Virus genome (UHGV): UHGV-0305615
DNA from: a virus
DNA: 30,965 bases
Reading direction: 5' to 3' (one strand)
Part shown: positions 1 to 30,965 of the stretch, piece by piece
Layout of the letters: each line of letters opens with the position of its first letter
How positions within the stretch are numbered: the first letter of the stretch is position 1
The notes under the pieces: generated by a model
What the model saw: the letters and a program-made list of their open reading frames with translations, nothing else
What the model was told of the DNA's origin: nothing
Database searches by the model: none
Program-made: the position numbers and the translations under genes

Positions 1-591
1 TTTGCTCACACCGACGATGTAGCAGAACATGGTGGTCAGCTCCGCCGCCGCGCCCGATACGTCGTGCCCGTCTTCCTGTAACTGGTTCAGCAGATTCATC
101 AGCAGTGAGTTCTCCGTCAGGCCGAGAACACCAGACGGCGAGTGAATCAGGCTGCGGTAGCCGGGCTTCAGTGGGGCACTGTATTCTTTTTTGTCTTCCA
201 GCTTGATCGCCTCCATAATGGCGGGCATGAAGCCTGACAAGACCTTCTCCACTTTTGTTTCTTGTTGTCTTAAACGTTTCTCGCATTCAATGAAGTAGCG
301 TCGTACCTGACGACCTTTTTCATTACGCTCGACCATCGCCAGCTCTTTGGCTGTATCGAGGGTGAGGTGGTAGTCTTTTGCAGGACGGCCTCTGCCTATT
401 TTTTCCCGAACTTGGGAAATAATCATAAAGTCTTGATTTTCAACGAAACCATATTCAGCAATTCGTTCGACAATCCACGAAGCAAATCGCTTACCCACAT
501 CGAGGAAAGTGTGTAAATCACGGGCATTAACGAGAAGAGCGGTTTCGTTGGATATAGTGCCGTTGAATACGGGGATGAGTTGACTGGTCAT
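1..591 (-). CDS. Phage antirepressor (Ant/KilA-N-type), N-terminal 197 codons; 3' end lies beyond window start
   Basis: ATG at 591..589 with GGAGG 5 nt upstream; open frame runs to window edge; translation MTSQLIPVFNG...DYHLTLDTAKELAMVERNEKGRQVRRYFIECEKRL resembles remembered antirepressor N-terminal domains. Not in the supplied ORF track (no stop in window). Confidence 0.7.
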   Translation of the reverse strand, partial: MTSQLIPVFNGTISNETALLVNARDLHTFLDVGKRFASWIVERIAEYGFVENQDFMIISQVREKIGRGRPAKDYHLTLDTAKELAMVERNEKGRQVRRYFIECEKRLRQQETKVEKVLSGFMPAIMEAIKLEDKKEYSAPLKPGYRSLIHSPSGVLGLTENSLLMNLLNQLQEDGHDVSGAAAELTTMFCYIVGVSK

Positions 592-915
592 GATGACCTC
601 CTGTTTGTTTTTAGTTACGAAAACCAGTTAGTAGCTGGTGATCGGGTGTCAACTAGAGCACAAACAGTAGCTCCGGGCATATTCCCCTTTCGGGTGTTGT
701 ATTACGCCTCTCCACCCGACCTTTGTACGGATGTGACTATGCCAGATTGCAGGCATAAAAAAGCCGCAAAGCTATCGGGTGCGGATGACCGCTGTTTGTT
801 TTCTAGTGCGGTCAGTATGCGATAGCTCTGGCGGCATTGTCAAATCATGCGCCATTGAGTCCAGCAATCTCTGCAATACCAATAGCGAGATAATCGCGAT
901 TCGTCAGGCGTGATT

Positions 916-1164
916 TTATTGCATATGTCTTAGCTCCACTGAAGTTTTGATTTTATATGGGTTGCCTTTTACCTCAATAACACGATGAGGATCATTTTTT
1001 AGTTCTTCCGCAATCTTCCGTAATTTTCTAACAGCTGAACTGCGGTGTTTATAACGGTAAGTTACAGTTTCTTTTCTGTGCAATACCTCATCATTGTGGA
1101 ACTTAGTCAAAACCATGACGACTTCAAACCTGACGCCGTTGTGTGCAACCATAATCTGCTTCAT
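916..1164 (-). CDS. Hypothetical small phage protein (82 aa)
   Basis: Internal ATG of track ORF 916..1284; this ATG overlaps the TGA of the upstream methyltransferase gene (ATGA, 1161-1164), suggesting translational coupling. No recognisable domain. Confidence 0.45.
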   Translation of the reverse strand: MKQIMVAHNGVRFEVVMVLTKFHNDEVLHRKETVTYRYKHRSSAVRKLRKIAEELKNDPHRVIEVKGNPYKIKTSVELRHMQ

Positions 1165-1811
1165 GCTGCACGCTCCCGCCCCTGGATGTCTGTTGGTGAC
1201 AGCGGAGCATTGCTGAATGCATTTGTTAATCCGCCAATATCCAACGCGTATCCAGGGTGTAGTTGCACTGCCGGGTCTTCGCACTGATTACCCCAAACAT
1301 CGAAGCCATGAGACGTCTGGCGGGCGAACAGTTCAATGCGAGAAACATCGCCTAATAATTGCACAAGTTTTTCACGAACGATATCTGGCTTTCTTGAATG
1401 CTCAAGCCGCGGTGCGGTAAATGACTGAACGATCCCTGCATTAATGCGCGGAGGTAGTTTTCCCTTTACTGCAAACAGGCAATCTTCACTATTGGCGCGA
1501 GTCATGTGTCCCATACCCATAACCAGTTTATCTGGTTGTCGACTACCACATTTTATCCATGTGAAGCCCTTCATGGTCATCAGACGGAATCCCCAGGCTT
1601 CAACAACTTTTAGCGCTTCGAGTGGTTGTGTTGGCACCCACCACATGGCCAACAGACAGTTTTCATCGGCCAAATCCCACACAGGAAGGCGGCAGATATC
1701 CATCACACTCATAACCGGATATTTAAAACCGGCACCGCGATTACCATCTGCGGCTTTGTCCCGGTATACCCAGGGTGGATCTGCATAGATTAGTGTGTAT
1801 TTCTTAGTCAT
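1161..1811 (-). CDS. DNA N6-adenine methyltransferase, MT-A70-like
   Basis: 216-aa ORF with N-terminal catalytic motif LIYADPPWVY (DPPW) typical of phage MT-A70/Dam-like adenine methylases. Confidence 0.8.
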   Translation of the reverse strand: MTKKYTLIYADPPWVYRDKAADGNRGAGFKYPVMSVMDICRLPVWDLADENCLLAMWWVPTQPLEALKVVEAWGFRLMTMKGFTWIKCGSRQPDKLVMGMGHMTRANSEDCLFAVKGKLPPRINAGIVQSFTAPRLEHSRKPDIVREKLVQLLGDVSRIELFARQTSHGFDVWGNQCEDPAVQLHPGYALDIGGLTNAFSNAPLSPTDIQGRERAA

Positions 1812-2212
1812 AAACCACCCCGCAACATACTATACCGCTATAGTCGCCACGGCGAAGGCCGTTACCTTTTGTGATACATTGGTCCCTGCGAACCGCGATC
1901 CTTGCACGCTCAACATCACCAGAAGCAACATCCATACACTGAAGCCAAAGGTGAGCGGCAATGCGGAACTGTCCTTTTTTCTATCTTTCAATTGCGCGTT
2001 TTTCGATCTCTATCGCCGCAGGAGTAACGGCGACAATCTTTGACGGACTGCGCATTGAAACCTTGTTCATGTGATATTTTTCAAGTCGGCTTAACTTTCT
2101 CACTTAATCCAACCCTCTCTGAAAATTAATGCCAGCAGATAAAGCCATGCTGAAACAGAGGCCAGGAATAAGTACCATCCTGACCATTTGCTCCAGTGCC
2201 TTAGCAGCACAC

Positions 2213-2461
2213 TCATGCAGCGTTGCTCACAGGACGATATACACGTTGCTGAACAGGAGGCTTTTTACCCTGGAACTCTGCCGGGCTTGCTGCCTGACGT
2301 TCATCAAGCCAACGCTCAACTTCGTCACGGTTCCATGCGCAGCGTTTGTCAGTGATATACCAGCGTTTAGGAAATTCACCTGCGCGCTCCATACGGTCGA
2401 TAGTGCTCCATGACAGTGGCACCACCGCCAGGAGTTCCTTCTTACCTAATGCACCTTTCAT
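2213..2461 (-). CDS. AlpA-family HTH regulator / excisionase-like protein
   Basis: 82 aa; KKELLAVVPLSWSTIDRMERAGEFPKRW resembles AlpA/Xis-type HTH; GAGAGG RBS 6 nt upstream. Confidence 0.6.
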   Translation of the reverse strand: MKGALGKKELLAVVPLSWSTIDRMERAGEFPKRWYITDKRCAWNRDEVERWLDERQAASPAEFQGKKPPVQQRVYRPVSNAA

Positions 2462-2510
2462 AAATACCTCTCTTGGTTGCAGTGCGGCGCGCGTGGCGCC
2501 GCGGTGGTGG

Positions 2511-3392
2511 TTACATAGATGTTTCGTTTAATTCTTCCCGACGAACGCTGTAAACGTCGGTGGCTTTTGCCAGCAGTTCGTCATCATCTGAAAGTTTTTG
2601 TGCAATGTATTTGTAAGCCTTATCCAGTTCGGAGACAGTGCTGTAATTCATCGCTGCGCTGGTAAAGGCCATCAGCATTTCTTCTGGATCACGGCTATCC
2701 GCTTTACGCGTTTGCTCATCATGCTTTTTCACTGGTTTAGCGTTGATCAGACTGTTCATTCCCGCAGCAGTAGTCGTTTGCGGAGTAATGTCTCGCTCAA
2801 CGCGCGGTGCCGTTTCCTGTAATTCGTCAGGGGTGTAAACACCGAGAAGCACATCAGGAGCGTGCAGGCGAGCCCATCGTTTCGTGCAAAGATAGGCAAG
2901 CTGCTGGCGCGGATCCTGTTCCCACAATGGAGAGTTACGCACTCCGGCTTGCGCCATACTGATGGTAAGCTCACGGGGTTCTGCTTCTCCTTTAAGAACT
3001 GCTGACACAGTTACCGTCAGATTCGGTGATTTATCTGTTTTGCCGTTAACATTCGACCAGTCACCGCTCCAGCGATAATTCAGGCGTGTCGCTAGCAGGC
3101 TGGAAGAGGATACGACCGCGTTTACCAACTGTGCTTCGTAGCCTAACGTTCCGTTTACCACATGCGTTTTCTGCGCCACGGCGAAAGGGTTCATTCCCCA
3201 CTGTGCCGCCTGCATGGTCACCGCCAGACAATCGGCAGGTTTGCCTTCAAGATGTTTCGGTACAGTCGCTTTGCTTTGTGACATCAACTCCGCGAAACGC
3301 ACCAGTTGATTCATGCCCTCGGGGCTGAAGATTGCCGCAGCAGTGCCTACAGTTGCGCCTGGTTGTGATGTGATTGCGATATCATTGCTCAT
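2511..3392 (-). CDS. Single-strand annealing protein (RecT/Red-beta-like recombinase)
   Basis: 293 aa; start overlaps stop of the upstream exonuclease gene by 4 nt (3389-3392); family assigned mainly from synteny with the nuclease plus general sequence character. Confidence 0.65.
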   Translation of the reverse strand: MSNDIAITSQPGATVGTAAAIFSPEGMNQLVRFAELMSQSKATVPKHLEGKPADCLAVTMQAAQWGMNPFAVAQKTHVVNGTLGYEAQLVNAVVSSSSLLATRLNYRWSGDWSNVNGKTDKSPNLTVTVSAVLKGEAEPRELTISMAQAGVRNSPLWEQDPRQQLAYLCTKRWARLHAPDVLLGVYTPDELQETAPRVERDITPQTTTAAGMNSLINAKPVKKHDEQTRKADSRDPEEMLMAFTSAAMNYSTVSELDKAYKYIAQKLSDDDELLAKATDVYSVRREELNETSM

Positions 3393-4210
3393 ACGTACAT
3401 ATCCTGTTTACGTGCCCAGTCAGGGCGTTTAATAATTTCCACGCCGCCCCATTCATCATTTATGCGGCATTCGTGATAGGTATTCAGATCCCGGCGGAAC
3501 AGAGCGTGCCCGGCATCGACATCCGGCGCATCCAGCTCGAACACGCGTACCGGATACCGACCACAATCAATGCTTTCGCTCACGGCAAGAAAGAAAAAAC
3601 CATGCGGTTGACCAGTAACCCTCATTGCGCCTTCGCGGTACATTGCGTCCTGCACGTGGTAGCGGAATTCCTCGATGTGGCGTGCAAAACGGTCCATATC
3701 TGCAACCTTTTTCACGTCGACGATCACGTTGTGCTCGTTCAGCCATTTGTCTGGACGAATGCGGCACAACTCACCCGTCTCTTCATCGTTCCAGTACATT
3801 GATGCTTCGCAGTAACCAGGTGCTTCCAGCATCCAGCGTGCCGCCGGATGAGCCATTGCGCTATCACGCATGAGCTCAAGTTTTCGCCACTGCTCGACAT
3901 CAAGTACCGTAATACCCATATCCGCCACATCACGAAGAAATGCTTCTTCGTCAGCTTTACCTTGTTTTGTCCGACGATCGAATTTCGGTGAAACGATGAA
4001 GCGTTTGTCAAACTCTCCAGGTTCCAGAAGCAGACAGTGCAGAGCAGTACCCATGTCCAGTGCAGACTTCTTCTCTTCGTCTTCCGGAGCAGCCTTCACC
4101 CATTTCAGAAGGGCAGGGTTCTTAGCCACCATATCTAGCTGCGACTTACTCACGCCGTCACCGGCGTGGTAGTCCTCGTTGCTGATATCGAAATAAATTC
4201 CCGGATTCAT
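3389..4210 (-). CDS. Phage exonuclease, PD-(D/E)XK family (YqaJ/RecE-like)
   Basis: 273 aa; RIRPDKW...VIVDVKKV resembles PD-(D/E)XK active-site motifs; paired with annealing protein. Confidence 0.7.
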   Translation of the reverse strand: MNPGIYFDISNEDYHAGDGVSKSQLDMVAKNPALLKWVKAAPEDEEKKSALDMGTALHCLLLEPGEFDKRFIVSPKFDRRTKQGKADEEAFLRDVADMGITVLDVEQWRKLELMRDSAMAHPAARWMLEAPGYCEASMYWNDEETGELCRIRPDKWLNEHNVIVDVKKVADMDRFARHIEEFRYHVQDAMYREGAMRVTGQPHGFFFLAVSESIDCGRYPVRVFELDAPDVDAGHALFRRDLNTYHECRINDEWGGVEIIKRPDWARKQDMYV

Positions 4211-4506
4211 GCCGCGTCCCTCTGCCCATCAATCTGATCAGCCAGATCCCAGCGGGCGATAATTGCCATTGCCTCGCGCCGGTAGGCATCCATCAGTTCT
4301 TCGAACTCAGGGCTGCCTTTAGCAGCCTCCAGCACTTCCTGACGAACGCCTTTGCCTGTTACAACGTCGAAAGTTGAGGACAGTTGATGAAGTCGGATGC
4401 TCTCAATCAGTTCAACTTGTCGGTCATATAGCTGTTCTGACAGGCGGTAGTCCTTGTCGAATGCCAGCATGATTTTTTGAAGATTTTTCTGCTGATTAAC
4501 GTTCAT
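4207..4506 (-). CDS. Hypothetical early protein (99 aa)
   Basis: Track ORF 4207..4521 trimmed to ATG 4506 (MNVNQQ...) with GGGAGGG RBS; stop overlaps exonuclease start. Confidence 0.55.
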   Translation of the reverse strand: MNVNQQKNLQKIMLAFDKDYRLSEQLYDRQVELIESIRLHQLSSTFDVVTGKGVRQEVLEAAKGSPEFEELMDAYRREAMAIIARWDLADQIDGQRDAA

Positions 4507-4508
4507 TA

Positions 4509-4661
4509 TCAGCCCTCCCATATCTCGTTATCGTTGGCTACATCGCGAGCTTCTTTGCTGACGAAAGCCCACTTAATGCCTTCCTGTAAGGTGCGGAACT
4601 TCCAGCTCATGAATCCGCATGCAGTAACGCAGTACCAACCGTTGATGATTTTCCACTGCAT
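4509..4661 (-). CDS. Hypothetical small protein (50 aa), first gene of leftward early operon
   Basis: Not in ORF track (below size cut-off). ATG 4661..4659 preceded by GAGGT; translation MQWKIINGWYCVTACGFMSWKFRTLQEGIKWAFVSKEARDVANDNEIWEG; stop 3 nt before next gene's start. Confidence 0.4.
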   Translation of the reverse strand: MQWKIINGWYCVTACGFMSWKFRTLQEGIKWAFVSKEARDVANDNEIWEG

Positions 4662-4680
4662 AACTTGTTACCTCGGTCGG

Positions 4681-4695
4681 TTACCGTTGAGGTAA
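4681..4695. promoter_or_regulatory. Predicted operator (dyad TTACCGTTGAGGTAA), leftward early promoter region
   Basis: Exact TTACC-N5-GGTAA dyad just downstream of a leftward TTGACA -35 (rc of 4718-4723). Confidence 0.5.
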
Positions 4696-4742
4696 TGATT
4701 ATGCGTATCTGGTTTGATGTCAATAGATATGAGTTAAAAAAA

Positions 4743-4757
4743 TTACCCATAAGGTAA
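4743..4757. promoter_or_regulatory. Predicted operator (dyad TTACCCATAAGGTAA)
   Basis: Exact TTACC-N5-GGTAA dyad between repressor-gene terminator and leftward promoter. Confidence 0.5.
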
Positions 4758-4769
4758 TCTTGTTGGTAA

Positions 4770-4792
4770 TAAAAAAGCCGCCATAAGGCGGC
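4770..4792 (-). terminator. Rho-independent terminator downstream of repressor gene
   Basis: GCCGCC-ATAA-GGCGGC hairpin (4777-4792) followed on the minus strand by a T6 run (A-run 4771-4776 on plus). Confidence 0.7.
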
Positions 4793-4814
4793 TTACTTAC
4801 TGAAAAATATGATT

Positions 4815-5399
4815 TTATTGTTTGTTTTTTTCGTTCTGGTTGATGACAAATTCAATGTAACTTTCGATCTTTGCCTTCTCTGTTTCAGGTAACAATGCGT
4901 AGCGCGAGCGGTCATAGTTGATAGTTGCAGGGTCATGCGGATGAATCAGTAGTTCATATCCGTGACGCCCGAATGCAGATGCAACATTCTCCAGGGTGGA
5001 AATGGAAACGCTGACTTCATTGTTTAACAGGCGGCTTATTGTCACCTGGGCGACGCCGGATGCGCGGTGAAGTTTTCCCTGAGTTGAAAGGTCGCGGCTT
5101 TCACTCATCCAGCGTTCCAGGTTGTGAGCTGCCAGCTGACCAATGTCGCTTGGGCCGACAGGCTGAAAACCTTCCTGAGAAAGCGAGCGATCGATATCAA
5201 GCCAGTTACGGGGTTTATTGGCGGCAGCTTCAATTTTTCGCGCAACCTGGTCGCCGATAACCTTCTTGCCAAGAGCCCAGCGGTTTACCAGATTTGCCTG
5301 AGTTCCAAGTTTTTCTGCCATCCGCGTCTGAACACCATTGAATTCACGGTCGATCAAGTCGTTGAGATTTTGCCTGCGGACGTCCTGGATACTTTTCAT
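4815..5399 (-). CDS. Prophage repressor, CI-like, two HTH domains, no peptidase S24 (autocleavage) domain
   Basis: 194 aa; two XRE-like HTH stretches (MAEKLGTQANLVNRWALGKK... and ASGVAQVTISRLLNNEVSVSISTLENVAS...); divergent from Cro-like gene; dyad operators on both sides. Confidence 0.7.
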   Translation of the reverse strand: MKSIQDVRRQNLNDLIDREFNGVQTRMAEKLGTQANLVNRWALGKKVIGDQVARKIEAAANKPRNWLDIDRSLSQEGFQPVGPSDIGQLAAHNLERWMSESRDLSTQGKLHRASGVAQVTISRLLNNEVSVSISTLENVASAFGRHGYELLIHPHDPATINYDRSRYALLPETEKAKIESYIEFVINQNEKNKQ

Positions 5400-5454
5400 T
5401 TTCTGGAAAATCGCCTCATATATGAATCAGTAGATGATTCAATTTAAAGCAATA

Positions 5455-5469
5455 TTACCCAACAGGTAA
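5455..5469. promoter_or_regulatory. Predicted operator (dyad TTACCCAACAGGTAA) in repressor/cro intergenic region
   Basis: Exact TTACC-N5-GGTAA dyad. Confidence 0.55.
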
Positions 5470-5502
5470 ATGCACCTCATAGGTAACTATCCTTGATTTT
5501 TG

Positions 5503-5517
5503 TTACCTTATGGGTGA
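5503..5517. promoter_or_regulatory. Predicted operator (TTACCTTATGGGTGA) overlapping rightward promoter
   Basis: One mismatch in right half; lies within the spacer of a TTGATT -35 / AT-rich -10 upstream of the Cro-like gene. Confidence 0.45.
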
Positions 5518-5553
5518 ATATTTATTATCTGAAATAAATATCAGGCAATAGCT

Positions 5554-5784
5554 ATGAGCGATAACGGACATTTCGATTTCAAAAAGCACTGGCTTGCACT
5601 TACTCCGGATGAGCGTGAAGCCTTCGCACAGGAAGCCGGAACGACGAGTCACTATATCCAGACTCACTTAACAGGTAAGCGCAAAATGCCAGGTAAAGTA
5701 TTGATGAATGGGCTTTTTAAAGCCTGTAAAACAAGACAATGGCTGCGCTCAAAAGCAGAACTGGCATACTTCTTCTACTCATGA
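5554..5784 (+). CDS. Cro-like HTH regulator
   Basis: 76 aa; divergent from repressor; HTH-like EAFAQEAGTTSHYIQTHLTGKRK; assignment mostly positional. Confidence 0.55.
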   Translation: MSDNGHFDFKKHWLALTPDEREAFAQEAGTTSHYIQTHLTGKRKMPGKVLMNGLFKACKTRQWLRSKAELAYFFYS

Positions 5785-5805
5785 TATCCAGCTACAACCC
5801 TCTGT

Positions 5806-5829
5806 AGACCGCCACCCGGCGGTCTTTTC
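5806..5829 (+). terminator. Rho-independent terminator after cro-like gene (tR1-like position)
   Basis: AGACCGCC-ACCC-GGCGGTCT hairpin followed by TTTT. Confidence 0.65.
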
Positions 5830-5934
5830 ATATCTATTCGTACCTCAAAGGTAATAAAAAACCAAATCTGGTTGATCTTTTTTTTGTGTCAGCACAAAAT
5901 GACCGTAATCCCAATACTAATAACAGGGCTTACC

Positions 5935-6135
5935 ATGGAAATCATTACACGTATTGATGCCGCAAAGCGCGGACTTAAACGCTACTACACCGGAAAAACA
6001 TGTAAGCACGGACATGACAGTGAACGCTGGGTTTACAACGGACACTGTGTTGAGTGCACCATGGAATCAAACCGTCGTATCAGGGCAGAGATTAAGCAGA
6101 TCATGATTAATTCCTCCCCACAACATTCAAGCTGA
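5935..6135 (+). CDS. Hypothetical small zinc-ribbon protein (66 aa)
   Basis: Track ORF 5872..6135; ATG 5935 chosen (alternative ATG 5899); CKHGH...CVEC cysteine/histidine cluster. Confidence 0.4.
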   Translation: MEIITRIDAAKRGLKRYYTGKTCKHGHDSERWVYNGHCVECTMESNRRIRAEIKQIMINSSPQHSS

Positions 6136-6150
6136 TAGCGGAGATTAATC

Positions 6151-6942
6151 ATGAGCAGACATGCAACAGATTGGGCCTGGGAGACAGATCCAGGTAGCTC
6201 GTCATTAAAGCTCATACTGCTCTCGATGGCTGACAGAGCCGATGAATATAACCTCTGCTACCCCAGCATAGAACGCCTCGTTAAAGACACTTGCCTGAAT
6301 AAAAAAACCGTGCAGGCCGGGCTTATATCGCTCATGAAAATGGGGCTTATTTCAGATACCGGAGAGAGAAAGGGAGCGACGAAAAGAGTGCGGGTTTTCT
6401 CTCTTAATATAACCAAAAACGGGAACATTAAAGGCAACCGGGAAGGGGGTAATGAACCCGAAAACGGTAATGTTACCGAAAACGGGAATATACCCAAAAA
6501 CGGGATGTTGAATGATCCCAAAAACGGGATCCAGAACCAGTCATATAACCAGTCATTTAACCAAGAGAGGGAGAGCAGGACAAAAACCGGGAATTCTGTG
6601 CCTCATGACCCCGGCGCAAACAACGCCGTGATGAATAACTTTGTTCCTCCTGGTGGGCCAGGGCAATTAGGCAAATTTGTCATGCATGAACAATGGCAAC
6701 CATCAGATGACTTTCTTCGGAAAAGCTCATTGCAGGGAATCTACCTGGACAGTCTGCCAACGGCACAGGAACTTGCAGAGTTCAGAATTTACTGGATGGC
6801 TGAGGGTAAGGCATACCATCAGGCACAGTGGGAGCAGAAGCTGGCAAGGCGGCTGCAGATTAGCAGACAGAAGCAACCAACATTACCTGATAACAACGTT
6901 CCGCACTGGAACAGCCCTGAAGCGTGGGAGGATTTCTTGTGA
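6151..6942 (+). CDS. Replication initiator, lambda-O-like (HTH N-terminus, internal iterons)
   Basis: 263 aa; GGAG RBS; N-terminal HTH-like LILLSMADRADEYNLCYPSIERLVKDTCLNKKTVQAGL; internal DNA iterons produce an Asn/Gly/Lys-rich low-complexity linker; immediately upstream of P-like gene. Confidence 0.65.
   Translation: MSRHATDWAWETDPGSSSLKLILLSMADRADEYNLCYPSIERLVKDTCLNKKTVQAGLISLMKMGLISDTGERKGATKRVRVFSLNITKNGNIKGNREGGNEPENGNVTENGNIPKNGMLNDPKNGIQNQSYNQSFNQERESRTKTGNSVPHDPGANNAVMNNFVPPGGPGQLGKFVMHEQWQPSDDFLRKSSLQGIYLDSLPTAQELAEFRIYWMAEGKAYHQAQWEQKLARRLQISRQKQPTLPDNNVPHWNSPEAWEDFL
6413..6530 (+). repeat. Iteron array (five direct repeats, core CCmAAAACGGkAA) inside the O-like gene; candidate replication origin
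   Basis: Repeats starting at 6413, 6457, 6476, 6493 and 6517. Confidence 0.55.
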
Positions 6943-7724
6943 ACAACGTTTTTACCGCGATACAAAACCGTGACGGAGAAGCCCTTTCTCGCATGTCAGG
7001 TTATCAGCATCAATACGTCAACAATGACAATGTGGTGAACATGTCAGCAGAGAGGCTTGTTGATGCCCTTTTCAAACAGCTGAAACAACTGTTTCCGGCG
7101 GCAGTGGTAACCAACCTGAAGACGCCAGAGCAGGAAGTCGCTGCAAAACAGCAGTGGATTGCTGCGTTTGCCGAAGGTGGGATCCGAACCCGTGAACAGG
7201 TTTCTGCTGGTATGCGCCACGCCCGTGCCAGTGAGTCTCCGTTCTGGCCGTCGCCAGGGCAATTCATCAAGTGGTGTAAAGACAGCAAGATGGTTCTTGG
7301 CGTCACCATTGACGATGTGATGGCGGAGTTTCACCGGTACAGCAAGGAAAAAAGTTTATATCCTGGTGGTCCCGAAAGATTCCCGTGGCGACATCCGGTT
7401 ATGTACTGGGTCGTATGTGATACCCGCCGTGCAATGTATCAGCGCCAGCTTAGCGAGATTGAGGTTGAGAAACACGCGCGCAGGCTGCTCGATGATTGGG
7501 CGAAAAAGGTAGCTTCCGGACAGCAGATACCCGATCCGGTGATCAGCATACAGGCAAAGCGAGAGCCCATGAGTACACCTCCGGACACAGGGAGAGACGT
7601 TTACCATCCACCAGGGCGAAGTTTCGGGTGCATGCCTAACGCCGCCACCCTTGGGGGAATAACACCGGCGCAGTGGCTGATGGAGGAAAACAGGCGGGGA
7701 AAGGCGGCAGGATTTATCAAGTAA
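6939..7724 (+). CDS. Replication protein P-like (helicase loader)
   Basis: Clear similarity to remembered lambda P (SPFWPSPGQFIKWC vs lambda PFLPSPGQFVAWC; NGITTMEQVNAGMR-like block). GTG start 6939 overlapping O-like stop (GTGA) with GGGAGGA RBS; track lists 6924 GTG. Confidence 0.85.
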   Translation: MNNVFTAIQNRDGEALSRMSGYQHQYVNNDNVVNMSAERLVDALFKQLKQLFPAAVVTNLKTPEQEVAAKQQWIAAFAEGGIRTREQVSAGMRHARASESPFWPSPGQFIKWCKDSKMVLGVTIDDVMAEFHRYSKEKSLYPGGPERFPWRHPVMYWVVCDTRRAMYQRQLSEIEVEKHARRLLDDWAKKVASGQQIPDPVISIQAKREPMSTPPDTGRDVYHPPGRSFGCMPNAATLGGITPAQWLMEENRRGKAAGFIK

Positions 7725-7761
7725 TACCAGCGCGATAGCGCATTTTTTTACGTCTTGATAA

Positions 7762-7776
7762 TTACCTGTTGGGTAA
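7762..7776. promoter_or_regulatory. Predicted operator (dyad TTACCTGTTGGGTAA) filling a promoter spacer
   Basis: Exact dyad lying between TTGATA (7755-7760) and TAAAAT (7777-7782). Confidence 0.55.
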
Positions 7777-7823
7777 TAAAATATTCTAAAATCTATTGAT
7801 TTCGTGTATTATGTGGTTTTTAA

Positions 7824-7838
7824 TTACCTTAGGGGTAA
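7824..7838. promoter_or_regulatory. Predicted operator (dyad TTACCTTAGGGGTAA) 4 nt upstream of ATG 7842
   Basis: Exact dyad. Confidence 0.5.
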
Positions 7839-7841
7839 ATC

Positions 7842-8186
7842 ATGAGAAAACAGATACAGGCTCTTGGTCGACTCAAAACAGGCCAGATGAACAAAACAGA
7901 ATCTGCGTATTGCCAGCACCTTGAGCTGCGTAAACGTGCAGGGGAAATCGCCTGGTATCGATTCGAGGGTATCAAGCTGCGGTTAGCTGATAACACGTTC
8001 TATACGCCAGATTTCGCTGTGATGCTCGCCACCGGAGAGATGGAACTGCACGAAGTGAAAGGTTTCTGGACCGACGACGCCAGGGTGAAAACCAAAGTAG
8101 CCGCAGATCAGTATCCGTTCCGAATCATCGGGGTAACGGTTAAACCAAAGAAAGCAGGTGGCGGCTGGAACATCGAAGAGTTCTGA
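7842..8186 (+). CDS. Hypothetical phage protein (114 aa)
   Basis: Complete ORF; first gene after the third operator-bearing promoter; no confidently recognised domain. Confidence 0.6.
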   Translation: MRKQIQALGRLKTGQMNKTESAYCQHLELRKRAGEIAWYRFEGIKLRLADNTFYTPDFAVMLATGEMELHEVKGFWTDDARVKTKVAADQYPFRIIGVTVKPKKAGGGWNIEEF

Positions 8187-8247
8187 ATCGACGATCTTTT
8201 TAGTTATCAATGTAATCAATAAGTTATGTGGATAAGCGAGGGTAAAG

Positions 8248-8754
8248 ATGAAACCGAGCTACGAAGAACTTGAAGAGCAACTGAACAGATCGCGGCGTCT
8301 ATGTGATGCCGCGCTGGCCAATGAGCGGTCTTGGGAAACAGCCATGATGCAGGCATGCGGTGAAGACGGTCCGAAGTCAGTAGCTGATAAGTTTGCGGAA
8401 CTTGAAGCCAGATGCGCGGCGCTGGCGGCGGAGAATACGGAGCTGAAGTCTGTGCACCCTCAACCATTCGGAGCTGAGATGATGAAGGCTCTTGATGCGT
8501 ATGAGAAGCATCAGGATGAAGTGCCAGAGACAGGAATGCTCAATGCATTTTTCATCTTGCGCGACAGCATCCGTGTTGAAACGCCAGCCACCGATGCTTT
8601 CCTGGCTGAAGTCCGGGCGCAGGGATTGGAGATGTTTGCACAGAAATGTAACTCAAAATCCGAACAGTCGCTTGCATCTGATATACGCGATAACTGGAAA
8701 CTACTCGGTGAGCATGCGACTGACTTTGCCGCAGAGCTTCGCAAAGGAGAGTGA
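8248..8754 (+). CDS. Hypothetical phage protein (168 aa), coiled-coil-like N-terminus
   Basis: ATG with GAGGG RBS; acidic, Ala/Glu-rich. Confidence 0.6.
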   Translation: MKPSYEELEEQLNRSRRLCDAALANERSWETAMMQACGEDGPKSVADKFAELEARCAALAAENTELKSVHPQPFGAEMMKALDAYEKHQDEVPETGMLNAFFILRDSIRVETPATDAFLAEVRAQGLEMFAQKCNSKSEQSLASDIRDNWKLLGEHATDFAAELRKGE

Positions 8755-8755
8755 T

Positions 8756-9574
8756 ATGACCACTATTACCAGAGAAAGCTCGAAGATTAAATCATTCATC
8801 AATGGCTTCCTGAGCGACCCGGCGCACGGTAATCAATCTTTAGACAGTCTGCTTGCTGATGTGTTTCGTATCGCACTGGCATCGTTGGAAGCAGAGCCTG
8901 TTCTGTATCAGTCCTGCACTCGCCCCACCTGGAATAGCGGTGTTCCGTGGACGGAATGGAAAGAACGAAGTCGTGAGTGCTACGAAGACGATTTGCGCTT
9001 TACAGACACGCCTGACCATGCCGGTTGGATATACAAATGTCGAAAACTATATACCACTCCGCCAGCGCCGATAGCGTTAGAGGCCATTGAAAACGCAATT
9101 GAATACATCCGCAGTATCGCTTTTCACATCGATGAAGACGATTACCACGGCAAACATATTGCGTATTTCATGCAGCAAGCATTGGCCTGGCTGGAAGGGC
9201 ATTCATGCAGCGACGACAGACTGGGTAAAGCCGAGAATCAACCAGTACGCGGCAACCAGGCTGCCGAATCCAATCGCGGTAATGAGTGGACTGGCAATCC
9301 TGATATTGATAACGCCATCATCATGCTCGACCGCATAGATACGGCGGAAAGTTACGATGATGACCGTATTGAGGCTGTTAAGGTTGTTTTGCGTAGACTG
9401 GCTGGCAACTCTCCGGTAACTCCGGATGGTTGGGTTATGGTCCCTAAACAGGTAACGCCGGAAATCAGCAACGCGATAAACGTTGTGGGTCAACGCTGTA
9501 CATGTGGGAATTGCTCTCAGCGGTTGTGGGATTTATTACTCGACGCCACACAGCAAGGGGTTAACCGTGGCTAA
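8756..9574 (+). CDS. Hypothetical phage protein (272 aa) with C-terminal CxCGNC motif
   Basis: Internal ATG 8756 of track ORF 8492..9574, preceded by AAAGGAGAG and abutting the previous stop. Confidence 0.6.
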   Translation: MTTITRESSKIKSFINGFLSDPAHGNQSLDSLLADVFRIALASLEAEPVLYQSCTRPTWNSGVPWTEWKERSRECYEDDLRFTDTPDHAGWIYKCRKLYTTPPAPIALEAIENAIEYIRSIAFHIDEDDYHGKHIAYFMQQALAWLEGHSCSDDRLGKAENQPVRGNQAAESNRGNEWTGNPDIDNAIIMLDRIDTAESYDDDRIEAVKVVLRRLAGNSPVTPDGWVMVPKQVTPEISNAINVVGQRCTCGNCSQRLWDLLLDATQQGVNRG

Positions 9575-9848
9575 CCTGCAACTTGCCGTCAAAGGTGAAT
9601 ACTTCGATGCCATGATTCGCGGAGAGAAAACGGAAGAGTATCGCCTGTGTAATGACTACTGGAATAAGCGAATTATGTTCCGGGAGTATGACCGCCTGAT
9701 TATCACAAAGGGATATCCGAAGCGTGACGATTCCAGCCGCAGAATTGACGTTCCGTATGGCGGCTATGAAATCAAGACAATCACACATCCGCACTTCGGC
9801 GATAAACCGGTAAAGGTGTACGCGATAAAGGTGAATATTGATGGCTAA
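9567..9848 (+). CDS. Hypothetical protein (93 aa), possible ASCH/PUA-like fold
   Basis: GTG 9567 with AAGGGG RBS, overlapping previous stop; fold guess from LAVKGEYFDAMIRGEKTEEYR pattern only. Confidence 0.45.
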   Translation: MANLQLAVKGEYFDAMIRGEKTEEYRLCNDYWNKRIMFREYDRLIITKGYPKRDDSSRRIDVPYGGYEIKTITHPHFGDKPVKVYAIKVNIDG

Positions 9849-10179
9849 ATCAGCAGCAGAGCGCAAAGCCGCTCAGAGAGCCAGACAAGCTGCATCCGGT
9901 GTACGTAAGCTGGAGATTGTGCTGGATGCTCAGGAAATTGAAATGCTGGAGCGTAGCTGTGCCACGCGTCGCCCCGGGCGTGCGCCTTACGAATTTGGTG
10001 AGTATATAGCGTTACTGATCCGCCAGGATGATGCACGCGTGCACGGGCGTATAAAATCGATCAGCAGAAAACGTTGCGGTAAGTGCGGCGAGAGAGTTCC
10101 TGTGAATTCATGCCCGTGTAATGGTGACTCGCAATGCTGGGTGACTAAAGGCTGGCATGAAACGAAATTAATAGTGTGA
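9841..10179 (+). CDS. Hypothetical protein (112 aa): basic N-terminus plus C-terminal zinc ribbon
   Basis: ATG 9841 with AAAGGTGAA RBS; CGKCGERVPVNSCPCNG; stop codon lies inside the 12-bp palindrome. Confidence 0.55.
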   Translation: MAKSAAERKAAQRARQAASGVRKLEIVLDAQEIEMLERSCATRRPGRAPYEFGEYIALLIRQDDARVHGRIKSISRKRCGKCGERVPVNSCPCNGDSQCWVTKGWHETKLIV

Positions 10180-10187
10180 CATGTCAC
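10176..10187. repeat. Perfect 12-bp palindrome GTGACATGTCAC (copy 1 of 3)
   Basis: Exact sequence; identical copies at 12627-12638 and 29977-29988. Confidence 0.6.
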
Positions 10188-10196
10188 GAAGGTGTT

Positions 10197-10409
10197 ATGC
10201 CAAAAATACGCTACGACCTTGAAGATATGAGAGATAACTCAGCAAATTTTCCGAAAGAGGTTAAATTTCTCATGCATAAGTATGGTTGCGCTAGGAGGGA
10301 TATAGTTATCGACAGTCAGCACCCTTGCGGCGAGGATGTAATTTTCATTCGCGGTAAATGGGAAGGGTATCTTGACGAGAGTTTTTACGATGAATTTGAT
10401 GGACTTTGA
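10197..10409 (+). CDS. Hypothetical small protein (70 aa)
   Basis: ATG 10197 within track ORF 10176..10409; GAAGG upstream with short spacing. Confidence 0.4.
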   Translation: MPKIRYDLEDMRDNSANFPKEVKFLMHKYGCARRDIVIDSQHPCGEDVIFIRGKWEGYLDESFYDEFDGL

Positions 10410-10414
10410 ATACT

Positions 10415-10440
10415 GCCGCCAACTATGGCGGCTTTATTTT
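10415..10440 (+). terminator. Rho-independent terminator separating early genes from packaging genes
   Basis: GCCGCC-AACTAT-GGCGGC followed by TTTATTTT. Confidence 0.65.
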
Positions 10441-10451
10441 GCATGGTACTA

Positions 10452-10466
10452 TTACCAAAACGGTAA
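10452..10466. promoter_or_regulatory. Predicted operator (dyad TTACCAAAACGGTAA) upstream of TerS
   Basis: Exact dyad between terminator and TerS start; extra TTACC half-site at 10469-10473. Confidence 0.5.
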
Positions 10467-10483
10467 CTATTACCACGGTGGTT

Positions 10484-11080
10484 ATGATGCCTGCTGAACC
10501 TAAAACCTATAAACGCAAATCAACGCAATTTAAGCCACTAACAGCAATGCAGGAGGCTTATTGCCAGTCATACATCAAAACGCCTGAAAACCAGACTCAG
10601 GCAGCGATTAACGCAGGATTCTCCCCAAATACAGCGGCAGTTAAAGCCAGTGTCATGATGCGCGATGAACGCATTCAAAAACGGATTGCCGAGTTGATGG
10701 AGGAGCGCAACAAACGAATGCGCGTCAGTGCTGATTACGTTCTCATGCGCCTGGTGGAGATCGACCAGATGGACGTGATCGACATCCTCAACGACGATGG
10801 GAGCCTTAAGCCAATCCGCGAGTGGCCGAAAATCTGGCGCACTACGCTTAGTGGCTTTGATCTGTCATCGACCATCATGAACATGAACGAGGATTCGATA
10901 GAGACAATCCTCAAAAAAATTAAATGGCCTGACAAGGTGAAGAACCTCGAACTGATTGGTAAGCACGTCGACGTCAACGCATTCAAAGAACGCCTGGATG
11001 TTAATGTGAATGTGACAATTGCTGATCGCATAGCGGCAGCCAGGAAGAGACTGAAAGAACGTCAGGATGGCAATCAGTGA
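10484..11080 (+). CDS. Terminase small subunit
   Basis: Track ORF 10406..11080 trimmed to ATG 10484 because the 5' part contains the terminator and operator; family guess from sequence character and position before TerL. Confidence 0.65.
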   Translation: MMPAEPKTYKRKSTQFKPLTAMQEAYCQSYIKTPENQTQAAINAGFSPNTAAVKASVMMRDERIQKRIAELMEERNKRMRVSADYVLMRLVEIDQMDVIDILNDDGSLKPIREWPKIWRTTLSGFDLSSTIMNMNEDSIETILKKIKWPDKVKNLELIGKHVDVNAFKERLDVNVNVTIADRIAAARKRLKERQDGNQ

Positions 11081-12552
11081 CAGATACAGCGTTATCTCCT
11101 GAAGAGCAGTTAATCGAGGATATTGCAGGGTTCACTCACGATCCGCTTGGCTATGCCCTCTATGCGTTCCCGTGGGGGGAACAGGGGACTGAACTGGCAC
11201 ATGCCACCGGCCCACGTCAGTGGCAGGCTGATGCGTTCCGAGAGATACGTGATCACCTGCAGAATCCAGAGACGCGCTATCAGCCGCTTATGCTGGCACG
11301 CGCTTCTGGTCACGGTATTGGTAAATCCGCATTCATCTCAATGCTGATCAACTGGGGCATGTCCACTTGCGAGGATTGTAAGGTCGTGGTGACCGCCAAC
11401 ACCGACAACCAGCTACGAACGAAGACCTGGCCGGAAATTATCAAGTGGTCGAACCTTGCTATCACGAAAGACTGGTTTACCTGTACCGCTACCGCGATGT
11501 ACAGCAATGATCCTGGGCACGACAAGCGGTGGCGAGCTGACGCAATCCCCTGGTCTGAGCACAACACTGAGGCATTCGCCGGACTACACAACGAGCGCAA
11601 ACGCATCATCGTGGTATTCGATGAAGCGTCGAACATTGCGGATCTGGTGTGGGAAGTTGCTGAGGGTGCGCTTACGGACGAAGACACTGAGATTATCTGG
11701 GTGGCGTTCGGAAACCCTACACGTAACACCGGGCGTTTCCGCGAATGTTTCCGCAAATATAAACACCGCTGGAAAACTGCGCAGATTGACAGCCGGACGG
11801 TGGAAGGCACTAACAAACAGCAGTTGCAGAAATGGGTCGATGACTACGGGGAAGACAGCGACTTCGTTAAAATCCGTGTGCGCGGCATATTCCCTGATGC
11901 ATCTGAATTGCAGTTTATCCCTACCGGTCTTACTGATGAGGCAATGAAACGGGTGGTAACCGCTGCGCAGGTGGCGCATGCTCCGGTGATAATCGGTGTT
12001 GACCCTGCATATTCAGGCGTTGATGACGCGGTGATATACCTGCGGCAGGGGCTACACAGTAAGGTGCTGTGGACTGGCAACAAGACTACCGACGATCTGA
12101 TTATGGCGAAGCGTATCGCTGACTTTGAAGACCAGTATCAGGCTGACGCGGTGTTCATCGACTTCGGTTACGGTACCGGTCTGAAGTCAATCGGTGATGG
12201 TTGGGGGCGCACATGGCAACTTGTTCCGTTCGGTGGCGCGTCTACTGACCCGCAGATGCTCAACAAGCGTGGGGAGATGTTCAACTCATGCAAGACATGG
12301 CTGAGGCTGGGCGGGATGCTGGATGACCAGGAAACAGCGGACGACCTGTCGGCGGCAGAGTATAAAGTTCGAGTGGACGGTAAAATCGTTATCGAACCGA
12401 AGGAAGATATCAAGGAGCGGCTTGGGCGTTCTCCTGGTAAAGGCGATGCGCTACTGCTGACGTTTGCTTTCCCTGTGTCAAAGCGTCTGCGAATTCCCGG
12501 GCAGCAGAACCAGCAAGGCAAGGCCATCACAGATTACGATCCCTATGCTTAA
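11077..12552 (+). CDS. Terminase large subunit
   Basis: 491 aa; Walker-A-like ARASGHGIGKS; GTG start overlapping TerS stop with AGGATGG RBS. Confidence 0.9.
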   Translation: MTDTALSPEEQLIEDIAGFTHDPLGYALYAFPWGEQGTELAHATGPRQWQADAFREIRDHLQNPETRYQPLMLARASGHGIGKSAFISMLINWGMSTCEDCKVVVTANTDNQLRTKTWPEIIKWSNLAITKDWFTCTATAMYSNDPGHDKRWRADAIPWSEHNTEAFAGLHNERKRIIVVFDEASNIADLVWEVAEGALTDEDTEIIWVAFGNPTRNTGRFRECFRKYKHRWKTAQIDSRTVEGTNKQQLQKWVDDYGEDSDFVKIRVRGIFPDASELQFIPTGLTDEAMKRVVTAAQVAHAPVIIGVDPAYSGVDDAVIYLRQGLHSKVLWTGNKTTDDLIMAKRIADFEDQYQADAVFIDFGYGTGLKSIGDGWGRTWQLVPFGGASTDPQMLNKRGEMFNSCKTWLRLGGMLDDQETADDLSAAEYKVRVDGKIVIEPKEDIKERLGRSPGKGDALLLTFAFPVSKRLRIPGQQNQQGKAITDYDPYA

Positions 12553-12596
12553 TCCGCTAGTGGGGATAATGTCGTTGATATCCTCTGATGAGGATA

Positions 12597-12626
12597 AAAC
12601 AAAGCCAGCTCATCGGCTGGCTGTTT
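12597..12626. terminator. Bidirectional rho-independent terminator between convergent TerL and minus-strand ORF
   Basis: GCCAGC-TCATCG-GCTGGC hairpin (12604-12621) flanked by an A-run upstream and TGTTT downstream. Confidence 0.5.
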
Positions 12627-12638
12627 GTGACATGTCAC
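12627..12638. repeat. Perfect 12-bp palindrome GTGACATGTCAC (copy 2 of 3)
   Basis: Exact sequence. Confidence 0.6.
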
Positions 12639-12642
12639 GGTG

Positions 12643-13017
12643 TTACTTAATGGCATCAAATCCAGCGTTGATGGCTTCCGCAATATTGATGGCGCTTGTT
12701 TTATCGAAGTGCCCATTCTGAATAAGCGCCGCATGCAGGCATTGTAACTTCATGTTGTATAAGTGTTCGCTCATGTAATCATTATCACGTTTTTCCATTT
12801 CAGAATGTTGTGCTGTTATCCAGTCATGGAACGTAACGCTAGTACCATGGTCTTCGCTAAGAGTTAACCCGGCCAGTCCCTCACTCTGAATTACTTCGTA
12901 ATGCATTTCATTACCAGCAAAAACGCCATAAAAAACGCAGTCTTCAGCCTGAACGATACGAGAATATTTTAATGGCCATTCATTTAGATACTTAGCCAAC
13001 ATATCAATTGTTTTCAT
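12643..13017 (-). CDS. Hypothetical protein (124 aa), minus-strand insert between TerL and portal
   Basis: Complete ORF with AAGGTGAG RBS; lower GC than flanks; no recognised domain. Confidence 0.55.
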   Translation of the reverse strand: MKTIDMLAKYLNEWPLKYSRIVQAEDCVFYGVFAGNEMHYEVIQSEGLAGLTLSEDHGTSVTFHDWITAQHSEMEKRDNDYMSEHLYNMKLQCLHAALIQNGHFDKTSAINIAEAINAGFDAIK

Positions 13018-13028
13018 GATCTCACCTT

Positions 13029-13052
13029 AAAAAAATGCCCGGCGACCCGGGC
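13029..13052 (-). terminator. Rho-independent terminator on minus strand between tRNA and the 124-aa ORF
   Basis: GCCCGG-CGAC-CCGGGC hairpin followed on the minus strand by a T-run (A-run 13029-13035 on plus). Confidence 0.5.
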
Positions 13053-13215
13053 GAACTGGAAGCAATGAGTTATGCCTTCCGTGGCTGTACTGGTTTACAG
13101 CATGAAGTCATCGCAATGGCGTCCTGCTGTAAAAAGGGCGGTGATAGTTCTTCAAGGGAAACCATCACCGCCAAGCACCTGGAACTTCTGGCATCACGGT
13201 CCTTAGGCGTGATTC

Positions 13216-13292
13216 TGGCGTGGCATGCAGGATTCGAACCTGCGACCAACCGCTTAGAAGGCGGTTGCTCTGTCCGACTGAGCTAATGCCAC
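13216..13292 (-). tRNA. tRNA-Arg (anticodon UCU)
   Basis: 77-nt minus-strand sequence GTGGCATTAGCTCAGTCGGACAGAGCAACCGCCTTCTAAGCGGTTGGTCGCAGGTTCGAATCCTGCATGCCACGCCA folds as a cloverleaf: 7-bp acceptor stem, GCTC/GAGC D-stem, ACCGC/GCGGT anticodon stem with loop CTTCTAA, GCAGG/CCTGC T-stem with TTCGAAT loop, encoded CCA. Confidence 0.9.
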
Positions 13293-13614
13293 AACGCTGA
13301 GAGCACTTAGCCTGTTAAGGCACCACACTTTGTCGCGGCTCCATAAATGCTCTCATCGTTGTACCCTCGTCTCTTCCGAGGCGTCACACCGAATCGCCGG
13401 GATGGTGAATCCCCGTGCGCGGAATAAAACCGCTCGACTTGCACATTCCGGCTACCTGGTTCGTTTGCCCGAGCAAGGGAGGGTGCCCCTTAAACGTATC
13501 CAGACCGCTATCGTCGCATGTGCCATACGCCGTACTGCTCAAAATAAAAGCTCACTCCACCTGTTCAATTTAACGACAAGCCAGTCAGGTTAGTAACCGG
13601 AATGAACTTTTTGG

Positions 13615-13629
13615 TTACCTGAAAGGTAA
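13615..13629. promoter_or_regulatory. Predicted operator (dyad TTACCTGAAAGGTAA) between tRNA leader and virion genes
   Basis: Exact dyad; a leftward TTGACA -35 (rc of 13646-13651) lies 17 bp away. Confidence 0.5.
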
Positions 13630-13719
13630 TAATTCGTGCGTTAAATGTCAACAGTCTACGATAAATAAATCATATGTGGTTAAATTGGTAATAATTTAAT
13701 TGCGTACGGAGTCATTGAT

Positions 13720-13926
13720 ATGTGCATGGGTAGCTCACCATCAGTGCCTGCAACACCAGAAGTTCAGGCAGCACCACAGGAGCAGGATGCCGCCGTTGTT
13801 GATGCCCGCGACGAAGAAACTCGTCGCCGTCGCGCTGCTGCTGGTCGTAGTTCTACGCTGCTTACCGGTTCTCAGGGCGACACATCAACCGCTAATACCA
13901 GCGGTAAAACGCTACTTGGTCAGTAA
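13720..13926 (+). CDS. Small hypothetical virion-module protein (68 aa), possibly T7 gp6.7-like
   Basis: GGAG RBS; begins MC..., Pro/Ala/acidic then basic; sits just upstream of portal. Homology is a recollection, not verified. Confidence 0.4.
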   Translation: MCMGSSPSVPATPEVQAAPQEQDAAVVDARDEETRRRRAAAGRSSTLLTGSQGDTSTANTSGKTLLGQ

Positions 13927-13940
13927 CCGGAGTCATTGAA

Positions 13941-15620
13941 ATGGCGGAAACAACTAAAGAGCGATTGAACAAACAGTTCGCACAACTTGAAAGCGAGCGT
14001 CAGTCGTTCGAGCCGCACTGGCGCGAGTTGAGTGATTACATCAACCCGCGTGGTTCCCGCTTTCTGACTTCTGAGGTCAACCGTAACGATCGACGCAATA
14101 CACGCATTATTGATTCGACCGGGACTATGGCGGCGCGCACTCTCGCCAGCGGCATGATGTCAGGCATCACAAGCCCCGCGCGTCCGTGGTTTCGCCTGGC
14201 TACGCCAGATCCTGAAATGATGGATTATGGCCCTGTTAAGTTGTGGCTTGAGGCGGTGCAGAACCGCATGAACGATATGTTCAATAAGTCGAATCTCTAT
14301 CAGTCGCTGCCGCAGTTATACGGAAGCCTCGGCACATACAGCACTGGTGCAATGGCAGTGCTGGAGGATGACGAGGACATCATTCGCACAATGCCATTCC
14401 CGATAGGCAGTTACTACCTGGCTAACTCACCTCGTGGCAGTGTGGACACCTGTTTTCGCAAGTTCTCTATGACTGTTCGTCAGCTTGTTCAGGAGTTCGG
14501 GCTAAATAACGTCAGCGAATCCGTAAAAAGCATGTGGGAAAGCGGCACCTACGAGAAGTGGGTTGAAGTGATGCATTCGGTTTACCCGAACATTGACCGC
14601 GATACATCGAAGCTGGATAGCAAGAACAAGCCATTCAAATCGGTTTATTACGAGGTTGGTGGCGATAACGACAAGTTGTTGCGTGAGTCCGGATTCGATG
14701 AGTTTCCAATTATGGCTCCGCGCTGGGAAGTTAACGGCGAAGATGTTTATGGATCATCATGCCCGGGTATGCTGGCGCTTGGACCTGTTAAGGCATTGCA
14801 GCTTCTCCAGAAGCGCAAGTCGCAGTTGATTGATAAAGCCACCAATCCGCCGATGATTGCTCCGACTTCCCTCAAGAATCAGCGTGCCTCCCTTCTTCCT
14901 GGCGACATCACGTATATCGATCAGATTACTGGTCAGGATAGTTTCAGGCCTGCTTATCTGGTTAACCCCAGTACAGCAGATTTGGTGGCAGACATTCAGG
15001 ACACTCGTCAAATCATTAACAGCGCCTACTTTGTCGATCTGTTCATGATGTTGCAGAACATCAATACCCGCTCGATGCCTGTTGAAGCGGTGATCGAAAT
15101 GAAAGAAGAAAAACTTCTGATGTTGGGGCCGGTTCTGGAGCGTCTGAACGACGAATGTCTTAATCCTCTCATTGACCGCGCTTTCTCGATGATGGTGCGT
15201 AAAAACATGCTGCCGCCACCACCTGACGCGATGGAAGGTATGCCCCTGAAGGTCGAATACATTTCCGTCATGGCTCAGGCGCAGAAGTCTATCGGCCTGT
15301 CCAGTCTGGCATCCACGGTCAACTTCATTGGTCAACTTGCGCAAGCGAAACCAGAAGCTCTCGACAAACTCAACGTTGATCAGGCGATCGATGCATTCGC
15401 TGATATGTCCGGAGTGTCTCCAACCGTCATTGTTCCGCAGGAACAGGTTGAGCAGGCTCGCCAGCAACGGGCACAGCAACAACAGCAGCAACAAATGATG
15501 GCGATGGGGATGGCGGCGGCACAGGGTGCCAAGACGCTAAGCGAAGCTAAAACTTCGGATCCGAGTGTTTTGTCAGCTATGGCGAATGCATTTAGTGGTC
15601 AGGGTGGGCAATCACAATGA
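13941..15620 (+). CDS. Portal protein, T7 gp8-like
   Basis: 559 aa; GGAG RBS; Gln-rich C-terminus (QQRAQQQQQQQMMAMGMAAAQ) and overall layout resemble the remembered T7 connector. Confidence 0.8.
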   Translation: MAETTKERLNKQFAQLESERQSFEPHWRELSDYINPRGSRFLTSEVNRNDRRNTRIIDSTGTMAARTLASGMMSGITSPARPWFRLATPDPEMMDYGPVKLWLEAVQNRMNDMFNKSNLYQSLPQLYGSLGTYSTGAMAVLEDDEDIIRTMPFPIGSYYLANSPRGSVDTCFRKFSMTVRQLVQEFGLNNVSESVKSMWESGTYEKWVEVMHSVYPNIDRDTSKLDSKNKPFKSVYYEVGGDNDKLLRESGFDEFPIMAPRWEVNGEDVYGSSCPGMLALGPVKALQLLQKRKSQLIDKATNPPMIAPTSLKNQRASLLPGDITYIDQITGQDSFRPAYLVNPSTADLVADIQDTRQIINSAYFVDLFMMLQNINTRSMPVEAVIEMKEEKLLMLGPVLERLNDECLNPLIDRAFSMMVRKNMLPPPPDAMEGMPLKVEYISVMAQAQKSIGLSSLASTVNFIGQLAQAKPEALDKLNVDQAIDAFADMSGVSPTVIVPQEQVEQARQQRAQQQQQQQMMAMGMAAAQGAKTLSEAKTSDPSVLSAMANAFSGQGGQSQ

Positions 15621-15913
15621 CAGATTACGAAGACGATCAACTGAAAGAAGAAAACGCCCGTAAGCAACGTGACATGGCACAGCGTGAAATTGATGACATT
15701 CGCTTTGTCATGAGCAGTGAACAGGGGCGTCGCGTTGTCTGGTCGGTGCTGGAGAAAGGCCGGGTGTTTTCCGCTATCTCTCCGATGGATGCTATGGCAA
15801 TGGCATTTAATGAGGGGCAACGCAATCTGGCGCTGGAACTGTTTCAGCGCGTTATGGCGCATTGCCCTGAACAGTATTTGAAGATGGCCAAAGAGGCCAG
15901 TGAACAGGAGTGA
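15617..15913 (+). CDS. Hypothetical head-module protein (98 aa)
   Basis: Complete ORF overlapping the portal stop. Confidence 0.55.
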   Translation: MTDYEDDQLKEENARKQRDMAQREIDDIRFVMSSEQGRRVVWSVLEKGRVFSAISPMDAMAMAFNEGQRNLALELFQRVMAHCPEQYLKMAKEASEQE

Positions 15914-15915
15914 TC

Positions 15916-16611
15916 ATGAATTTATTTGAGCGTTTGCTGTATCGCCGTCTTTGCAATGAGCAACCAGTTGATGGCGGAGCAGCTCCGGCTGCGTCAGAAC
16001 CGTCAGCGCCTGCAGGTGATAACCCTGCTCCAGTTGGTGATCCATCACAACTGGAAGGTGATAAGCCACAACCTGTTGCTGATGGCGATAAACCTGCTGA
16101 TGACAAAAAGCCTGAAAACGATAAGCAGGATGAAAAAAAGGACGGCGATAAACCAGAGGGTGCGCCTGAGAAGTACGAGTTTCAGGCTGCCGAAGGCGTA
16201 GAGCTGGATACAGAAGCGTTGAAGGAATTCGAGCCGGTGGCGCGAGAACTTAACCTGACCAACGAGCAAGCGCAAAAGCTGGTTGATGCTTATCCGAAGA
16301 TTCTGGCAGGTGTTCAGCAGCGCCAGGCAGAAGCCTGGCAGAAAACAACCGAGCAGTGGGCTGCGGATGTAAAAGCTGACAAAGAAATCGGTGGCGACAA
16401 GTTGATTTCTAACCTTAGCGCCGCACAGCGTGCGCTTGACCAGTTCGGGACACCTGAACTCAAAGAATATCTGAACACCACCGGACTGGGTAATCACCCT
16501 GATCTGGTCAAAACGTTCGTGAAAATCGGAAAGGCGATGTCTGAAGATGGCATGGTCACCGGTGGTAATGAAGGCCAGCGTAGTGCGGCCGAAGTGCTCT
16601 ATGGCAAATAA
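15916..16611 (+). CDS. Scaffolding protein
   Basis: ATG 15916 with AGGAG RBS; acidic, Pro/Asp/Lys-rich low-complexity N-terminus, helical C-terminus; located between portal and capsid. Confidence 0.65.
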   Translation: MNLFERLLYRRLCNEQPVDGGAAPAASEPSAPAGDNPAPVGDPSQLEGDKPQPVADGDKPADDKKPENDKQDEKKDGDKPEGAPEKYEFQAAEGVELDTEALKEFEPVARELNLTNEQAQKLVDAYPKILAGVQQRQAEAWQKTTEQWAADVKADKEIGGDKLISNLSAAQRALDQFGTPELKEYLNTTGLGNHPDLVKTFVKIGKAMSEDGMVTGGNEGQRSAAEVLYGK

Positions 16612-16625
16612 GAGAGGAAATGACA

Positions 16626-17612
16626 ATGGCTGTTAAAGGCTTAACTGCGCTAACGCTGGCTGACTGGGGTAAGCGCGTCGATCCAAACGGGAAAGTCGAT
16701 AAGATTATCGAGCTTCTCGGTCAAACTAACCCGATCCTTCAGGATATGCCTTTTGTCGAAGGGAACCTTCCTACCGGACACCGAACCACCATTCGTTCTG
16801 GTTTACCTTCAGCTACCTGGCGTTTGCTGAACTATGGCGTACAGCCAAGCAAATCAACCACAGTGCAGGTCACCGATTCCGTTGGCATGCTGGAAACCTA
16901 TGCTGAAGTCGATAAGTCACTGGCTGATCTGAACGGCAATACCGCCGAATTCCGCCTGTCTGAAGACCGAGCATTTATTGAAGCGATGAATCAGCAGATG
17001 GCGCAGACGCTGTTTTATGGTGATTCCAGCGTTAACCCTCAGCAGTTTATGGGACTGTCCTCCCGCTATTCCAGCCTGTCTGCGGGTAATGCTCAGAACA
17101 TCATTGATGCTGGTGGCACGGGTACAGATAACACCTCAATCTGGTTAGTGGTGTGGGGCGAAAACACCGTGCATGGCATCTTCCCGAAAGGGCAGAAGGC
17201 TGGCATCCAGATGGAAGATAAAGGCCAGGTGACACTGGAAGATGCTAATGGCGGCAAGTACGAAGGCTACCGTACCCATTACAAATGGGACAACGGACTT
17301 GCTCTGCGTGACTGGCGTTATGTTGTTCGCATTGCAAACATCGATGTCAGCAATCTTTCAGAACCTTCCTCTGCCGCAAATATTGCGAAGTTGATGGTTA
17401 AAGCACTACATCGCATTCCAAACCGTGGCATGGGCCGCCCGGTGTTCTACATGAACCGCACTGTAGGCCAGACTCTTGATCTGCAGTCTCTGGAGAAAAC
17501 ATCCCTGGCTATCAGCGTAAAAGAGACAGAAGGCGAGTGGTGGACTTCATTCCGTGGTGTACCAATCCGTGAAACTGATGCGCTTCTGGAAACAGAAGCC
17601 CGCGTGGTGTAA
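16626..17612 (+). CDS. Major capsid protein
   Basis: 329 aa; ATG 16626 with GAGG RBS; assignment by synteny (portal-scaffold-capsid). Confidence 0.65.
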   Translation: MAVKGLTALTLADWGKRVDPNGKVDKIIELLGQTNPILQDMPFVEGNLPTGHRTTIRSGLPSATWRLLNYGVQPSKSTTVQVTDSVGMLETYAEVDKSLADLNGNTAEFRLSEDRAFIEAMNQQMAQTLFYGDSSVNPQQFMGLSSRYSSLSAGNAQNIIDAGGTGTDNTSIWLVVWGENTVHGIFPKGQKAGIQMEDKGQVTLEDANGGKYEGYRTHYKWDNGLALRDWRYVVRIANIDVSNLSEPSSAANIAKLMVKALHRIPNRGMGRPVFYMNRTVGQTLDLQSLEKTSLAISVKETEGEWWTSFRGVPIRETDALLETEARVV

Positions 17613-17663
17613 CGCCTGTTATTAACCTGTGGGTCGTAACAGACCCACTAATGGAGAAAGAAG

Positions 17664-18101
17664 ATGATCACCGACAAACTGTTGATGTTCTCCGAAGCAC
17701 AGGCGGTAACTGATACCGCGGCTTCTACTGACGTAATCGATCTCGGTCCAATTGATGGGAAACGTCGTGATATCGGCGTGGGTTACCCGCTTGAGTTTTG
17801 GGCGCTGGTTAACACAGCCGCCGCAGCAAGCGGTGATGCAACTGTAAACATCCAGTTGCAGACGAGTGAGGATAACAGCTCATGGACCACTATTTATGAT
17901 AGTGGTGCACTGGCAAAGACCGCCCTGACAGCAGGTAAACGAGTTGTTTCTGCAAAGGTGCCTGCCGGTGTTCAGCGATATCTGCGTGTTAACTACTCCG
18001 TCGCAACTGGCCCACTAACGGCTGGCGAATTCACTGCTGGTATCAGTCTTGATGTTGATGCCAATACGCCGTATCCGATCCGCTCAAAAGTAACTGGTTA
18101 A
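17664..18101 (+). CDS. Hypothetical virion protein (145 aa), possible capsid decoration protein
   Basis: Complete ORF immediately after capsid gene. Confidence 0.5.
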   Translation: MITDKLLMFSEAQAVTDTAASTDVIDLGPIDGKRRDIGVGYPLEFWALVNTAAAASGDATVNIQLQTSEDNSSWTTIYDSGALAKTALTAGKRVVSAKVPAGVQRYLRVNYSVATGPLTAGEFTAGISLDVDANTPYPIRSKVTG

Positions 18102-18111
18102 GGTGATATCG

Positions 18112-18447
18112 ATGTCAGGTGAGAAACCAAGATACCGCGTTCTGCGCCTCTCTCATATCCATAACACTCTGTGGCCGGAGGGGGCAGAAATCGAATACGA
18201 AGGTGAGCCTGGTAGCGCACTGGAACCTGTTAACGATGCAGCCAGACAGGCAAAAGCAAAAGTTGCAGGAAAGGTGTCAATGGCAGCAACCAGCACCAAA
18301 ATCATCAACGATGTGTCAGATGATGGTGAACTGGATAAGCTCCGTGAAGAGTACGAATTGCTCTTTAACGAGAAGCCACACCATAACGCTAAAGCCGAAA
18401 CGCTCCGCGAGAAGATCGCAGATAAGCGTAAAGAACTAGGCGTGTAA
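18112..18447 (+). CDS. Hypothetical protein (111 aa)
   Basis: ATG 18112 with AAGGTGA RBS (track start 18103 is GTG). Confidence 0.5.
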   Translation: MSGEKPRYRVLRLSHIHNTLWPEGAEIEYEGEPGSALEPVNDAARQAKAKVAGKVSMAATSTKIINDVSDDGELDKLREEYELLFNEKPHHNAKAETLREKIADKRKELGV

Positions 18448-18464
18448 GCCTCGCGAATCCGACA

Positions 18465-18485
18465 AGGGGCTTCGGCCCCTTTATT
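18465..18485 (+). terminator. Rho-independent terminator / stable hairpin within virion operon
   Basis: AGGGGC-TTCG-GCCCCT hairpin followed by TTATT. Confidence 0.55.
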
Positions 18486-18497
18486 GCAGGAGTGTAT

Positions 18498-18821
18498 ATG
18501 GAACTCGTAAACCTCAAAACCGGCACTGACAGCTACCAGGATGAGAGCGGAGAAACCAGAACTCGCGATGAATACCCGTGGGGGCTGTGCATCACTCTTA
18601 ATAACGACACATTGAATAAGCTGAAGGCGCAACCTCAGGGCGTCGGAACAGAAGTGATGATAACTGCAAAAGCTGTTATTCGAGGCCTGTCTGCCAGAGA
18701 AACTGACGATGGTGTTAATCGCAGCGCCGATCTGCAGATCACTGATATGGCGATCGCTCCTGTTTCCGGGGATGTAGAAAAATCAGCGGCTGAAACTCTG
18801 TACGGTAACGGAGGTGAGTGA
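18498..18821 (+). CDS. Hypothetical protein (107 aa)
   Basis: ATG 18498 with AGGAG RBS. Confidence 0.5.
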   Translation: MELVNLKTGTDSYQDESGETRTRDEYPWGLCITLNNDTLNKLKAQPQGVGTEVMITAKAVIRGLSARETDDGVNRSADLQITDMAIAPVSGDVEKSAAETLYGNGGE

Positions 18822-19426
18822 TGGCCTCTGTAGTAGAGATCTGTAATCGTGCGCTGTCCAATATTGGCAACAGCCGCAGCATTAACAGCCTGACGGAAGC
18901 CAGCAAGGAAGCGGGGGAATGTTCGCTGCACTTTGAGGCCTGCCGTGATGCTGTGCTTTCTGATTTTGACTGGAACTTTGCTACCAAACGCGTGGCGCTT
19001 GCAGATACGAGCAATCCACCGCCTGACTGGGAATATGCGTATCAGTACCCGTCCGATTGTCTGCGCATTACTGAAATTATGCTTCCTGGTGTACGCAATC
19101 CAACAGCAGCAATGCGCGTTCAGTACGAAGTAGGTGTAGACACCAACGGAACAGGAAAGTTGATCTACACAGACCAGCCTCAGGCATGGCTCAAGTATGT
19201 CTCTCGCGTTACAGATGTGAACATGTTTGATGCCATTTTTATGGAGGCGTTGGCCTGGCGTCTTGCGGCAGCTATTAACATGGCGCTGACTGGGAATGCA
19301 GACCTCGGTACATTTGCTCTCAATATGTACAATCGCGTGATTCTTAGTGCTGGCTCGCATAGCCAGAATGAATCACAGGAACCACAGCCACCGGTTGACG
19401 AGTTTACCATTGCGAGGTTGTCCTGA
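18821..19426 (+). CDS. Tail tubular protein A / gatekeeper, T7 gp11-like
   Basis: ATG overlaps previous TGA; N-terminus MASVVEICNRALSNIGNSRSINSLTE resembles remembered gp11 N-terminus. Confidence 0.6.
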   Translation: MASVVEICNRALSNIGNSRSINSLTEASKEAGECSLHFEACRDAVLSDFDWNFATKRVALADTSNPPPDWEYAYQYPSDCLRITEIMLPGVRNPTAAMRVQYEVGVDTNGTGKLIYTDQPQAWLKYVSRVTDVNMFDAIFMEALAWRLAAAINMALTGNADLGTFALNMYNRVILSAGSHSQNESQEPQPPVDEFTIARLS

Positions 19427-21897
19427 TGGCTATCAGTTGGATCCAGCCCAGCTTTGCCGGTGGTGAGATTGGACCGTCGTTGTATGGGCGTATTGACATG
19501 GCGAAGTACCAGGTGGCATTGCGCAAGTGCGATAACTTTATCGTGCGGCAGTATGGCGGCGTTGAGAATCGACCTGGTACGCGTTTTGTCGGTGCCGCCA
19601 AATATCCAAATCGGAAATGCCGCCTGATCCCGTTCCAGTTCTCGACGGTTCAGACCTATGCTCTGGAGTTCGGACACCAGTACATGCGCGTTATCAAAGA
19701 TGGTGCGTTGGTGCTGAACAGCAGCAATGTTATTTATGAAATTGCCACGCCATATACTGAAGCCGATCTGTTCCGAATTAAATTCACGCAAAGCGCCGAC
19801 GTGCTTACGCTGGTTCATCCGGCATACCCGCCGAAAGAGTTGCGCCGCTATGCGCATGACAACTGGCAACTGGTTGATGTGGTAACGAAGAACGGGCCAT
19901 TTGAAGATATCAATATTGACGAGTCAGTGACGGTTTATGCCAGCGCCAGCACCGGGACAATTACGTTAACGGCAAGCGCCTCTATTTTTGGCGCGGAGCA
20001 GGTAGGCAAATTGTTCTATCTGGAACAGCCTGCAGTGGATTCAGTACCGGTATGGGAAACCAGCAAGAGTACGTCGATTGGCGATATTCGCCGTGCAGAC
20101 AGTAACTACTATCGCGCCGTTACAGCAGGCAAAACAGGCACTTTGCGCCCTTCGCATACAGAAGGCACATCATGGGATGGCTGGGGCGGATCCGGTGATG
20201 ATGATACTGGCATTGAGTGGGAGTATCTGCACAGTGGTTTTGGCATTGCCCGTATCACGGCTGCAAATGGCACTACTGCAACTGCTGAGGTGATTTCCTA
20301 TATCCCTTCGCAGGTCGTTGGCGAGGATAATGCCAGCTATAAATGGGCTAAATATGCCTGGAACAGTGTTAATGGTTATCCTGGCACTGTTGTTTATTAT
20401 CAACAACGTCTTTACTTCGCCGCATCGACTGCGTTCCCTCAGACTATCTGGGCCAGCCGTACTGGGGATTATAAGGATTTTGGCAAAAGCAATCCTACGC
20501 AGGATGACGACAGAATTATCTACACCTATGCCGGGCGTCAGGTTAATGAGATCCGCCACCTGATTGATGTTGGTTCGCTGGTAGCGCTGACTTCCGGAGG
20601 TGAGTACGTCATCACTGGCGACCAGAACAAAGTGTTAACCCCATCATCATTTGCATTCAGCTCTCAGGGATCAAATGGCTCGAGCAATGTCCCACCAATT
20701 GCCGTGGCGAATATTGCTCTGTTCGTCCAGGAGAAAGGCAGTGTTGTCCGTGATCTGGCCTACTCATTCGATGTTGACGGCTATCAGGGGAACGACCTGA
20801 CCATCCTTGCCAATCATCTTTTTCAGAAGCACAGCATTGTTGACTGGTGCTTCTCTATTGTCCCTTACTCCAGCGCCTTCTGCATTCGTGATGACGGTAA
20901 ATTACTGGTGATGACCTATTTGCGTGATCAGCAGGTTTTTGCATGGGCACCACAATCCAGTACCGGAAAATATGAAAGCACATGCAGTATCAGCGAAGGA
21001 AATGAAGATGCGGTGTATTTCGTCGTTAACCGAACCGTTAACGGGCAAACAGTGAGATACATCGAGAGACTGTCCAGCCGTTTATTTACCAGCGATGAAG
21101 ATGCTTTCTTTGTTGATTCTGGCCTTAGCTATGATGGAAGAAATACGTCTGACAGAACGATGACCATCACTGGTGGTTCTGGCGAATGGGATTACCGCGC
21201 GGAATATACAATCAGTATTTCTGGCGGTGCGTACTTCACCAGTAGTGATGTCGGTGCGCAACTACAGTTCCCTTATACCGGAACTGCTCCTGATACTGGC
21301 GATGAAGTGTCAAAAGAATTACGTTGCGACATTATTTCTGTAACCAGCAACACCGCTGTAGTGGTTCGTGCTAACAGGAACGTCCCGCCATCCCTCAGGA
21401 ATGTGGCCACCACGAACTGGCAGATGGCGCGCCGGGCATTTGGCGGCTTGTCTCATCTTGAAGGTCAGACCGTAAACATCCTCTCTGATGCGAACGTGGA
21501 ACCACAGAAAGTAGTTTCCGGAGGTGCCGTCACGCTGGAATCACCGGGGGCTGTAGTGCACATCGGCCTGCCAATAACTGCTGAATTCGAAACACTGGAT
21601 ATCAACATTAACGGGCAGGAAACGCTGCTGGACAAAAAACAGGTGATCCCATCCGTTACTCTGGTTGTGAATGCCAGCCGCGGCATCTGGGCGACTACGC
21701 CCGGCGGTAAATGGTACGAATATCCACAGCGTGAATTCGAGTTCTACGATGATCCTGTTGATGACGCTACCGGAAAAGTAGAAGTGAAACTGGACAGTAA
21801 CTGGGGCAAAAACGGACGTGTAAGAATCCGTCAGCTTGACCCGTTGCCACTGTCTGTTCTTGCCGTTATTCCTCGCCTTACTGTTGGGGGATTCTGA
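19426..21897 (+). CDS. Tail tubular protein B / nozzle, T7 gp12-like
   Basis: 823 aa; N-terminus MAISWIQPSFAGGEIGPSLYGR parallels remembered gp12 MALISQSIKNLKGGISQQP; size close to T7 gp12 (794 aa). Confidence 0.65.
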   Translation: MAISWIQPSFAGGEIGPSLYGRIDMAKYQVALRKCDNFIVRQYGGVENRPGTRFVGAAKYPNRKCRLIPFQFSTVQTYALEFGHQYMRVIKDGALVLNSSNVIYEIATPYTEADLFRIKFTQSADVLTLVHPAYPPKELRRYAHDNWQLVDVVTKNGPFEDINIDESVTVYASASTGTITLTASASIFGAEQVGKLFYLEQPAVDSVPVWETSKSTSIGDIRRADSNYYRAVTAGKTGTLRPSHTEGTSWDGWGGSGDDDTGIEWEYLHSGFGIARITAANGTTATAEVISYIPSQVVGEDNASYKWAKYAWNSVNGYPGTVVYYQQRLYFAASTAFPQTIWASRTGDYKDFGKSNPTQDDDRIIYTYAGRQVNEIRHLIDVGSLVALTSGGEYVITGDQNKVLTPSSFAFSSQGSNGSSNVPPIAVANIALFVQEKGSVVRDLAYSFDVDGYQGNDLTILANHLFQKHSIVDWCFSIVPYSSAFCIRDDGKLLVMTYLRDQQVFAWAPQSSTGKYESTCSISEGNEDAVYFVVNRTVNGQTVRYIERLSSRLFTSDEDAFFVDSGLSYDGRNTSDRTMTITGGSGEWDYRAEYTISISGGAYFTSSDVGAQLQFPYTGTAPDTGDEVSKELRCDIISVTSNTAVVVRANRNVPPSLRNVATTNWQMARRAFGGLSHLEGQTVNILSDANVEPQKVVSGGAVTLESPGAVVHIGLPITAEFETLDININGQETLLDKKQVIPSVTLVVNASRGIWATTPGGKWYEYPQREFEFYDDPVDDATGKVEVKLDSNWGKNGRVRIRQLDPLPLSVLAVIPRLTVGGF

Positions 21898-22361
21898 TGA
21901 TCGATGTTCGAATTGTTCCCGCTACCGAAGAGCATCTTCAGATGATTTTGCCGGATGTTCGTCAGGCTGATATTGACGAACTGTATGCGGTATCACTGAT
22001 GACTACCGAAGATGCGCTGCGTGTTGGTCTGCGTACTGCGACTATGGCCTGGTCAGGATTTGCGAACGGAGAACTGGTAACCATGTTTGGCGTATCTCCG
22101 GCGTCAATGATCGGTGGCAATGGTACGCCCTGGCTGGTCGGAACCAGCCGTATCGAAAAATATCAGAAGACATTTCTTCGCCACTGCCGCCCTGTATTGC
22201 AGCAGATGCTGGCAGTTTATCCGCGCCTGGAAAACTATGTCGACGAGCGAAACCATGTTGCCAAAGCATGGCTGCACTGGCTTGGATTCAGGCTTGAAGA
22301 AGCCGCGCCTTATGGTGCTCTTGGTCTTAATTTCCACAGATTTCACATGGAGAGAAAATAA
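21897..22361 (+). CDS. Hypothetical virion-associated protein (154 aa), in the position of T7 gp13
   Basis: TGATG overlap with previous gene. Confidence 0.5.
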   Translation: MIDVRIVPATEEHLQMILPDVRQADIDELYAVSLMTTEDALRVGLRTATMAWSGFANGELVTMFGVSPASMIGGNGTPWLVGTSRIEKYQKTFLRHCRPVLQQMLAVYPRLENYVDERNHVAKAWLHWLGFRLEEAAPYGALGLNFHRFHMERK

Positions 22362-22936
22362 TGTGCGATCCGGTTATTGCTGGTGGCGCAATGCTCGCTA
22401 TGAGTGGCATTCAGGCATACACCCAGTACCAACAGGGAAAGTATGCCTCGAAGGTTGCAGAAGCGAACGCAGATATAGCCACAGCTCAGGCAAATGATGC
22501 AATAAACAGAGGTAACGCTGAAGCTGAGCAACGGCGCAGAGAGACCCGACAGCGGCTTGGTACACAGGCGGCGACAATGGGGGCTACCGGCGCTGATTTA
22601 TCTACAGGTAACGCGCTGGATATATTTGGCGACACTGCCCAGTTTGGCGCTCTTGATTCTCTGACAACGGTGAATAACGCGCAACGCGAGGCTTACGGTT
22701 ATCAGGTTCAGGCTGCCAACTATAAAGCAGAAGCCAGTTCAGCCCGTAAACAGGGGAATGTGGGAGCAGCAACAACTTTACTCACTGCGCCTCTGAAGGC
22801 ATACGGTGCGTACCAGATGTTTGGTGGGACGTGGAGTCCGTTCTCTAAAGGAAGTACATCTAGTGGTGGGACGCCAATGTTATCTAACTCAGGTTTTATG
22901 AATTCTGACTCCCGATTCAAAATAGGAGGTTACTGA
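22361..22936 (+). CDS. Internal virion protein, T7 gp14-like
   Basis: 191 aa; begins MC..., Ala/Gln-rich; TAATG overlap with previous gene. Confidence 0.5.
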   Translation: MCDPVIAGGAMLAMSGIQAYTQYQQGKYASKVAEANADIATAQANDAINRGNAEAEQRRRETRQRLGTQAATMGATGADLSTGNALDIFGDTAQFGALDSLTTVNNAQREAYGYQVQAANYKAEASSARKQGNVGAATTLLTAPLKAYGAYQMFGGTWSPFSKGSTSSGGTPMLSNSGFMNSDSRFKIGGY

Positions 22937-25683
22937 TGCCAGTTGTACCAACAACATCGGGACGCCAGGTGCAAAGTCGTGGTGTGCAAACCGGTGGTTT
23001 TCAGACCTTCGATGTTCCTCAAGCAGGTCAGGTGCTGGCGAATGTCGCAGATCAGTATGCGGTGGCATATGGTGAAGCCAGGCAGAAAGCGAATGTTGCT
23101 ATGGCCCAGGAGGCGTTACTGCAATTTAACCAATTTGCAGATGACCAGATTAACAACCCTGAAAATGGGCTGATTTCTAAACAGGGTAAAAACGCTCTTG
23201 GTCAGAGTGACGCTGTTATGAAAAATATGCAGGAAAGGGCTCAGGCATTATTAGGCTCAATTCCTGAAAGTGAGGAAAGGAATAAATTATCCTTTCAACT
23301 CCAGAAGTCTATGCAGTCTTATTACAATCAGGCACGTCGATATGAAGTTGGGCAGTTTCAGCAATTCCAAGATCAAACGTATTTGTCAGGAAATGCATTG
23401 GCTGTCACTCAGTCTGCGGGGCTATATAGCGATAACCAAGCATTTGTCGATTTAGCCAAGCAGCGATTTGAATCTATTGATCAATACGCTGATGCGCATG
23501 GGCTTCCTGATGAGTGGCGTGTTCAGCAGAAAACTCAGCTCAAGGAACAAATGGGGCAGCAAGCATGGATAGGAAATATCGCTCAAAAATACAACGAGTT
23601 TCTTCAGGTTAATGGAGAGCCAGGGGATCTTGATGGTGTGAGTCGCGCAATATCACATGGTAATTCATTGGATGCTCGTGGTTTACGTAATAATAACCCT
23701 GGTAATATTGAAGCGAGCAAATCTAACCCGTGGGAAGGTCAGATCGGTAGCGATGGACGTTTTGCAACGTTTGCTACCCCTGAGCATGGAATCCGCGCGT
23801 TGGGTAAAAATATGTTGTCTTACCAGCGTCAAGGCTATGACACCGTTAGCGAGATTGTTAATCGCTATGCTCCGGCTAGTGATGGTAATAATACTGATGC
23901 TTATATTAGGGCATTGTGTGGTGAGCTTGGTGTTGGGGAGAATGATCAGCTTGATATCTCTAACCCAAAGACACTAGCTGCTTTATGTGCTGGGATTATT
24001 AAACACGAAAATGGCAGTATGCCTTATAGCACCGAACAGCTTGAAACTGGTATCTCGGCAGCCCTTGGTCTAACTAACCTTGATTCACCTAAGCGTTATA
24101 CGGGCAATGCGGCATTTGATGCTATGAGCCCTCAAATGCAAATACAGGCATTGAGGCAGGCTAATGAGCTGAGAAATCAGTACCGCCAGCAGTATGCGGA
24201 CCAGCTTAGCACCGTAGTTAAAGATGCATATTCAGCCCTTGATGAAGGATTGAAACCTGAGAAGTTACCTTCTGAGGACGATTTTATCCGGGCCAATGGT
24301 CCGCGCATTGGCGCTATGAAGTGGAAGGATATGCAGGCGCAGATACAATATGGAGGTGTCATTGGTGCCGCTAAAGACCTCACTCCAGAAGGACGACAAG
24401 ACATTCTTGAACGTTTACGTCCACAGGATCCAAACGCTCCTGGATTTGCAGCTAACCAGCAACGCTGGGAGAAAATGCAGGCCAAATTTAAAGAGATGGA
24501 TAGGGAGTGGGAGATTCAGCAGGGAAGAAACAGGTTCGTGTCTTCAATGCAAAATAACTTCCCGCTGGACCCGAACGACAAAAACAATCAGGCAGCGGTA
24601 GACCGCTATTTCGCGCAGGATATCGCGCCTTCGTTTTCCATATCTGATCCGCAGAGCATCAATACACTGGTCACCGTCACAACTAAAAGCGGCATGATAC
24701 CAACTCAGGTTAAAACAATGCTTAACAGTGGAGCAACATCAAGAGATCCTGCGCTGGTTGTCCCGATGGCAAAATTCTACGGTCAGTTATTCGATAATAA
24801 TCCGGCGGCAGCGGCAACACTTGATAAAAGTACGATGGCATTTTACGGCAAGGTTTACGATTATTCCCGCGCTGGCGTGCCGGAGGATAAGGCTGTTGAT
24901 ATGGCTTACAGCCAGGTGTTCCAACAGGATGACCGAATGAAACAGATGCTTTCCACTGCCATGCGAGACAAAAAATATGTCGCGGCGAGGGCAACTGCTG
25001 CACAAAATAACGCCAGCAGTCTGACTTCCTTTGGTTCGTGGTCTCCGGATATTACCGATCCAGGAAAATCAAATGCGGCCTATCAGCGAGATTACCAGAC
25101 AATTTACGATGCTAACTTTGTACAGACAGGTGGCGATGCAGAACAGGCTGAGAAAATGACCAATGCCATGATCAGAACCACCTGGGGAGTTTCTACGGTT
25201 AATGGCAAAGCAGAGGTTATGAAGTATGCACCTGAGGCATTGTACGGAGTAAATAATGGTGCTGGTAACTGGATACAGGGGCAGTGGGAGCAGGAAAAAC
25301 GCGAGCTTAAATCAAAATCCTTTGGCGGTCCTCGCAGTGATACGGACTTAATACTTGTTTCTGATGGCCTTACGGCAAGGGATAGGAGTTATGCTGTTAT
25401 GGTTTTACAGCCTGACGCAAACGGAGCGATAGAACCGAGAAATTATATTGGAGAAAATGGTCTCCCTGTTCGTTTCAAGCCGGATCAGCTGACATCTCCA
25501 ATGTACAGGCAAACCATTCAGTTCCAGCAACAGCGTGTTGATGAGGCTAGAGTGCGGAGAGAAGGCAATCCGCTGCCGCAGTTCAGCAATAAAGATGGAT
25601 ATACTCCTCCAGATCTGACCAAACCATTCGGTTATGGTTCAGCCAATTACCTTCCGAGCAATATATACGCAGGGGGCAAATAA
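22936..25683 (+). CDS. Internal virion (ejection) protein with putative cell-wall hydrolase-like segment, gp15-position
   Basis: 915 aa; AGGAGG RBS; segment GLRNNNPGNIEASKSNPWEGQIGSDGRFATF... looks like a lysozyme-like domain (recollection). Confidence 0.55.
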   Translation: MPVVPTTSGRQVQSRGVQTGGFQTFDVPQAGQVLANVADQYAVAYGEARQKANVAMAQEALLQFNQFADDQINNPENGLISKQGKNALGQSDAVMKNMQERAQALLGSIPESEERNKLSFQLQKSMQSYYNQARRYEVGQFQQFQDQTYLSGNALAVTQSAGLYSDNQAFVDLAKQRFESIDQYADAHGLPDEWRVQQKTQLKEQMGQQAWIGNIAQKYNEFLQVNGEPGDLDGVSRAISHGNSLDARGLRNNNPGNIEASKSNPWEGQIGSDGRFATFATPEHGIRALGKNMLSYQRQGYDTVSEIVNRYAPASDGNNTDAYIRALCGELGVGENDQLDISNPKTLAALCAGIIKHENGSMPYSTEQLETGISAALGLTNLDSPKRYTGNAAFDAMSPQMQIQALRQANELRNQYRQQYADQLSTVVKDAYSALDEGLKPEKLPSEDDFIRANGPRIGAMKWKDMQAQIQYGGVIGAAKDLTPEGRQDILERLRPQDPNAPGFAANQQRWEKMQAKFKEMDREWEIQQGRNRFVSSMQNNFPLDPNDKNNQAAVDRYFAQDIAPSFSISDPQSINTLVTVTTKSGMIPTQVKTMLNSGATSRDPALVVPMAKFYGQLFDNNPAAAATLDKSTMAFYGKVYDYSRAGVPEDKAVDMAYSQVFQQDDRMKQMLSTAMRDKKYVAARATAAQNNASSLTSFGSWSPDITDPGKSNAAYQRDYQTIYDANFVQTGGDAEQAEKMTNAMIRTTWGVSTVNGKAEVMKYAPEALYGVNNGAGNWIQGQWEQEKRELKSKSFGGPRSDTDLILVSDGLTARDRSYAVMVLQPDANGAIEPRNYIGENGLPVRFKPDQLTSPMYRQTIQFQQQRVDEARVRREGNPLPQFSNKDGYTPPDLTKPFGYGSANYLPSNIYAGGK

Positions 25684-28600
25684 TGCCGATATATGAACAG
25701 GATCCTAAAGAGTTGCTTGGCGAGGATATTCAGCAAATAGCAGCACCTGATGACAGTAATTTCTATATGGAAACACCTTCTTTGCTTTCTGCTGTGAACC
25801 CATTTACCAGTGATCAACGCGTTCAAAGGTCTAGACAAGCAGCATTTCGTATAGATAACACGCTGGGTAGCTTTATTGCCAGTGCTCCTTTCAGTCAGTT
25901 TGACAGGGTTGAAGGATATAACCCATTTGATAACGATGCAGCAGATATTAAAGGCTATGAAGATTTTGCAGATTCGTTTATCAACTCCGGTTCGCATGAA
26001 GAAACAATGGCAATTAAACATCGAATCGATAAGCAAAGAACAGATAGAGAATATCTATCTGAAATGGGTGGTGCTGGTACTATTTCAAGCTTAGCAATGG
26101 GAATGATAGACCCGGTTAATGTGGCTGCAATGTTCATCCCTGTAGGGGCGGTAGCGCGTGGAGGAAGTATTGCTGAGACGGCAGGGCGTTTTGCCCTGGC
26201 GAATGCTGCTGGTGGGGGAGTATCAGAAGCCGCATTACAGGCCACTCAGGAAGCTCGCTCACCGATGGAGAGCGTATCGAACGTTGTTGTTGATGCTCTC
26301 GTTGGTGGGATCCTTGGTGCTGGTGCACAGCTACTTGCTGGACCTAGCGCGCGCGAGGCAGTGGTTAACTCAGTAGGTAATCATTTGAGAGGTATGGATT
26401 CTCCTCAAAGCATTGGTGCAGCTCAGGTTTTCAATACCACACTCGATCAGGAACAGCTCGCTGGACTTGGACTTGCTAACAAAACGTTGAGTGTCACTCC
26501 TGCTGGCCGCTTGGCTCAATCACCATCTCTTGTCTCCCGTCAGATTAACCAGCAGCTTGCCGAAAATAACTATTTCTTCGCCAAAAATGATGAGGGGTTG
26601 GCTACGTTTACGGCAGTCGAGACTAAGATTAAGCAATACGACGCCATGCTTTATAAGCAGATGGAAGCCACTCGTGATGCTTACCAGCAGTACAGCAAAT
26701 CTGTTAGCGCCCGCGGCGTGAAGAGGATGAACTTTATTGATTTCAATGAAGCTGTTGGCATGGCTATGCGCCGTGGTGATCAGAGTGATATTCCTGAGGT
26801 TTCACAAGCAGCCGCCAGAATCCGCCCCATTTTTGAGACCACAAAAGCCCGTATGCAGGAACTGGGGATCCTTCCTGAGGATATCGATGTCGTGACGGCG
26901 AAAAGTTATCTTCCCCGCATTTATAAGTTCGATAAGATACTTTCCGACCGCACTGAATTCAGAGGGCGAATTGCCAACTGGATACAAGGGATTAGTGCCA
27001 AAGGTGCTGACAAAGCAGGTCAGCGAATTGAAAGGATAAATTCATTGCTAAAAACTGCAGAGGAATCGGCACCGCGCGCTGATGCTCTCGCTAGTGAAAT
27101 CGCTGAAGCGGAGAAATGGTCTGGTAAAAAAATTCTACTCATGGAAGAACTGGATAAACGAAATAAGCTTATATCTCAGGAGACTGACACACAGGCGCGT
27201 CTTACAAGAATAGAAAAAGAGTTGGCCGAGACTTCATCAGAAAAACTTCAGGCAAGAATGATGAAAGAAAGTTCTGACCTTAAAACACGCCTTGATGATA
27301 TAGCGCAGGCAAAGAGTGAGCTTCCTGTCTATCAGCGCCATATGGAGTTGCTGGATAATCCACGGAAATATCGTTCTGAGCTTCGCCGACTGCAAAAACG
27401 GGCAAATTCAACCACAAGGCTGAATGCAAGCCGCGAACGAGCACTGAAGCAGATGGAGCCTCTATCCCGAGAGGAAGCAGAGGACGCTGCTGACGAGATC
27501 GTGAATAAAATAATAGGCGCACCTTCCGGGCTTGTACCAGCCGATATTATCCCAGAGAGACTCGTTGGTCGGGCTGGTTTCACTAAAAGCAGAACGCTGC
27601 TTATTCCTGATGAGCGTATAGAAGATTTTCTTGAATCAGATGTTAACTACATCATGGAAAGTTATCTCCGGCAGGTGGCACCAGAAATTGAGCTGACTGC
27701 GCAGTTTGGCCGTAAAGATATGGGGGAGCAAATCCGTCAGGTTAGTGAGGAATATACCCGGCTAATAAAAGAGGCTAAAACACCTAAACGACGTGCAGTT
27801 CTTGAGAAGCAACGGGAGGCTGATATTAGGGATATTACGGCTATGCGTGATCGACTGCTTGGTACTTACGGTGCACCTCAAGATCCACGCAGTTTCTTTG
27901 TTCGTGCCGGGCGAGTTGCTAGGAATATTAACTTCCTCCGTTTGCTTGGTGGAATGACTGTCTCCGCTGCAACTGATCTGATGCGACCGATGATGCAGCA
28001 TGGCCTGAGAAAATCTCTCGGACCAATGGTAAGCATGCTTAAAAATATGGACTCAGTGAAAATTGCAACCAGGGATTTGCGAGAAATGGCCGTTGGGCTT
28101 GATTATGTCCTGTCTACGCGTACAAAGGCTATAGCGGATCTTACTGACCCCTATAGCCGGAGAAGCGCCGCTGAGCGAGGTCTGAACTGGATGACGCAGA
28201 AATTCGGTAACTGGACGCTGATGAATCAGTGGAACAGCGCACTTAAATCATGGTCCGGGATTATAGTGCAGTCGAGGATACTTGACGCGGCTCGCCAAGT
28301 TTCTGCTGGTGGCACGCTCTCCAAAAGTGAAATGCGGAAGATGGCACAGGTCGGCATCAATGAAGATGTTCTGCGCCGAATCGGGGAGCAATTCGGGAAG
28401 CACGGAGAGGATATGGACGGGCTGTTAACCGGGCATAGTCATCTGTGGGATGACCGTTTCGCTAGAGAGATTTTCCAGTCTGCAGTGCTGAAAGATGTAG
28501 ACTCAGTGATTGTAACGCCTGGCGTAGGTGATACACCGCTGTTTTTTAGTAAAGAAGGCTGGAAGATGATCACGCAGTTCAAAACGTTTATCTTCGCACA

Positions 28601-29072
28601 GCATAACAGGGTGCTAGTATCTGGTATCCAGCAGGGCGATGCTGCATTCTATCTTGGTGCGCTTGGCACGATTGCGCTTGGCTCAATGGTCTATATGATG
28701 AAACAGAAGTTAAGCGGTCGCGATATCGACTACAGCTGGAATAACCTTGTGAAAGAGGGGATCGACCGGGGCGGAATGCTTGGCTGGCTCTCTGAGCCGC
28801 TGAATACCGTTGAGAACATAAGCGGCGGTAGGTTTGGTCTTGGCGCGATGTTTGGTGCGCCTCCGGTATCAAGGTTTCAGAGTCGTAATGCTATTGGTGC
28901 TTTACTTGGTCCTACCTTTGATCTTGGCGGTGATGCCGCGACGGTTGCGAATGGTGTACTTAACGGAGAATTTGACAGCCAGCAAACCCACGCGGTCCGT
29001 AAAATGCTACCTTTTCAGAACCTGTGGGCGATATCACCGTTACTAAATAAAGTTGAAGAGCAGATGAAATAG
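25683..29072 (+). CDS. Large internal virion / ejection protein, gp16-position
   Basis: 1129 aa; TAATG overlap with previous gene; call from size and position. Confidence 0.55.
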   Translation: MPIYEQDPKELLGEDIQQIAAPDDSNFYMETPSLLSAVNPFTSDQRVQRSRQAAFRIDNTLGSFIASAPFSQFDRVEGYNPFDNDAADIKGYEDFADSFINSGSHEETMAIKHRIDKQRTDREYLSEMGGAGTISSLAMGMIDPVNVAAMFIPVGAVARGGSIAETAGRFALANAAGGGVSEAALQATQEARSPMESVSNVVVDALVGGILGAGAQLLAGPSAREAVVNSVGNHLRGMDSPQSIGAAQVFNTTLDQEQLAGLGLANKTLSVTPAGRLAQSPSLVSRQINQQLAENNYFFAKNDEGLATFTAVETKIKQYDAMLYKQMEATRDAYQQYSKSVSARGVKRMNFIDFNEAVGMAMRRGDQSDIPEVSQAAARIRPIFETTKARMQELGILPEDIDVVTAKSYLPRIYKFDKILSDRTEFRGRIANWIQGISAKGADKAGQRIERINSLLKTAEESAPRADALASEIAEAEKWSGKKILLMEELDKRNKLISQETDTQARLTRIEKELAETSSEKLQARMMKESSDLKTRLDDIAQAKSELPVYQRHMELLDNPRKYRSELRRLQKRANSTTRLNASRERALKQMEPLSREEAEDAADEIVNKIIGAPSGLVPADIIPERLVGRAGFTKSRTLLIPDERIEDFLESDVNYIMESYLRQVAPEIELTAQFGRKDMGEQIRQVSEEYTRLIKEAKTPKRRAVLEKQREADIRDITAMRDRLLGTYGAPQDPRSFFVRAGRVARNINFLRLLGGMTVSAATDLMRPMMQHGLRKSLGPMVSMLKNMDSVKIATRDLREMAVGLDYVLSTRTKAIADLTDPYSRRSAAERGLNWMTQKFGNWTLMNQWNSALKSWSGIIVQSRILDAARQVSAGGTLSKSEMRKMAQVGINEDVLRRIGEQFGKHGEDMDGLLTGHSHLWDDRFAREIFQSAVLKDVDSVIVTPGVGDTPLFFSKEGWKMITQFKTFIFAQHNRVLVSGIQQGDAAFYLGALGTIALGSMVYMMKQKLSGRDIDYSWNNLVKEGIDRGGMLGWLSEPLNTVENISGGRFGLGAMFGAPPVSRFQSRNAIGALLGPTFDLGGDAATVANGVLNGEFDSQQTHAVRKMLPFQNLWAISPLLNKVEEQMK

Positions 29073-29513
29073 CTATTCACAATTAGTGATGGCGTATGTA
29101 TCAAATATATTGCCATCACTAAATACATACCTATACTCAATCTCTCCGCCAAGGTGAATAAATGCTTTCATTTGCCTGTTGGAGCAAATGCTCGATTTTG
29201 AATAATTTCGCATTACACTCTTTAATTTATTTTCTAAGGTTACATCACCATTATAAACTTTTGATAAATAGCTGTTGTTGTAATTAAGATGCGCTACAAC
29301 TAAAAGTTTGTTTAGTATTGCATTTATTGAAACAATAGACATATTATCATTCAATTTTATGGGAAGTGACTTTCCTGCTTCTGATGCAATTTTGTTTGCA
29401 TGTGCACACATATCCTCATTTATTAAATTCTTAAAACATATGTCGTTTGCAAACGAAAAAATTGGTAGGATAAACAAAACGGTAGCTGTAATAGCGTGCA
29501 TCGGCTTAATCAT
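29073..29513 (-). CDS. Hypothetical secreted protein (146 aa) with N-terminal signal peptide, AT-rich cargo gene
   Basis: MIKPMHAITATVLFILPIFSFA then NDICF...; 4 Cys; coding DNA roughly one-third GC versus ~50% in flanks. Confidence 0.55.
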   Translation of the reverse strand: MIKPMHAITATVLFILPIFSFANDICFKNLINEDMCAHANKIASEAGKSLPIKLNDNMSIVSINAILNKLLVVAHLNYNNSYLSKVYNGDVTLENKLKSVMRNYSKSSICSNRQMKAFIHLGGEIEYRYVFSDGNIFDTYAITNCE

Positions 29514-29525
29514 TAGGTGACCTTT

Positions 29526-29975
29526 ATGTTCAAGAAGATGATCAACAGATTAATCGGTGGTAAGGAGGTTAGCAATAAAATTCAACCTCTTATCTTTAAG
29601 GATAACTTTTCAGCTTTTGAGTATGCGTGTAAGTATCTTGACACAAGCCTTTCAGCCAATAAACCAATGCCAGCCATCATCATACCTGGTCCCAGTGGGG
29701 AACAGCCAGTTTTGCTAGATTCTGGAAGACAAAGGGCAATGCTGAAGGTGTGCTCAGCTGATGGTGGATTTTTTGTTATTGCCGATTCATCTTACAGCAA
29801 AGGACCAAAGCTGAGGATTGGTGATCTTGTTGCTTGGTTGCCTGTGAGTTATGCCGAAGAATTAACGGATAAAATAGAAGATCCTCGCTCCGCTATGGTT
29901 GGCTTTATATTGGGAACCATTCATCCTGAACTAACATCTACTGGCTGGAAGGGTAAAGAAAGATTTCGCAAGTAG
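29526..29975 (+). CDS. Hypothetical cytoplasmic protein (149 aa), AT-rich cargo gene
   Basis: ATG 29526 with AGGTGA RBS (track start 29517 is GTG); divergent from the secreted-protein gene with only ~12 bp between starts. Confidence 0.5.
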   Translation: MFKKMINRLIGGKEVSNKIQPLIFKDNFSAFEYACKYLDTSLSANKPMPAIIIPGPSGEQPVLLDSGRQRAMLKVCSADGGFFVIADSSYSKGPKLRIGDLVAWLPVSYAEELTDKIEDPRSAMVGFILGTIHPELTSTGWKGKERFRK

Positions 29976-29976
29976 C

Positions 29977-29988
29977 GTGACATGTCAC
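29977..29988. repeat. Perfect 12-bp palindrome GTGACATGTCAC (copy 3 of 3)
   Basis: Exact sequence, 1 nt after the TAG of the 149-aa gene. Confidence 0.6.
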
Positions 29989-30013
29989 AGGCCGCTTTCG
30001 CGGCCTTGTTTTT
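29989..30013 (+). terminator. Rho-independent terminator
   Basis: AGGCCGC-TTTC-GCGGCCT hairpin followed by TTGTTTTT. Confidence 0.6.
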
Positions 30014-30173
30014 AACGAATGCCACCGCCGCCCGGGCGGGAATCCGCAGAACGCCCACCGCAGCGGGAGCCGTCAGCGGCAGTATCGCTGTCGTGCTGAC
30101 AACGACCGGCAAAGGCCTGAGTTGAAGCTACCAGAGACAACAAAACGAACAGTGCAGCAAATGCTTTTTTCAT
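30012..30173 (-). CDS. Hypothetical small secreted peptide (53-aa precursor, 2 Cys in mature part)
   Basis: Internal ATG 30173 of track ORF 30012..30245; MKKAFAALFVLLSLVASTQAFA signal-peptide-like; upstream TTGACG-16-TATAGA promoter-like element; RBS weak. Confidence 0.35.
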   Translation of the reverse strand: MKKAFAALFVLLSLVASTQAFAGRCQHDSDTAADGSRCGGRSADSRPGGGGIR

Positions 30174-30245
30174 TGTGACATTTCCATCTATAAGCCACCT
30201 CGATGTGGCGTCAATGAGTGTAGCACTGACTTTTGTTTCGTCCAT

Positions 30246-30266
30246 AAAAAAGCCCGCAACGCGGGC
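30246..30266 (-). terminator. Rho-independent terminator ending the membrane-protein operon
   Basis: GCCCGC-AAC-GCGGGC hairpin followed on the minus strand by T6 (A-run 30246-30251 on plus). Confidence 0.7.
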
Positions 30267-30270
30267 TTAT

Positions 30271-30603
30271 TCAGTTATTTACTTTCTTTGGCACTATTGC
30301 TGATAATGAGATCATAAAGCCAGTTAGAGCAGCAATAATTAATGGGAATATGAAAGCATCTGAAGTTCTCAGTGGATTCTTCATATCGAACAGAATAACA
30401 ATGAAGAATGCGCTGGTTGCAAAAGTAGATGATGAATAAACCTCATTCATCTTGTATTGCAACTTATCCAAAGAAAAAGGAGGCGTATCTTTGCAAACGG
30501 CATCCCATATCAGATGAACAGCAAGATAAGCAATGCACAGTATGAAATAAAACCTTGTCAATTGCTGTGCATCTCTGGGCGCAAGCCAAGATAAATCAGG
30601 CAT
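30271..30603 (-). CDS. Hypothetical membrane protein (110 aa, about three predicted TM segments)
   Basis: Hydrophobic stretches FYFILCIAYLAVHLIW, FATSAFFIVILF, AFIFPLIIAALTGFMISLSAIV; start 1 nt after upstream gene's stop. Confidence 0.6.
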   Translation of the reverse strand: MPDLSWLAPRDAQQLTRFYFILCIAYLAVHLIWDAVCKDTPPFSLDKLQYKMNEVYSSSTFATSAFFIVILFDMKNPLRTSDAFIFPLIIAALTGFMISLSAIVPKKVNN

Positions 30604-30604
30604 T

Positions 30605-30793
30605 TTAGTTGGCTAACTTCTTTGCGGCATAGATAGCAGGGAGTGCAACAGCACCAGCCACAGCAAATGCATAGGCTATCCCAGCTGTAACAGTAAAAGC
30701 AGGAAGCAGGAAAGATAATCCGCCTGGTAGGGCAAAGCCTAAGCCCGCTCCGCCAATAATGGCCTTCAGCAATGTAATGATGTTGATTTCCAT
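30605..30793 (-). CDS. Hypothetical small membrane protein (62 aa, Gly/Ala-rich, two hydrophobic segments)
   Basis: GAGGGGG RBS; MEINIITLLKAIIGGAGLGFALPGG... with charged C-terminus KKLAN. Confidence 0.55.
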   Translation of the reverse strand: MEINIITLLKAIIGGAGLGFALPGGLSFLLPAFTVTAGIAYAFAVAGAVALPAIYAAKKLAN

Positions 30794-30819
30794 GTTTCCC
30801 CCTCATGTAAACTCTCGGT

Positions 30820-30834
30820 TTACCTTTGGGGTAA
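30820..30834. promoter_or_regulatory. Predicted operator (dyad TTACCTTTGGGGTAA) abutting the -10 of the membrane-operon promoter
   Basis: Exact dyad; minus-strand promoter TTGCAG (rc of 30857-30862), 17-bp spacer, TACTAT (rc of 30834-30839). Confidence 0.5.
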
Positions 30835-30905
30835 TAGTACTCTATTCACCCCCAGTCTGCAATCTGTACAGAATTATTTAAAGGCACGTCCCTGTGCCGC
30901 CGCCG

Positions 30906-30965
30906 TCAGAAGAACCCTGCCTTGTCGTTGATGTACTCCGCGTGAGTCTGGATATCACGCAGGCA
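30906..30965 (-). CDS. 3' end of a minus-strand gene (19 C-terminal codons ...CLRDIQTHAEYINDKAGFF); 5' part beyond window
   Basis: Open frame from window edge to TGA (rc of 30906-30908), followed by a weak hairpin (30883-30898). Confidence 0.3.
   Translation of the reverse strand, partial: CLRDIQTHAEYINDKAGFF

Follow-up and report, generated by a model that had tools for sequence, protein, structure and literature searches.

A two-domain antirepressor gene of a phiV10-related phage and its putative RNA-gated, immI-like control cassette

The first gene of UHGV virus genome UHGV-0305615 (30,965 nt; this whole stretch is referred to as the window) probably codes for a two-domain antirepressor, Ant, that is directed against an uncleavable repressor, Rep, and appears to be gated by RNA in a cassette resembling immI of phages P1 and P7 rather than by LexA. 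Taken as a whole we regard this explanation as rather probable. Existing annotation of the gene goes no further than 'AntA/AntB antirepressor family'. The initial annotation of the window had seen a partial antirepressor gene at the distal end of the leftward early operon, paired with a repressor lacking a cleavage domain; its observation was partly confirmed and its interpretation partly supported. The features discussed below are compiled in Table 1.

Table 1. Features of the ant cassette and of the repressor region (window coordinates)
Feature	Position	Strand	Evidence
ant ORF, codons 1-197	1..591	-	translation, Pfam AntA, BLASTP to SPC32H Ant, PDB 5d50_E
ant ORF, last 19 codons and stop (CLRDIQTHAEYINDKAGFF, then stop)	30906..30965	-	joined ORF, HEMP4 contiguity
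small hairpin GGCACAGGGACGUGCC just past the ant stop, 3' boundary of the cassette	30883..30898	-	comparison with L004, start of HEMP4 match
ant translation initiation region	597..616	-	repeats I2, D1
structured 90-nt RNA (Rfam RF02221, sRNA-Xcc1)	632..721	-	cmscan, MFE fold
terminator-like hairpin CCGCA-N11-UGCGG, then C and U6	757..784	-	read from sequence
upstream target duplicate (a1/b1-like): ACUAG 807-803, ACAAACAG 799-792	792..807	-	repeats I1, D1
sigma70-like candidate promoter TTGACA-18-CATACT	814..843	-	consensus scan, 10/12 matches
leftward early promoter-like site TTGACA-17-AATCAT (4723-4695) with flanking operators	4681..4757	-	sequence
repressor Rep, 194 aa, presumed target of Ant	4815..5399	-	Pfam, phiV10/SPC32H identity, PDB 5d50_A
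three TTACC-N5-GGTAA-type operators between the repressor and cro-like genes	5455..5517	.	motif scan

Domain structure of Ant

The ant ORF opens with an ATG at 591-589 on the minus strand and leaves the window at position 1 (ORF translation). It had been called partial, and it does run off the edge, but only by linearisation: the missing 60 nt are found at the opposite window end (30965 to 30906, minus strand). Because the last 60 nt of ant sit there, the window closes on itself. In HEMP4, window 30883-30965 directly precedes window position 1. The joined ORF encodes 216 aa and is identical at 648 of 651 nt to the gene in E. coli prophages; exactly this protein is recorded on 55 contigs, and every one of the 120 best Ant homologues is at least 87% identical.

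Membership of an antirepressor family, as initially proposed, was borne out by the profile-HMM search. The Pfam AntA/AntB profile (PF08346) matched aa 21-90 (nt 322-531) over its full length (profile positions 1-68) with 97.5 bits against a cut-off of 27 (E = 6.7e-28), and ant also matched the PHROG families 'anti-repressor Ant'. A further domain starts at nt 192 and resembles the antirepressor of SPC32H, a Salmonella ε15-like podophage (PDB 5D50, 5D4Z). Ant aa 134-212 and SPC32H Ant aa 2-80 aligned without gaps at 38% identity (BLASTP, E = 2e-20), and the SPC32H protein of 86 aa is homologous to the C-terminal domain of Ant over its whole length. The same domain is 40% identical to the small Ant of E. 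coli and matches PDB 5d50_E (E = 5e-14). Whereas SPC32H Ant (about 86 aa) stands alone and its gene is a neighbour of the tailspike gene, the equivalent domain in the window forms the C-terminal third of a 216-aa fusion with AntA. An NCBIfam search returned no family for the Ant fusion and none for SPC32H Ant. The fusion of phiV10 carries the annotation 'anti-immunity protein'. An 82-aa ORF of the window (30558-30806) was considered as a small Ant of the SPC32H type and rejected; it showed no similarity and is membrane-protein-like.

The AntA N-terminal domain is an interchangeable module, since relatives have Bro-N in its place. The C-terminal domain of Ant tracks the repressor type, because the Stx phage VT2-Sakai joins the same N-terminal domain, with the same leader, to a P22_AR_C domain.

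The repressor and its operators

Rep contains two HTH-type domains. It gave HTH_3-type Pfam matches only and no Peptidase_S24 domain, in line with the earlier view that the repressor lacks a self-cleavage domain. The protein is 100% identical to the phiV10 repressor, shares 41.8% identity with SPC32H Rep over 98% of its length and matches PDB 5d50_A over aa 1-190 (E = 4e-42); Ant and Rep match two chains of one solved Rep-Ant complex, PDB 5D50. Phage records with the Ant C-terminal domain (34) and with Rep homologues (37) are essentially the same phages. SPC32H Ant is described as tetrameric; it binds two dimers of Rep and takes apart the DNA-binding Rep tetramer (PMC9638917). Binding of an antirepressor had been put forward as the likely route of Rep inactivation, and antirepression of an uncleavable Rep is supported by the SPC32H homologies, the one shared complex and the occurrence in the same phages. 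The repressor of the window being a homologue of SPC32H Rep, the most likely action of Ant is to bind and thereby inactivate the uncleavable Rep of its own phage. From homology (38% identity, in a fused context) and co-occurrence we infer that the part of the gene responsible for binding Rep is the so far unannotated C-terminal domain.

SPC32H and the window agree not only in Rep and the Ant domain but also in genome type, gene order and the TTACC-N5-GGTAA operator. This motif is enriched in the window (31 matches, 7.9 expected). Two exact copies, at 4681-4695 and 4743-4757, flank the leftward early promoter-like site, where the leftward early operon starts and from which it runs toward the ant cassette. 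The motif also precedes SPC32H ant and the small ant of E. coli. Control of the cassette promoter by Rep was dismissed; the motif was absent in 592-915 with up to two mismatches.

SPC32H, and not the Gifsy prophages as had been suggested, is the appropriate precedent. Gifsy antirepressors are small, Tum-like and LexA-controlled, and they act with DicA/RacR-type repressors (PMC3121763). GfoA, GftA and GfhA of Gifsy and Tum of phage 186 are like Ant in class, being binders of a non-cleavable repressor, but the Gifsy-type proteins differ, by their description, in protein family, size, repressor family and LexA box.

Organisation of the ant leader

Since ant is encoded on the minus strand, the region that controls it from upstream (592-851) is contained in the window. 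It had been supposed that the signal releasing the antirepressor may lie to the left of the window; however, the 5' region of ant is on the right, with an apparent antisense-RNA circuit, no LexA box and no Rep operator. The cassette extends for about 0.93 kb from 851 across the window ends to 30883. Its 5' boundary is set at about 851, where similarity to Stx phages stops, and the candidate promoter (the consensus scan found two sites against 1.3 expected) is kept in the related loci L007, L041, L069 and L122 and in VT2-Sakai. Between the upstream copy of the target, the decoy site, and the RNA lies the terminator-like hairpin, which is kept in the sub-family alignment. A strict terminator scan with a loop limit of 8 missed it. 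It resembles the hairpin in the same place of P1 immI, for which the Rfam isrK model gives a match. An antiterminator pairing of 830-820 with 777-767 (repeat I3) was rejected, since neither L019 nor L041 conserves it.

The structured RNA matched RF02221 with 64.8 bits (gathering score 53, E = 1e-9) over model positions 1-87 of 87 (cmscan), and its MFE fold gave the same three-way junction. Its closing stem of 9 bp is conserved across 111 elements, among which 55 different strands occur. Hairpin 1 has a GAAA loop, and hairpin 2 has the loop CUGUUUGU (667-660), which is antisense to the site at the ant RBS. The junction UAGUUGAC occupies 655-648 and the 3' ACCA tail 639-636. The initiation region of ant combines an a2-like AACUA (616-612), a b2-like ACAAACAG (608-601) and the SD sequence AGGAGG (602-597).

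The Rfam models C4, c4-a1b1 and isrK gave no match in 540-1000 at E up to 10, and the leader was not retained as a C4 or IsrK member; P1 c4 scored 68.8 bits with the same tool. Because no C4-family model matches, the relation between the leader and c4 rests on architecture and function.

Complementarity and covariation of RNA and targets

The hairpin-2 loop (667-660) is complementary to the SD-abutting ACAAACAG at 608-601 and to its second copy, 70 nt before the RNA, while CUAGU of the junction faces (A)ACUA. The duplex of the RNA with the upstream decoy was predicted at -20.9 kcal/mol against -12.1±2.8 for shuffled sequences (5 of 1000 as good); for the RBS region alone the energy test was modest, 49 of 1000 shuffles being as good.

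Complements to the loop of 6 nt or more were counted in cognate and non-cognate pairs of 103 elements taken from viral contigs. Such a complement was present downstream in 71% of cognate vs 8% of non-cognate pairs, and upstream in 74% vs 7%. For the junction strand the corresponding values were 61% vs 11% downstream and 47% vs 8% upstream. The loop target ended 8-12 nt before the start codon in 61 of 73 elements and abutted an SD-like tetramer in 67 of the 73. Over about 100 viral contigs, changes in loop, decoy and RBS site go together, and within one sub-family the three differ in concert among six near-identical cassettes. A plain MAFFT alignment of 105 elements yielded just 7 pairs with RNAalifold, the closing stem being thrown out of register by indels, and direct counts of helices and complementarity were used in its place. 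Genes downstream of such RNAs are mostly of the Ant, KilA-N, Bro-N, ORF6N or Rha types; the family also precedes many unknown ORFs of about 80 aa.

Comparison with known RNA-controlled loci

The cassette has the layout of P1/P7 immI: promoter, a1/b1, terminator hairpin, structured RNA, a2/b2 with an SD-abutting target, and the antirepressor gene; a1, b1, terminator, c4, a2 and the SD-adjacent b2 are annotated parts of P1 immI. P1 c4 and the window RNA are both composed of a closing stem and two hairpins with 5' UAUG and 3' CACC flanks, and in both the loop and the junction are the two antisense segments. P1 c4 acts in trans as a processed RNA. The closing stem of the window RNA with its 3' ACCA tail, and the 5' UAUG-type flanks across its family, are at most suggestive of processing by RNase P. 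The covariation of loop and target parallels the difference between the P1 and P7 immunity types. On the other hand, the immI RNA of P1 belongs to C4 and that of the window to sRNA-Xcc1, and the models do not cross-match. Hairpin 1 of the window is elaborated in comparison with P1 c4 (an AAUACAA/GGGGAAUA internal loop and the GAAA loop), P1/P7 immI has icd whereas the window has no icd-like leader ORF, the cassette promoter has no repressor operator, and the domain of P1 Ant is KilAC (ANT), not AntA.

The isrK-orf45-anrP locus of the Salmonella prophage Gifsy-1 also has a short terminated RNA upstream of an antirepressor-like gene, with partial read-through of the terminator and translation that depends on RNA-RNA pairing near the RBS. 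IsrK is a reported activator that works via an upstream ORF, activating translation of orf45-anrP in trans (PMC4825925); the window has no such ORF, and the isrK model does not match its decoy/terminator region. In this phage group the isrK model marks the equivalent position before C4, and a paralogous AntA/Bro-N fusion lies behind isrK and C4 in HEMP4, phiv142-3 and two E. coli prophages. HEMP4 has two fusions, one preceded by an RNA of the Xcc1 type and the other by C4.

The window RNA and sRNA-Xcc1 of Xanthomonas campestris (RF02221) fall into the same covariance-model family. The Xanthomonas RNA is said to be a trans-acting, HrpG/HrpX-controlled and virulence-linked integron sRNA. On Northern blots it is a discrete species of 88 nt (PMC2996969). 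In Xanthomonas integron cassettes the family precedes the symE toxin, a position that was only noted (10.1101/2025.06.18.660453), and in the literature examined we found no description of sRNA-Xcc1 as a c4-type guard of the downstream gene.

The ant genes of Stx phages (phi24B ant, VT2-Sakai H0160, 933W L0142) are about 84% identical to the window in nucleotide sequence, over 277-851 only. This shared stretch consists of the AntA domain, RBS, sRNA-Xcc1 RNA, decoy, terminator and promoter. Unlike the window, Stx-phage Ant continues with P22_AR_C, matched to cleavable repressors of the CI/C2 type. Knock-out of phi24B ant slowed induction-dependent late expression (PMC3064807).

Genomic setting and LexA boxes

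The placement of ant at the distal end of the leftward early operon holds in so far as the gene follows leftward genes on the same strand, but ant forms a cassette of its own, complete with promoter-like site, terminator and regulatory RNA. In the window it adjoins an MT-A70 gene, while in prophages it is int-proximal; in eight long contigs and two complete genomes its 3' side holds only the convergent integrase and guaA. Comparison of the sequence past the stop with L004 showed that similarity to the int-proximal copy ends at the small hairpin (30883-30898), and the HEMP4 match begins at 30883. The order of the window (ant, then the 30.8-kb moron genes, without a small ant) was seen at none of the eight long-contig places listed for the exact protein in 24 of 85 index blocks. 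The window's own arrangement may be an assembly collapse, which makes it uncertain what part read-through plays in the actual phage. A near-identical coding region (window 1-595) occurs in related phages at a different locus and with a different leader.

The statement that no LexA box lies in 592-915 was confirmed: CTGT-N8-ACAG was not found there with up to one mismatch, and LexA control of the window's ant was rejected on this ground. The window has two exact boxes, at 13085 and 17627, both far from ant; the former is kept in HEMP4 and not in SPC32H. Complete relatives do have a LexA box, but it controls a separate 85-aa ant paralogue that adjoins the tail-fibre gene and sits in a segment of about 7.4 kb absent from the window. 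A LexA box together with a Rep operator is present upstream of SPC32H ant and of the small ant of E. coli; the ant promoter of the window has neither, and SPC32H is without an RNA of the kind that apparently controls ant in the window. In phiv142-3 and HEMP4 the fusion cassette is directly downstream of the LexA-controlled small ant.

Proposed mechanism and alternatives

We propose that transcription would begin at the constitutive-looking promoter and pass through the decoy copy of the target and a leaky terminator, a part that corresponds to P1 a1/b1 and the IsrK RNA, into the 90-nt sRNA-Xcc1-type RNA, presumably stable, and then the ant RBS, which is complementary to the loop and junction of that RNA. 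In a lysogen the RNA would build up and, acting in trans, block translation of ant; Ant would be produced once target-bearing transcripts exceed the RNA. Such an excess might arise right after infection, or alternatively when transcription of the derepressed leftward operon reads through into the cassette and supplies decoy and mRNA copies in large numbers. On this view the ant cassette would add an RNA-gated second layer by which the switch is reinforced or committed, while SOS would be sensed, in this phage group, by the separate small ant paralogue with its LexA box. The sign of the regulation is not certain, since in the related IsrK system translation is activated in trans by the sRNA that the isrK model recognises and that corresponds to the decoy of the window (PMC4825925).

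More tentatively, the data might be read jointly as a two-tier antirepression switch of ε15/phiV10-like phages with sRNA-Xcc1 as an immunity RNA of mobile elements, which we offer as a possibility and not as our expectation. Here the small LexA-gated Ant would sense DNA damage, and one or two larger fusions (AntA or Bro-N head, Ant tail) would each be locked by their own c4-class RNA of the C4 or sRNA-Xcc1 type. Unlocking would come from operon read-through giving an excess of IsrK-like a1/b1 decoy and mRNA, and titration of the RNA would act as a positive feedback that commits the prophage to lysis. It would follow that sRNA-Xcc1 in general guards the gene immediately downstream.

The view that ant is itself an SOS-linked inducer as in Gifsy, its LexA-controlled promoter being unseen in 592-915 and perhaps outside the window, has in its favour that Rep is without a cleavage domain, that relatives of the phage do use a LexA-controlled Ant and that reviews call this route common in Salmonella prophages (PMC7380047). 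It is nevertheless largely refuted by the sequence and is the least probable of all. The window contains the upstream side of ant, and no LexA box was found there when up to one mismatch was allowed, the 3' side in natural contexts is occupied by the convergent integrase and guaA, the LexA box of the relatives precedes a different gene, the 85-aa ant, and Gifsy antirepressors are small Tum-like and not AntA proteins. Hardly better placed is the proposal that 'antirepressor' is a misnomer, the product acting as a KilA/Bro-like effector, toxic or DNA-binding, and the RNA as a guard like a type I antitoxin outside the lysis-lysogeny switch. The company that the RNA keeps (KilA-N, Bro-N, ORF6N and Rha genes, many unknown ORFs of about 80 aa, and symE in Xanthomonas integron cassettes; 10.1101/2025.06.18.660453) would suit such a guard, as would the lack of a demonstrated repressor-binding role for the AntA domain itself. 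We think it very unlikely, given that the C-terminal domain is a homologue of a Rep-binding protein of characterised structure and that the phage records which carry it are essentially those with Rep homologues.

A leader that works in cis only, its loop sequestering the SD, or as an activator in trans, a short RNA from further upstream opening a closed mRNA as reported for IsrK, so that the structured RNA would not be a trans repressor, seems improbable to us, if less so than the two preceding proposals. The MFE fold of the whole leader does pair the loop with the SD-adjacent site in cis, and IsrK does activate translation of orf45-anrP in trans. However, P1 c4, with the same layout, is annotated as a repressor of icd-ant translation via a2 and b2, sRNA-Xcc1 is a discrete 88-nt species in Xanthomonas, and the conserved closing stem with its 5' UAUG and 3' CACC flanks resembles the processing substrate of c4. 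A stronger competitor, although still on the unlikely side, is a cassette that serves as an anti-immunity or superinfection weapon like Ant of P22 or P1 and has little part in induction of its own prophage: an incoming genome would briefly express Ant against the Rep of a related resident prophage, with the RNA as the immunity determinant of a lysogen whose cassette is of the same type. Variation of loop/target specificity among near-identical cassettes is what immunity types would lead one to expect, and the two HEMP4 fusions behind Xcc1 and C4, the name 'anti-immunity protein' in phiV10 and the phi24B ant knock-out, which only slowed induction (PMC3064807), point the same way. Against this, the cassette lies directly downstream of operons fired on induction (pL here, the small ant in phiv142-3 and HEMP4), which suggests coupling to induction, and the two roles are not mutually exclusive. 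The RNA-gated cassette directed against Rep remains the explanation that we prefer.

Implications

A common E. coli prophage gene is re-read here, with its Rep-binding part placed in the C-terminal domain and its control element in the 'empty' spacer of 324 nt. This would link three systems that have been described separately: protein antirepression in SPC32H, the RNA immunity of P1 c4 and IsrK, and the sRNA-Xcc1 family. The new reading of sRNA-Xcc1 is relevant to work in which it figures as a virulence sRNA or as one delivered in vesicles. The same leader precedes ant of Stx2 phages (VT2-Sakai). If the RNA gates Ant there, this would bear on Shiga-toxin expression, since Ant affects the induction kinetics of Stx phages and therefore toxin release. 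The natural triplets of loop, decoy and RBS site are ready specificity variants for base-pairing predictions, and VT2-Sakai adds one further concerted variant; the loop and target of the Stx phages are CUUAUUUG and CAAAUAAG, different from those of the window.

Antirepressor and repressor

The open reading frame at the start of the window (ant) is cut at position 1 and had been called partial in the initial annotation. The rest is present at the opposite window end, where the missing 60 nt (CLRDIQTHAEYINDKAGFF*) continue in frame, so that the gene is only apparently partial. E. coli prophages with 99.6-99.7% identity to window 1-1200 carry it as a frame of 651 nt (216 aa); the joined frame matches these genes at 648 of 651 nt, and the exact 216-aa protein is recorded on 55 contigs. 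The antirepressor-type N-terminus noticed earlier proved correct, far beyond chance: residues 21-90 match AntA/AntB (PF08346) with 97.5 bits (cut-off 27), and the protein matches PHROG 'anti-repressor Ant' families.

The other end of the protein points to its partner. Residues 134-212 form an ungapped alignment with residues 2-80 of Ant of the Salmonella ε15-like podophage SPC32H (38% identity, E 2e-20), the product of an 86-aa gene adjoining the tailspike gene, and match chain E of PDB 5D50, the SPC32H Rep-Ant complex (E 5e-14). Chain A of the same entry matches the window repressor, Rep (E 4e-42). By sequence, the C-terminal domain is a homologue of a known Rep-binding protein. Rep itself is 100% identical to the repressors of phiV10 and phiv142-3 (Uetakevirus) and shares 41.8% identity with SPC32H Rep over 98% of its length. 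In it Pfam found two regions of HTH type but no S24 peptidase, bearing out the claim of a repressor without a self-cleavage domain.

A tblastn search with the C-terminal 111 aa of Ant gave 34 phage records. These phages and those of the 37 records with Rep homologues are essentially one set; both proteins occur in phiV10, TL-2011b, Tyrion, BUCT554, Klebsiella ST512-KPC3phi13.3, ε15, SPN1S and SPC32H. The N-terminal head in the relatives is AntA or Bro-N, and the Stx phage VT2-Sakai has the same AntA head and leader but a P22_AR_C tail. The tail therefore tracks the type of the resident repressor and the head is interchangeable, which supports the central proposal that the antirepressor and an uncleavable repressor form a pair. 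Judged by homology to the solved complex this pairing is real, with SPC32H as its precedent instead of the Gifsy prophages first invoked. Gifsy antirepressors are small, Tum-like and paired with DicA/RacR-like repressors (PMC3121763), whereas the window encodes an AntA-headed protein with a tail of the SPC32H Ant type.

The palindrome TTACC-N5-GGTAA, which also precedes SPC32H ant, has three copies in the interval separating the repressor and cro-like genes, and two exact copies flank the promoter-like site of the leftward operon. With up to 2 mismatches it occurs 31 times in the whole window against 7.9 expected. This distribution suggests that Rep, like C1 in P1, controls several operons.

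Features of the window and of related loci
Feature	Position (strand)	Remarks
ant, 5' part	591-1 (-)	start ATG 591-589
ant, 3' part	30965-30906 (-)
Sole Ant-domain copy in window	16-192
SD AGGAGG	602-597	5 nt upstream of ATG
RBS site ACAAACAG	608-601	overlaps SD
Hairpin CCAG-CUACUAA-CUGG	622-638 (-)	directly 3' of sRNA-Xcc1
sRNA-Xcc1 (RF02221)	721-632 (-)
CUAGU	656-652	adjoins hairpin-2 loop
Hairpin-2 loop CUGUUUGU	667-660
Hairpin CCGCA-N11-UGCGG-C-U6	784-757	terminator-like
Decoy ACAAACAG	799-792
11-nt complementarity	820-830 / 767-777 (-)	promoter spacer; terminator loop and 3' arm
σ70-like promoter TTGACA-18-CATACT	843-814 (-)	upstream of decoy
Promoter-like leftward site	4723-4695
Rep	4815-5399 (-)
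Exact Rep operator motifs outside immunity region	7762-7776, 7824-7838, 10452-10466, 13615-13629, 30820-30834	before 7842 gene; within start of 10406 ORF; before head-gene block; a further one before 82-aa membrane-protein gene
ORF, phrog_4846	12643-13017 (-)	124 aa, function unknown
Terminator-like hairpin	13030-13060	between LexA-type box and phrog_4846 ORF
Exact LexA-type box CTGTACTGGTTTACAG	13085-13100	68-83 nt upstream of phrog_4846 ORF
tRNA gene	13219-13292 (-)	73 bits
82- and 110-aa ORFs	30271-30806 (-)	strong terminator at ~30255
HEMP4 (L131) small ant	34835-35086	perfect LexA box at 35108
HEMP4 join region	33863-34075 and 1577-1935	former: second copy of window 1-216
isrK + C4 before paralogous AntA/BRO-Ant fusion	L129 6330-6800; L131 34562-34746; L001 6647-6832; L128 5763-5945

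The region upstream of ant

The 324 nt preceding ant (592-915), seemingly an empty spacer, appear from their sequence to be its control element, comprising an RNA, targets for it and a promoter-like site. The Rfam family sRNA-Xcc1 matches here with 64.8 bits (gathering score 53, E 1e-9), and the predicted MFE fold shows the same three-way junction. The loop of hairpin 2 is complementary to both copies of ACAAACAG, at the RBS and in the decoy, and the adjoining CUAGU matches ACUA(G) beside both target sites. Similarity to Stx phages spans 277-851, ending just above the -35 element, and similarity to the int-proximal copy ends ~24 nt past the ant stop codon; these boundaries define a cassette of ~0.93 kb.

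The small hairpin overlapping the ACCA tail of the RNA has a conserved loop and a stem that co-varies in the sub-family (CCAG/CUGG, CCAU/AUGG, GCCAG/CUGGC, CCAC/GUGG); it may serve as a signal for the 3' end or for processing. The 11-nt complementarity, present in VT2-Sakai and the compared loci L007 and L069 and absent in L019 and L041, could form an antiterminator in transcripts arriving from upstream.

Pairing across the sRNA-Xcc1 family

The conserved core ATACAANACCCGNAAGGGGAA in at least 120 IMG/VR contigs yielded 111 distinct elements, 103 of them with sufficient flanks for a comparison of cognate with non-cognate pairs (complement of at least 6 nt). A loop complement was found within 120 nt downstream in 71% of cognate against 8% of non-cognate pairs, and upstream in 74% against 7%; for the junction strand the values were 61% against 11% downstream and 47% against 8% upstream. 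The loop target ended 8-12 nt before ATG/GTG in 61 of 73 cases and abutted an SD-like tetramer in 67 of 73. Among six near-identical cassettes of the sub-family nearest the window, loop, decoy and RBS site changed in concert, giving six triplets, to which VT2-Sakai adds another. The closing stem, 8.9 bp on average, is kept across 55 different strand sequences. Pfam matches of the 66 target-linked downstream ORFs were P22_AR_C (9), Rha (8), KilA-N (8), Bro-N (7), ORF6N (6), AntA (5) and P22_AR_N (4).

The Xanthomonas sRNA-Xcc1 is a discrete 88-nt RNA (PMC2996969), and earlier work has placed members of the family before an ORF6N gene in APSE phages and before symE in integron cassettes (10.1101/2025.06.18.660453). 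In the literature searched we found no description of it as a c4-type regulator, and its reading as a c4-class control RNA appears to be new. The IMG/VR loci L069 and L075 carry two such elements in tandem, ~380-530 nt apart, and in Xylella such elements adjoin C4 and isrK matches (table in PMC12189769), as if small genes guarded by RNAs were arranged in arrays.

Comparison with P1 immI

The annotated order in P1 immI is Oc4 operator, promoters, a1, b1, c4 RNA, a2, b2, icd and ant. The c4 RNA has two antisense segments: the loop of hairpin 2 pairs with b2, next to the SD, and the junction strand with a2. The window repeats this order and both segments, and sRNA-Xcc1 elements resemble c4 in their UAUG-type 5' flanks and CACC 3' tails. 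Between b1 and c4, P1 has a hairpin CCGCA-N12-UGCGG-U-run, matched by the Rfam isrK model, which represents the a1/b1-plus-terminator segment of immI (35 bits on P1). Since the Rfam C4, c4-a1b1 and isrK models gave no match to the window leader, we call its element a c4-class variant, not a C4 member.

Both RNA types are used in parallel in this phage group. Phage HEMP4 has sRNA-Xcc1 before one ant fusion and isrK + C4 before a second; isrK + C4 also precedes the AntA or BRO fusions of phiv142-3 and two E. coli prophages, the VT2-Sakai leader is sRNA-Xcc1, and in SPC32H none of the three was found. The L129 fusion promoter also bears a Rep operator (TTACCTTTGCGGTAA). What is new against known systems is an SPC32H-type Ant domain with a swappable head under apparent c4-class RNA control.

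LexA input and proposed mechanism

Motif scans of 592-915 found neither a LexA box, as the initial annotation had stated, nor a Rep operator. That annotation placed the releasing signal perhaps left of the window. In relatives the LexA box precedes a small ant gene: SPC32H small ant follows a Rep operator and LexA box (CTGTATGTTTATACAG), HEMP4 has a perfect box, and the 85-aa homologue (88% identity) adjoining the tail-fibre gene in E. coli relatives follows TTACCTTTCAGGTAA and TACTGTATAAATATACAGT. The small-ant segment is missing from the window, so the LexA box of the complete phage drives a paralogue; it cannot drive ant, whose 3' side faces it. Neither the Gifsy/LexA framing nor a signal left of the window is supported for ant, and the earlier observation and interpretation each stand in part. 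An exact LexA-type box elsewhere in the window precedes the phrog_4846 ORF, between the terminase and portal genes. HEMP4 keeps this box, but SPC32H lacks it at the corresponding position.

Starting from the observed homologies, RNA family match, complementarity and covariation, we propose that the RNA would be excised from the cassette transcript and block ant translation, like c4. The 5' decoy and leaky terminator would give an IsrK-like short RNA able to titrate it, and Ant would be made once targets outnumber the RNA. The trigger might be fresh infection, or the derepressed leftward operon, whose promoter-like site has Rep operators, reading into the cassette; a terminator scan between 916 and 851 found none. 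The paralogous cassette of phiv142-3 and HEMP4 directly follows the LexA-controlled small ant, which fits cassettes fed by induction-activated transcription. The sign of regulation is uncertain: in Gifsy-1, IsrK, which the isrK model matches and which thus corresponds to the window decoy, acts in trans to activate translation (PMC4825925). Knock-out of phi24B ant only slowed induction-dependent late expression (PMC3064807), which fits a reinforcing rather than a triggering role.

The window ends

In HEMP4 (39,891 bp) window 30883-30965 immediately precedes window 1. The window lacks ~7.4 kb of HEMP4 (34076-39891 plus 1-1576), with the isrK/C4 leader and the small ant with its LexA box; synteny with related prophages indicates that tail-fibre, lysis and integrase genes should lie there too. 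A second copy of window 1-216 in HEMP4 puts the join within a repeat common to two ant paralogues; the window closes on itself within ant. It is either a deletion derivative formed by recombination or the result of the paralogues collapsing in assembly. Among the matches listed for the exact Ant protein (24 of 85 index blocks), all eight places on long contigs have a convergent integrase gene and guaA after ant, and in none of them do the genes at window 30.8 kb follow. We consider collapse more likely.

The 82- and 110-aa ORFs near this end are hydrophobic, lie downstream of a Rep operator and resemble membrane proteins of the moron type, expressed in the prophage state; in relatives, YafO-type toxin-antitoxin genes occupy this position. 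The window tRNA gene lies between the terminase and portal genes, where SPC32H has a tRNA-Arg.

Follow-up and report, generated by a model that had tools for sequence, protein, structure and literature searches.

A repressor gene bracketed by copies of one short palindrome raises two questions: whether the palindrome is the operator of that repressor, and how lysogeny is released if the repressor carries no protease segment. The DNA analysed (the window) is the whole 30,965 nucleotides of UHGV virus genome UHGV-0305615; it is ~98% identical to coliphage phiV10 (genus Uetakevirus), and its immunity region is present in 562 of 5426 complete E. coli genomes (~10%). We are highly confident that this region serves as the immunity switch of a temperate podophage of the phiV10-like (epsilon15-like, Uetakevirus) kind, with a non-autocleaving repressor (Rep) acting on the dyads and induction driven by an antirepressor (Ant). 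The system is already known, the repressor, its non-autocleavage, the antirepressor and the operator motif all being documented within the genus; what we add is the paired-dyad geometry at the promoters PL and Pm (62 bp; centres near -62 and +1). Our own analysis supplies the sites with their statistics, their conservation and their geometry, together with the homologies and the lack of an S24 domain.

The dyad and the Rep repressor

The exact dyad TTACC-N5-GGTAA occurs eight times in the window (at 4681, 4743, 5455, 7762, 7824, 10452, 13615 and 30820) whereas 100 dinucleotide-preserving shuffles averaged 0.03 copies and never gave more than one, which bears out the preliminary description, where eight exact copies had been set against about 0.03 expected by chance and where all dyad coordinates proved correct. 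Allowing one mismatch gives 11 copies against 0.47 expected, the additional ones lying at 5503, 5840 and 10470; the second of these, at 5840-5854, had been listed before as an imperfect copy. At 5472-5486 lies a further copy with two mismatches (GCACC-N5-GGTAA), whose counterpart in the alignment with epsilon15 is an exact dyad. None of these 12 sites (eight exact, three with one mismatch, one with two) overlaps a gene, and in epsilon15 all 11 exact copies fall within the non-coding 6.6% of the genome, an outcome with a chance probability of about 1e-13. A reading of the palindrome as a restriction-modification target was rejected, since every copy is intergenic and at a promoter. The dyad is found again, in corresponding places, in Salmonella podophage SPC32H, Enterobacter phage Tyrion and Klebsiella phage BUCT711, and across the window, epsilon15 and these three phages its arms are invariant and its N5 is variable.

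The gene bracketed by the dyads was confirmed as an open reading frame where it had first been placed:

4815-5399, minus strand: repressor Rep, 194 aa, with assigned N-terminal DNA-binding HTH, middle dimerization and C-terminal tetramerization/Ant-binding domains

Rep is 100% identical to phiV10 p40 and to ORF21 of vB_EcoP_ZX5, whose overexpression eliminated free phage and lowered endolysin and holin transcripts by >99.9% (PMC9782041). A phmmer search against PDB aligned its residues 1-190 with SPC32H Rep (5D50_A, E = 4e-42) at 42% identity overall (54% in the N-terminal, 32% in the middle and 49% in the C-terminal domain), with the tetramer-interface positions Phe187 and Phe190 aligning with Tyr181 and Phe184. 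Among the window, epsilon15, SPC32H, Tyrion and BUCT711 lineages Rep identity ranges from 42 to 78%, and the NLVNRW segment of the N-terminal domain, a putative recognition segment, is invariant in all dyad-keeping lineages. In the epsilon15 RefSeq record (NC_004775), seven ATTACC-N5-GGTAAT sites are annotated as 'protein_bind: repressor, lysogeny'. Because Rep is a full-length homologue of SPC32H Rep and the epsilon15 dyads are annotated as repressor-binding, the dyads are very probably the operators of Rep. Its N-terminal HTH would bind the palindrome (A)TTACC-N5-GGTAA(T), and the middle HTH-fold and C-terminal domains would dimerize and tetramerize, respectively.

If the dyads were instead mainly sites of another protein (the Cro-like protein, a late-gene regulator or a host factor), Rep would have to read something else. 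Shared use is plausible, as lambda Cro shares its operators with CI, and the dyads of the late operons stand without clear sigma-70 promoters. However, the rep gene lies between dyads, the putative recognition segment stays invariant wherever the dyad is kept, the annotation of epsilon15 credits the sites to the repressor, and alignments of the operator regions (PL, Pm and OR) showed no repeated motif besides the dyad; we consider this alternative very unlikely. Use of the dyads by the Cro-like protein as well would not contradict their being operators of Rep.

Rep had also been described as a 'dual-HTH' protein. Pfam does find two HTH regions, HTH_3 at residues 106-147 (E = 1.2e-9) and a weak Cro/YdaS-like HTH at residues 21-61, but the label is misleading. 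In the solved homologue an N-terminal DBD is followed by the MDD (dimerization) and then by TetDloop/CAD (PMC9986798), and by analogy the 'second HTH' corresponds to the dimerization domain rather than to a second DNA reader. The competing idea that both regions read DNA, for example with one domain per dyad of a 62-bp pair, draws on the HTH_3 match being stronger than the N-terminal one. It is nonetheless highly improbable, given the N-terminal location of DNA binding in the homologue (also in PMC9638917) and given that, between lineages sharing the dyad, the middle domain is less conserved (32%) than the N-terminal domain (54%).

Arrangement of the sites at PL, Pm and OR

The leftward TTGACA promoter that had been proposed between the left dyads was recovered, with the following features around it:

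4681-4695: PL-proximal operator dyad TTACCGTTGAGGTAA, exact, centred on the predicted PL start (about 4688)
4695-4723, minus strand: leftward early promoter PL, TTGACA (4718-4723), 17 bp, AATCAT; 10/12 consensus matches
4743-4757: PL-distal operator dyad TTACCCATAAGGTAA, exact, 62 bp away from the proximal dyad, with its centre near -62
4775-4794, minus strand: intrinsic terminator 3' of the repressor gene, from the scan; phiV10 annotation at the same place

PL is predicted to drive small ORFs, an exonuclease and RecT. Its proximal dyad abuts the -10 hexamer AATCAT at 4695-4700, and both arms of this dyad are invariant across six phages (alignment A1), as is CTATTGAC at PL. The spacing of the PL dyads is kept at 62/63 bp in epsilon15, SPC32H, Tyrion and BUCT711. 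A second pair with the same geometry lies further to the right:

7762-7776: distal dyad of the second 62-bp pair, exact, centred near -62
7796-7824, plus strand: putative promoter Pm, TTGATT, 17 bp, TTTAAT (sequence reading), for the DUF1064 gene and downstream genes
7824-7838: proximal dyad of the Pm pair, exact, centred on the predicted start (about 7831)

At Pm the segment CTATTGA is invariant (alignment A2), and the proximal dyad covers the ribosome-binding site of the gene at 7842.

We propose that the operators are placed to block RNA polymerase. At the predicted PL, Pm, terminase and accessory-operon promoters the -10 hexamer would overlap the dyad by one base, which would put the predicted transcription start at the dyad centre, and at PL and Pm the second dyad lies upstream at a distance of exactly 62 bp, or about six helical turns, on the same face. 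As the 62-bp spacing is conserved in all five lineages, it suggests that one Rep tetramer, having two DNA-binding units, holds both dyads of a pair. The tetramer on DNA is taken from the SPC32H homologue, Rep of which binds in this form (PMC9638917); the bridging of a pair by a single tetramer and the promoter controlled by each dyad are what we infer for this phage. The 62-bp pairs (centres near -62 and +1; PL and Pm) are kept in E. coli, Salmonella, Enterobacter and Klebsiella phages, and operators and Ant have remained near-unchanged (Ant at 75/86 aligned positions) while Rep has diverged to 42%. More tentatively, and in our view less probably than not, the pairs might serve as a 'promoter clamp' in which the tetramer encloses the whole promoter, with Rep acting directly on every operon, those of late genes among them, and with operators and Ant conserved despite the diverged Rep. 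If this were true, phages from different host genera would be expected to show cross-immunity and cross-induction.

To the right of rep, the interval before the Cro-like gene holds three sites:

5442-5470, minus strand: putative repressor promoter, -35 TTTACC (5465-5470), -10 TTAAAT (5442-5447); weak, 8/12; sequence reading
5455-5469: operator OR-a TTACCCAACAGGTAA, exact dyad
5472-5486: degenerate operator OR-b GCACCTCATAGGTAA, with 2 mismatches and at 17 bp from OR-a
5493-5528, plus strand: rightward promoter region PR, with the invariant TTGATT (5493-5498) as likely -35
5503-5517: operator OR-c TTACCTTATGGGTGA, with 1 mismatch, within the spacer of PR at 31 bp from OR-b
5554-5784, plus strand: Cro-like small regulator, 76 aa; PHROG 35 'transcriptional repressor', E = 5.6e-13
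5806-5825, plus strand: intrinsic terminator 3' of the cro-like gene, from the scan and the phiV10 annotation
5840-5854: variant dyad GTACCTCAAAGGTAA, with a possible promoter (TTGATC at 5872) downstream of it

The promoter scan placed PR at 5500-5528 (TTGTTA, 17 bp, TATTAT), differing from the likely -35 TTGATT, and its calls did not include the repressor promoter at 5442-5470, which is proposed within a block conserved in six phages (alignment A3). In this alignment OR-b matches an exact dyad in epsilon15, SPC32H and BUCT711. OR-a covers the -35 and spacer of the putative repressor promoter, and the perfect OR dyad thereby lies over the promoter of rep itself and not over PR, a poor fit to a simple lambda-like occupancy order. 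Together, the three sites (spacings 17 and 31 bp) would extend over the spacer of PR and the rep promoter's -35, and their occupancy would repress the lytic promoter and autoregulate rep. The 76-aa Cro-like protein had no Pfam match and is a homologue of epsilon15 gp39. Beyond its terminator, the possible TTGATC promoter would serve a 66-aa gene and the replication genes, and the GTACC variant of the dyad is also found at the equivalent place in Tyrion (35365). The lambda-like OL/cI/OR/cro layout suggested earlier thus describes the surroundings of the repressor gene but not the rest of the window, where dyads also occur at middle, late and accessory units.

Dyads at late and accessory genes

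Four of the sites lie before structural or accessory genes:

10452-10466: terminase dyad, exact, just before the small-terminase ATG at 10486
10470-10484: weaker companion dyad TTACCACGGTGGTTA, 1 mismatch, 18 bp downstream of the terminase dyad
13615-13629: head-operon dyad, exact, upstream of the gp3-like/portal operon
30820-30834: accessory-operon dyad, exact, abutting TACTAT

The epsilon15 homologues of the terminase and head-operon dyads (12-27 and 2931-2947, respectively) are both annotated as repressor-binding, and the companion site at the 18-bp offset is also present in epsilon15 and Tyrion. By sequence reading only, the terminase dyad abuts an extended -10-like TGgTACTAT. The promoter scan found no promoter at either the terminase or the head-operon dyad, and sigma-70 matches at the head-operon site are poor; because clear matches are missing at both, these dyads might work as roadblocks or jointly with a late activator. 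The accessory-operon dyad lies upstream of two leftward genes, 30605-30793 and 30271-30603, which form an operon for small membrane proteins, and is also found in E. coli chromosomes with the same module. In the window the dyad therefore precedes the DUF1064-gene promoter, the terminase genes, the head genes and the accessory operon, and in relatives it is also found by ant, the lysis genes and int, so that direct action of the repressor on nearly all transcription units seems likely.

The accessory module, at the right end of the window, varies among complete E. coli genomes, none of which covers 80% or more of that end, and an exact-protein look-up recovers chromosomes that share it. An 82-aa ORF in this module (30558-30806, minus strand) was considered as Ant and rejected, having no meaningful match and being in the wrong frame; the real gene over it encodes a 62-aa membrane protein (30605-30793, PHROG 13406).

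Induction and relation to known switches

If the switch were of the classical lambda type, Rep would be cleaved with the aid of RecA through a cryptic or divergent LexA-like protease segment. The succession of left operators, repressor, right operators and cro-like gene does resemble the order in lambda, and the relative ZX5 is inducible with mitomycin C. However, a Pfam search of Rep found no Peptidase_S24 at E <= 0.1, Rep aligns as a whole with SPC32H Rep, in which the C-terminal part consists of dimerization and tetramerization domains, and a LexA-controlled Ant is present in the lineage, leaving cleavage of this kind extremely improbable. As far as its domain content predicts, Rep is not of the autocleaving type, in support of the earlier suggestion that it has no S24 segment and that induction is probably not by RecA-stimulated self-cleavage.

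Induction through Ant would account for release without cleavage. The window ends inside a Bro-N gene, and ant probably lies just beyond its right end, outside the window: E. coli chromosomes matching the last 150 nt of the window at 149/150 encode, about 1.2 kb away, an Ant homologue of 85 aa, and phiV10 likewise carries an Ant homologue beyond the region equivalent to the right end. The E. coli homologue is identical to SPC32H Ant at 75/86 aligned positions, and a LexA box TACTGTATAAATATACAGTT lies just upstream of the ant of the lineage, with a Rep dyad nearby. In epsilon15, gp19 matches the 'Anti-repressor protein' 5D50_E with E = 4.9e-53 and is near-identical over all 86 residues. LexA control of Ant is carried over from homologues: a LexA-controlled Ant inactivates the SPC32H repressor (PMC7380047, citing Kim & Ryu 2013), and Rep tetramers are broken up by the Ant tetramer (PMC9638917). 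In this lineage, DNA damage would accordingly remove LexA, Ant would be made, and the Rep tetramer would be disassembled and come off the DNA. The ZX5 paper names the Bro-N protein, not the small SPC32H-type Ant, as anti-repressor. A LexA box inside the window (CTGTACTGGTTTACAG at 13085, an exact CTGT-N8-ACAG) was rejected, as matches of this kind are no more frequent in the window than chance predicts and relatives lack this one.

The closest system is the SPC32H Rep-Ant lytic switch, reportedly the work of Kim & Ryu in 2013 and Kim et al. in 2016 with structures 5D4Z and 5D50 in PDB. It shares with the window the full-length Rep homology, the gene order, an identical operator dyad at the same positions with the same 62-bp pairs, and an Ant homologue with a LexA box in the lineage. 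It differs in Rep itself (only 42% identical overall), in OR, which has one exact and two degenerate sites here and two exact and one degenerate in SPC32H, and in PL, where the SPC32H third site, 76 bp downstream, has no counterpart here; in addition, an extra Bro-N gene and the small accessory operon adjoin ant in the lineage of the window.

Epsilon15, whose genome is said to have been described by Kropinski et al. in 2007, has the major repressor gp38 and the same ATTACC-N5-GGTAAT motif, with sites before the terminase, before the head operon, at PL and before the post-replication gene, in another host and with another repressor allele. Missing from the seven sites in its record are those of OR and of the lysis cassette, as well as the partner dyad in one 62-bp pair. 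In phiV10, p40 is annotated as 'putative transcriptional repressor, two helix-turn-helix motifs', and the phiV10 and ZX5 records and the ZX5 paper list no operator sites. As a discovery the switch matters little, and its practical value is in annotation: public records of the phiV10 type carry no operator marks and the epsilon15 record marks only some, so a full operator map with the -62/+1 geometry would improve annotation and offer a simple test of how a tetrameric repressor engages DNA.

The likeness to lambda CI/Cro is one of layout only: a repressor gene flanked by operator clusters, a small Cro-like gene to its right, and repressor and lytic promoters diverging from a three-site OR. In contrast to lambda, the repressor here has no S24 domain and another fold and assembly, operators are also found at middle, late and accessory promoters, and induction would be by antirepressor. 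P1 C1 is likewise one repressor at many scattered operators, which in P1 are asymmetric. In 186 (Tum), Fels-2 and Gifsy, SOS removes LexA and the antirepressor then made inactivates a non-self-cleaving repressor (PMC7380047). These antirepressors follow the same logic as Rep-Ant; their proteins, like P1 C1, are unrelated to those of the switch here.

Distribution of the operator dyads

The window carries, in order, left early genes, immunity, replication, terminase and virion genes and a tail region. Its immunity region is ~98% identical to that of coliphage phiV10 and ~15 further epsilon15-like podophages of E. coli (genus Uetakevirus). Of 5426 complete E. coli genomes, 562 carry this region (positions 4600–5900), with few exceptions as a single chromosomal copy at 95–99% identity. 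The preliminary description had counted eight exact copies of the dyad TTACC-N5-GGTAA against about 0.03 expected by chance. We found the same eight (4681, 4743, 5455, 7762, 7824, 10452, 13615 and 30820), and 100 dinucleotide-preserving shuffles of the window gave a mean of 0.03 and never more than one. Allowing one mismatch adds 5503, 5840 and 10470 (11 sites versus 0.47 expected), and 5472–5486 is a two-mismatch copy aligned with an exact dyad in relatives; none of these 12 sites overlaps a gene. The positions given for the repressor (Rep) ORF, the leftward TTGACA promoter and both terminators were likewise reproduced. The original observation is confirmed and its interpretation as an immunity switch supported.

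In four complete related phages, exact dyads number 11 in epsilon15, 10 in Salmonella phage SPC32H and 9 each in Enterobacter phage Tyrion and Klebsiella phage BUCT711, and their positions relative to genes are the same in all four relatives.

Dyad positions in the relatives
At the leftward early promoter, PL
Between rep and the cro-like gene
Past the terminator of the cro-like gene (GTACC variant in the window and Tyrion)
Before the gene following the replication genes
Ahead of the small terminase gene, plus a weaker second site 18 bp farther downstream
Upstream of the gp3/portal operon
In the ant/tail-fibre region
Upstream of the lysis genes
Upstream of int (GGTAT variant)

Taken together, 47 exact sites show no variation in the arms; N5 is variable and A/T-rich, and there is a preference for A in the left flank and for T in the right one. 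All 11 exact copies in epsilon15 are non-coding, while non-coding sequence makes up 6.6% of that genome. Seven 'protein_bind: repressor, lysogeny' features, all ATTACC-N5-GGTAAT, are annotated in the epsilon15 RefSeq record. Five further sites (24704, 33341, 33358, 33388 and 35969) are unmarked: three lie between rep and gp39, one precedes the lysis cassette, and one is the second site of the 62-bp pair upstream of the RuvC-like gene. The one-mismatch form TTACC-N5-GGTAT, just upstream of the integrase gene and near attP, is kept in 4/4 relatives (epsilon15 26882, SPC32H 26960, and 28568 and 12620 in the Tyrion/BUCT711 genomes L005 and L006), and suggests that Rep also acts on int; the matching position falls left of the window.

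Predicted operator placement at the promoters

Promoters associated with the dyads
4718–4723 (−35 TTGACA) and 4695–4700 (−10 AATCAT), minus strand: PL
7796–7801 (TTGATT), 17 bp, and 7819–7824 (TTTAAT), plus strand: predicted promoter upstream of the DUF1064 gene
5465–5470 (−35 TTTACC) and 5442–5447 (−10 TTAAAT), minus strand: candidate rep promoter, weak, conserved

At PL the −10 element ends on the T with which the proximal dyad begins, an overlap that would place the start site at about the dyad centre (4688) and the centre of the distal dyad near −62. The DUF1064 promoter repeats this arrangement, with dyad centres at 7831 (proximal) and 7769 (distal). Both promoters have a dyad spacing of exactly 62 bp in all of the phages compared, the sole exception being one 63-bp pair in BUCT711, and a CTATTGA block between the paired dyads is invariant. 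As 62 bp is approximately six helical turns, both sites would lie on the same side of the helix. The middle-domain pairs of Rep are reported to be ~100 Å apart and to have linkers of ~20 residues (PMC9986798); since a tetramer has four DNA-binding domains, and thus two operator-binding units, it is plausible that a single Rep tetramer holds both dyads of a pair. A −10-like hexamer abutting the dyad (TACTAT then TACC) is also found at the terminase site 10447–10466, with an extended-10-like TG, and recurs at 30820 on the minus strand. This promoter geometry is our own addition, which we infer from the sequence.

The interval between rep and the cro-like gene contains three sites, OR-a (5455–5469), OR-b (5472–5486) and OR-c (5503–5517), spaced 17 and 31 bp apart. 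The candidate rep promoter has its −35 and spacer under OR-a and its start ~44 bp downstream of OR-b, and OR-c falls within the spacer of the rightward promoter, PR. The proposed lambda-like layout holds for the arrangement of sites, which resembles OR1–3; unlike the lambda-style order, however, the strongest match covers the repressor's own promoter.

Repressor, antirepressor and induction

Both the system and its induction mechanism are already known: the phage belongs to a described type, its repressor has been tested, the structure of a homologue and its antirepressor (Ant) has been solved, and the motif is annotated in epsilon15. Rep is 100% identical to phiV10 p40 (annotated 'putative transcriptional repressor, two helix-turn-helix motifs') and to vB_EcoP_ZX5 ORF21, overexpression of which abolished free phage and lowered endolysin and holin transcripts by >99.9% (PMC9782041). 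Pfam places HTH_3 at residues 106–147 and a weak Cro/YdaS-type HTH at 21–61, and PHROGs assigns repressor families to both halves; the Pfam search found no S24 peptidase in Rep, in line with its claimed absence. Among solved structures, it has a full-length match in SPC32H Rep (5D50_A, E = 4e-42). The SPC32H protein consists of an N-terminal DNA-binding, a middle dimerization and a C-terminal tetramerization domain, the last also binding Ant (PMC9986798); the DNA is bound by a Rep tetramer, which tetrameric Ant breaks (PMC9638917). The second of the two Pfam regions behind the 'dual-HTH' label thus corresponds, in the homologue, to a module for dimerization and not to another domain that reads DNA. 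Rep identity among these phages is 42–78%; conservation is highest in the N-terminal domain (54% identity with SPC32H), and its segment NLVNRW is invariant, a pattern that fits an unchanged DNA specificity.

No ant gene is present within the window, whose last ~60 bases are the 3′ end of the Bro-N gene. phiV10 p24 is an Ant homologue with the LexA box AACTGTATAAATACACAGTA upstream. E. coli chromosomes found by exact-protein look-up match the last 150 nt of the window at 149/150 and encode an 85-aa Ant homologue ~1.2 kb past this match, with the LexA box TACTGTATAAATATACAGTT immediately upstream of its start codon and a Rep dyad in the vicinity. Additionally, epsilon15 gp19 is nearly identical, over all 86 residues, to the Ant that was crystallized (5D50_E, E = 4.9e-53). 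Cleavage of LexA leads to Ant production, as stated in the passage of PMC7380047 that cites Kim & Ryu 2013, and ZX5 is mitomycin C-inducible. Given these LexA box-bearing homologues, the match to crystallized Ant and the induction of ZX5, the earlier guess that induction does not proceed by self-cleavage was correct.

A further sequence with an exact CTGT-N8-ACAG core, CTGTACTGGTTTACAG (13085–13100, between the p03-like gene and the tRNA), was rejected as a LexA box: it is absent from epsilon15, SPC32H, Tyrion and BUCT711, and the window contains about as many such matches as chance predicts, so that it probably has no function.

Between the E. coli and Salmonella phages, Ant is identical at 75/86 aligned positions (2415–2672 of the E. 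coli locus L009 versus SPC32H 19676–19936) versus 42% for Rep, while the operators are the same, which hints that phages of different hosts might cross-induce one another or be cross-immune. Against the secondary papers and database records covered, this contrast, the full operator map of phiV10-type phages and the strictly conserved −62/+1 pairs may be new.

Neighbouring genes

Genes discussed in this section
13216–13292, minus strand: tRNA-Arg (anticodon TCT), under an 83-aa ORF (13035–13286, plus strand)
2511–3392, minus strand: RecT, separate ORF overlapping the exonuclease
3389–4210, minus strand: exonuclease, separate ORF overlapping RecT

The 83-aa ORF, called hypothetical protein p04 in phiV10, is probably a spurious CDS; SPC32H has an annotated tRNA-Arg at the corresponding position. 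The longest small-terminase ORF starts at TTG 10406 (the equivalent start in the phiV10 annotation is at 41) and would contain the terminator hairpin 10415–10432 and two repressor dyads; translation more likely starts, as in epsilon15, at ATG 10486 directly behind the dyads. A variable accessory slot lies downstream of the Bro-N gene, in the window (30271–30793, minus strand) as in loci L007, L008 and L009. In the window it encodes two small membrane proteins of 62 and 110 aa, preceded by a repressor dyad of their own; in relatives it is occupied by a YafO toxin or a DUF4760 protein. Finally, where the window has RecT and exonuclease ORFs, phiV10 annotates one 'RecET fusion' gene, p37; the difference may be genuine or due to a frameshift in either sequence.

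Follow-up and report, generated by a model that had tools for sequence, protein, structure and literature searches.

The placing of a replication origin inside the gene of its own initiator is a principle that has been known from phage lambda for decades. In the classical view of lambdoid initiators, the N-terminal half is type-specific and the C-terminal half can be exchanged. In oriλ the repeat array lies in the middle of gene O, between the regions encoding the N-terminal DNA-binding domain and the C-terminal domain, a loader gene of the P family comes immediately after it, and transcription of the early rightward operon passes through the origin. The four lambda iterons (NC_001416; ATCCCTCAAAACGAGGGA and variants) have a TCCC arm, an A-run centre and a GGGA arm, and fall in frames 0, 2, 2 and 1 of gene O. 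They bind dimers of O, whereas plasmid iterons bind Rep monomers; the latter are also found outside the rep gene and mostly keep helical phase (PMC5043065). Lambda has four iterons; Stx phages have six, and their O is longer by the corresponding residues. Synonymous recoding of iterons has been published for the Stx origins (PMC7466680), an approach that is directly applicable to the locus described here. In E. coli, the C-terminal domain of DnaT (DnaT-CTD) forms filaments on single-stranded DNA which mark a helicase-loading site (PMC13377028).

Here we analysed a 30,965-bp stretch of viral DNA (UHGV-0305615, hereafter the window), in which positions 5800–7800 are ~96–98% identical to the Uetakevirus phages phiV10, phiv142-3 and PAS61. 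From sequence comparison we propose, with a probability of roughly 0.8, that five repeats in this region are the initiator-binding iterons of a prophage theta origin located within the gene for the initiator itself, just as oriλ is in gene O. The locus shares with lambda the mid-gene position of the array, the P-family gene directly downstream and the transcription of this region from an early operon. As in the Stx phages 933W and P27, with six iterons in gene O, the number of repeats (here 4–7) and the length of the linker vary among relatives; those phages, however, carry true lambda O and ori sequences, whereas the window shares the layout only. The putative origin also resembles those of iteron plasmids (RepA/π/TrfA-type Rep) in having replicon-specific initiator sites beside a candidate unwinding element of short repeats, but its sites are dyads within the initiator gene.

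Gene context of the replication module

The initiator gene (6151–6942, + strand) encodes a protein of 263 aa, composed of an HTH_36 winged helix, an 85-aa linker and a DnaT-like C-terminal domain. Pfam placed HTH_36 at residues 18–67 (1.8e-10) and the DnaT DNA-binding domain (PF17948) at residues 176–243 (1.3e-15), and PHROGs assigned the protein to phrog_1032, ‘replication initiation protein’ (5e-102). The DNA-binding winged helix as a whole (aa 1–86; 6151–6408, + strand) ends in a conserved DTGERKGxTKRVRV wing, of which D69, T70, G71, E72, R73 and G75 were invariant in an alignment of 14 diverged homologues. At the other end of the protein, a phmmer search against the PDB matched residues 172–257 (6664–6921, + strand) to DnaT residues 85–170 (9zbt_D, E 1.2e-20), with further matches to 4ou6 and 6aep. 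The likeness to E. coli DnaT ends there: the N-terminal oligomerisation domain of DnaT is absent and a sequence-specific winged helix stands in its place, and the gene belongs to a phage module with a P-type loader instead of a dnaT-dnaC operon. On both counts, the names that this protein bears in databases, ‘DnaT’ and ‘primosomal protein I’, are misleading.

An initial reading of the window, made from the sequence alone and referred to here as the sequence-only reading, had described the initiator as ‘O-like’. That description suits its predicted function and the layout of the locus but not its domains, as the N-terminal domain is HTH_36 where lambda O has Phage_rep_O, and the C-terminal domain is DnaT-like, not of the lambda-O type. 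Phage_rep_O (PF04492) gave no match in the initiator even at E ≤ 1, nor did Pfam report any plasmid Rep family in it, HTH_36 and DnaT being the only hits. Homology of the N-terminal domain to lambda O residues 1–115 was also considered and set aside, since hhalign assigned it a probability of only 16%, with the helix-turn-helix and wing aligning in register. On these comparisons the locus is a putative lambda-type origin in function and layout, with an initiator that is by sequence neither lambda O nor DnaT.

Downstream lies a lambda-P-type helicase loader gene (6939–7724, + strand; Pfam Phage_lambda_P, PF06992, 1.5e-56; phrog_109, ‘P-like helicase loader’). Its GTG start overlaps the stop codon of the initiator gene (GTGA), with boundaries as annotated in phiV10, the longest ORF beginning at 6924. 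Upstream of the initiator are, in order, a divergent repressor/cro-like pair with its operators, a terminator-like hairpin and a small Cys-rich ORF. The operators, of the form TTACC-N5-GGTAA, occupy the repressor/cro intergenic region at 5455–5469, 5472–5486 and 5503–5517. The initiator gene was matched in 424 of 5,426 complete E. coli genomes. Two further signals in the region were discarded: a turn of the cumulative GC skew at 5–6 kb is uninformative as a sign of an origin because it falls where the promoters diverge and the genes change orientation, and an RNA element within 5400–7800 was represented in Rfam only by a sub-threshold chance match to a snoRNA.

Five repeats between the two domains of the initiator

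A single repeat family with five copies, starting at 6405, 6450, 6468, 6486 and 6510, was found inside the initiator gene, and the core CCNAAAACGGKA (CCrAAAACGGkA) is exact at 6413, 6458, 6476, 6494 and 6518. The sequence-only reading had located five such repeats at 18–45 bp spacing, and the spacings are indeed 45, 18, 18 and 24 bp. The core that it gave, CCmAAAACGGkAA, does occur five times, with the amendments that the third base is A or G (r, not m) and that the final AA is found in only three of the five copies. In the whole window there is one other match to CCrAAAACGGkA, with one mismatch; the six occurrences at ≤1 mismatch compare with a mean of 0.73 in dinucleotide-preserving shuffles, of which 1 in 100 reached six.

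The array forms one 123-bp stretch, part of which (6448–6503) was also detected by Tandem Repeats Finder as an 18-bp array. Its units, identified by repeat search and pattern matching and given without strand, are best described as 18-mers, one at 6409–6426, three abutting at 6454–6507 and one at 6514–6531, in contrast to lambda in their length and in their 18- or 24-bp spacing. We refer to them as putative iterons 1 (ATAACCAAAAACGGGAAC, 6409–6426), 2 (GAACCCGAAAACGGTAAT, 6454–6471), 3 (GTTACCGAAAACGGGAAT, 6472–6489), 4 (ATACCCAAAAACGGGATG, 6490–6507) and 5 (GATCCCAAAAACGGGATC, 6514–6531). Iteron 5 is a perfect 6+6 dyad, GATCCC-AAAAAC-GGGATC, between two GATC sites, and has the same TCCC arm, A-run centre and GGGA arm as the lambda iterons. 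Dyad symmetry is strong in this copy only, and iterons 1–4 share just a CC-N-GG core. The 45-bp gap between iterons 1 and 2 contains a degenerate iteron-like remnant (CAACCGGGAA, 6435–6444, no strand), and two close relatives have 18-bp spacings throughout where the window has this gap. A weak iteron-like site further downstream (ACAAAAACCGGGAAT, 6580–6594, no strand; ACAAAAAACGGGGAT in phiV10) is not conserved in the wider family.

The array sits exactly between the coding regions of the HTH_36 and DnaT-like domains. All five copies are in one reading frame and encode (T/P)-(K/E)-N-G, giving the N/G-rich peptide ITKNGN..EPENGNVTENGNIPKNGMLNDPKNGIQ within an 85-aa linker that is 22% N and 15% G and also P-rich, which agrees with the KNGN/ENGN-rich linker previously noticed. 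Among 33 close relatives, the strict motif was present in four copies in 2 contigs, five in 8, six in 20 and seven in 3, mostly through gain or loss of a 24-bp unit bearing iteron 5. These features would also be expected if the repeats were a property of the protein only, namely an N/G/K-rich linker that grew by replication slippage and left DNA repeats as a by-product: the copies of the window are in frame, their spacings are all multiples of three, and copy number changes by whole units of 18 or 24 bp, as slippage in a coding repeat would give. With all spacings divisible by three, the window by itself cannot separate a repeat kept at the DNA level from one kept at the protein level.

A palindrome within the array, GGTAATGTTACC at 6466–6477, contains the pentamers of the TTACC-N5-GGTAA operators, raising the question of whether the sites bind another protein, such as the phage repressor. 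The sequence-only reading had placed inverted GGTAA..TTACC half-sites in the iterons generally, which proved incorrect, as there is a single occurrence at the junction of iterons 2 and 3. It had also suggested that the likeness to the operator half-site may be coincidental, and here the comparison agrees. The arms of GGTAA-TG-TTACC are reversed relative to the operators, the spacer is 2 bp against 5 bp in the operator, and the palindrome is kept in only 19 of 33 close relatives. Furthermore, diverged members of the family that have other immunity regions keep the iterons and not the palindrome. Binding by the repressor or another such protein is thus hardly credible as an explanation of the array.

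Conservation of the array at the DNA level

To place the repeats in a family context, IMG/VR viral contigs were scanned for DNA encoding the DTGERKGxT wing, yielding 112 usable genes, from which we took 19 representatives with <85% N-terminal identity among themselves and 34–79% identity to the window. Repeats were counted as copies of a 10-mer, with ≤1 mismatch, in the 275 nt following the N-terminal domain. All 19 representatives have 3–7 copies in the corresponding position, irrespective of the type of C-terminal domain, compared with only 1–2 copies in 161 of 163 control segments taken from these loci. The sequence-only reading had taken absence of the repeats from relatives sharing the initiator as evidence against an origin of the lambda type within this gene; the opposite was observed, with the array universal among these representatives of the N-terminal domain, and the comparison supports the putative lambda-type arrangement.

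In 16 of the 19 representatives the copies occur in more than one reading frame (two or three), encoding unrelated peptides. Of 52 adjacent spacings, 28 are not multiples of three, the full distribution being 17 bp (16 cases), 18 bp (7), 22 bp (9), 23 bp (2), 24 bp (17) and 25 bp (1). The same DNA motif is read as NDPKNG in one phage and as TVPTTEQFQ or SPNVGT in others. Where the motif does encode [K/E]NG, the Asn codon is AAC in a ratio of 31:1 (78:64 elsewhere in the same genes) and the third base of the K/E codon is A in 32:0 (332:215 elsewhere), although these codon counts, like the copy counts, pool repeats related by duplication that are not independent events, hence p-values based on them overstate independence. 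The protein domains of these genes are only ~45–60% identical, yet the synonymous positions of the repeats are nearly fixed.

As relatives read the motif in several frames and its synonymous sites are near-invariant, selection appears to act on the DNA. The direction is unambiguous across these genes: the conserved entity is evidently the DNA, and the encoded peptide follows from it. Because these sites must be kept in the DNA, they would set the sequence of the protein segment, a linker of low complexity that tolerates such a constraint, and the differing peptides and fixed synonymous positions bear out the earlier proposal that the linker is forced by the repeats. Slippage acting on the protein repeat is already largely refuted by the changes of frame and the synonymous constraint, and we consider it very improbable, the more so as the motif is a dyad.

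The family-wide form of this dyad is TCCC-AA..-GGGA. It is a perfect 16-bp palindrome, GTCCCAACGTTGGGAC, at the same place in two representatives (L020 and L092), and reads GATCCCAAAATTGGGAT in Edwardsiella phage GF-2. Vibrio phage Her carries five copies of CCGAAAACGGTAC, 24 bp apart. The dyad form of the sites suggests that they may be bound by a dimer.

The array travels with the N-terminal domain

Natural hybrids allowed the array to be assigned to one half of the initiator. It is combined with a DnaT-like C-terminus and followed by a P-type loader in the window, in PPompW prophages and in small plasmids; with a lambda-O-type C-terminus, also followed by P, in GF-2, where the array runs into a lambda-like right part of ori (GAGAATTCTGACGAATCCTCAGAC); and with unrelated C-termini followed by a DnaB-like helicase in AB1 and AP22. 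Conversely, ZX5, TL-2011b and Tyrion keep the DnaT-like C-terminus and P, have another N-terminal domain and contain no such array. The flanks of ZX5 and TL-2011b are ~96–97% identical to the window, and Tyrion is ~80% identical to it over the 3′ part of the module.

Loss of the array upon exchange of the N-terminal domain is the behaviour expected of the initiator's own binding sites, which the repeats putatively are. It also argues against a feature maintained for the protein, since the array is lost in these hybrids though the role of the linker is kept. The hybrids match the lambdoid picture, in that the repeats go with the type-specific N-terminal half. The C-terminal domain, in turn, co-varies with the downstream partner, which fits a role for this domain in recruitment.

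A conserved 12-mer element adjoins the array

Directly after iteron 5 are three tandem 12-mers, GAACCAGTCATA, TAACCAGTCATT and TAACCAAGAGAG (6534–6569, no strand; Tandem Repeats Finder period 12). Two or three GAAyC units at 12–13-bp intervals were found right after the last iteron in 17 of the 19 representatives, and in several subfamilies these run into an A-rich AGAATCTAAAAATAAAAAA. The element goes with the iterons and not with the C-terminal domain. We infer that the 12-mer triplet is a candidate unwinding or strand-capture region, taking the place of the ~40-bp AT-rich tract of lambda. Positions 6520–6580 are 56–63% AT, with mildly low duplex stability (z ~1.1–1.5). A search of the window for a strongly AT-rich unwinding tract beside the repeats returned no marked candidate, the least stable 40-mers of the array region reaching z ~1.5 and 63% AT.

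This stability profile bears on whether the repeats mark the origin itself or serve to control it. The iterons might bind the initiator for autoregulation of the operon, as a roadblock or for copy-number handcuffing, with opening and helicase loading elsewhere, for example at AT-rich 5840–5935 upstream or at ~7750, downstream of P. The least stable 40-mers of 5400–7800 are indeed at ~5410, 5500 and 7750–7770, outside the array, no strongly AT-rich tract accompanies the repeats, and in plasmids iterons have a known part in control as well as in initiation (PMC5043065). Against this, the combination of iterons, an adjoining conserved element and a P-type loader is that found in lambda, whose array is itself the origin (PMC7466680). 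The conserved position of the 12-mer triplet after the last iteron, with an A-rich continuation in several members, also speaks for opening beside the array, as does GF-2, in which the array leads into a lambda-type right part of ori and a lambda-O C-terminal domain. We therefore regard sites used for control, with initiation elsewhere, as unlikely.

Proposed mechanism of initiation

Under the preferred reading, of iterons within a prophage origin, dimers of the N-terminal winged-helix domain would bind the 18-bp dyads at 6409–6531 and form a complex resembling the O-some. By analogy with lambda, this complex may distort or open the adjoining 12-mer triplet (6534–6569), and opening may be aided, as it is in lambda, by transcription running from the early promoter upstream across the gene. 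About ten linker-tethered DnaT-CTD-like domains would thereby be brought together and, to judge from the E. coli DnaT-CTD, could capture single-stranded DNA, dock the loader, or both. The lambda-P-like protein encoded by the adjoining downstream gene would then deliver the host DnaB.

Two circular elements contain related modules. The 8,461-bp E. coli plasmid pZ1323HEC0067-2 carries a dicA-like/cro-like pair, ydaT, a PPompW-type initiator with the repeats, and P, and no other replication gene among its ORFs of ≥70 aa; in this it resembles lambda-dv. Its initiator belongs to a subfamily only 49% identical to that of the window in the N-terminal domain. The second, pHL15EC-2, is a 41,027-bp circular ‘plasmid’ with the same replication region in the same gene order and a size near that of the 39-kb phiV10-type genomes. 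Either may have arisen in assembly or represent an induced form, and we give them little weight as indications of autonomous replication.

A broader model, which we put forward tentatively and consider somewhat doubtful, is that the DTGERKG winged helix, the dyad iterons and the 12-mer triplet constitute one portable origin cassette that the public records considered in this work leave unannotated. The cassette would occur widely among phages of Enterobacterales, Vibrio, Acinetobacter and Burkholderia, joined by recombination to a variety of helicase-recruitment domains. Where it is fused to a DnaT-CTD, as in the window, opening and the P–DnaB hand-off could be carried out by a DnaT-like filament on the strand of the 12-mers. 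If true, such a filament would link initiation of the lambda type to the PriA-PriB-DnaT restart mechanism, and would fit the view that E. coli DnaT is a domesticated half of such a phage initiator.

Significance for phiV10-like prophages

No account of these sites turned up in the literature searched, which takes in few papers from subscription journals, and an earlier mention is possible. The GenBank record of phiV10 annotates terminators and no origin. Our analysis assigns a putative replication origin to phiV10-like (Uetakevirus) prophages. Of most interest for further work are the conservation of the motif out of frame, the conserved 12-mer triplet and the DnaT-CTD fusion. The locus illustrates cleanly, in a natural setting, how DNA sites can dictate the sequence of a protein linker, with one motif falling in three frames among relatives, and it may provide a simple system for asking what the DnaT-CTD does at an origin.

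Modularity of the initiator gene and its surroundings

The initiator genes of phages ZX5, TL-2011b and Tyrion (loci L003, L005 and L004, respectively) represent a natural module swap. All three retain the DnaT-like C-terminal domain and a P-like helicase loader; their N-terminal domains are of two other, unrelated kinds, and the iteron array is absent from the three initiator genes. Immediately upstream of the initiator gene (6151–6942) in the window lies a small ORF (5935–6135) which encodes a Cys/His-rich protein of 66 aa (phrog_1081; CxxGH...CxxC) and is annotated as “hypothetical” in phiV10. A counterpart of this ORF was absent upstream of the initiator in ZX5 and TL-2011b.

Putative regulatory and initiator-binding sites

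Operator-like sites (TTACC-N5-GGTAA) occurred at several positions near the immunity genes. Three (5455–5517) are located between the divergent repressor gene (4815–5399, minus strand) and the cro-like gene (5554–5784), where they overlap a promoter-like site (5500–5528), and an additional copy (5664–5678) is found within the cro-like ORF. A further site, GTACCTCAAAGGTAA (5840–5854), lies shortly past a terminator-like hairpin (5806–5825) and before the replication genes, a placement that may give the replication operon a repressor-controlled site of its own.

Directly past another terminator-like hairpin, the sequence GGTACTATTACC-AAAAC-GGTAACTATTACC (10445–10474) is similar to the junction of iterons 2 and 3 (GGTAATGTTACCGAAAACGGGAA), with the CC..GG spacing shorter by one base. 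It may represent a lone site for the initiator or a chance occurrence, with 0.73 hits per window expected at one mismatch.

Four unrelated phages with an initiator of this family carried a DNA adenine methyltransferase/methylase gene 0.3–1.3 kb upstream of the initiator gene. These were detected in Her (961–1524 of locus L008), AB1 (655–1248 of L009), AP22 (80–535 of L011) and an EBPR podovirus (790–1398 of L013). GATC sites at 6514 and 6528 flank iteron 5 on both sides in the window, and in GF-2-type phages the iterons have GATC as their left arm. Methylation and binding of the initiator could conceivably be linked.

Distribution of the initiator and replication module

The initiator gene, named “DnaT-like ssDNA-binding domain-containing protein” in RefSeq, was present at ≥90% identity in 424 of 5,426 complete E. 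coli genomes, and 432 of its 435 places there were chromosomal. Replication modules of phiV10 type, 97–98% identical to the window, were also found near the record end (134–137 kb) of phage BP9 (PP488543.1, 138 kb, classed as Vequintavirus) and internally in the unannotated record PH444 (PP350014.1, 115 kb); both records look like chimeric or contaminated assemblies.

Two “plasmids”, NZ_CP148379.1 (8,461 bp, circular) and NZ_CP130688.1 (8,600 bp), consist of a Qin/PPompW-type prophage immunity/replication module and defence-like genes. The module includes dicA-like, cro-like, ydaT, window-family initiator and P genes on both, with hokD and rem additionally present on NZ_CP148379.1. These two elements may be natural mini-replicons resembling lambda-dv.

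Follow-up and report, generated by a model that had tools for sequence, protein, structure and literature searches.

The intergenic region at 7725-7841 of the analysed stretch of DNA (the window, 30,965 nt) is read here as a secondary early promoter module operated by the prophage repressor Rep, a paralogue of the leftward OL/PL module that would drive the early genes 7842-10409. Judged from the sequence, a probability of about 0.68 is given to this reading. The weak terminator behind the P-like gene would end most of the transcription arriving from the cro-side promoter. Behind it, two Rep operators (7762-7776 and 7824-7838) would bracket a promoter, PX2, with the proximal operator, OX2, covering its -10 end and its start. 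In the lysogen, one Rep tetramer, with its two pairs of DNA-binding domains, would sit on both dyads and occlude PX2, and the 47-bp segment bearing the -35 would probably be bent or looped. Once Rep is inactivated, PX2 would drive 7842-10409, including a candidate regulator gene located just before the late operon. In the prophage of the window, a rare allele of the flank may add a second promoter of good quality further upstream (TTGATA-16-TAAAAT), which the same complex would repress. For 7725-7841, we infer that Rep binds, that the promoter is active, that the DNA is looped and that the terminator leaks.

The region as such is nothing unusual in this phage group and already annotated in epsilon15. 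As far as seen, two aspects go beyond the public record: a fixed 62-bp two-operator module common to PL and to the 7725-7841 region (PX), and the hypervariability of the spacer of the distal operator and of its outer flank.

Operator family of the prophage

The window is a prophage of the phiV10/epsilon15 type (Uetakevirus), with an identity of 96-98% to phiV10 and its relatives. The region is contained in 530 of 5426 complete Escherichia coli genomes; prophages of this type are common in the species. The gene upstream of the region is P-like, as the first-pass annotation of this DNA had it, and the block downstream opens with a DUF1064 gene (Table 1). Near the end of this block, a homologue of the epsilon15 gp49 'transcriptional regulator' lies directly ahead of the late operon. 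Elsewhere, a tRNA-Arg gene (anticodon TCT; ARAGORN, Rfam 73 bits) is found on the minus strand at 13216-13292, between the terminase and portal genes, and an Rfam match to sRNA-Xcc1 (64.8 bits, gathering score 53) on the minus strand at 632-721, near the left end of the window.

The first-pass annotation had proposed two exact dyads in the region, and both are read in the sequence as TTACC-N5-GGTAA: TTACCTGTTGGGTAA at 7762-7776 and TTACCTTAGGGGTAA at 7824-7838. The first is indeed bracketed by TTGATA and TAAAAT, filling the 16-bp spacer between them, and the second lies just ahead of ATG 7842, with only the bases atc (7839-7841) intervening. Dyad 1 extends to a perfect ATTACC/GGTAAT palindrome. 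Both dyads have the ATTACC-N5-GGTAAT form of the epsilon15/SPC32H-type Rep operator, at 7761-7777 and 7823-7839, and the gene of a cognate repressor is present in the same element. The two operators, OX1 and OX2, are 62 bp apart from centre to centre, about six helical turns, which leaves a gap of 47 nt.

Eight exact copies of TTACC-N5-GGTAA are present in the window against 0.03 expected, and 11 copies with at most one mismatch against 0.47 expected. They are placed next to the repressor gene and where transcription units start, and the dyads at 7762 and 7824 belong to the same family as those flanking rep. The region 7725-7841 is one among at least six or seven operator-bearing regions. Its earlier description as the 'third' operator-controlled promoter was an undercount, since dyads also occur at 5840, 10452 (with 10470), 13615 and 30820. 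Terminators stand ahead of operator-bearing regions at 5806, 7730 and 10415. Another conserved motif, TATGTGGTT (7810 and 13673), is not enriched, with 9 matches against 6.5 expected.

Some of the other copies have a layout of their own. After the cro terminator, 5840-5916 holds a partly degenerate third copy of the module: GTACC-N5-GGTAA is followed by TTGATC (5873-5878)-17-CAAAAT and then by TGACC, which replaces the proximal TTACC, so that the copy is shifted by one base and half-degenerate. A separate promoter for the replication genes is possible there, judging by these motifs. At the head of the late operon, an extended -10-like TGG-TACTAT (10443-10452) shares its final T with the start of dyad 10452, and the one-mismatch dyad 10470, 18 bp further downstream, abuts the start of the terminase small subunit. 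The layout of 10443-10484 suggests that the late operon may be under direct Rep control. On the minus strand at 30820-30880, TTGCAG-17-TACTAT ends on the dyad 30834..30820 in the register of PL and points leftward to small minus-strand open reading frames (30271-30806).

In the epsilon15 record (NC_004775.2), seven such 17-bp ATTACC-N5-GGTAAT palindromes carry the feature 'protein_bind: repressor'. One of them, at 35906-35922, separates the replication gene from the early gene that follows it and is the positional homologue of OX1. The upstream terminator, the distal dyad, CTATTGA and a second dyad (35968) 62 bp downstream are all shared with the window. At this place, only the distal dyad is annotated and no promoter is given; the sites in the record are predictions. 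The record also marks sites ahead of terS, ahead of the portal region and close to the tail-fibre gene. Both dyads recur in the same layout in Enterobacter phage Tyrion, whose identity is about 78%. In epsilon15 and Tyrion, the module is followed by the gene of a RuvC-type resolvase, and in the window by DUF1064, so the module is kept ahead of different first genes. The half-site TTACC/GGTAA is used by every relative that was recovered, including epsilon15 and Tyrion with their diverged repressors or genes. The phiV10 record annotates a putative rho-independent terminator at the equivalent of 7730-7749 and no other feature there.

Table 1. Features of the window discussed in the text (positions in the 30,965-nt sequence)
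Feature	Position	Strand	Content or basis
Dyads left of rep	4681, 4743		
OL/PL module, paralogue of the 7725-7841 module	4681-4757	-	Two dyads 62 bp apart, internal TTGACA-17-AATCAT
Rep, prophage repressor presumed to bind the dyads	4815-5399	-	Match to SPC32H repressor, PDB 5D50
Dyads between rep and cro-like gene	5455, (5473), 5503		
Cro-like protein	5554-5784		PHROG 'transcriptional repressor', E 5.6e-13
Dyad after cro terminator	5840		
P-like gene, stop TAA	7722-7724	+	PF06992, E 1.5e-56
Weak intrinsic terminator after P-like gene	7730-7749	+	GCGC-GATA-GCGC stem-loop, then A and T7
Outer flank of distal dyad	7751-7761	+	Holds TTGATA
PX1 -35 (earlier proposed)	7755-7760	+	TTGATA; sigma-70 consensus scan
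Distal operator OX1	7761-7777 (core 7762-7776)	none	ATTACCTGTTGGGTAAT; 0 mismatches to ATTACC-N5-GGTAAT
PX1 -10 (earlier proposed)	7777-7782	+	TAAAAT, spacer 16 bp; sigma-70 consensus scan
Dyads after P-like gene	7762, 7824		
PX2 -35-like hexamer	7796-7801	+	TTGATT, within invariant CTATTGA 7793-7799
PX2 -10-like hexamer	7819-7824	+	TTTAAT, final T is first T of proximal dyad
Proximal operator OX2	7823-7839 (core 7824-7838)	none	ATTACCTTAGGGGTAAA; 1 mismatch to ATTACC-N5-GGTAAT
Early gene block, presumed controlled	7842-10409	+	Opens with DUF1064, closed by terminator 10415-10432
DUF1064 gene	7842-8186	+	Pfam; first gene of the block
Homologue of epsilon15 gp49	9841-10179	+	PHROG 536, E 6.5e-54; 77% identity to gp49
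Dyads after strong terminator, adjoining terminase start	10452, 10470 (one mismatch)		
Dyad between terminase and portal genes	13615		
Dyad near right end of window	30820		

Conservation and promoter hexamers

Both dyads are conserved in related prophages. Two sets of relatives were collected by other means than the dyads: 66 unique upstream sequences were fetched via the DUF1064 protein, and 118 sequences were anchored on the terminator and CTATTGA. The arms of dyad 1 are invariant in both sets (66/66 and 118/118), and the arms of dyad 2 are kept in 115 of the 118 anchored sequences. Nucleotide diversity was calculated for 58 relatives with a full colinear match from the P-like gene to DUF1064. 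It amounts to 0.000-0.003 in the dyad arms, 0.000 in the terminator 7730-7749, 0.006 in the internal -35 (7796-7801) and 0.007 in the internal -10 (7819-7823), and to 0.04-0.055 at the third codon positions of the flanking genes. The spacer of dyad 2 reaches 0.229, the flank on the outer side of the distal dyad 0.249 (24 haplotypes in 59 sequences) and the spacer of dyad 1 (7767-7771) 0.455. The half-sites are under purifying selection and the spacer is free, the pattern looked for in a Rep operator. The spacer of the distal operator, for which 59 sequences have 27 different pentamers, exceeds the diversity of third codon positions about tenfold.

The distal operator of OL behaves likewise: its N5 spacer (4748-4752) and the flank of about 10 nt on its outer side (4760-4767) are hypervariable, and its arms are invariant. 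In both 62-bp modules, the diversity of the distal spacer and flank lies between 0.25 and 0.46 among close relatives. This rapid change could reflect selection tuning the strength of promoter or operator, or a hot spot of mutation at this place. As a source of the spacer diversity, short-patch conversion among the operators of one genome was considered and is not supported (9 same-genome spacer matches, 7.5 in permutations, P 0.2).

That 7842-10409 forms a repressed transcription unit of its own is plausible on account of the shared dyad family, the invariant arms, the epsilon15 annotation and the flanking terminators. The first-pass annotation, which gave these genes their own directly repressed promoter, was in this respect right in kind; its count of promoters and its choice of hexamers did not hold. 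It had taken TTGATA as the -35, with dyad 1 in the promoter spacer (PX1). If PX1 is the functional promoter, dyad 2 would be only an auxiliary site or a roadblock in the leader. With 10 of 12 consensus positions, PX1 ties with the leftward promoter PL for the top score in 4400-14000, its spacer falls within the 16-18 bp of sigma-70 promoters and its leader would have a normal length (~53 nt). The dyad in the spacer also resembles the rightward candidate TTGTTA-17-TATTAT around dyad 5503. However, the -35 falls in a hypervariable patch and the hexamers are not conserved. Among 63 relatives selected by pattern, the -35 occurs in 29 variants with a mean of 3.1 matches out of 6, and TTGATA itself in four; T7756 is present in only 9 and G7757 in 31 of the 66 unique relatives. 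The corresponding sequence in phiV10 is TCAATA-16-CAAAAT, and the -35 is absent altogether from the flank in epsilon15 and Tyrion. Furthermore, the patch is like the hypervariable flank outside the distal OL dyad, a site where no promoter is expected. The -10 is fairly well kept (TAAAAT in 40/63, CAAAAT in 13/63), and TAAAAT is also part of an A/T-rich tract directly upstream of the PX2 -35. PX1 as the main promoter is possible in the strain of the window, without conservation; overall, it is a doubtful candidate that still deserves consideration.

The preferred candidate promoter, PX2 (TTGATT-17-TTTAAT), lies between the dyads, in the exact register of PL. Viral contigs were scanned for two dyads 40-54 nt apart. 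A gap of 47 nt was found in 133 of the 167 pairs, and the matches fall into two classes, the leftward OL/PL and PX. TTGAnn is located at index 19 of the 47-nt gap in 62/63 sequences of PX and 57/57 of PL with this gap, and CTATTGA is invariant at the same gap index in both classes. The distance from the -35 to the proximal TTACC is 22 nt in 62/63 PX and 79/79 PL sequences. With this fixed distance, the last base of a -10 hexamer placed 17 bp downstream coincides with the first T of the proximal dyad. The same geometry is seen for TTTAAT in PX2, AATCAT in PL, TACTAT at 10447-10452 and TACTAT by 30834 on the minus strand. The -10 of PX2 matches the consensus in 5/6 positions, with T rather than the critical A at position 2. 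The promoter would give a leader of ~10 nt, and OX2 covers both its predicted start (~7831) and the Shine-Dalgarno sequence AGGGG (7831-7835). At position 7808, the window has A and 65 of the 66 relatives have C, which gives the window a TATTAT hexamer of its own (7807-7812) between the dyads.

Terminator, read-through and other ligands

The terminator 7730-7749 has a GC-rich stem-loop followed by a U-run, the features of an intrinsic terminator, and folds with -7.4 kcal/mol (z -3.4). It was missed by a simple terminator scan with a threshold of 5 pairs because its stem has only 4 pairs, followed by U7. The terminators at 5806-5825, after cro, and at 10415-10432 reach about -15 kcal/mol (-15.8 for the latter).

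With a terminator this weak, read-through could suffice for 7842-10409. These genes would then have no promoter and be read from the cro-side promoter, and Rep on the dyads would be a roadblock reinforcing termination in the lysogen. The imperfect hexamers of PX1 and PX2 are in agreement with this explanation. Nevertheless, TTGAnn is invariant in the exact register of the PL -35, a -10 whose last base is the opening T of TTACC is also seen at PL, at 10452 and next to 30834, and read-through is already limited by the strong terminator right after cro. Transcription of the block by read-through alone is hence considered unlikely.

The dyads might also be bound by another phage regulator instead of Rep. 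The Cro-like protein is one candidate; its PHROG match is a 'transcriptional repressor', and the operators of a repressor are usually also used by Cro. Against a regulator other than Rep, dyads stand to the left and right of rep, an arrangement of classical immunity regions, phages with the same half-site have a conserved N-terminal domain of Rep, and the public annotation of epsilon15 assigns the sites to the repressor. Exclusive binding by such a regulator seems improbable, and the main explanation leaves room for operators used by both Rep and Cro. Translational control by RNA hairpins of the dyads, in which dyad 2 would sequester the ribosome-binding site of the first gene, is very improbable: dyad 2 does overlap the Shine-Dalgarno sequence and end 3 nt before ATG, as the one-mismatch dyad 10470 likewise adjoins the terminase start codon, but its fold (-4.2 kcal/mol, z -0.37) is no better than that of shuffled sequences, the arms are simply invariant without covariation, and the same dyad stands beside divergent promoters, where either strand would be transcribed, and in untranscribed positions.

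Rep and comparison with other repressor systems

Rep of the window aligns over its full length with the repressor of phage SPC32H (E 4e-42, residues 1-190). It has two helix-turn-helix regions, and the N-terminal DNA-binding domain is particularly well conserved. SPC32H Rep is described as binding palindromic DNA as a tetramer, with weak binding of the dimer (PMC9638917). Its domains are given as an N-terminal DNA-binding, a middle dimerization and a C-terminal tetramerization domain, with ~100 Å between the two dimerization-domain pairs of the tetramer (PMC9986798). The same 2023 paper calls the mechanism by which Rep proteins of this type engage DNA poorly characterised. The analogous protein Rco of plasmid pLS20, a tetrameric helix-turn-helix repressor that shares the tetramerization fold of SPC32H Rep, loops DNA between two operator regions 75 bp apart around a promoter (PMC9986798). 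Tetramers of the LacI/GalR type likewise act on two operator regions a short distance apart. Rco differs in that it binds direct-repeat arrays; looping by Rep is what we infer at the 62-bp pairs, and the loop at 7762-7838 would be tight.

A wider proposal can be made tentatively. A fixed two-operator module, consisting of the distal dyad, 19 nt, the -35, 17 nt and a -10 overlapping the proximal dyad, may be clamped by one Rep tetramer into a micro-loop and may have spread by copying to a minimum of two and probably to three early promoters (PL, post-cro and PX), with the uncontacted distal spacer and flank outpacing third codon positions. Literature text on the operator sequence or on Uetakevirus repressor sites was searched and nothing relevant was found; operators are not defined in the ZX5 paper.

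In SPC32H, Rep is part of the Rep/Ant lysis-lysogeny switch (PDB 5D50 and 5D4Z; Kim et al. 2016, as cited in later papers), of which the window has the full-length Rep homologue. An Ant homologue was looked for in the window and none was identified. A LexA-box-like sequence, CTGTACTGGTTTACAG, is located at 13085-13100, upstream of a minus-strand gene (12643-13017; PHROG 4846, unknown function) coding for 124 amino acids. By analogy with SPC32H, it could flag an SOS-controlled antirepressor. The 124-aa protein has no detectable sequence relation to solved structures, including the chains of the Rep-Ant complex 5D50.

Several parallels exist with other phages. As in lambda-type OL/OR, palindromic operators overlap the early promoters on either side of the repressor gene. 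The lambda genes beyond P depend on N antitermination and read-through, and no operator is known beyond P. In the window, on the contrary, operators stand at most transcription-unit heads, including that of the late operon. Moreover, lambda has adjacent operator triplets, whereas the operators of the window are often pairs 62 bp apart. One repressor with many binding sites spread over the genome is also described for mycobacteriophages L5/L1 (PMC1934351). The stoperators of these phages are asymmetric, biased in orientation and act within transcription units; the sites of the window are perfect palindromes in intergenic promoter regions, and an assignment as mycobacteriophage-type stoperators was rejected.

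For phages of the phiV10/epsilon15 type, these results would mean that the prophage is kept silent by the same repressor site guarding most transcription-unit heads, including the block behind the replication genes, and not by one switch plus antitermination. The operator features of the epsilon15 record could be added to those of phiV10-type phages as well. The geometry of the paired dyads, finally, offers a concrete and testable model of how a tetrameric SPC32H-type Rep may be arranged on DNA.

What the first reader, a model, noticed from the sequence alone, without database searches (positions are those of the whole stretch)
7842..10409. Block of six small early genes with no recognisable Q antiterminator; one zinc-ribbon protein ends inside palindrome copy 1
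Where lambdoid phages carry nin genes and Q, this block has six tightly packed ORFs of unknown function. The 112-aa protein (9841-10179) combines a basic N-terminus with a C-terminal CxxC...CxC zinc ribbon, the general build of small phage late-gene activators, and its stop codon lies within the palindrome. It is a candidate late regulator whose site could be the palindrome, but that is speculation.
Basis: inference. Interest (0 to 1): 0.45.

Follow-up and report, generated by a model that had tools for sequence, protein, structure and literature searches.

The report
Phage DNA-binding protein with its own palindrome
The small zinc-ribbon protein of this epsilon15-like phage belongs to an uncharacterised family whose gene ends in, or sits near, the same 12-base palindrome in many unrelated temperate phages, so protein and palindrome are almost certainly a matched regulator and binding site, though what they do at these gene-block junctions is untested.

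Summary
There are six packed + strand ORFs at 7842-10409, and the TGA of the 112-aa protein (10177-10179) lies inside GTGACATGTCAC (10176-10187). The window is a Uetakevirus (epsilon15/phiV10-like) phage with no Q.

GTGAC-N2-GTCAC overlaps or abuts the stop codon of homologues (27-62% identity) in ZF40, N15, a Yersinia P2-like phage, and Pseudomonas and Enterovibrio phage-plasmid-like elements. Other lineages carry tandem sites downstream. Only the 2-bp spacing is enriched, and lambda, P22 and P2 have none.

A confident AlphaFold model gives a ribbon-helix-helix N-terminal half plus a 4-Cys C-terminal zinc module. The half-sites equal those of E. coli matS (GTGACRNYGTCAC), but the spacer is 1 bp shorter, and no homology to MatP was detected.

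The sites sit at operon ends, next to intrinsic terminators, and exactly at borders of variable cargo DNA.

"Late activator" is not shown. The gene coexists with Q in N15 and ZF40. Site-to-promoter distances vary. The late operons here carry prophage-repressor operators. In Pseudomonas and Vibrio relatives, however, the gene does occupy the Q position.

My best guess is a junction-binding regulator acting as a roadblock or insulator. A Q-like positive role is the main rival.

The parts
7755..7782 (+). Sigma-70-like promoter (TTGATA-16-TAAAAT, 10 of 12) for the six-gene block. It follows a probable terminator after the P-like gene, read by eye here; phiV10 annotates one at the equivalent place.
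   Evidence: sequence
7762..7838 (.). Two operator-like palindromes TTACC-N5-GGTAA (7762-7776 and 7824-7838). They overlap and follow the promoter. They probably bind the prophage repressor, so the block would be a separately repressed transcription unit.
   Evidence: 11 sites against 0.47 expected; the epsilon15 record annotates a repressor site at the equivalent place
7842..8186 (+). 114-aa DUF1064 protein, Holliday-junction-resolvase-like (PD-(D/E)XK type)
   Evidence: Pfam PF06356 E 3.7e-7; phrog_190 E 7e-43; phiV10 p45
8248..8754 (+). 168-aa Eae-like protein, function unknown
   Evidence: phrog_492 E 1.9e-30; phiV10 p46 'eae-like'
8756..9574 (+). 272-aa EaA/DUF551-like mosaic protein, function unknown
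   Evidence: phrog_60 E 1.9e-24; DNA matches under features annotated 'EaA protein' and 'DUF551 domain-containing protein'
9567..9848 (+). 93-aa ASCH-domain protein
   Evidence: phrog_625 E 2e-50; weak Pfam ASCH hit; phiV10 p54
9841..10179 (+). 112-aa ribbon-helix-helix plus 4-Cys zinc-module protein (phiV10 p55 / epsilon15 gp49 / N15 gp46 family). This is the proposed binder of the palindrome.
10176..10187 (.). Palindrome copy 1, GTGACATGTCAC. It contains the TGA stop of the 112-aa gene and ends 9 bp before the ATG of the next ORF. Sequence to its left is conserved among relatives and sequence to its right is variable.
10197..10409 (+). 70-aa ORF (phrog_1541, unknown function). It is a variable cargo gene: phiV10 and about two thirds of the close relatives examined have the deleted form, with only a remnant left.
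10415..10432 (+). Intrinsic-terminator-like hairpin (GCCGCCAACTATGGCGGC followed by TTTATTTT) between the early block and the terminase genes
   Evidence: epsilon15 annotates the equivalent terminator
10452..10484 (.). Two operator-like sites (10452-10466 and 10470-10484) just upstream of the probable true terS start (ATG 10486/10489). They mark a repressor-controlled late promoter region.
   Evidence: epsilon15 'protein_bind repressor' at 12-27 and terS start at 47
12603..12622 (.). Terminator hairpin between terL and the minus-strand cargo gene. The scan scores it on the minus strand.
   Evidence: sequence
12627..12638 (.). Palindrome copy 2. It lies 5 bp from the terminator hairpin and 4 bp from the stop of the minus-strand cargo gene 12643-13017. 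It sits exactly at the border between the conserved terL side and the variable cargo side.
15669..15680 (.). One-mismatch copy GTGACATGGCAC inside ORF 15617-15913. It is conserved in phiV10. The same variant is the partner site in the tandem pairs of P2-like phages.
29977..29988 (.). Palindrome copy 3. It starts 1 bp after the stop of cargo gene 29517-29975 and directly abuts a terminator. Homology to other Uetakeviruses begins within a few bases of this palindrome.
29989..30013 (+). Intrinsic terminator (AGGCCGC-TTTC-GCGGCCT followed by a T-run). Together with copy 3 it forms a roughly 61-bp island that is conserved in phiV10 between variable flanks.
   Evidence: phiV10 terminator annotation

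Best explanation
The 112-aa product of 9841-10179 is a sequence-specific DNA-binding protein. Its N-terminal half is a ribbon-helix-helix (RHH) domain, expected to dimerise, preceded by a conserved basic helix. Its C-terminal half is a 4-Cys zinc module. Its cognate site is the palindrome GTGAC-N2-GTCAC.

Gene and site form one conserved unit. This unit sits at the distal end of the early operon in many temperate phages.

In this phage the protein is made from a separately repressed early transcription unit with its own promoter and operators at 7755-7838. I propose that it binds three or four sites, all of which lie at ends of transcription units:
- its own stop codon, upstream of the terminator and the repressor-controlled late promoter of terS;
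- the terL end;
- the end of the virion-gene operon.
- The one-mismatch copy inside an ORF (15669) may be a fourth site.

There it would act as a junction regulator. I think a protein roadblock or insulator is most likely. It would reinforce the adjacent intrinsic terminators and keep early, late and oppositely oriented cargo transcription units from reading into one another. I do not think it is the switch that turns late genes on.

Late operons here appear to be controlled directly by the prophage repressor through TTACC-N5-GGTAA operators, which would explain the absence of Q.

Shown: the gene-site co-occurrence, the spacing specificity, the RHH fold, and the positions of the sites. Inferred: binding itself, dimerisation, and the roadblock function.
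For: 1. Gene-site coupling. An exact GTGAC-N2-GTCAC overlaps or abuts the stop codon of homologues in these genomes:
- epsilon15;
- an 86%-identity group;
- ZF40 gp22, 62% identity;
- N15 gp46, 35%;
- a Yersinia P2-like phage, 42%;
- P. fluorescens-group and P. lurida elements, and an Enterovibrio element, about 27-30%.
In another Pseudomonas lineage the site at the stop has one mismatch. One further lineage has it 38 bp inside the 3' end of the gene. By my calculation, about 8e-5 such sites are expected by chance per 80-bp window (80 x 4^-10).

2. Lineages without a site at the stop have tandem pairs downstream instead. The pairs are spaced 33 bp apart in 37 P2-like loci. They are spaced 23 bp apart in Serratia and Salmonella elements, upstream of the holin genes.

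3. Spacing specificity. In all genomes examined that carry the gene, only N2 is enriched: 45 exact sites, against 0-2 for each other spacing from N0 to N7. The inverted arrangement is essentially absent. Lambda, P22 and P2 (124 kb in total, none among the phage records that tblastn listed by name) have no exact site.

4. The arm sequence is fixed as GTGAC, not merely complementary, while the centre varies (AT, TG, GC, AC, CG, GG). The RNA hairpin is not unusually stable (z -1.6 and -0.7). This pattern fits recognition by a protein rather than an RNA structure.

6. Site positions. Copies 2 and 3 adjoin terminators at convergent junctions. In epsilon15 all three copies sit at the equivalent places. 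One N15 site lies between a gene stop and a terminator. Palindrome plus terminator is a conserved 61-bp island between variable flanks.

7. A late activator is not obviously required. There are 11 operator-like sites, including pairs upstream of this block and of terS. They match the repressor sites annotated in epsilon15.
Against: - No binding experiment exists, and no promoter or terminator here has been mapped.
- In epsilon15-like phages, blocking read-through at the early/late junction duplicates what the intrinsic terminator already does.
- In Pseudomonas, Enterovibrio and Vibrio relatives the gene sits exactly where lambda Q sits: last early gene, then a promoter, then terminators, then the lysis genes. 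No Q-like protein was recognised among the early products I tested there. That layout favours a positive role.
- Several sites lie 9-19 bp upstream of the next gene's start codon: window copy 1, N15 gene 47, and Vibrio K308 terS and gene 0032. These could instead point to control of the downstream gene's expression.
- The zinc module has no assigned role in the roadblock idea.
- Only three of at least six operon ends in epsilon15 carry a site.
Confidence: 0.4

Rival explanations
1. It is a positive late-gene regulator, a functional analogue of Q or an upstream activator. From the palindrome, the protein lets RNA polymerase reach the late genes. It could do this by making polymerase that passes the site resistant to the terminator that follows. 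Alternatively it could activate the late promoter from a distance.
For: - In four distant lineages the gene is the last early gene. After it come the palindrome, then one or two intrinsic terminators, then holin, lysin and terminase genes. A sigma-70-like promoter lies between site and terminators: the scan found one (10 of 12 matches) in the two Pseudomonas loci, and I read one by eye in the other two.
- No Q-like PHROG was found in the early products tested there.
- In Uetakeviruses the order is gene, site, terminator, terS.
- Sites immediately precede terminators at copy 3 and in N15.
- The C-terminal half weakly resembles the TraR/YbiI zinc finger, a family that binds RNA polymerase (E 0.02-0.035).
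Against: - The family coexists with Q-like proteins in N15 (gp40, phrog_304) and ZF40 (gp25). It also occurs in P2-like phages.
- The distance from the site to the -35 is variable: 51, 55, 66 and about 97 bp by my count on the sequences. In Uetakeviruses my estimates are -73, -91 and -277.
- In the Pseudomonas layout the late promoter lies downstream of the site, so polymerase starting there never crosses it.
- Copies 2 and 3 face minus-strand cargo genes, where read-through would only make antisense RNA.
- The TraR similarity is below significance, and there is no Pfam zf-dskA_traR hit.
Confidence: 0.25
2. It is a MatP/matS-like system. The protein organises or bridges phage DNA through dispersed matS-like sites. 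Alternatively it interferes with host MatP, MukBEF or divisome functions.
For: - The half-sites are identical to those of E. coli matS, GTGACRNYGTCAC (PMC6907758, Table 2).
- There are several dispersed sites per genome, and some are tandem pairs.
- Many hosts are enterobacteria and vibrios. From my own knowledge, these encode MatP.
Against: - The spacer is 2 bp, not 3. The matS-type N3 form is not enriched (1 site against 45).
- No sequence homology to MatP was detected (hhalign probability 0.7%; no MatP Pfam family among the 25 most frequent matches listed).
- The protein lacks MatP's four-helix bundle and coiled coil.
- The family also occurs in Pseudomonas. From my own knowledge, Pseudomonas lacks MatP.
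Confidence: 0.1
3. The palindrome is primarily a recombination or cassette-boundary signal at which cargo genes are exchanged. The small protein would be an accessory DNA-binding factor, or simply a cargo gene that travels with its own boundary.
For: Sequence identity among relatives breaks at the palindrome, or within a few bases of it.
- Copy 2: 5 distinct left flanks against 14 distinct right flanks. Conservation is 0.96-1.0 on the left and 0.60-0.67 on the right beyond the first 10 bases.
- Copy 1: the downstream ORF is present in some relatives and deleted in others.
- Copy 3: homology starts within a few bases of the palindrome.
- P2-like phages: the tandem sites end the conserved block. 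The sequence beyond them varies between loci, in the region between the early operon and the portal gene (P2 layout).
Against: - No recombinase is associated with the sites, and a 112-aa RHH/zinc protein has no catalytic domain.
- Sharp borders could be a by-product of a conserved functional element. Either it is the last piece of shared homology, or a tightly bound protein makes the site recombinogenic.
- Many sites are not at cargo borders. Examples are the ones inside N15 repA and inside an integrase gene in L141.
Confidence: 0.1
4. The palindrome has nothing to do with this protein. It would be an RNA hairpin, a site for a host factor, or a chance feature.
For: There is no direct binding evidence. 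Copy 3 together with its terminator folds well (z -2.4).
Against: - Co-occurrence with the gene holds in all 14 lineages examined, and there are no exact sites in three control phages.
- The arms are invariant in sequence, with no compensatory changes.
- The hairpin alone is not significant.
- Chance expectation is about 0.04 matches per window.
Confidence: 0.05

Closest known systems
Ribbon-helix-helix (CopG/Arc/MetJ) DNA-binding proteins, for example P22 Arc and Mnt, CopG, ParD/TacA antitoxins and NikR
   Same: The predicted beta-alpha-alpha fold of residues ~20-65 is the same, with a basic N-terminal arm or helix. The targets are short palindromic or tandem DNA sites. Tandem sites 23 or 33 bp apart suggest cooperative dimer-of-dimers binding, as in Arc and CopG (own knowledge).
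   Different: No Pfam RHH model reaches threshold; only 3 of 59 family members give weak RHH hits. The protein carries an extra C-terminal 4-Cys zinc module. Its site lies at the 3' end of its own gene, not at its promoter.
E. coli MatP / matS
   Same: The half-sites GTGAC/GTCAC are identical. MatP also has an RHH core, and the MatP-matS complex is among the structural hits. Both have several dispersed sites per replicon.
   Different: The site is 12 bp with a 2-bp spacer, against 13 bp with a 3-bp spacer in matS. There is no detectable sequence homology. The protein has no four-helix bundle or coiled coil, and has a zinc module instead. The family extends to Pseudomonas phages.
Lambda-type Q antiterminators (the Q-lambda, Q21 and Q82 families; N15 gp40)
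   Same: In several lineages the gene is the last early gene, directly upstream of a promoter-terminator-late-gene arrangement. It is a small protein with a zinc site, as Q-lambda is (own knowledge).
   Different: There is no sequence match to any Q family. The site is not embedded in the promoter at a fixed position. The protein coexists with a true Q in N15 and ZF40.
P2 Ogr / P4 Delta zinc-finger late activators
   Same: Both are small phage zinc proteins.
   Different: There is no Pfam or PHROG match. Ogr sites are TGT-N12-ACA near -55 (own knowledge; activator sites are annotated in P2). The present site is TGTGAC-N2-GTCACA at variable positions. P2-like phages carry this family in addition to their own late system.
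TraR/DksA-type C4 zinc-finger proteins (TraR, YbiI, P2 Orf82)
   Same: A family profile weakly aligns the region helix-CxxCG-x-IP...G...C with TraR and YbiI (E 0.02-0.035).

Membership tests
Q antiterminators (lambda, 21, 82 and N15 types) | Sequence membership in a Q family (Pfam or PHROG) | tested here: not met
   None of the six products, nor the other window proteins scanned, hits a Q family. The positive control N15 gp40 hits phrog_304 at E 3e-62.
Q antiterminators (lambda, 21, 82 and N15 types) | Gene directly upstream of a constitutive late promoter that is followed by a terminator and the late genes | tested here: inconclusive
   In the window a terminator (10415-10432) lies between the gene and terS, but no promoter was found between the site and the terminator. 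The feature is met in Pseudomonas relatives and partly met in the Enterovibrio relative.
Q antiterminators (lambda, 21, 82 and N15 types) | DNA binding element at a fixed position within or next to the late promoter | tested here: not met
   The distance from the palindrome to the -35 is 51, 55, 66 and ~97 bp in four lineages (my count on the sequences). It is far more variable among Uetakeviruses.
Q antiterminators (lambda, 21, 82 and N15 types) | Antitermination activity on RNA polymerase | not testable with these tools
   This needs in vitro transcription or reporter assays.
Ogr/Delta late activators | Ogr_Delta zinc-finger domain and a TGT-N12-ACA site near -55 | tested here: not met
   There is no Pfam or PHROG match. 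The site has TGT-N8-ACA geometry at variable positions.
Ribbon-helix-helix superfamily | Beta-alpha-alpha fold | tested here: met
Ribbon-helix-helix superfamily | Sequence match to an RHH profile | tested here: not met
   The best results are RHH_5 in 2 of 59 members (E 0.013) and RHH_1 in 1 of 59 (E 0.071), plus NCBIfam 'LexA regulated protein' at E 0.053. All are below the cut-offs.
Ribbon-helix-helix superfamily | Obligate dimer that inserts a two-stranded beta-ribbon into the major groove of a repeated or palindromic site | not testable with these tools
   Only a monomer could be modelled. A palindromic site is inferred from co-occurrence.
MatP/matS | 13-bp site GTGACRNYGTCAC | tested here: not met
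   The half-sites are the same, but the spacer is 2 bp. Counts are 45 exact N2 sites against 1 N3 site. The consensus comes from PMC6907758.
MatP/matS | MatP sequence and architecture (four-helix bundle + RHH + coiled coil) | tested here: not met
   hhalign gives probability 0.7%. No MatP family appears among the Pfam matches listed. The model has one N-terminal helix and a zinc module.
TraR/DksA zinc-finger proteins | zf-dskA_traR C4 finger | tested here: inconclusive
PHROG 536 / phiV10 p55 / epsilon15 gp49 / N15 gp46 family | Full-length sequence match | tested here: met
   phrog_536 at E 6.5e-54 over residues 1-111. There are 98-99% identical proteins in E. coli prophages. 152 clusters at 50% identity match at E <= 0.001.

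The most novel reading that the evidence does not exclude
The RHH/zinc-ribbon protein and its 12-bp matS-like palindrome form a previously unrecognised regulator-site system. It is shared by epsilon15-like, N15-like, P2-like, ZF40 and Pseudomonas/Vibrio phage-plasmid-like phages. It would work by a mechanism not yet described for phages. One possibility is a DNA-loaded factor that decides whether RNA polymerase stops or continues at operon junctions, in effect a fourth kind of late-gene antiterminator in the phages that lack Q. The other is a programmable protein roadblock that also defines where cargo genes are swapped.
Probability: 0.25. Interest if true: 0.8.

Novelty: new variant of a known kind. 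Interest (0 to 1): 0.6.

Why it matters
How epsilon15-like phages and many phage-plasmids time their late genes without a recognisable Q is unknown. This family is the only conserved candidate at the early/late junction in several of them.

The gene-site pairing gives a directly testable handle. It provides one small protein, one 12-bp site, and three sites in a 39-kb genome.

The sites coincide with the borders of variable cargo regions, including the variable region beyond the early operon of P2-like phages. From my own knowledge, that region is a known hotspot for anti-phage defence genes. The system may therefore also help explain how such islands are insulated from, or exchanged between, phage backbones.

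The identity of the half-sites with matS raises a further question. The phage protein might cross-talk with host MatP sites, or the two might share an ancestral mode of DNA recognition.

Tried and rejected
- AF2 with a shallow alignment (36 close sequences) gave an unusable model (pLDDT 61). It became confident only with 59 diverse representatives.
- Foldseek against PDB and against BFVD gave nothing beyond one weak RHH-like hit and a fragment of the same family. The afdb50 library was unavailable.
- phmmer of the protein against PDB sequences found nothing.
- The search for related loci with the family alignment returned only near-identical Uetakeviruses.
- The scan with P0245 found nothing, and the scan with P0169 found one locus.
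- Searching the paper library for the palindrome itself, for phage MatP-like proteins, and for Uetakevirus late transcription found nothing relevant. The one Uetakevirus regulation paper studied the repressor, antirepressor and integrase, not this gene.
- MatP homology was rejected on sequence.
- An RNA-hairpin reading was rejected: z-scores are not significant and the arms show no compensatory change.
- A pac or terminase-site reading was rejected, because cos phages (N15 and P2-like phages) carry the sites too.
- A fixed-geometry activator site was rejected on the variable distances.
- CRP (TGTGA-N6-TCACA) and LexA boxes were considered from memory and rejected on spacing.
- Rfam found no known RNA at any of the sites.

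Full report
WHAT THE WINDOW IS

Megablast and the annotated records show that the window is a Uetakevirus, that is, an epsilon15/phiV10-like temperate podovirus. Its layout is as follows:
- leftward early genes: an MT-A70 methylase, RecT and a PDDEXK exonuclease;
- an HTH repressor at 4815-5399 on the minus strand;
- O-like and P-like replication genes;
- the six-gene block of the finding;
- terS (10406/10486-11080), terL (11077-12552), then portal, capsid and tail genes.

THE OBSERVATION

All six ORFs exist as described. Five of the six products fall into named families or annotated relatives:
- DUF1064 / Holliday-junction-resolvase-like;
- Eae-like;
- EaA/DUF551-like;
- ASCH;
- phrog_536 'transcriptional regulator', which is the 112-aa protein (phiV10 p55 / epsilon15 gp49).
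The 70-aa product matches only phrog_1541, of unknown function.

The TGA of the 112-aa gene (10177-10179) is inside GTGACATGTCAC (10176-10187). This palindrome occurs perfectly three times (10176, 12627, 29977). A one-mismatch copy lies at 15669. About 0.04 matches are expected by chance.

No Q-type protein was detected among the window proteins scanned.

The block has its own promoter-like site (7755-7782). Two operator-like palindromes overlap and follow it.

THE PROTEIN FAMILY

The family is small but widespread. 711 clusters at 90% identity were found, and 152 representatives at 50% identity match at E <= 0.001. No Pfam or NCBIfam model reaches its cut-off.

Invariant positions are R13, C79, C82 and C99. 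A fourth Cys lies near position 91, and the N-terminus carries a conserved ERK-x2-QR-x-R segment.

A diverse alignment gave a confident AF2 model (pLDDT 90.7). It has helix 5-19, an extended segment 20-29, helices 30-42 and 52-74, a cysteine-rich loop 75-99 and helix 100-108.

A family profile weakly matches the TraR/YbiI zinc finger over the C-terminal half (E 0.02-0.035). I treat that only as a lead.

THE KEY RESULT: GENE AND PALINDROME TRAVEL TOGETHER

An exact GTGAC-N2-GTCAC overlaps or abuts the stop codon of the homologue in these genomes:
- epsilon15;
- an 86%-identity group of prophage contigs;
- Pectobacterium myovirus ZF40, gp22, 62% identity;
- the linear plasmid-prophage N15, gp46, 35% identity;
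- a P2-like Yersinia phage, 42% identity;
- P. fluorescens-group, P. lurida and Enterovibrio phage-plasmid-like elements, about 27-30% identity.

In another Pseudomonas lineage the site at the stop has one mismatch. One further lineage has the site 38 bp before the stop.

In most of these lineages the TGA of the left half-site is the stop codon itself.

The remaining lineages lack a site at the stop but have sites downstream:
- a P2-like lineage of 37 loci has a pair, GTGACATGGCAC plus GTGACATGTCAC, 33 bp apart;
- Serratia and Salmonella elements have pairs 23 bp apart, upstream of the holin genes;
- Vibrio phage K308 has three single sites, one of them ending 19 bp before the terS start codon.

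Only the 2-bp spacing is enriched: 45 exact sites, against 0-2 for any other spacing from 0 to 7 bp. The inverted arrangement is essentially absent. Lambda, P22 and P2 have no exact site in 124 kb.

The arms are constant in sequence while the centre varies, and the RNA hairpin alone is unremarkable. The signal therefore looks like a protein-recognised DNA site, and the co-inherited RHH protein is the obvious binder. This step is inferred, not shown.

RELATION TO matS

The E. coli MatP site is GTGACRNYGTCAC (PMC6907758, Table 2). It has the same half-sites with a spacer one base longer.

The phage genomes do not carry the 13-bp form. hhalign finds no homology to MatP. The architecture differs. 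The family also occurs in Pseudomonas, which from my own knowledge has no MatP.

I therefore record MatP/matS as the closest known protein-site pair in what is recognised. It is not a family to which this protein belongs.

WHERE THE SITES ARE

In this window and in epsilon15 and phiV10, the three sites lie at ends of + strand transcription units:
- at the end of the early block, upstream of a terminator and of the operator-bearing terS promoter region;
- next to the terminator after terL, 4 bp from the stop of a minus-strand cargo gene;
- 1 bp after the last gene of the virion operon, directly abutting a terminator that faces minus-strand cargo genes.

They are also mosaic borders:
- Among 80 close relatives the left flank of copy 2 is conserved (0.96-1.0). 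The right flank breaks into 14 different sequences.
- Copy 1 is followed either by the 70-aa ORF or by its deletion remnant.
- For copy 3, homology to other Uetakeviruses begins within a few bases of the palindrome. In phiV10 only the 61 bp of palindrome plus terminator is shared.
- In the P2-like lineage the second site of the tandem pair ends the conserved block. The sequence beyond it varies between loci, in the region between the early operon and the portal gene.

LATE-GENE CONTROL

The window has 11 TTACC-N5-GGTAA sites, against 0.47 expected. There are pairs at the immunity region, upstream of this block and upstream of terS. Single sites lie upstream of the portal operon and near 30820.

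The epsilon15 record annotates the equivalent sites as repressor-binding. Each operon thus appears to be repressed directly, which can account for the lack of Q.

Against the late-activator idea:
- N15 and ZF40 have both a Q-like gene and this gene.
- P2-like phages carry it too.
- Site-to-promoter distances are not fixed.

In its favour, in Pseudomonas, Enterovibrio and Vibrio elements the gene is the last early gene. After it come the site, then one or two intrinsic terminators, then the holin, lysin and terminase genes. The scan found a sigma-70-like promoter (10 of 12 matches) between site and terminators in the two Pseudomonas loci. I read a candidate promoter by eye in the other two lineages. 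That is the lambda Q / PR' / tR' layout, and no Q-like PHROG was found among their early products that I tested.

VERDICT

I consider the protein-palindrome pairing likely, at about 0.75. The function at the junctions is open.

I favour a roadblock or insulator role, at about 0.35-0.4 for the whole statement. It fits four things: the 3'-end and terminator-adjacent positions, the coexistence with Q and P2-type systems, the variable distances, and the usual repressor nature of RHH proteins.

A Q-like positive role is the main rival (0.25). A MatP-like organiser and a cassette-boundary signal are lesser rivals (0.1 each).

Its interpretation is partly supported: the link to the palindrome holds, but late activation is not established.

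Noticed in passing
window 4681-4695, 4743-4757, 5455-5469, 5503-5517, 5840-5854, 7762-7776, 7824-7838, 10452-10466, 10470-10484, 13615-13629, 30820-30834: There are eleven TTACC-N5-GGTAA palindromes against 0.47 expected. They lie at the immunity region and upstream of at least four other transcription units, including the terminase and portal operons. They match the repressor-binding sites annotated in epsilon15. The prophage repressor therefore seems to control every operon directly.
   Followed up: partly
window 10406-10489: The terS ORF as listed (and as annotated in phiV10) starts at TTG 10406. It would then contain a terminator-like hairpin (10415-10432) and two operator-like sites. The epsilon15 annotation and the Pfam match, which begins at residue 45, point to a start at ATG 10486/10489.
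   Followed up: partly
window 13219-13292 (-): Rfam finds a tRNA gene (73 bits) in the cargo island between terL and the portal operon.
   Followed up: no
window 632-721 (-): Rfam match to sRNA-Xcc1 (64.8 bits, gathering score 53) near the left end of the window.
   Followed up: no
window 6405-6530: Three or four direct repeats (TAATATAACCAAAAACGGGAA-like) lie inside the O-like replication gene. They look like origin iterons.
   Followed up: no
window 29517-29975 (+) and 12643-13017 (-): These are two cargo genes with no Pfam match. The DNA of 29517-29975 has no megablast match in the phage collection. Each ends within 1-4 bp of a palindrome copy.
   Followed up: partly
window 10188-10196 and 12639-12645: Copies 1 and 2 are both followed by GGTGTTA (after GAA in copy 1, directly in copy 2). 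The same extension recurs in many relatives after copy 2. In the RNA folds it pairs with the left arm of the palindrome. It may be a third, degenerate half-site (GTAAC on the other strand).
   Followed up: no
L005 10122-10139 (N15 record about 41124-41141): An 18-bp perfect palindrome, GTGCGACCATGGTCGCAC, ends 20 bp upstream of the annotated -35 of the N15 late promoter. It resembles the GTGAC/GTCAC motif with a CG inserted in each arm.
   Followed up: no
L135 10479-10500; L141 6132-6150; L140 about 6925-6940; L005 10190-10210: The first transcribed bases after the putative late -10 share a motif: TCTAGCGTGGTG in the two Pseudomonas elements, CAACGTGGTG in Enterovibrio and TTCTAAGTTGGG in N15. 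It may be a pause or loading signal for whatever antiterminates these late operons.
   Followed up: partly
L132 3621 and 18837; L133 13047 and 18837; L134 13046 and 18915: In one Pseudomonas lineage the site at the stop is GTGACAGGTAAC. A different 14-bp palindrome, CGTTACGCGTAACG, occurs twice per 20-kb locus. This may be a shifted half-site (GTTAC) that co-varies with the protein lineage.
   Followed up: no
cluster tables (Serratia, Salmonella, Pseudomonas): Many family members sit on contigs of 38-49 kb that also encode ParA-like proteins, and one is labelled as a plasmid. The family therefore seems common in phage-plasmids.
   Followed up: partly

Follow-up and report, generated by a model that had tools for sequence, protein, structure and literature searches.

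The palindrome GTGACATGTCAC, 12 bp in length, is present in exactly three copies (10176-10187, 12627-12638 and 29977-29988) in the window, that is, the whole 30,965-nt stretch of viral DNA analysed here, and it is probably a recognition site on double-stranded DNA, placed at operon ends, for a small zinc-ribbon protein of the epsilon15 gp49/N15 gp46 family. The candidate binder would act as a symmetric dimer and is encoded by the gene that ends inside the first copy, while further copies of the motif in a genome would constitute the small target set of this protein. The finding, a putative phage regulator whose recognition sites are scattered over the genome, is robust at the level of sequence. 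The window itself is an epsilon15/phiV10-like (Uetakevirus) prophage of Escherichia coli.

Three junctions of the window

The number of exact copies of GTGACATGTCAC expected from base composition is 0.0018 in 30,965 bases, against the three observed; the chance of at least three is about 1e-9, and that of at least two more, given one, is about 1.7e-6. The window contains seven distinct perfect 12-bp palindromes, among which GTGACATGTCAC alone recurs. The preliminary description of this DNA, made from its letters without database searches, had judged three identical copies to be beyond chance, and these figures bear it out. A one-mismatch copy, GTGACATGGCAC, lies within a coding sequence at 15669-15680; it is found in phiV10 too, is missing from epsilon15 and SPN1S, and is probably non-functional as a site.

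The first copy (site A, 10176-10187) holds the TGA stop codon (10177-10179) of the plus-strand gene for the zinc-ribbon protein (9841-10179, 112 aa, phrog_536). The first plus-strand terminator past it, an intrinsic terminator called by consensus scan at 10415-10432, lies 227 nt downstream and ends the early-right unit, in agreement with the earlier reading of a copy overlapping the TGA about 230 bp before a terminator. Inserted between site A and this terminator is a plus-strand ORF of 70 aa (10197-10409, phrog_1541), which is absent from epsilon15 and reduced to an 8-codon remnant in phiV10-type relatives. Two repressor-operator-like sites of the ATTACC-N5-GGTAAT type follow at 10451-10485, just ahead of the probable start of TerS, and the epsilon15 record annotates a site equivalent to these operators.

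The second copy (site B, 12627-12638) lies 74 nt past the TerL stop codon (12552), between the stop of a minus-strand gene of 124 aa (12643-13017, stop at 12643) and the intrinsic terminator of that gene (12603-12622, consensus scan), which begins 4 nt past the site when read on the minus strand. The 124-aa gene (phrog_4846) is a cargo gene convergent with TerL, in a slot that is variable among relatives. The placement of this copy between convergent genes had been described correctly, but the adjoining terminator, which had been taken for a bidirectional one, is called on the minus strand only; it is therefore oriented for the 124-aa gene and is not clearly bidirectional. A repressor-operator-like site at 13614-13630 precedes the portal operon.

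The third copy (site C, 29977-29988) begins, as previously noted, 1 nt past the stop codon of the last gene of the structural operon, a plus-strand cargo gene of 152 aa (29517-29975, phrog_9944) in a slot whose gene differs among relatives, and it abuts a plus-strand intrinsic terminator (29989-30006, consensus scan). Past the minus-strand cargo genes, another repressor-operator-like site (30819-30835) lies ahead of the next rightward unit. In all, the repressor operator type ATTACC-N5-GGTAAT has 11 matches in the window, including those at 10451, 10469, 13614 and 30819, and none of the cargo genes has a PADLOC match to a known defence gene. It follows from the stop codon and terminator coordinates that each 12-mer is flanked by a stop codon and an intrinsic terminator when read along the gene ending at that point, and from the site map that each junction of successive rightward units carries one 12-mer, one terminator, and one or two operators.

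Conservation among close relatives

The phages epsilon15, SPN1S, Tyrion, and phiV10, with approximately 80% DNA identity to the window, carry the 12-mer at the same three junctions. In the Salmonella phages epsilon15 and SPN1S, three exact copies each occupy the homologous junctions, namely the gp49 stop, the position just past the TerL terminator, and the end of the structural operon ahead of its terminator. Tyrion has two copies within the record and one across the record junction, and phiV10 has two copies together with a one-mismatch copy at the record junction. For comparison, the motif is expected about 0.04 times per genome in epsilon15, phiV10, and SPN1S. Klebsiella phage BUCT711 retains sites A and C, along with extra copies elsewhere, and lacks site B, where a different gene abuts TerL.

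Site A was found in 74 of 79 close relatives among viral contigs, a set retrieved by the protein only. For site B, 64 close relatives comprise 46 with the site, six in which it bears a single point change, and 12 in which it has been replaced along with the terminator and cargo. The 12-mer is thus conserved, but at least copy B is dispensable, because it is point-mutated or replaced in 18 of the 64. The search of related phages proposed in the preliminary description has accordingly found the 12-mer in place at both sites; it is neither absent from close relatives nor strewn over random positions, with 0 copies in lambda, P2, and P22.

Association with the zinc-ribbon gene across temperate phages

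In a scan of viral contigs for a 14-mer, the commonest context was the 3' end of zinc-ribbon homologues, with the sequence diverging right past the 12-mer. To remove the bias of this motif-based scan, 80 loci (928 kb) were picked only by alignment of the family protein from bacterial assemblies representing one genome per species. These loci contain 84 sites of the form GTGAC-N2-GTCAC, compared with 0.83 expected, whereas control palindromes built from permuted half-sites reach at most five. Spacers of 1, 3, 5, and 7 bp do not occur at all, and those of 0, 4, and 6 bp are found three times, once, and three times, respectively. The centre is AT in 68 of the 84 sites, the rest having GC, GT, AC, CT, or AG. 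The motif behind GTGACATGTCAC is GTGAC-N2-GTCAC, with arms of 5 bp that are fixed, a spacer of strictly 2 bp, and a centre that tolerates change.

At least one site is found in 73 of the 80 homologue loci, and seven have none. The motif overlaps the stop codon of the homologue in 37 loci and falls within -25 to +30 nt of it in 15 more (52/80 in total). The hosts include Citrobacter, Klebsiella, Pantoea, Erwinia, Xenorhabdus, Providencia, Pectobacterium, Serratia, and Yersinia, and the backbones encompass Uetakevirus-like, P2-like, and lambdoid phages as well as small integrative elements beside xis/int; in P2-like backbones, the homologue gene comes after the replication gene A.

Similar arrangements are seen in individual phages with more distant homologues. 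In N15, whose gp46 is 35% identical, GTGACTGGTCAC overlaps the gp46 stop codon, and two other sites have the same centre, one between gene 33 and a terminator and one within repA, giving three in all. Pectobacterium phage ZF40 has three exact copies, one of them 3 nt past the stop of the homologue, one inside a CII-like gene, and one inside an early-left gene. Vibrio phage K308, with a homologue of 31% identity, also carries three copies, two of which lie exactly 31 nt ahead of start codons, one being that of TerS. A Yersinia P2-like phage has a single perfect site only, and no motif was found in the 9 kb read around a very distant homologue (30% identical) of an Aeromonas phage. Lambda, P2, and P22 lack a homologue and have 0 sites, even though each contains 56-93 isolated half-sites. 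Moreover, no epsilon15 ORF other than gp49 has homologues in each of N15, ZF40, and K308. Judged by this co-occurrence, the gene and the site form a linked module in many otherwise unrelated temperate phages, of podo-, myo-, and siphovirus type.

The candidate binding protein

The zinc-ribbon protein has a conserved arginine-rich N-terminal helix and a C-terminal cysteine cluster, and the pattern of its middle segment suggests a strand-helix-helix arrangement. Clustering of the family at 50% identity gives 209 representatives. The sources call its members 'hypothetical', and the PHROGs label of phrog_536, 'transcriptional regulator', is an annotation and not the outcome of an experiment. Pfam gave no significant match to the protein, and neither NCBIfam nor PDB sequences gave any; its alignment by hhalign against MatP, omega, and CopG yielded nothing, and structure predictions were of low confidence. 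A DNA-binding fold was confirmed by no database or fold search. That the protein binds the 12-mer is what we infer from co-occurrence alone.

Placement of the sites and probable reading at the DNA level

The sites in the homologue loci are concentrated at gene ends. Within -12 to +40 nt of the stop codon of a long ORF lie 66 of the 84 sites (79%), compared with 17% of random positions, and a terminator-like hairpin is found at most 45 nt away from 33 of 104 sites (32%), compared with 7% of random positions. Downstream of copies at the stop of the gene itself (n = 54), a terminator is present in 18 cases, a promoter with a LexA box in 12, and, in 19, a short hairpin with a ribosome-binding site and a small, seemingly excisionase-like gene after it. 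What these arrangements share is a border that separates the early operon from a unit under its own control. The contexts as a whole are mixed, encompassing 3' ends before terminators, gaps before ribosome-binding sites, 5' leaders (K308), and coding sequences (CII-like genes and N15 repA), and no single transcriptional mechanism fits all of them.

Where the 12-mer lies in CII-like genes of several lambdoid phages, none of its bases changes while the surrounding codons do, and only motif-compatible residues are found at its edges (R or C before DMS; H, Q, or R after). It is therefore the nucleic acid, and not the protein, that is under selection. If selection acted on RNA, the transcribed 12-mer, alone or bound by the zinc-ribbon protein, might control the stability or processing of 3' ends or the translation of the next gene. 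Every copy does lie in a transcribed region, and many are found 0-4 nt past a stop codon or directly before a Shine-Dalgarno sequence and ATG, as in the first copy of the window, the gap between N15 gp46 and gp47, and the K308 copy 31 nt before TerS. The arginine-rich N-terminal helix of the zinc-ribbon protein would also suit such a role, as it resembles RNA-binding arginine-rich motifs. However, the hairpin that the 12-mer can form is marginal (-1.2 kcal/mol, with four pairs and a tetraloop), the arms are invariant and show no compensatory changes while the centre varies, and asymmetric centres occur both ways round relative to transcription (in the N15 sites, and as CT/AG and AC/GT at gene ends), as expected of a symmetric reader of duplex DNA. 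Control through RNA is thus unlikely, and on these three grounds a symmetric protein that reads duplex DNA is favoured.

Several narrower readings were rejected. The 12-mer is not part of the intrinsic terminators, whose stems form without it in predicted folds; there, it makes at most a separate 4-bp hairpin. As a promoter, with GTGACA as the -35 element and a -10 element 17 nt further on, it would fit epsilon15-type copies only, and neither the window nor copies B and C. An activator site for the LexA-controlled promoter present in some relatives is at odds with a distance that varies from 2 to approximately 60 nt, and use of the internal ATG as a re-initiation codon is at odds with a centre that is not conserved. 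A restriction or methylation site would leave both the placement and the link to one gene unexplained.

Proposed role at operon ends

Among the roles raised in the preliminary description, a binding site for a dimeric regulator distinct from the repressor fits best: the repressor operators, ATTACC-N5-GGTAAT, differ from the 12-mer, which tracks another small protein family, and the binding itself is a prediction. In the window, the copies mark the junctions between the early-right and TerS-TerL units, between TerL and the portal operon, and between the structural genes and the tailspike, each junction presenting the 12-mer flanked by a stop codon and an intrinsic terminator, and then a repressor operator before the next unit. 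The zinc-ribbon protein would be the last protein that the early-right operon yields and, once bound at the 12-mers, would govern the behaviour of RNA polymerase at operon ends. An effect on transcription at these positions is probable, and its direction is what we infer. The favoured form is a boundary or roadblock that would reinforce termination and insulate neighbouring units and cargo genes from one another; the alternative is short-range read-through, that is, antitermination. A boundary or roadblock would fit all backbones, including that of P2-like phages, which have no evident use for read-through. Read-through is attractive in epsilon15-like phages, because the gene sits at the position of lambda Q and no promoter resembling the sigma-70 consensus was seen at the late junctions.

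Secondarily, the sites may serve as crossover points for the exchange of cargo. Mosaic joints would fall at the 12-mers because these are conserved islands beside variable cargo, where recombination between relatives resolves. It was previously suggested that the palindrome might be a recombination linker, and homology does break exactly at the 12-mer. With a shared flank defined as at least 70% identity over 40 nt, site A shares the left flank only with 44 other sites and both flanks with eight, site B shares the left only with 10 and the right only with three, and site C shares the right only with seven; cargo genes differ on one side of each site. A purely passive linker, a short border sequence kept because exchanges occur there and without a binding protein, is nevertheless a very unlikely account, as it leaves unexplained the strict spacing and arms across phages whose partner proteins are 31-35% identical, the constant copies inside coding sequences without a mosaic break, and the link of presence or absence to one gene. 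Linkage by recombination is therefore not the whole story.

A site for a host protein, matS-like and read by MatP, or else read by SlmA, has slightly less in its favour and is highly improbable. The phages carrying the motif infect Enterobacterales and Vibrio, and these hosts encode MatP. K308 additionally has one true matS-type 13-mer. The arms of the phage motif are identical to those of the 13-bp matS consensus, GTGACRNYGTCAC (PMC6907758). However, the phage spacer is strictly 2 bp, with 0 sites at the matS spacing of 3 bp in 928 kb, lambda, P2, and P22, which share the same hosts, lack the motif, and its occurrence follows the phage gene and not the host.

A packaging signal, whether a pac site, the terminase recognition site, or an accessory site, is just as improbable, although TerS-TerL lies between sites A and B, one K308 site is found 31 nt ahead of TerS, and related sites are clustered in Yersinia P2-like prophages beside the 3' end of the portal gene, where P2 has cos: there are three dispersed copies per genome, the sites of N15 and ZF40 are far from cos and the terminase genes, the site comes after replication gene A in most P2-like prophages, and site B is missing in many close relatives. 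The distant N15 and ZF40 sites and the weak RNA hairpin likewise speak against the processing or packaging signal that had been put forward earlier.

Recognition by the zinc-ribbon protein at operon ends thus remains the preferred reading, and a broader proposal built on it is possible, though distinctly more tentative. A widespread and hitherto unrecognised module, consisting of a zinc-ribbon protein of about 110 aa and its 12-bp sites, might define operon boundaries by stopping or licensing RNA polymerase where early, terminase, and structural units end, independently of the main lysis-lysogeny and late-gene regulators. Such a module would be common to epsilon15-like podoviruses, P2-like myoviruses, N15-like telomere phages, and lambdoid phages, and its sites would double as fixed joints for the exchange of cargo (moron or defence) genes.

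Significance and previous literature

A literature search covering GTGAC/GTCAC inverted repeats, N15 gp46, and epsilon15 brought up no publication describing the 12-mer, and it is unannotated in both the epsilon15 and the phiV10 records. Two papers that the search brought up were set aside: the ZX5 'regulatory protein' paper concerns a repressor, an anti-repressor, and an integrase, and the 'gp46' of a telomere-phage lysogen (PMC12042878) is a CB-like repressor and not a homologue of N15 gp46. The same two phage records annotate no late-gene regulator. To our knowledge, none has been described for epsilon15/phiV10-type phages, and the motif may point to this missing piece of gene control. An uncharacterized protein family, whose members are called 'hypothetical' or bear an unverified regulator label, would also gain a concrete target sequence. 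Furthermore, the 12-mers mark three places where accessory genes come and go, which may aid both the reading of prophage cargo and the choice of safe insertion points for engineering. The likeness to matS, with the same arms and a spacer one base shorter, raises the question of how recognition evolved.

Comparison with known systems

A parallel in sequence is the MatP/matS system of E. coli, the organiser of the Ter macrodomain, which likewise relies on a short perfect palindrome with arms GTGAC...GTCAC, a small number of which are scattered over each replicon. MatP is a dimeric binder that uses a ribbon-helix-helix element. Unlike matS, the phage motif has a spacer of 2 and not 3 bp without exception, so that it does not conform to the 13-bp consensus, and its sites are located at gene ends and not in the chromosomal terminus region; the zinc-ribbon protein, for its part, has no detectable sequence similarity to MatP.

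In placement, the 12-mers resemble the stoperators of mycobacteriophage L5, which are sites for the gp71 repressor in transcribed regions, mostly in short intergenic gaps, and are thought to stop RNA polymerase. Both are dispersed inside transcription units and not at promoters (79% of the phage sites lie just past stop codons). Stoperators, however, number about 30, are asymmetric and orientation-dependent, and are bound by the immunity repressor, whereas the 12-mer is palindromic, occurs in one to four copies per genome, and is distinct from the repressor operator.

The gene order recalls the Q/qut/tR' module of lambda, in which the regulator comes last in the early-right operon and is followed by a cis site and a terminator before the late genes; equivalent features are annotated in the P22 record. 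Here too, the putative regulator gene is the last of the early-right operon, a cis site and a terminator come next, and gene and site are co-inherited. Unlike qut, the 12-mer has no conserved promoter around it, and several sites occur per genome, some of them inside genes. The zinc-ribbon protein shows no homology to the Q families by Pfam, NCBIfam, and PDB matching, and the module is also present in phages with their own Q (ZF40 and N15) or with a P2 layout and Ogr-controlled late genes.

The modular theory of lambdoid phage evolution envisages linker or boundary sequences where homology starts and stops, and the 12-mer lies at exactly such points, beside exchangeable cargo. It differs from these linkers in having the hallmarks of protein recognition and in following one gene family, and a role in crossover looks secondary. 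The epsilon15-type repressor operators are also palindromic, dispersed, and found at the same operon junctions. They differ from the 12-mer in sequence and length, and the two occupy separate positions: the operators lie past the terminators, directly before the next operon, whereas the 12-mer lies before the terminators.

Sequence downstream of the zinc-ribbon gene

In many relatives, the copy of the 12-bp palindrome GTGAC-N2-GTCAC that lies at the stop codon of the zinc-ribbon gene is followed by a LexA-box promoter (CTGT-N8-ACAG). Such promoters were found in BUCT711 (L005, about 360-430), the Yersinia phage vB_YenM_56.17 (L213, about 8640), the loci L007, L011, L025, L036, L126, L127, L133, and L134, and the P2-like loci L155, L158, L164, L200, L201, and L203. 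The arrangement suggests that an SOS-controlled gene, perhaps for a 186 Tum-type antirepressor, occupies this cargo slot.

In the window, the interval between the palindrome at the zinc-ribbon stop codon (site A) and the terminator carries an inserted 70-aa ORF (phrog_1541; 10197-10409). phiV10 and several other relatives hold only an 8-codon remnant (M-x-D-E-F-D-G-F-stop) in its place, and neither the ORF nor the remnant follows site A in epsilon15.

Beyond TerL, the cargo region extending to the portal operon includes a minus-strand tRNA-Arg gene (anticodon TCT; 13216-13292), which shares its strand with the 124-aa gene and lies upstream of it.

Repressor operators and the TerS start

Operators of the ATTACC-N5-GGTAAT type, assigned to the repressor, occur 11 times in the window against 0.8 expected, at 4680-4758, 5454-5470, 5839-5855, 7761-7839, 10451-10485, 13614-13630, and 30819-30835. 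A good sigma-70 promoter (TTGATA-16-TAAAAT) has its spacer occupied by the operator at 7761. The operators at 7823 and 10469 stop 2-3 nt short of an ATG and therefore overlap the ribosome-binding site. The longest TerS ORF in the window begins at TTG 10406, the start also annotated in phiV10; with this start, both operators of the interval and the terminator would lie within coding sequence. The ATG near 10486, which corresponds to the start annotated in epsilon15, is probably the true one.

The palindrome in other settings

Iteron-like arrays of GTGACR/YGTCAC(G) half-sites surround the exact 12-mer in unrelated viral contigs (L024, about 10780-10900; L043, about 740-800; L053, about 3130-3190; L072, about 1900-1960; L110, about 10820-10900). 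Since no zinc-ribbon homologue was detected within the stretch examined around these arrays, they may point to a different protein that uses a similar half-site. In L012, L017, L022, L074, L115, and L124, the 12-mer and the 5' end of a Q-type antiterminator gene overlap (ATG CGT GAC ATG TCA C, encoding MRDMSQ...); as these loci were drawn from a motif-biased scan, the overlap may be a coding coincidence. L074 additionally encodes a zinc-ribbon homologue. Vibrio phage K308 (L207) carries one matS-type 13-mer, GTGACACCGTCAC (19491-19503), besides its three 12-bp sites.

Site number and clustering in P2-like phages

The complete P2-like phage vB_YenM_56.17 has a single perfect site, at the stop of its zinc-ribbon homologue, with an imperfect site 25 nt after it (8468-8520); three per genome is therefore no rule. 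In Yersinia P2-like prophages, three related sites (GTGACATGGCAC, GTGACGTGTCAC, and GTGACTGACAC) cluster in an AT-rich gap adjoining the portal gene's 3' end (L199, 9095-9180; also L197, L205, and L105). In P2, it is cos that lies at this same position next to the portal 3' end.

Follow-up and report, generated by a model that had tools for sequence, protein, structure and literature searches.

Our results suggest that the 12-bp palindrome GTGACATGTCAC, found in the junction behind the terminase large subunit (TerL) gene, is on balance probably the recognition site of the phage's own gp46/gp49-like protein, which would gate transcription across operon ends. What the sequences show directly is that the site is conserved, that it goes with the gene for this protein, that its half-sites are strictly spaced, and where it stands with respect to stop codons and terminators. 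Moreover, comparison of related sequences indicates that the terminator and the palindrome of this junction are the fixed left border of a slot for exchanged small accessory genes.

The window, by which we mean the whole stretch of 30,965 nt that was analysed, is an epsilon15/phiV10-like prophage according to sequence comparison. Its region 10000-15700 shows 97-98% identity to the E. coli phages HEMP4, PAS61, ZX5 and phiV10, and 78-82% identity to the Salmonella phages epsilon15 and SPN1S, the Enterobacter phage Tyrion and Klebsiella relatives, all of which belong to the genus Uetakevirus. Between TerL and the gp3 and portal genes (13720, 13941) lie the minus-strand ORF124 and a minus-strand tRNA-Arg (TCT). 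The features discussed below are listed in Table 1. Note that near the left end of the window, on the minus strand, positions 632-721 match the Rfam family sRNA-Xcc1 (RF02221), with 64.8 bits against a gathering score of 53.

Table 1. Positions of the genes, terminators, palindrome copies and conserved or variable blocks in the window
Feature	Position	Strand	Basis or remark
N15 gp46/epsilon15 gp49-like protein gene (112 aa)	9841..10179	+	TGA stop inside copy 1; candidate binding protein
Palindrome copy 1	10176..10187		Overlaps TGA of 9841-10179; 2 nt before ORF70 ribosome-binding site
ORF70, variable accessory ORF in copy-1 slot	10197..10409	+	phrog_1541
Plus-strand terminator, closes early-right operon before TerS	10415..10432	+	Sequence
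TerL gene	11077..12552	+	Stop TAA 12550-12552; ORF list; ~98% identity to annotated phiV10 and PAS61 terminase large subunit
Hairpin-1 spacer	12543-12591		Variable in relatives (block mapping)
Hairpin 1, ATCCTC-TGAT-GAGGAT	12580-12595		Sequence
Terminator + palindrome island	12592-12645		Constant in relatives (block mapping)
Intrinsic terminator of minus-strand accessory gene	12593..12622	-	Stem 12603-12609/12616-12622, loop 12610-12615, U-tract from plus-strand A-run
GC stem-loop AGCCAGC-TCATCG-GCTGGCT	12603-12622	-	A-run precedes, GTTTGTG follows
Palindrome copy 2, GTGACATGTCAC, perfect	12627-12638		Between ORF124 stop codon (12643-12645) and its terminator
ORF124, swappable accessory gene (124 aa)	12643..13017	-	phrog_4846, function unassigned
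ORF body	12646-13016		Variable in relatives (block mapping)
Ribosome-binding site + upstream minus-strand terminator island	13012-13166		Constant in relatives (block mapping)
Slot's right edge: terminator 13052..13037, U-run running into accessory ORF's ribosome-binding site	13022..13052	-	Terminator scan
Minus-strand terminator downstream of tRNA	13137..13172	-	Terminator scan
tRNA segment	about 13167-13497		Variable in relatives (block mapping)
tRNA-Arg (TCT), independently variable insert	13216..13292	-	Absent from epsilon15, Tyrion, L119, L074, L048
One-mismatch copy GTGACATGGCAC	15669..15680		Inside coding region
Palindrome copy 3	29977..29988		1 nt past ORF152 stop codon; abuts plus-strand terminator directly
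Plus-strand terminator, late structural operon end	29989..30006	+	Terminator evidence

The preliminary description of this junction had placed a short hairpin, a GC stem-loop and the palindrome after TerL, and a check of the sequence recovered all three where they had been put. The palindrome is indeed close to the TerL stop: its end lies 86 nt past that stop and 4 nt short of the stop codon of ORF124. The junction (108-121 nt) folds better than shuffled sequences, with z = -6.0 for the plus strand and -3.3 for the minus strand. The short hairpin (hairpin 1) belongs to a 49-nt segment that is missing from epsilon15 and from locus L119, and is retained only in E. coli relatives of 97-99% identity; by our own arithmetic, dozens of 6-bp stems like this one are expected by chance in 31 kb. 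Being specific to the E. coli lineage and at chance level, hairpin 1 was ruled out as a functional element and is probably incidental.

Intrinsic terminators were called where a GC-rich stem with a loop of 3-8 nt is followed directly by a U-tract on the transcribed strand. By this test the GC stem-loop is a minus-strand terminator, with a 7-bp stem containing 5 GC pairs, a 6-nt loop and the tail TTGTTTTATC. Its stem is 96% paired in 19 relatives, which include one compensated change from C-G to A-U. The stem-loop had been described as a bidirectional terminator, and this part of the description did not hold, because a consensus scan of 11000-15000 called no plus-strand terminator and the homologous stem-loops of epsilon15 and SPN1S have no plus-strand T-run behind them. 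The plus-strand tail, GTTTGTGA in the window, reads GAATGTGA or GGTTGTGA in SPN1S and epsilon15, and the A-run, which gives the minus-strand U-tract, is retained there. Since the call is confined to the minus strand and the A-run is kept without the plus-strand T-run, the stem-loop is the terminator of the accessory gene. Nor is the junction insulated on both sides, as had been proposed: the scan of 11000-15000 called four terminator-like sites, every one of them on the minus strand. In the absence of any plus-strand call, plus-strand transcription from TerL to the portal gene would meet no stop by the criteria of the scan.

The accessory genes that this terminator serves are exchanged with great precision. 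Homology between phiV10 and the window covers 12400-12645 and begins again at 13017, so that what is swapped is the ORF124 body and nothing else. Block mapping divides the region into three segments that vary independently of one another, with two constant islands between them (Table 1). Relatives fill the slot with at least seven unrelated minus-strand ORFs; the stop codon is always 4 nt away from the palindrome and the start codon always at the same conserved ribosome-binding site, the exchange running from stop codon to start codon. In Tyrion the same slot holds a homologue of ORF124, a protein that had no match in Pfam, NCBIfam, PADLOC or the PDB sequences. The island at the right edge, comprising the ribosome-binding site and a terminator, is conserved in about 25 relatives carrying different ORFs. 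The slot locus is present in 516 of 5426 complete E. coli genomes (about 1 in 10), but only 114 of these 516 carriers cover at least 80% of the query containing ORF124. Most of the partial matches listed have a 'Gp49 family protein' (phiV10 p03 / Sf6 gp66 type) in place of ORF124; despite its name, this protein is unrelated to epsilon15 gp49.

The preliminary description had seen an insertion boundary here and had proposed a comparison with relatives that lack the insert. The junction is the left edge of the variable region, as that reading implied, but it is itself part of the backbone. In L119 the slot is near-empty, with no tRNA and a mere 8-codon remnant ORF, yet both islands, including the terminator and the palindrome, are present. 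Since the relatives, L119 included, keep the terminator and the palindrome while the ORF is swapped, the junction is backbone and is not carried by the insert.

A slot of this kind could still mean that the palindrome is a recombination boundary or an insertion scar, that is, a conserved junction for cassette recombination to which no protein binds. Although all three copies of the palindrome adjoin variable genes in the epsilon15-like phages, and the copy-1 and copy-2 slots share a mini-ORF (MxDEFDGF), the site is retained in the empty slot of L119 and stays invariant while its flanks drift. The exchange of ORFs is exact to the stop and start codons; the break in homology, however, falls at the ORF stop codon, 4 nt off and outside the palindrome. 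Moreover, in unrelated phages the site occurs inside conserved genes, with no insertion nearby, and at the stop of the regulator gene without an adjoining cassette. The palindrome is therefore not a by-product of insertion, and we consider cassette recombination without a binding protein an improbable explanation. Integron cassettes resemble the slot in that ORFs are exchanged precisely beside a palindromic element at the ORF 3' end, but there is no integron integrase here and the phage element also stands in non-cassette contexts. In addition, the attC architecture (R''/L''...L'/R', GTTRRRY core, 57-141 bp) does not fit a 12-bp element without a core site; inspection of the palindrome flanks found GTTACTT and GTTATTG, and no GTTRRRY core.

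How the accessory ORF is expressed is suggested by its upstream side, where a strong minus-strand terminator (GCCCGGGTCGCCGGGC followed by a U-run) ends 11 nt short of the ribosome-binding site; a look for promoter-like sites upstream of ORF124 on the minus strand found none. With a terminator abutting the ribosome-binding site and no promoter found, expression seems to depend on read-through of the terminator or on RNA processing. According to the concept reportedly due to Hendrix and Juhala, morons are accessory genes of lambdoid phages with their own terminator, inserted between backbone genes. ORF124 is like them in being a small opposite-strand ORF between terminase and portal, flanked by terminators and variable among relatives. 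It is unlike them in that, of the own promoter and own terminator that define a moron, just the terminator was found, and in that the exchange is ORF-precise and occurs in a conserved slot.

Palindrome copies 1 and 2 are accompanied in several genera (L005, L045, L119, L067, L134, L135 and L003) by a mini-ORF of 8 codons (M-x-DEFDGF-stop), which follows copy 1 and, on the minus strand, precedes copy 2. Relatives of the PAS61 type lack ORF70 and have the mini-ORF MHDEFDGF in its place. Moreover, ORF70 of the window ends in ...YDEFDGL (10386-10409) and the slot ORF of epsilon15 in MKDEFDRF. By their sequences, the copy-1 and copy-2 slots look like paralogous modules.

In the window the exact 12-mer is present at 10176, 12627 and 29977, and the flanks of these three copies have nothing in common beyond the 12 bases. 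It also sits at the same three junctions, where the last early-right gene stops, after TerL and where the late structural operon ends, in epsilon15, phiV10, PAS61, SPN1S and Tyrion; BUCT711 has copy 3 at the same position. Copy 2 is also invariant at the junction in many metagenomic and genomic relatives, and the 12-mer is unchanged where the sequence of the adjacent terminator drifts. It has been lost from this junction, with no obvious harm, in L009, L049, L106 and BUCT711. Short palindromes and hairpins are common, and the count of two-mismatch copies in the window is not significant. We nonetheless give next to no credence to an ordinary terminator with an accidental palindrome alongside: a single exact 12-mer appeared in just 6 of 2000 shuffled windows, against the three copies of the real one, and the conservation of its position across genera already refutes chance. 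The one-mismatch copy GTGACATGGCAC has the identical mismatch in phiV10 and PAS61, is missing in epsilon15 and is probably not a site.

The GenBank records of epsilon15 and phiV10 annotate terminators and repressor, IHF and RNase III sites, and the palindrome is not among their features. The 12-mer and six variants of its central dinucleotide had no mention in a phage context in the literature searched, and the paper on phage ZX5 has nothing on the palindrome.

Other elements were seen around copies 1 and 3. Between the early-right terminator, which it follows directly, and the probable true start of TerS at ~10484, the operator-like repeat tattaccaaaacggtaactattacc (10447-10480) agrees with the 'repressor' binding sites annotated in the epsilon15 record; the operator-like attaccaaaacggtaa was seen at about 10452-10467. 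In Klebsiella-type and some other relatives, TTGACT occurs within ~10 nt after copy 1 (L008 near 431; L010, L028, L039, L131 and L137), and a LexA-box-like TACTGTTTAAATATACAGTA lies ~17 nt beyond it, which suggests that these relatives have an SOS-controlled promoter just past copy 1. Before copy 3, the end of the late region (25683-29975) is unlike that of phiV10 and comprises a 1129-aa ORF, a minus-strand 146-aa ORF and a 152-aa ORF; the ORFs of this stretch have no assigned function (phrog_8772 and phrog_9944), and the same gene arrangement was found in the IMG/VR locus L083.

Apart from conservation, the evidence for the proposed binding protein takes the form of co-occurrence, the site being linked to one gene. 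The product of 9841-10179 belongs to phrog_536 ('transcriptional regulator') and is a homologue of epsilon15 gp49, phiV10 p55 and N15 gp46. Scanning viral contigs with a 14-mer containing the site gave at least 120 loci; among the 120 listed, 46 have a homologue of this protein within a few kb and 89 the homologue or other epsilon15-like proteins. Wherever the homologue was seen in these loci (45-98% identity, many downstream contexts), the site is at -1 to +9 nt from its last codon. The unbiased test started from the protein instead and gave 58 genomic loci from about 50 species. In 39 of the 57 loci analysed, GTGAC-NN-GTCAC occurs between -15 and +60 nt relative to the gene's 3' end, the chance expectation being ~0.02 copies per 20 kb. 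The site is missing from the gene end in the remaining 18, most of which have copies elsewhere in 20 kb; four homologue loci have no site within 20 kb.

The linkage extends to phages of very different kinds. The myovirus ZF40 (homologue of 64% identity) has 3 exact copies, of which one lies 3 nt past the gene, and the siphovirus N15, a linear plasmid prophage (35%), has 3 copies of GTGACTGGTCAC, one of them over the gp46 stop. There are also 3 copies in Vibrio phage K308, unclassified in its record (31%), and 1 copy, over the stop, in the P2-like Yersinia phage vB_YenM_56.17 (42%). Nearly all carriers of the site are phages of Enterobacterales, Vibrio and Aeromonas. A homologue with a site at the stop codon was also seen in a Pseudomonas lundensis contig (L180) and an Advenella MAG (L165), non-enteric labels that reflect either horizontal spread or contamination. 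A packaging (pac) site was ruled out, because in ZF40 and N15 the sites are far from the terminase genes.

In addition to the end of the regulator gene, the site has recurrent positions. In 46 distinct sequences, oriented by the U-tract, the order is gene stop, a few nt, site, terminator hairpin and U-run. Site and hairpin are separated by no more than a few nt, except in two of the sequences, where the gap reaches about 13 nt; at least four unrelated hairpins are represented. In the window, copy 2 has this order on the minus strand and copy 3 on the plus strand. Some copies precede a ribosome-binding site or a start codon by 2-20 nt. Others are inside genes, including those of key regulators: the site is over codons 2-5 (MRDMSQ) of a Q antiterminator gene (PF06530, E = 4e-38; L161 256, L015, L020 and L127), in the 3' part of YdaT-family genes (PF06254, 'bacterial toxin YdaT') in ZF40, L163, L170 and L179, where the RefSeq label of the proteins is 'CII-like transcriptional activator', and in the gene of a 105-aa early protein, where it is always read as xDMSx.

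The spacing of the two half-sites is strict. Counts of GTGAC-Nx-GTCAC for x = 0 to 8 were 0, 0, 25, 1, 0, 0, 0, 0 and 0 in nine phage genomes, and 2, 1, 80, 2, 1, 1, 2, 1 and 0 in the 1.08 Mb of the protein-first loci, so the enrichment is limited to the 2-nt spacing (25 and 80 copies against 0-2 at the other spacings). Among all pentamers in the form X-N2-rc(X), GTGAC ranks first. The central dinucleotide is variable: AT is commonest, and AC/GT, CT/AG, GC (in a Yersinia clade) and TG (in N15) also occur. In contrast to this freedom at the centre, mismatches in one arm are at about chance level, and compensatory changes of both arms numbered 13 against about 20 expected. This lack of a halo of arm variants fits base-specific recognition of both half-sites.

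It also bears on whether the element acts as RNA, as a transcribed hairpin GUGA-CNNG-UCAC that is bound by the same phage protein or acts alone, and that modulates the adjacent terminator, occludes the next ribosome-binding site or start codon, or stabilises the 3' end of the transcript. Every copy is transcribed and lies at a stop codon, a ribosome-binding site or a terminator foot, some being over Q codons 2-5 or 2-20 nt before a start codon, and the protein combines an N-terminal helix rich in arginine with a zinc knuckle, all of which would suit an RNA target. However, the 4-bp stem alone is marginal, and an element defined by its stem should tolerate compensatory changes, whereas here the arms never vary and such changes do not exceed chance. 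Perfect two-fold symmetry around a central dinucleotide that is free to vary is what one usually sees where a dimer sits on duplex DNA, and the structural neighbours of the protein are DNA-binding ribbon-helix-helix proteins. For these reasons a dimer on duplex DNA is the more likely arrangement and an RNA hairpin the less likely one, and we regard the RNA element as an unlikely alternative.

The half-sites raise a different question. The E. coli matS site is GTGACRNYGTCAC (PMC6907758), and MatP binds it through a ribbon-helix-helix (PMC12756933). Since the half-sites are identical and the spacer is 1 bp shorter, the phage site is matS minus its central base. With 12 bp and a 2-nt spacer it is not itself a matS (13 bp, GTGAC-RNY-GTCAC), and the 3-nt spacing of matS is at background in both data sets (1 vs 25 and 2 vs 80). 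The motif could thus be a host-factor site, bound by MatP or another host protein and used by the phage to tether or organise its DNA. Nearly all of its carriers infect Enterobacterales, Vibrio and Aeromonas, which are taxa that have MatP, and K308 has a true 13-bp matS-type site as well. Against this stand the strict 2-nt spacing (25:1 and 80:2 relative to that of matS), the tie of the motif to the 3' end of one phage gene, and the loss of 1 bp, which would rotate the half-sites by ~36 degrees and normally abolish dimer binding. We therefore hold a host-factor site to be very doubtful. Note that the 13-mer of K308 (L190, 19491-19503), which follows the matS consensus, is GTGACACCGTCAC and stands besides three 12-bp sites. 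A CRP site was ruled out by inspection, the spacing of the half-sites being wrong.

The candidate binding protein belongs to a family of more than 700 clusters at 90% identity, spread over phages of Enterobacterales, Vibrio and Aeromonas. Searches of Pfam, NCBIfam, PADLOC and the PDB sequences returned nothing for it, and 'GP46 protein' was the sole informative name. Its N-terminus is basic (ERKAAQRARQ), its core is strand-helix-helix-like, and four of its cysteines are invariant (CxxC, C, C). An AlphaFold2 model built from 113 sequences (mean pLDDT 82) has a helix at 5-18, an extended segment at 19-29, helices at 30-43 and 52-74 and a C-terminal knuckle. The structural neighbours of this model are DNA-binding ribbon-helix-helix proteins, with low scores; Foldseek searches of PDB and BFVD with the model gave nothing useful, and hhalign found no similarity between the family and a MatP sequence. 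In view of the low scores and of these two null results, the assignment to the ribbon-helix-helix superfamily, whose strand-helix-helix unit dimerises through the strand, is tentative, and the predicted core is probably a ribbon-helix-helix.

Small phage and plasmid repressors of the ribbon-helix-helix type with palindromic operators, such as Arc, Mnt, CopG and the ParD-type antitoxins, resemble the gp46/gp49-like protein, which is likewise small and has a predicted strand-helix-helix core and a short symmetric site, one copy of which is beside its own gene. Unlike their operators, the sites described here stand not at promoters but at the gene's 3' end, at terminator feet and in coding regions, and the gp46/gp49-like protein has an additional zinc-binding C-terminus. 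With MatP/matS the phage system shares the pentamer half-sites GTGAC/GTCAC, the palindromic form and a small number of sites dispersed over the replicon. It differs in that its sites are at gene boundaries and terminators of a 39-kb phage, whereas matS belongs to a chromosomal macrodomain, and in that the phage protein has a Cys4 zinc knuckle and neither four-helix bundle nor coiled coil. By its architecture (four-helix bundle, ribbon-helix-helix and C-terminal coiled coil) and by sequence similarity, the protein thus falls outside the MatP family.

We infer that the gp46/gp49-like protein binds the site, that DNA and not RNA is its target, and what the effect of binding would be, from the sequences and their arrangement. 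At the TerL junction, the minus-strand terminator would keep accessory-gene transcripts from continuing in antisense direction into the terminase gene. A dimer of the protein would bind the two GTGAC half-sites of GTGACATGTCAC in the DNA duplex. From such a position, at the foot of a terminator on its upstream side or on top of a stop codon or ribosome-binding site, it could then act as a gate on transcription across operon ends, with a gating or roadblock role there. Note that the contexts of the site are heterogeneous (terminator foot, ribosome-binding site, inside genes), and that no single downstream mechanism would follow from them.

A bolder version, which we regard as speculative and unlikely, is that the gp46/gp49-like proteins are a phage-borne, MatP-like family of ribbon-helix-helix proteins with a 12-bp 'phage matS', gating module boundaries or bridging DNA. 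The few sites per genome would then be those at operon ends, at terminator feet, at the Q start codon and in the YdaT-family ('CII-like') genes, and the protein might interact with the host MatP, MukBEF or ZapB system. If true, this 'phage matS' would be an unrecognised layer of developmental control common to podo-, myo- and siphoviruses of enteric bacteria and vibrios.

Small phage regulators that have palindromic sites are already known in kind. Compared with the records and the searchable literature, what is new is an invariant, strictly spaced site across very different phages, its location at stop codons and terminator feet instead of promoters, half-sites that match matS, and a protein family that is unannotated. 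The 12-bp site is tied to a family without Pfam model, solved structure or described function, and so provides an experimental handle on it, and also on how late operons are kept apart from opposite-strand accessory genes in these phages. That the half-sites are identical with those of matS raises the question of cross-talk, or of prophage sites mis-annotated as matS. Finally, the terminator-and-site island and the ribosome-binding-site-and-terminator island together delimit a natural slot into which a common temperate phage takes cargo with ORF precision.

Follow-up and report, generated by a model that had tools for sequence, protein, structure and literature searches.

Our analysis of the window, a stretch of 30,965 nucleotides from the virus genome UHGV-0305615, suggests that positions 12603–13651 on balance form one minus-strand accessory transcription unit of a phiV10/epsilon15-like prophage. 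The proposed parts are, in order, a promoter with its operator, a structured leader RNA, tRNA-Arg(UCU), terminator 1, terminator 2, a cargo ORF behind a Shine-Dalgarno sequence and ATG, and terminator 3; this order is conserved in phiV10/epsilon15-like phages from at least four host genera, Escherichia, Salmonella, Klebsiella and Enterobacter. We predict the promoter, the operator, the terminators and the read-through from the sequence. The features are as follows.

13623–13651, minus strand: promoter-like sequence, TTGACA (13646–13651), 17-nt spacer and TACCTT (13623–13628), read from the sequence
13615–13629, no strand assigned: operator-like dyad TTACC-N5-GGTAA, lying across the -10 hexamer and the start site that is predicted
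13355–13535, minus strand: structured RNA core with five helices including two pseudoknots (34-sequence alignment A5, covariance model R1)
13293–13361, minus strand: leader 3' domain, helix CAACG-AU-GAGAGCA/TGCTCTC-AG-CGTTG around a variable insert (from alignments including A3; no formal count)
13216–13292, minus strand: tRNA-Arg(UCU) with encoded CCA (ARAGORN and Rfam; tRNA-Arg annotation in relatives)
13193–13213, minus strand: trailer hairpin ATCACG-N9-CGTGAT (97.6% of cells paired in 28 sequences)
13130–13172, minus strand: predicted terminator 1, hairpin with a 14-bp stem (13137–13172) and T5 (CTTTTT)
13053–13129, minus strand: spacer between the terminators, with a block AGCAGGACGCCATTGCGATGACTTCATGCTGTAAACC that hardly varies and a hairpin GGAAG/CTTCC that does (from alignments)
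13029–13052, minus strand: predicted terminator 2, GCCCGGGTCGCCGGGC (13052 to 13037) with six G-C pairs, A, and T7 (13029–13035)
13021–13028, minus strand: Shine-Dalgarno sequence AAGGTGAG, abutting the terminator 2 U-tract, 3 nt before the ATG
12643–13017, minus strand: cargo ORF, 124 aa, acidic, phrog_4846, ATG at 13017, an allele with an in-frame 15-aa deletion
12603–12622, minus strand: predicted terminator 3, AGCCAGCCGATGAGCTGGCT, 7 bp with a T-rich tail, closing the unit across from the TerL 3' end

We propose that the prophage repressor would shut the unit promoter, and that the unit would be transcribed early after infection or induction. The tRNA would be freed by RNase P and 3' processing and would add to AGA decoding capacity. 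Terminators 1 and 2 would stop most transcripts, and the cargo would be translated solely from those reading through both. Only a small and constant share of unit transcription would then yield cargo, unless read-through is increased by the leader RNA. The leader RNA itself may be an independent functional module, common to the early operons of lambdoid and P1-like phages, and the two roles that rank highest for it are a cis element that would let RNA polymerase resist terminators and a trans-acting, stable RNA made early.

A preliminary description of this region had reported a tRNA, a terminator, a ribosome binding site and an ORF as an insert between TerL and portal. All four elements were found where it had placed them, and the tRNA, the terminator and the small acidic gene are real and fairly ordinary; the tRNA and the ORF on their own would be routine annotation. 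The minus-strand unit is, however, a conserved feature of phiV10/epsilon15-like phages rather than an insert peculiar to this one, and the conserved structured RNA at its head had been missed.

Putative promoter and operator

The TTGACA-17-TACCTT sequence lies about 325 nt upstream of the tRNA and is the sole conserved promoter-like sequence upstream of it, with TTGACA and ATTACC kept in all seven aligned phages, which come from four host genera. The -10 hexamer TACCTT is weak, and a strict consensus promoter scan made no call at the site because this hexamer matches just three of six positions (TAnnnT). The operator-like dyad occurs in 11 copies in the window (0.47 expected), two of which flank an HTH_3 repressor-like gene at 4815–5399, and an equivalent dyad in the epsilon15 record is annotated as a repressor binding site. 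The unit is thus probably repressor-controlled: since its sole promoter-like site is overlapped by an operator-like dyad, it would be off in the lysogen and transcribed early, once derepressed.

Predicted terminators

Terminators 1–3 are predicted to be intrinsic, each combining a GC-rich hairpin with a U-tract. The hairpin and U7 of the one terminator in the preliminary description, at 13029–13052, were recovered, and compensatory changes show that pairing in the hairpin is under selection: 97.6% of cells are paired, and two stem pairs have both partners substituted, in 9 and 11 of the 28 sequences, as in the change from GCCCGG/CCGGGC to GCCCAC/GTGGGC. That hairpin is nevertheless the second of two in tandem, the longer terminator 1 having been overlooked; it lies about 45 nt after the tRNA and shows compensatory changes at two stem positions. 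The conserved trailer hairpin ahead of it is also present in aligned phages that have no tRNA. Terminator 3 is a conserved flank of the cargo cassette, and phiV10 annotates a terminator there on the other strand. We considered and rejected a promoter on either strand of the conserved block that separates terminators 1 and 2, as inspection gave no acceptable -35/-10 spacing and the scan no call.

A structured RNA at the head of the unit

The core of the leader RNA spans about 160–180 nt, and it is covariation alone that argues for its structure; the stability of its single-sequence fold is not unusual (z = -1.25). In the 34 sequences of alignment A5, 94.8% of cells are paired, compared with 26–45% when partners are slid, and 79 cells are changed on both sides versus 27 in shuffles, none of 500 shuffles reaching the observed values. 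The strand was set by G-U pairs. This pattern of substitution indicates that base pairing is under selection in the leader RNA, as in terminators 1 and 2. At the leader core the covariance model R1 reaches 136.7 bits, and it finds one copy in the window. Rfam 15, scanned at E<=5 in the window and at E<=1 in P1, cdtI, mEp390 and Stenotrophomonas phage BUCT708, has no family that matches the motif.

The 3' helix of the leader ends exactly at the 5' end of the tRNA, and it occurs in a compensatory form, GTAGCTCAC/GTGAGCTAC, in Klebsiella phage ST11-OXA245phi3.2. Two further pairings were discarded. A helix joining the 5' and 3' ends of the core (columns 8–10 with 204–206) is just 56% paired, and a long-range pairing given by RNAalifold (columns 12–14 with 29–31) conflicts with a local hairpin of the RNA, designated P1, which we preferred because its pair 15–27 goes from G-C to A-U in 16 of the 34 sequences. 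A protein-coding reading of 13293–13700 was also rejected, given the many indels in its variable blocks. A 13-codon ORF from the ATG in CAACGATG is not conserved; it matches Tyrion gp54 only because other sequence stands in place of the tRNA there.

Distribution of the leader RNA

An exact 19-mer search found the leader RNA in 1,840 of 5,426 complete E. coli genomes, about a third, in prophages, and no annotated feature lay under it at any of the 40 E. coli matches listed. Model R1 matches phage P1, cdtI and Stx2 phages. In lambdoid phages the motif lies downstream of CI-type repressor genes, and at the three lambdoid loci examined it stands right after the cI terminator, at about +45–50 from a pL-like promoter; in the present unit it lies about 80 nt from the operator-overlapped promoter. 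In P1 the motif (135 bits) lies between trnI and ban, about 2.3 kb into the ban operon and after a terminator-like hairpin. The motif is present once per locus, though one contig holds two tandem copies. Most lambdoid loci have no canonical intrinsic terminator in the 1–4 kb that follow the motif, and some have a strong terminator about 130 nt after its core. The lambdoid carriers examined have no annotated N protein, and cdtI has a Q-like protein. A literature search by sequence string found no paper, and nothing relevant came from searches on ban of P1, on RNase III and epsilon15, or on new RNA motifs in prophages.

The isolated and sequenced phage epsilon15 has lost most of the leader RNA and the 5' arm of terminator 1, and it has no tRNA; it retains terminator 2 and the cargo. 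This combination implies that the leader RNA is dispensable for the phage and presumably for the cargo.

Candidate roles of the leader RNA

It is possible, and we suggest it tentatively, that the unit chiefly makes the leader RNA, as a stable small RNA of the early phase that would act in trans on a target in the host or the phage. Either RNase P, cleaving at the tRNA, or termination at terminator 1 would release it, and the cargo would be expressed weakly and incidentally. The elaborate architecture, with invariant loops and two pseudoknots, is typical of partner-binding RNAs, and the motif is portable, standing as a module in three genomic contexts that are unrelated to one another. The loci with a strong terminator shortly after the core, the contig with tandem copies and the exact junction of the 3' helix with the tRNA would all be consistent with a released RNA. 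However, most lambdoid loci are without such a terminator, which implies an mRNA leader there; the sequence suggests no target; and the conserved Shine-Dalgarno socket argues for selection on cargo translation.

A somewhat more doubtful reading is that the leader RNA acts in cis as a processive antiterminator, functionally analogous to HK022/HK639 put, which once transcribed would modify RNA polymerase and so allow read-through of terminators 1 and 2 into the cargo and would play the same part for the early left operon of lambdoid phages. This would refine the read-through step of our preferred explanation. The motif lies in a leader just past a repressor-controlled early promoter, the position of putL in HK639, and the absence of an annotated N from the lambdoid carriers examined (leaving aside the Q-like protein of cdtI) would suit this reading. 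In phiV10/epsilon15-like phages the motif is followed by two conserved terminators and then by a promoterless gene, and the strong terminator close behind it in some lambdoid loci points the same way. Against this, no sequence or structure homology to put was found: model R1 gave no match at E<=1 in HK022 24000–31000, where putL and putR are expected, or at E<=10 in HK639 28000–49576, which includes an annotated putL-like RNA; homology to the put RNA of either phage was therefore rejected. There is also one copy per locus with no putR-like partner, most lambdoid loci offer no canonical intrinsic terminator within 1–4 kb to be read through, the terminator-like hairpin of P1 precedes the motif, which could not have aided its passage, and epsilon15 keeps its cargo behind terminator 2 without the motif.

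More broadly, and with equal reservation, the double-pseudoknot RNA could represent a new class of phage regulatory RNA that acts in cis to render E. coli RNA polymerase terminator-resistant, a third put-like solution, though unrelated to put in sequence, serving lambdoid phages without annotated N, P1-like phage-plasmids and phiV10/epsilon15-like phages and, in the present unit, letting the promoterless cargo behind two terminators be expressed. If the leader RNA does act on transcription, it would bear on how lambdoid phages without annotated N traverse their early operons. It is a strongly covarying RNA with no Rfam family at the head of repressor-controlled early operons, including those of Stx2, cdt and P1-like elements. 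Under either role it is an abundant and directly testable RNA without an assigned function in the best-studied bacterium.

The cargo gene and its expression

The cargo ORF belongs to a real, conserved gene family with 104 homologues, and its acidity and lower GC, both remarked on previously, hold: by our own count it has 18 D/E against 9 K/R, and its GC of 0.41–0.44 compares with 0.51–0.58 over TerL and 0.55–0.56 over the tRNA and leader. Residues 1–124 match positions 1–139 of the 140 in the phrog_4846 profile (E = 8.8e-72), and the gap in this match is the 15-aa deletion, the 124-aa allele being a rare form (five contigs) that differs by a 45-bp in-frame deletion from the common one of 139–142 aa. 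An AlphaFold2 model of the protein (mean pLDDT 79.7) had no informative fold match, and the relationship to anti-defence or DNA-mimic families that had been raised as worth checking did not emerge from it.

The ribosome binding site is also as previously described, AAGGTGAG standing right behind the U-tract and 3 nt ahead of the ATG. The junction terminator-U7-AAGGTGA-ATG is identical ahead of at least eight unrelated cargo ORFs, and the cargo is swapped exactly between the Shine-Dalgarno sequence and the stop codon. The claim that the ORF has no room for its own promoter stands, since the Shine-Dalgarno sequence abuts the U-tract and the stretch from the terminators to the ORF showed no promoter-like site. 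This lack of room, together with the common junction before at least eight cargos, makes read-through the simplest route to expression, and cargo expression most likely would depend on polymerase passing both terminators, perhaps with help from the leader RNA. To this extent the attenuator-like arrangement proposed earlier survives; an attenuator in the classical sense is not supported, as inspection revealed no alternative antiterminator hairpin. Inspection of 13053–13215 found no CCGGGC-like complement, and terminators 1 and 2 form independent hairpins in the MFE fold.

We consider it improbable that the cargo is instead driven by an unrecognised promoter of its own, one that overlaps terminator 2 or the preceding hairpin or is read by another sigma or phage factor, with terminators 1 and 2 insulating it from strong tRNA transcription. 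Such a promoter would suit an autonomous moron, with which the low GC and terminator 3 agree, and unit variants with another junction carry a promoter-like GTGACT-17-TATACT directly after terminator 2 (our own reading of the alignment). However, here no promoter-like site was found, the Shine-Dalgarno sequence abuts the U-tract and leaves just 3 nt before the ATG, and a transcript starting within the U-tract would miss it. Phage PAS61 keeps the ORF intact despite a 33-nt deletion spanning the variable spacer hairpin before terminator 2, and as unrelated cargos have the upstream sequence in common, any promoter would belong to the socket and not to the cargo. In the variants with the other junction, the same promoter-like sequence would amount to a self-promoted cargo.

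With read-through as the preferred route, phiV10/epsilon15-like phages would possess a fixed expression socket (terminator-U7-SD-ATG ... terminator) that accepts one unrelated accessory gene in place of another, in effect a promoterless moron whose dosage would be set by terminator read-through.

The tRNA

A single ARAGORN call at 13216–13292 on the minus strand gives a cloverleaf tRNA-Arg with anticodon TCT at position 35. The covariance-model scan bears out the earlier claim of a complete tRNA, with Rfam RF00005 scoring 73.3 bits, above its gathering score of 29, and model positions 1–71 of 71 matched. The same gene is present in six of the eight relatives scanned and absent from 12 of 39 units, and it is thus an optional passenger and not part of the unit core.

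AGA makes up 11.4% of the Arg codons in this phage and occurs at 6.8 per 1000 codons overall, the latter about three times what we take to be the host value, and it is concentrated in right-arm early genes and tail genes. TerL, portal and capsid have zero AGA. The tRNA plausibly serves the AGA-rich phage genes. The cargo ORF has neither AGA nor AGG codons, so that tRNA and cargo would not be functionally coupled through codon use.

Phage tRNAs are reported to counter anticodon nucleases, and this one might mainly be an anti-defence spare, standing in for host tRNA-Arg that host nucleases cleave or deplete, and not a codon supplement; we regard this as quite unlikely. Its acceptor and anticodon stems differ from those of E. 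coli argU (63 of 77 positions identical), as a nuclease-escape variant might, and the presumed ArgRS identity elements A20, C35 and U36 are all retained in our own alignment. However, its anticodon loop, like D-loop A20, is the same as in argU, so that an anticodon-loop nuclease would cut both, the AGA enrichment over the presumed host value is reason enough for the tRNA, and 12 of 39 units manage without it.

Comparison with known systems

Phage argU-like tRNA-Arg(UCU) genes with the same anticodon, cloverleaf and encoded CCA occur in the phiV10 group, SPN9TCW and a Klebsiella prophage, and the records of relatives already annotate tRNA-Arg at the same position; cyanophage S-RIM2 has similar tRNA-Arg(UCU) genes. 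The tRNA described here has no essential difference from these, other than being an optional passenger of a larger conserved unit.

The cargo resembles a moron in its low GC, its orientation opposite to its neighbours, its own terminator and the substitution of unrelated genes in relatives (at least eight cargo families). A moron is, however, an autonomous cassette of promoter, gene and terminator with deviant GC, whereas this cargo appears to lack its own promoter and, unlike morons, plugs into a fixed terminator-U7-SD socket, its upstream signals being common to all cargos.

The ban operon of P1, which is C1-controlled and comprises a dicF-like region, tRNAs, tciABC, trnI and ban, contains the same RNA motif and, like the present unit, is a repressor-controlled early operon mixing tRNA genes, small RNA-like elements and protein genes. 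The arrangement differs, as in P1 the motif stands between a tRNA and a helicase gene, with no terminator-like hairpin separating it from the latter, whereas here the motif precedes a tRNA and two terminators.

Like put, the leader RNA is cis-encoded and structured and lies in the leader of a repressor-controlled early operon in phages without annotated N. A put RNA suppresses termination and binds the zinc-binding domain of the RNA polymerase beta' subunit. Put RNA is about 70 nt with two stem-loops (PMC9378689), whereas the leader RNA has a core of about 160 nt with two pseudoknots and a single copy per locus. In the unit described here terminators lie downstream of the leader RNA, as they do for put, and antitermination would be a candidate role for it.

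Organization and probable control of the unit

The window is an E. coli prophage of the phiV10/epsilon15-like type (genus Uetakevirus), and the 1.6 kb around the finding shares 98% identity with many E. coli chromosomes and 95-98% with phages HEMP4, phiV10, and PAS61. Of greatest interest is a result from just beyond the region covered by the preliminary description: an abundant structured RNA with neither an Rfam family nor an annotation, found at the head of this unit and of many other early phage operons. A consensus scan for terminator-like hairpins on the strand of the tRNA, on its downstream side, found three.

Features of the unit in the window
TTGACA 13646-13651 and TACCTT 13623-13628, minus: candidate promoter TTGACA-17-TACCTT, conserved in the alignment
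13615-13629: operator-like palindrome TTACC-N5-GGTAA, overlapping the candidate promoter
13355-13535, minus: core of the leader RNA
13216-13292, minus: tRNA-Arg(TCT), the sole tRNA found by ARAGORN; Rfam tRNA model 73.3 bits (gathering score 29)
13172..13137, minus: terminator 1, 14-bp stem and T5, overlooked in the preliminary description
13052..13037, minus: terminator 2, six G-C pairs and T7, the terminator first described
Directly against the U-tract of terminator 2, minus: Shine-Dalgarno (SD) sequence AAGGTGAG, from sequence reading
ATG at 13017, minus: cargo ORF of 124 aa, opening behind AAGGTGAG
12622..12603, minus: terminator 3 from the consensus scan, positioned after the ORF

The tRNA-Arg(UCU) first described was confirmed by both ARAGORN and its covariance-model score, and the intrinsic terminator, the ribosome-binding site and the 124-aa ORF were all present; GC content was lower in the ORF, as had been claimed, at 0.41-0.44. 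The finding is real; most of its named parts are already known or ordinary, with a tRNA annotated in relatives and an ORF that codes for a hypothetical protein.

The alignment of relatives contained no conserved promoter adjoining the tRNA, since the sequence just upstream varies from phage to phage in both length and content. The dyad TTACC-N5-GGTAA has 11 copies in the window, where 0.47 would be expected (4681, 4743, 5455, 5503, 5840, 7762, 7824, 10452, 10470, 13615, and 30820), mostly in intergenic or promoter regions, with two copies beside an HTH_3 repressor-like gene (4815-5399), and the same dyad is marked as a repressor site in the epsilon15 record. As read from these sites, the unit would be kept silent in the lysogen and be expressed early once repression is lifted. 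The dyads resemble scattered operators of a single regulator, much as P1 has many C1 operators; the copies at 10452 and 10470 fall within the first part of the small-terminase gene. The early-left region of the prophage also contains a full-length Rfam match to sRNA-Xcc1 (RF02221; 632-721, minus strand; 64.8 bits, gathering score 53).

Cargo exchange and proposed terminator read-through

Alignment of the window with phiV10, PAS61, and one E. coli prophage revealed near-identity on either side of the slot behind terminator 2; identity stops exactly behind ...AAGGTGAGATC and restarts at TAACACCGTGACATG..., and the phiV10 slot holds an Sf6 gp66-like ORF unrelated to the window cargo. Among the loci collected, the junction hairpin-T6-8-SD-ATG was found in 39 units, 12 of them without the tRNA, followed by at least eight unrelated cargo families. 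The cargo slot is a socket. Window-type junctions leave no room for a cargo promoter behind the terminator, as previously claimed for the window ORF; variants with another junction (T6-7, then TGCCTG) have, in our reading of the alignment, a promoter-like GTGACT-17-TATACT after terminator 2.

Across 28 non-identical units, terminator 2 was 97.6% paired, with both partners altered at two of its pairs, in 9 and 11 sequences (stem forms GCCCGG/CCGGGC, GCCCAC/GTGGGC, and GCCCGC/GCGGGC), while terminator 1 kept its first eight pairs, with compensatory changes at two of them. Terminator read-through, proposed earlier as an attenuator-like arrangement, is the best available explanation for how the cargo would be expressed, and has comparative support. 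Inspection of the unit sequence and fold found no segment complementary to the 5' arm of terminator 2, and on this inspection a classical alternative-hairpin attenuator is not supported. The arrangement is two terminators and a fixed SD socket.

Klebsiella phage BUCT711 (about 1640-1900) has an insert of about 240 bp that separates terminator 1 from the conserved spacer block, indicating a second insertion point within the unit; by our reading of the alignment, this insert holds a small ORF preceded by an SD of its own. For SPN9TCW_003 (phage SPN9TCW, locus positions 788-1294), the start is annotated ahead of terminator 2, but the conserved SD-ATG socket points to a shorter ORF. In phiV10 (NC_007804, locus positions 2138-2389), the plus-strand CDS PhiV10p04 is annotated across the tRNA, itself unannotated. 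Both are probable annotation errors.

The cargo ORF matched phrog_4846 (E = 9e-72), a family of unknown function; Pfam and PADLOC models gave no match. Among 5.8 billion proteins searched there were 104 homologues, most of 139-142 aa and all named ones from Enterobacteriaceae; 29 residues were invariant over 30 homologues with identity down to 56%. Distant Klebsiella members are likewise found in this slot, with portal on one side and TerL on the other. A 45-bp in-frame deletion (12780-12800) has removed 15 residues from the window allele; in our reading of the alignment AAAAAG repeats flank it, and a Ser-to-Arg change (AGT to CGT) goes with it. This allele type was present on only five contigs, and the deletion may mark either a decaying allele or a shortened functional one.

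The tRNA and AGA codon use

Over the 32 ORFs of the window, AGA accounted for 6.8 per 1000 codons (11.4% of Arg codons) and AGG for 5.5 per 1000 (9.3%); the host uses AGA at about 2 per 1000. AGA was concentrated in right-arm early genes (up to 35 per 1000) and in tail and tailspike genes, and was absent from TerL, portal, capsid, and cargo. The tRNA was identical at 63 of 77 positions to the E. coli argU sequence; in our alignment the differences were confined to the acceptor and anticodon stems, with A20, the anticodon loop, and CCA unchanged. Codon supplementation is the simplest role for the tRNA, and an anti-nuclease role is not favoured given the argU-identical anticodon loop. About 65 Synechococcus cyanophage records (S-RIM2) have a tRNA-Arg that shares 93.5% identity with it over 62 nt, striking for such distant phages, yet probably just conservation of tRNA-Arg(UCU).

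A widespread structured leader RNA

The approximately 325 nt from the candidate promoter to the tRNA comprise conserved blocks between stretches of variable length, and had no Rfam match at E<=5. An alignment of 34 sequences, every pair less than 93% identical, supports hairpin P1, helices P2, P4, and P5, and two pseudoknots, one invariant (GCACAU/AUGUGC) and one changing from CACC/GGUG to AACC/GGUU in three sequences. Pairing reached 94.8% of cells over the whole structure and 97-100% in the six accepted helices, against 26-45% with partners slid; 79 cells changed on both sides against 27 after shuffling, and none of 500 shuffles matched the observed values. Frequent G-U pairs identify the window minus strand as the transcribed one. 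The case for the structure rests on covariation, because the single-sequence fold was not unusually stable (z = -1.25).

The invariant 19-mer GGTAGCCGGAATGTGCAAG matched at least 120 viral contigs and 24 loci in species-representative genomes, nearly all within about 12 Enterobacterales genera. BLAST and the covariance model also located the RNA outside window-type units, in P1 and P7 (between trnI and ban), phage cdtI, Stx2a- and Stx2c-converting phages, mEp390, and two phages recorded as Stenotrophomonas phages. The motif occurred in 1,840 of 5,426 complete E. coli genomes, where 554 of its places were plasmid-borne, and none of 40 E. coli sites among the matches listed had an annotated feature beneath it.

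Genomic context of the motif (160 loci)
phiV10/epsilon15-type unit: 47
Directly after a tRNA (P1-like): 18
At most 450 nt downstream of a same-strand ORF: 77
Other context: 15
Too near the contig end: 3

The S24 peptidase catalytic-serine motif was present in 53 of the 77 upstream ORFs, and Pfam assigned HTH_3 plus Peptidase_S24 to three of six examined, Peptidase_S24 only to one, and HTH_3 only to two. At three repressor-linked loci, a pL-like promoter follows the cI terminator and the RNA core starts about 45-50 nt further on. Phage cdtI has a Q-like protein and no annotated N.

Several loci carry additional RNA features. One viral contig contains tandem same-strand copies about 640 nt apart (3990-4155 and 4797-4960; 138.6 and 159.0 bits). 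Directly after the motif in Stenotrophomonas phage BUCT708 (2631-2750) is a sub-threshold RprA-like Rfam match (50.2 bits, gathering 70) ending in a terminator, GCCCGGGCGCCCCGGGC-AT7, that resembles window terminator 2. In cdtI (277-465, minus strand), C4 antisense RNA (68.4 bits) adjoins isrK (60 bits) in a stretch assigned by annotation to the 3' part of orf44. Across phages, the P2 and terminator 1 hairpins both show a recurrent UCCCUUG-like loop motif.

Possible roles of the leader RNA

Two tentative readings of the leader carry similar, rather low probability: a stable trans-acting RNA, slightly the likelier, and an antiterminator, which would refine the read-through explanation. Strong intrinsic terminators follow the motif in only some lambdoid loci, and the P1 motif sits deep within the ban operon, both of which argue against obligatory antitermination. 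So does epsilon15 (AY150271, 1528-1620), which has no tRNA, keeps only a small part of the motif, and is missing the 5' arm of terminator 1 owing to a deletion between copies of the 13-nt repeat TTCCCTTGATGCT, located in the P2 loop and the terminator 1 loop, and yet retains its cargo behind terminator 2. Our weighting of both roles follows from these observations together with the mismatch to put, an RNA of about 70 nt with two hairpins (PMC9378689): the leader is positioned like putL in HK639, in favor of antitermination, whereas its covariance model (R1) found no match in HK022 (24000-31000) or HK639 (28000-49576).
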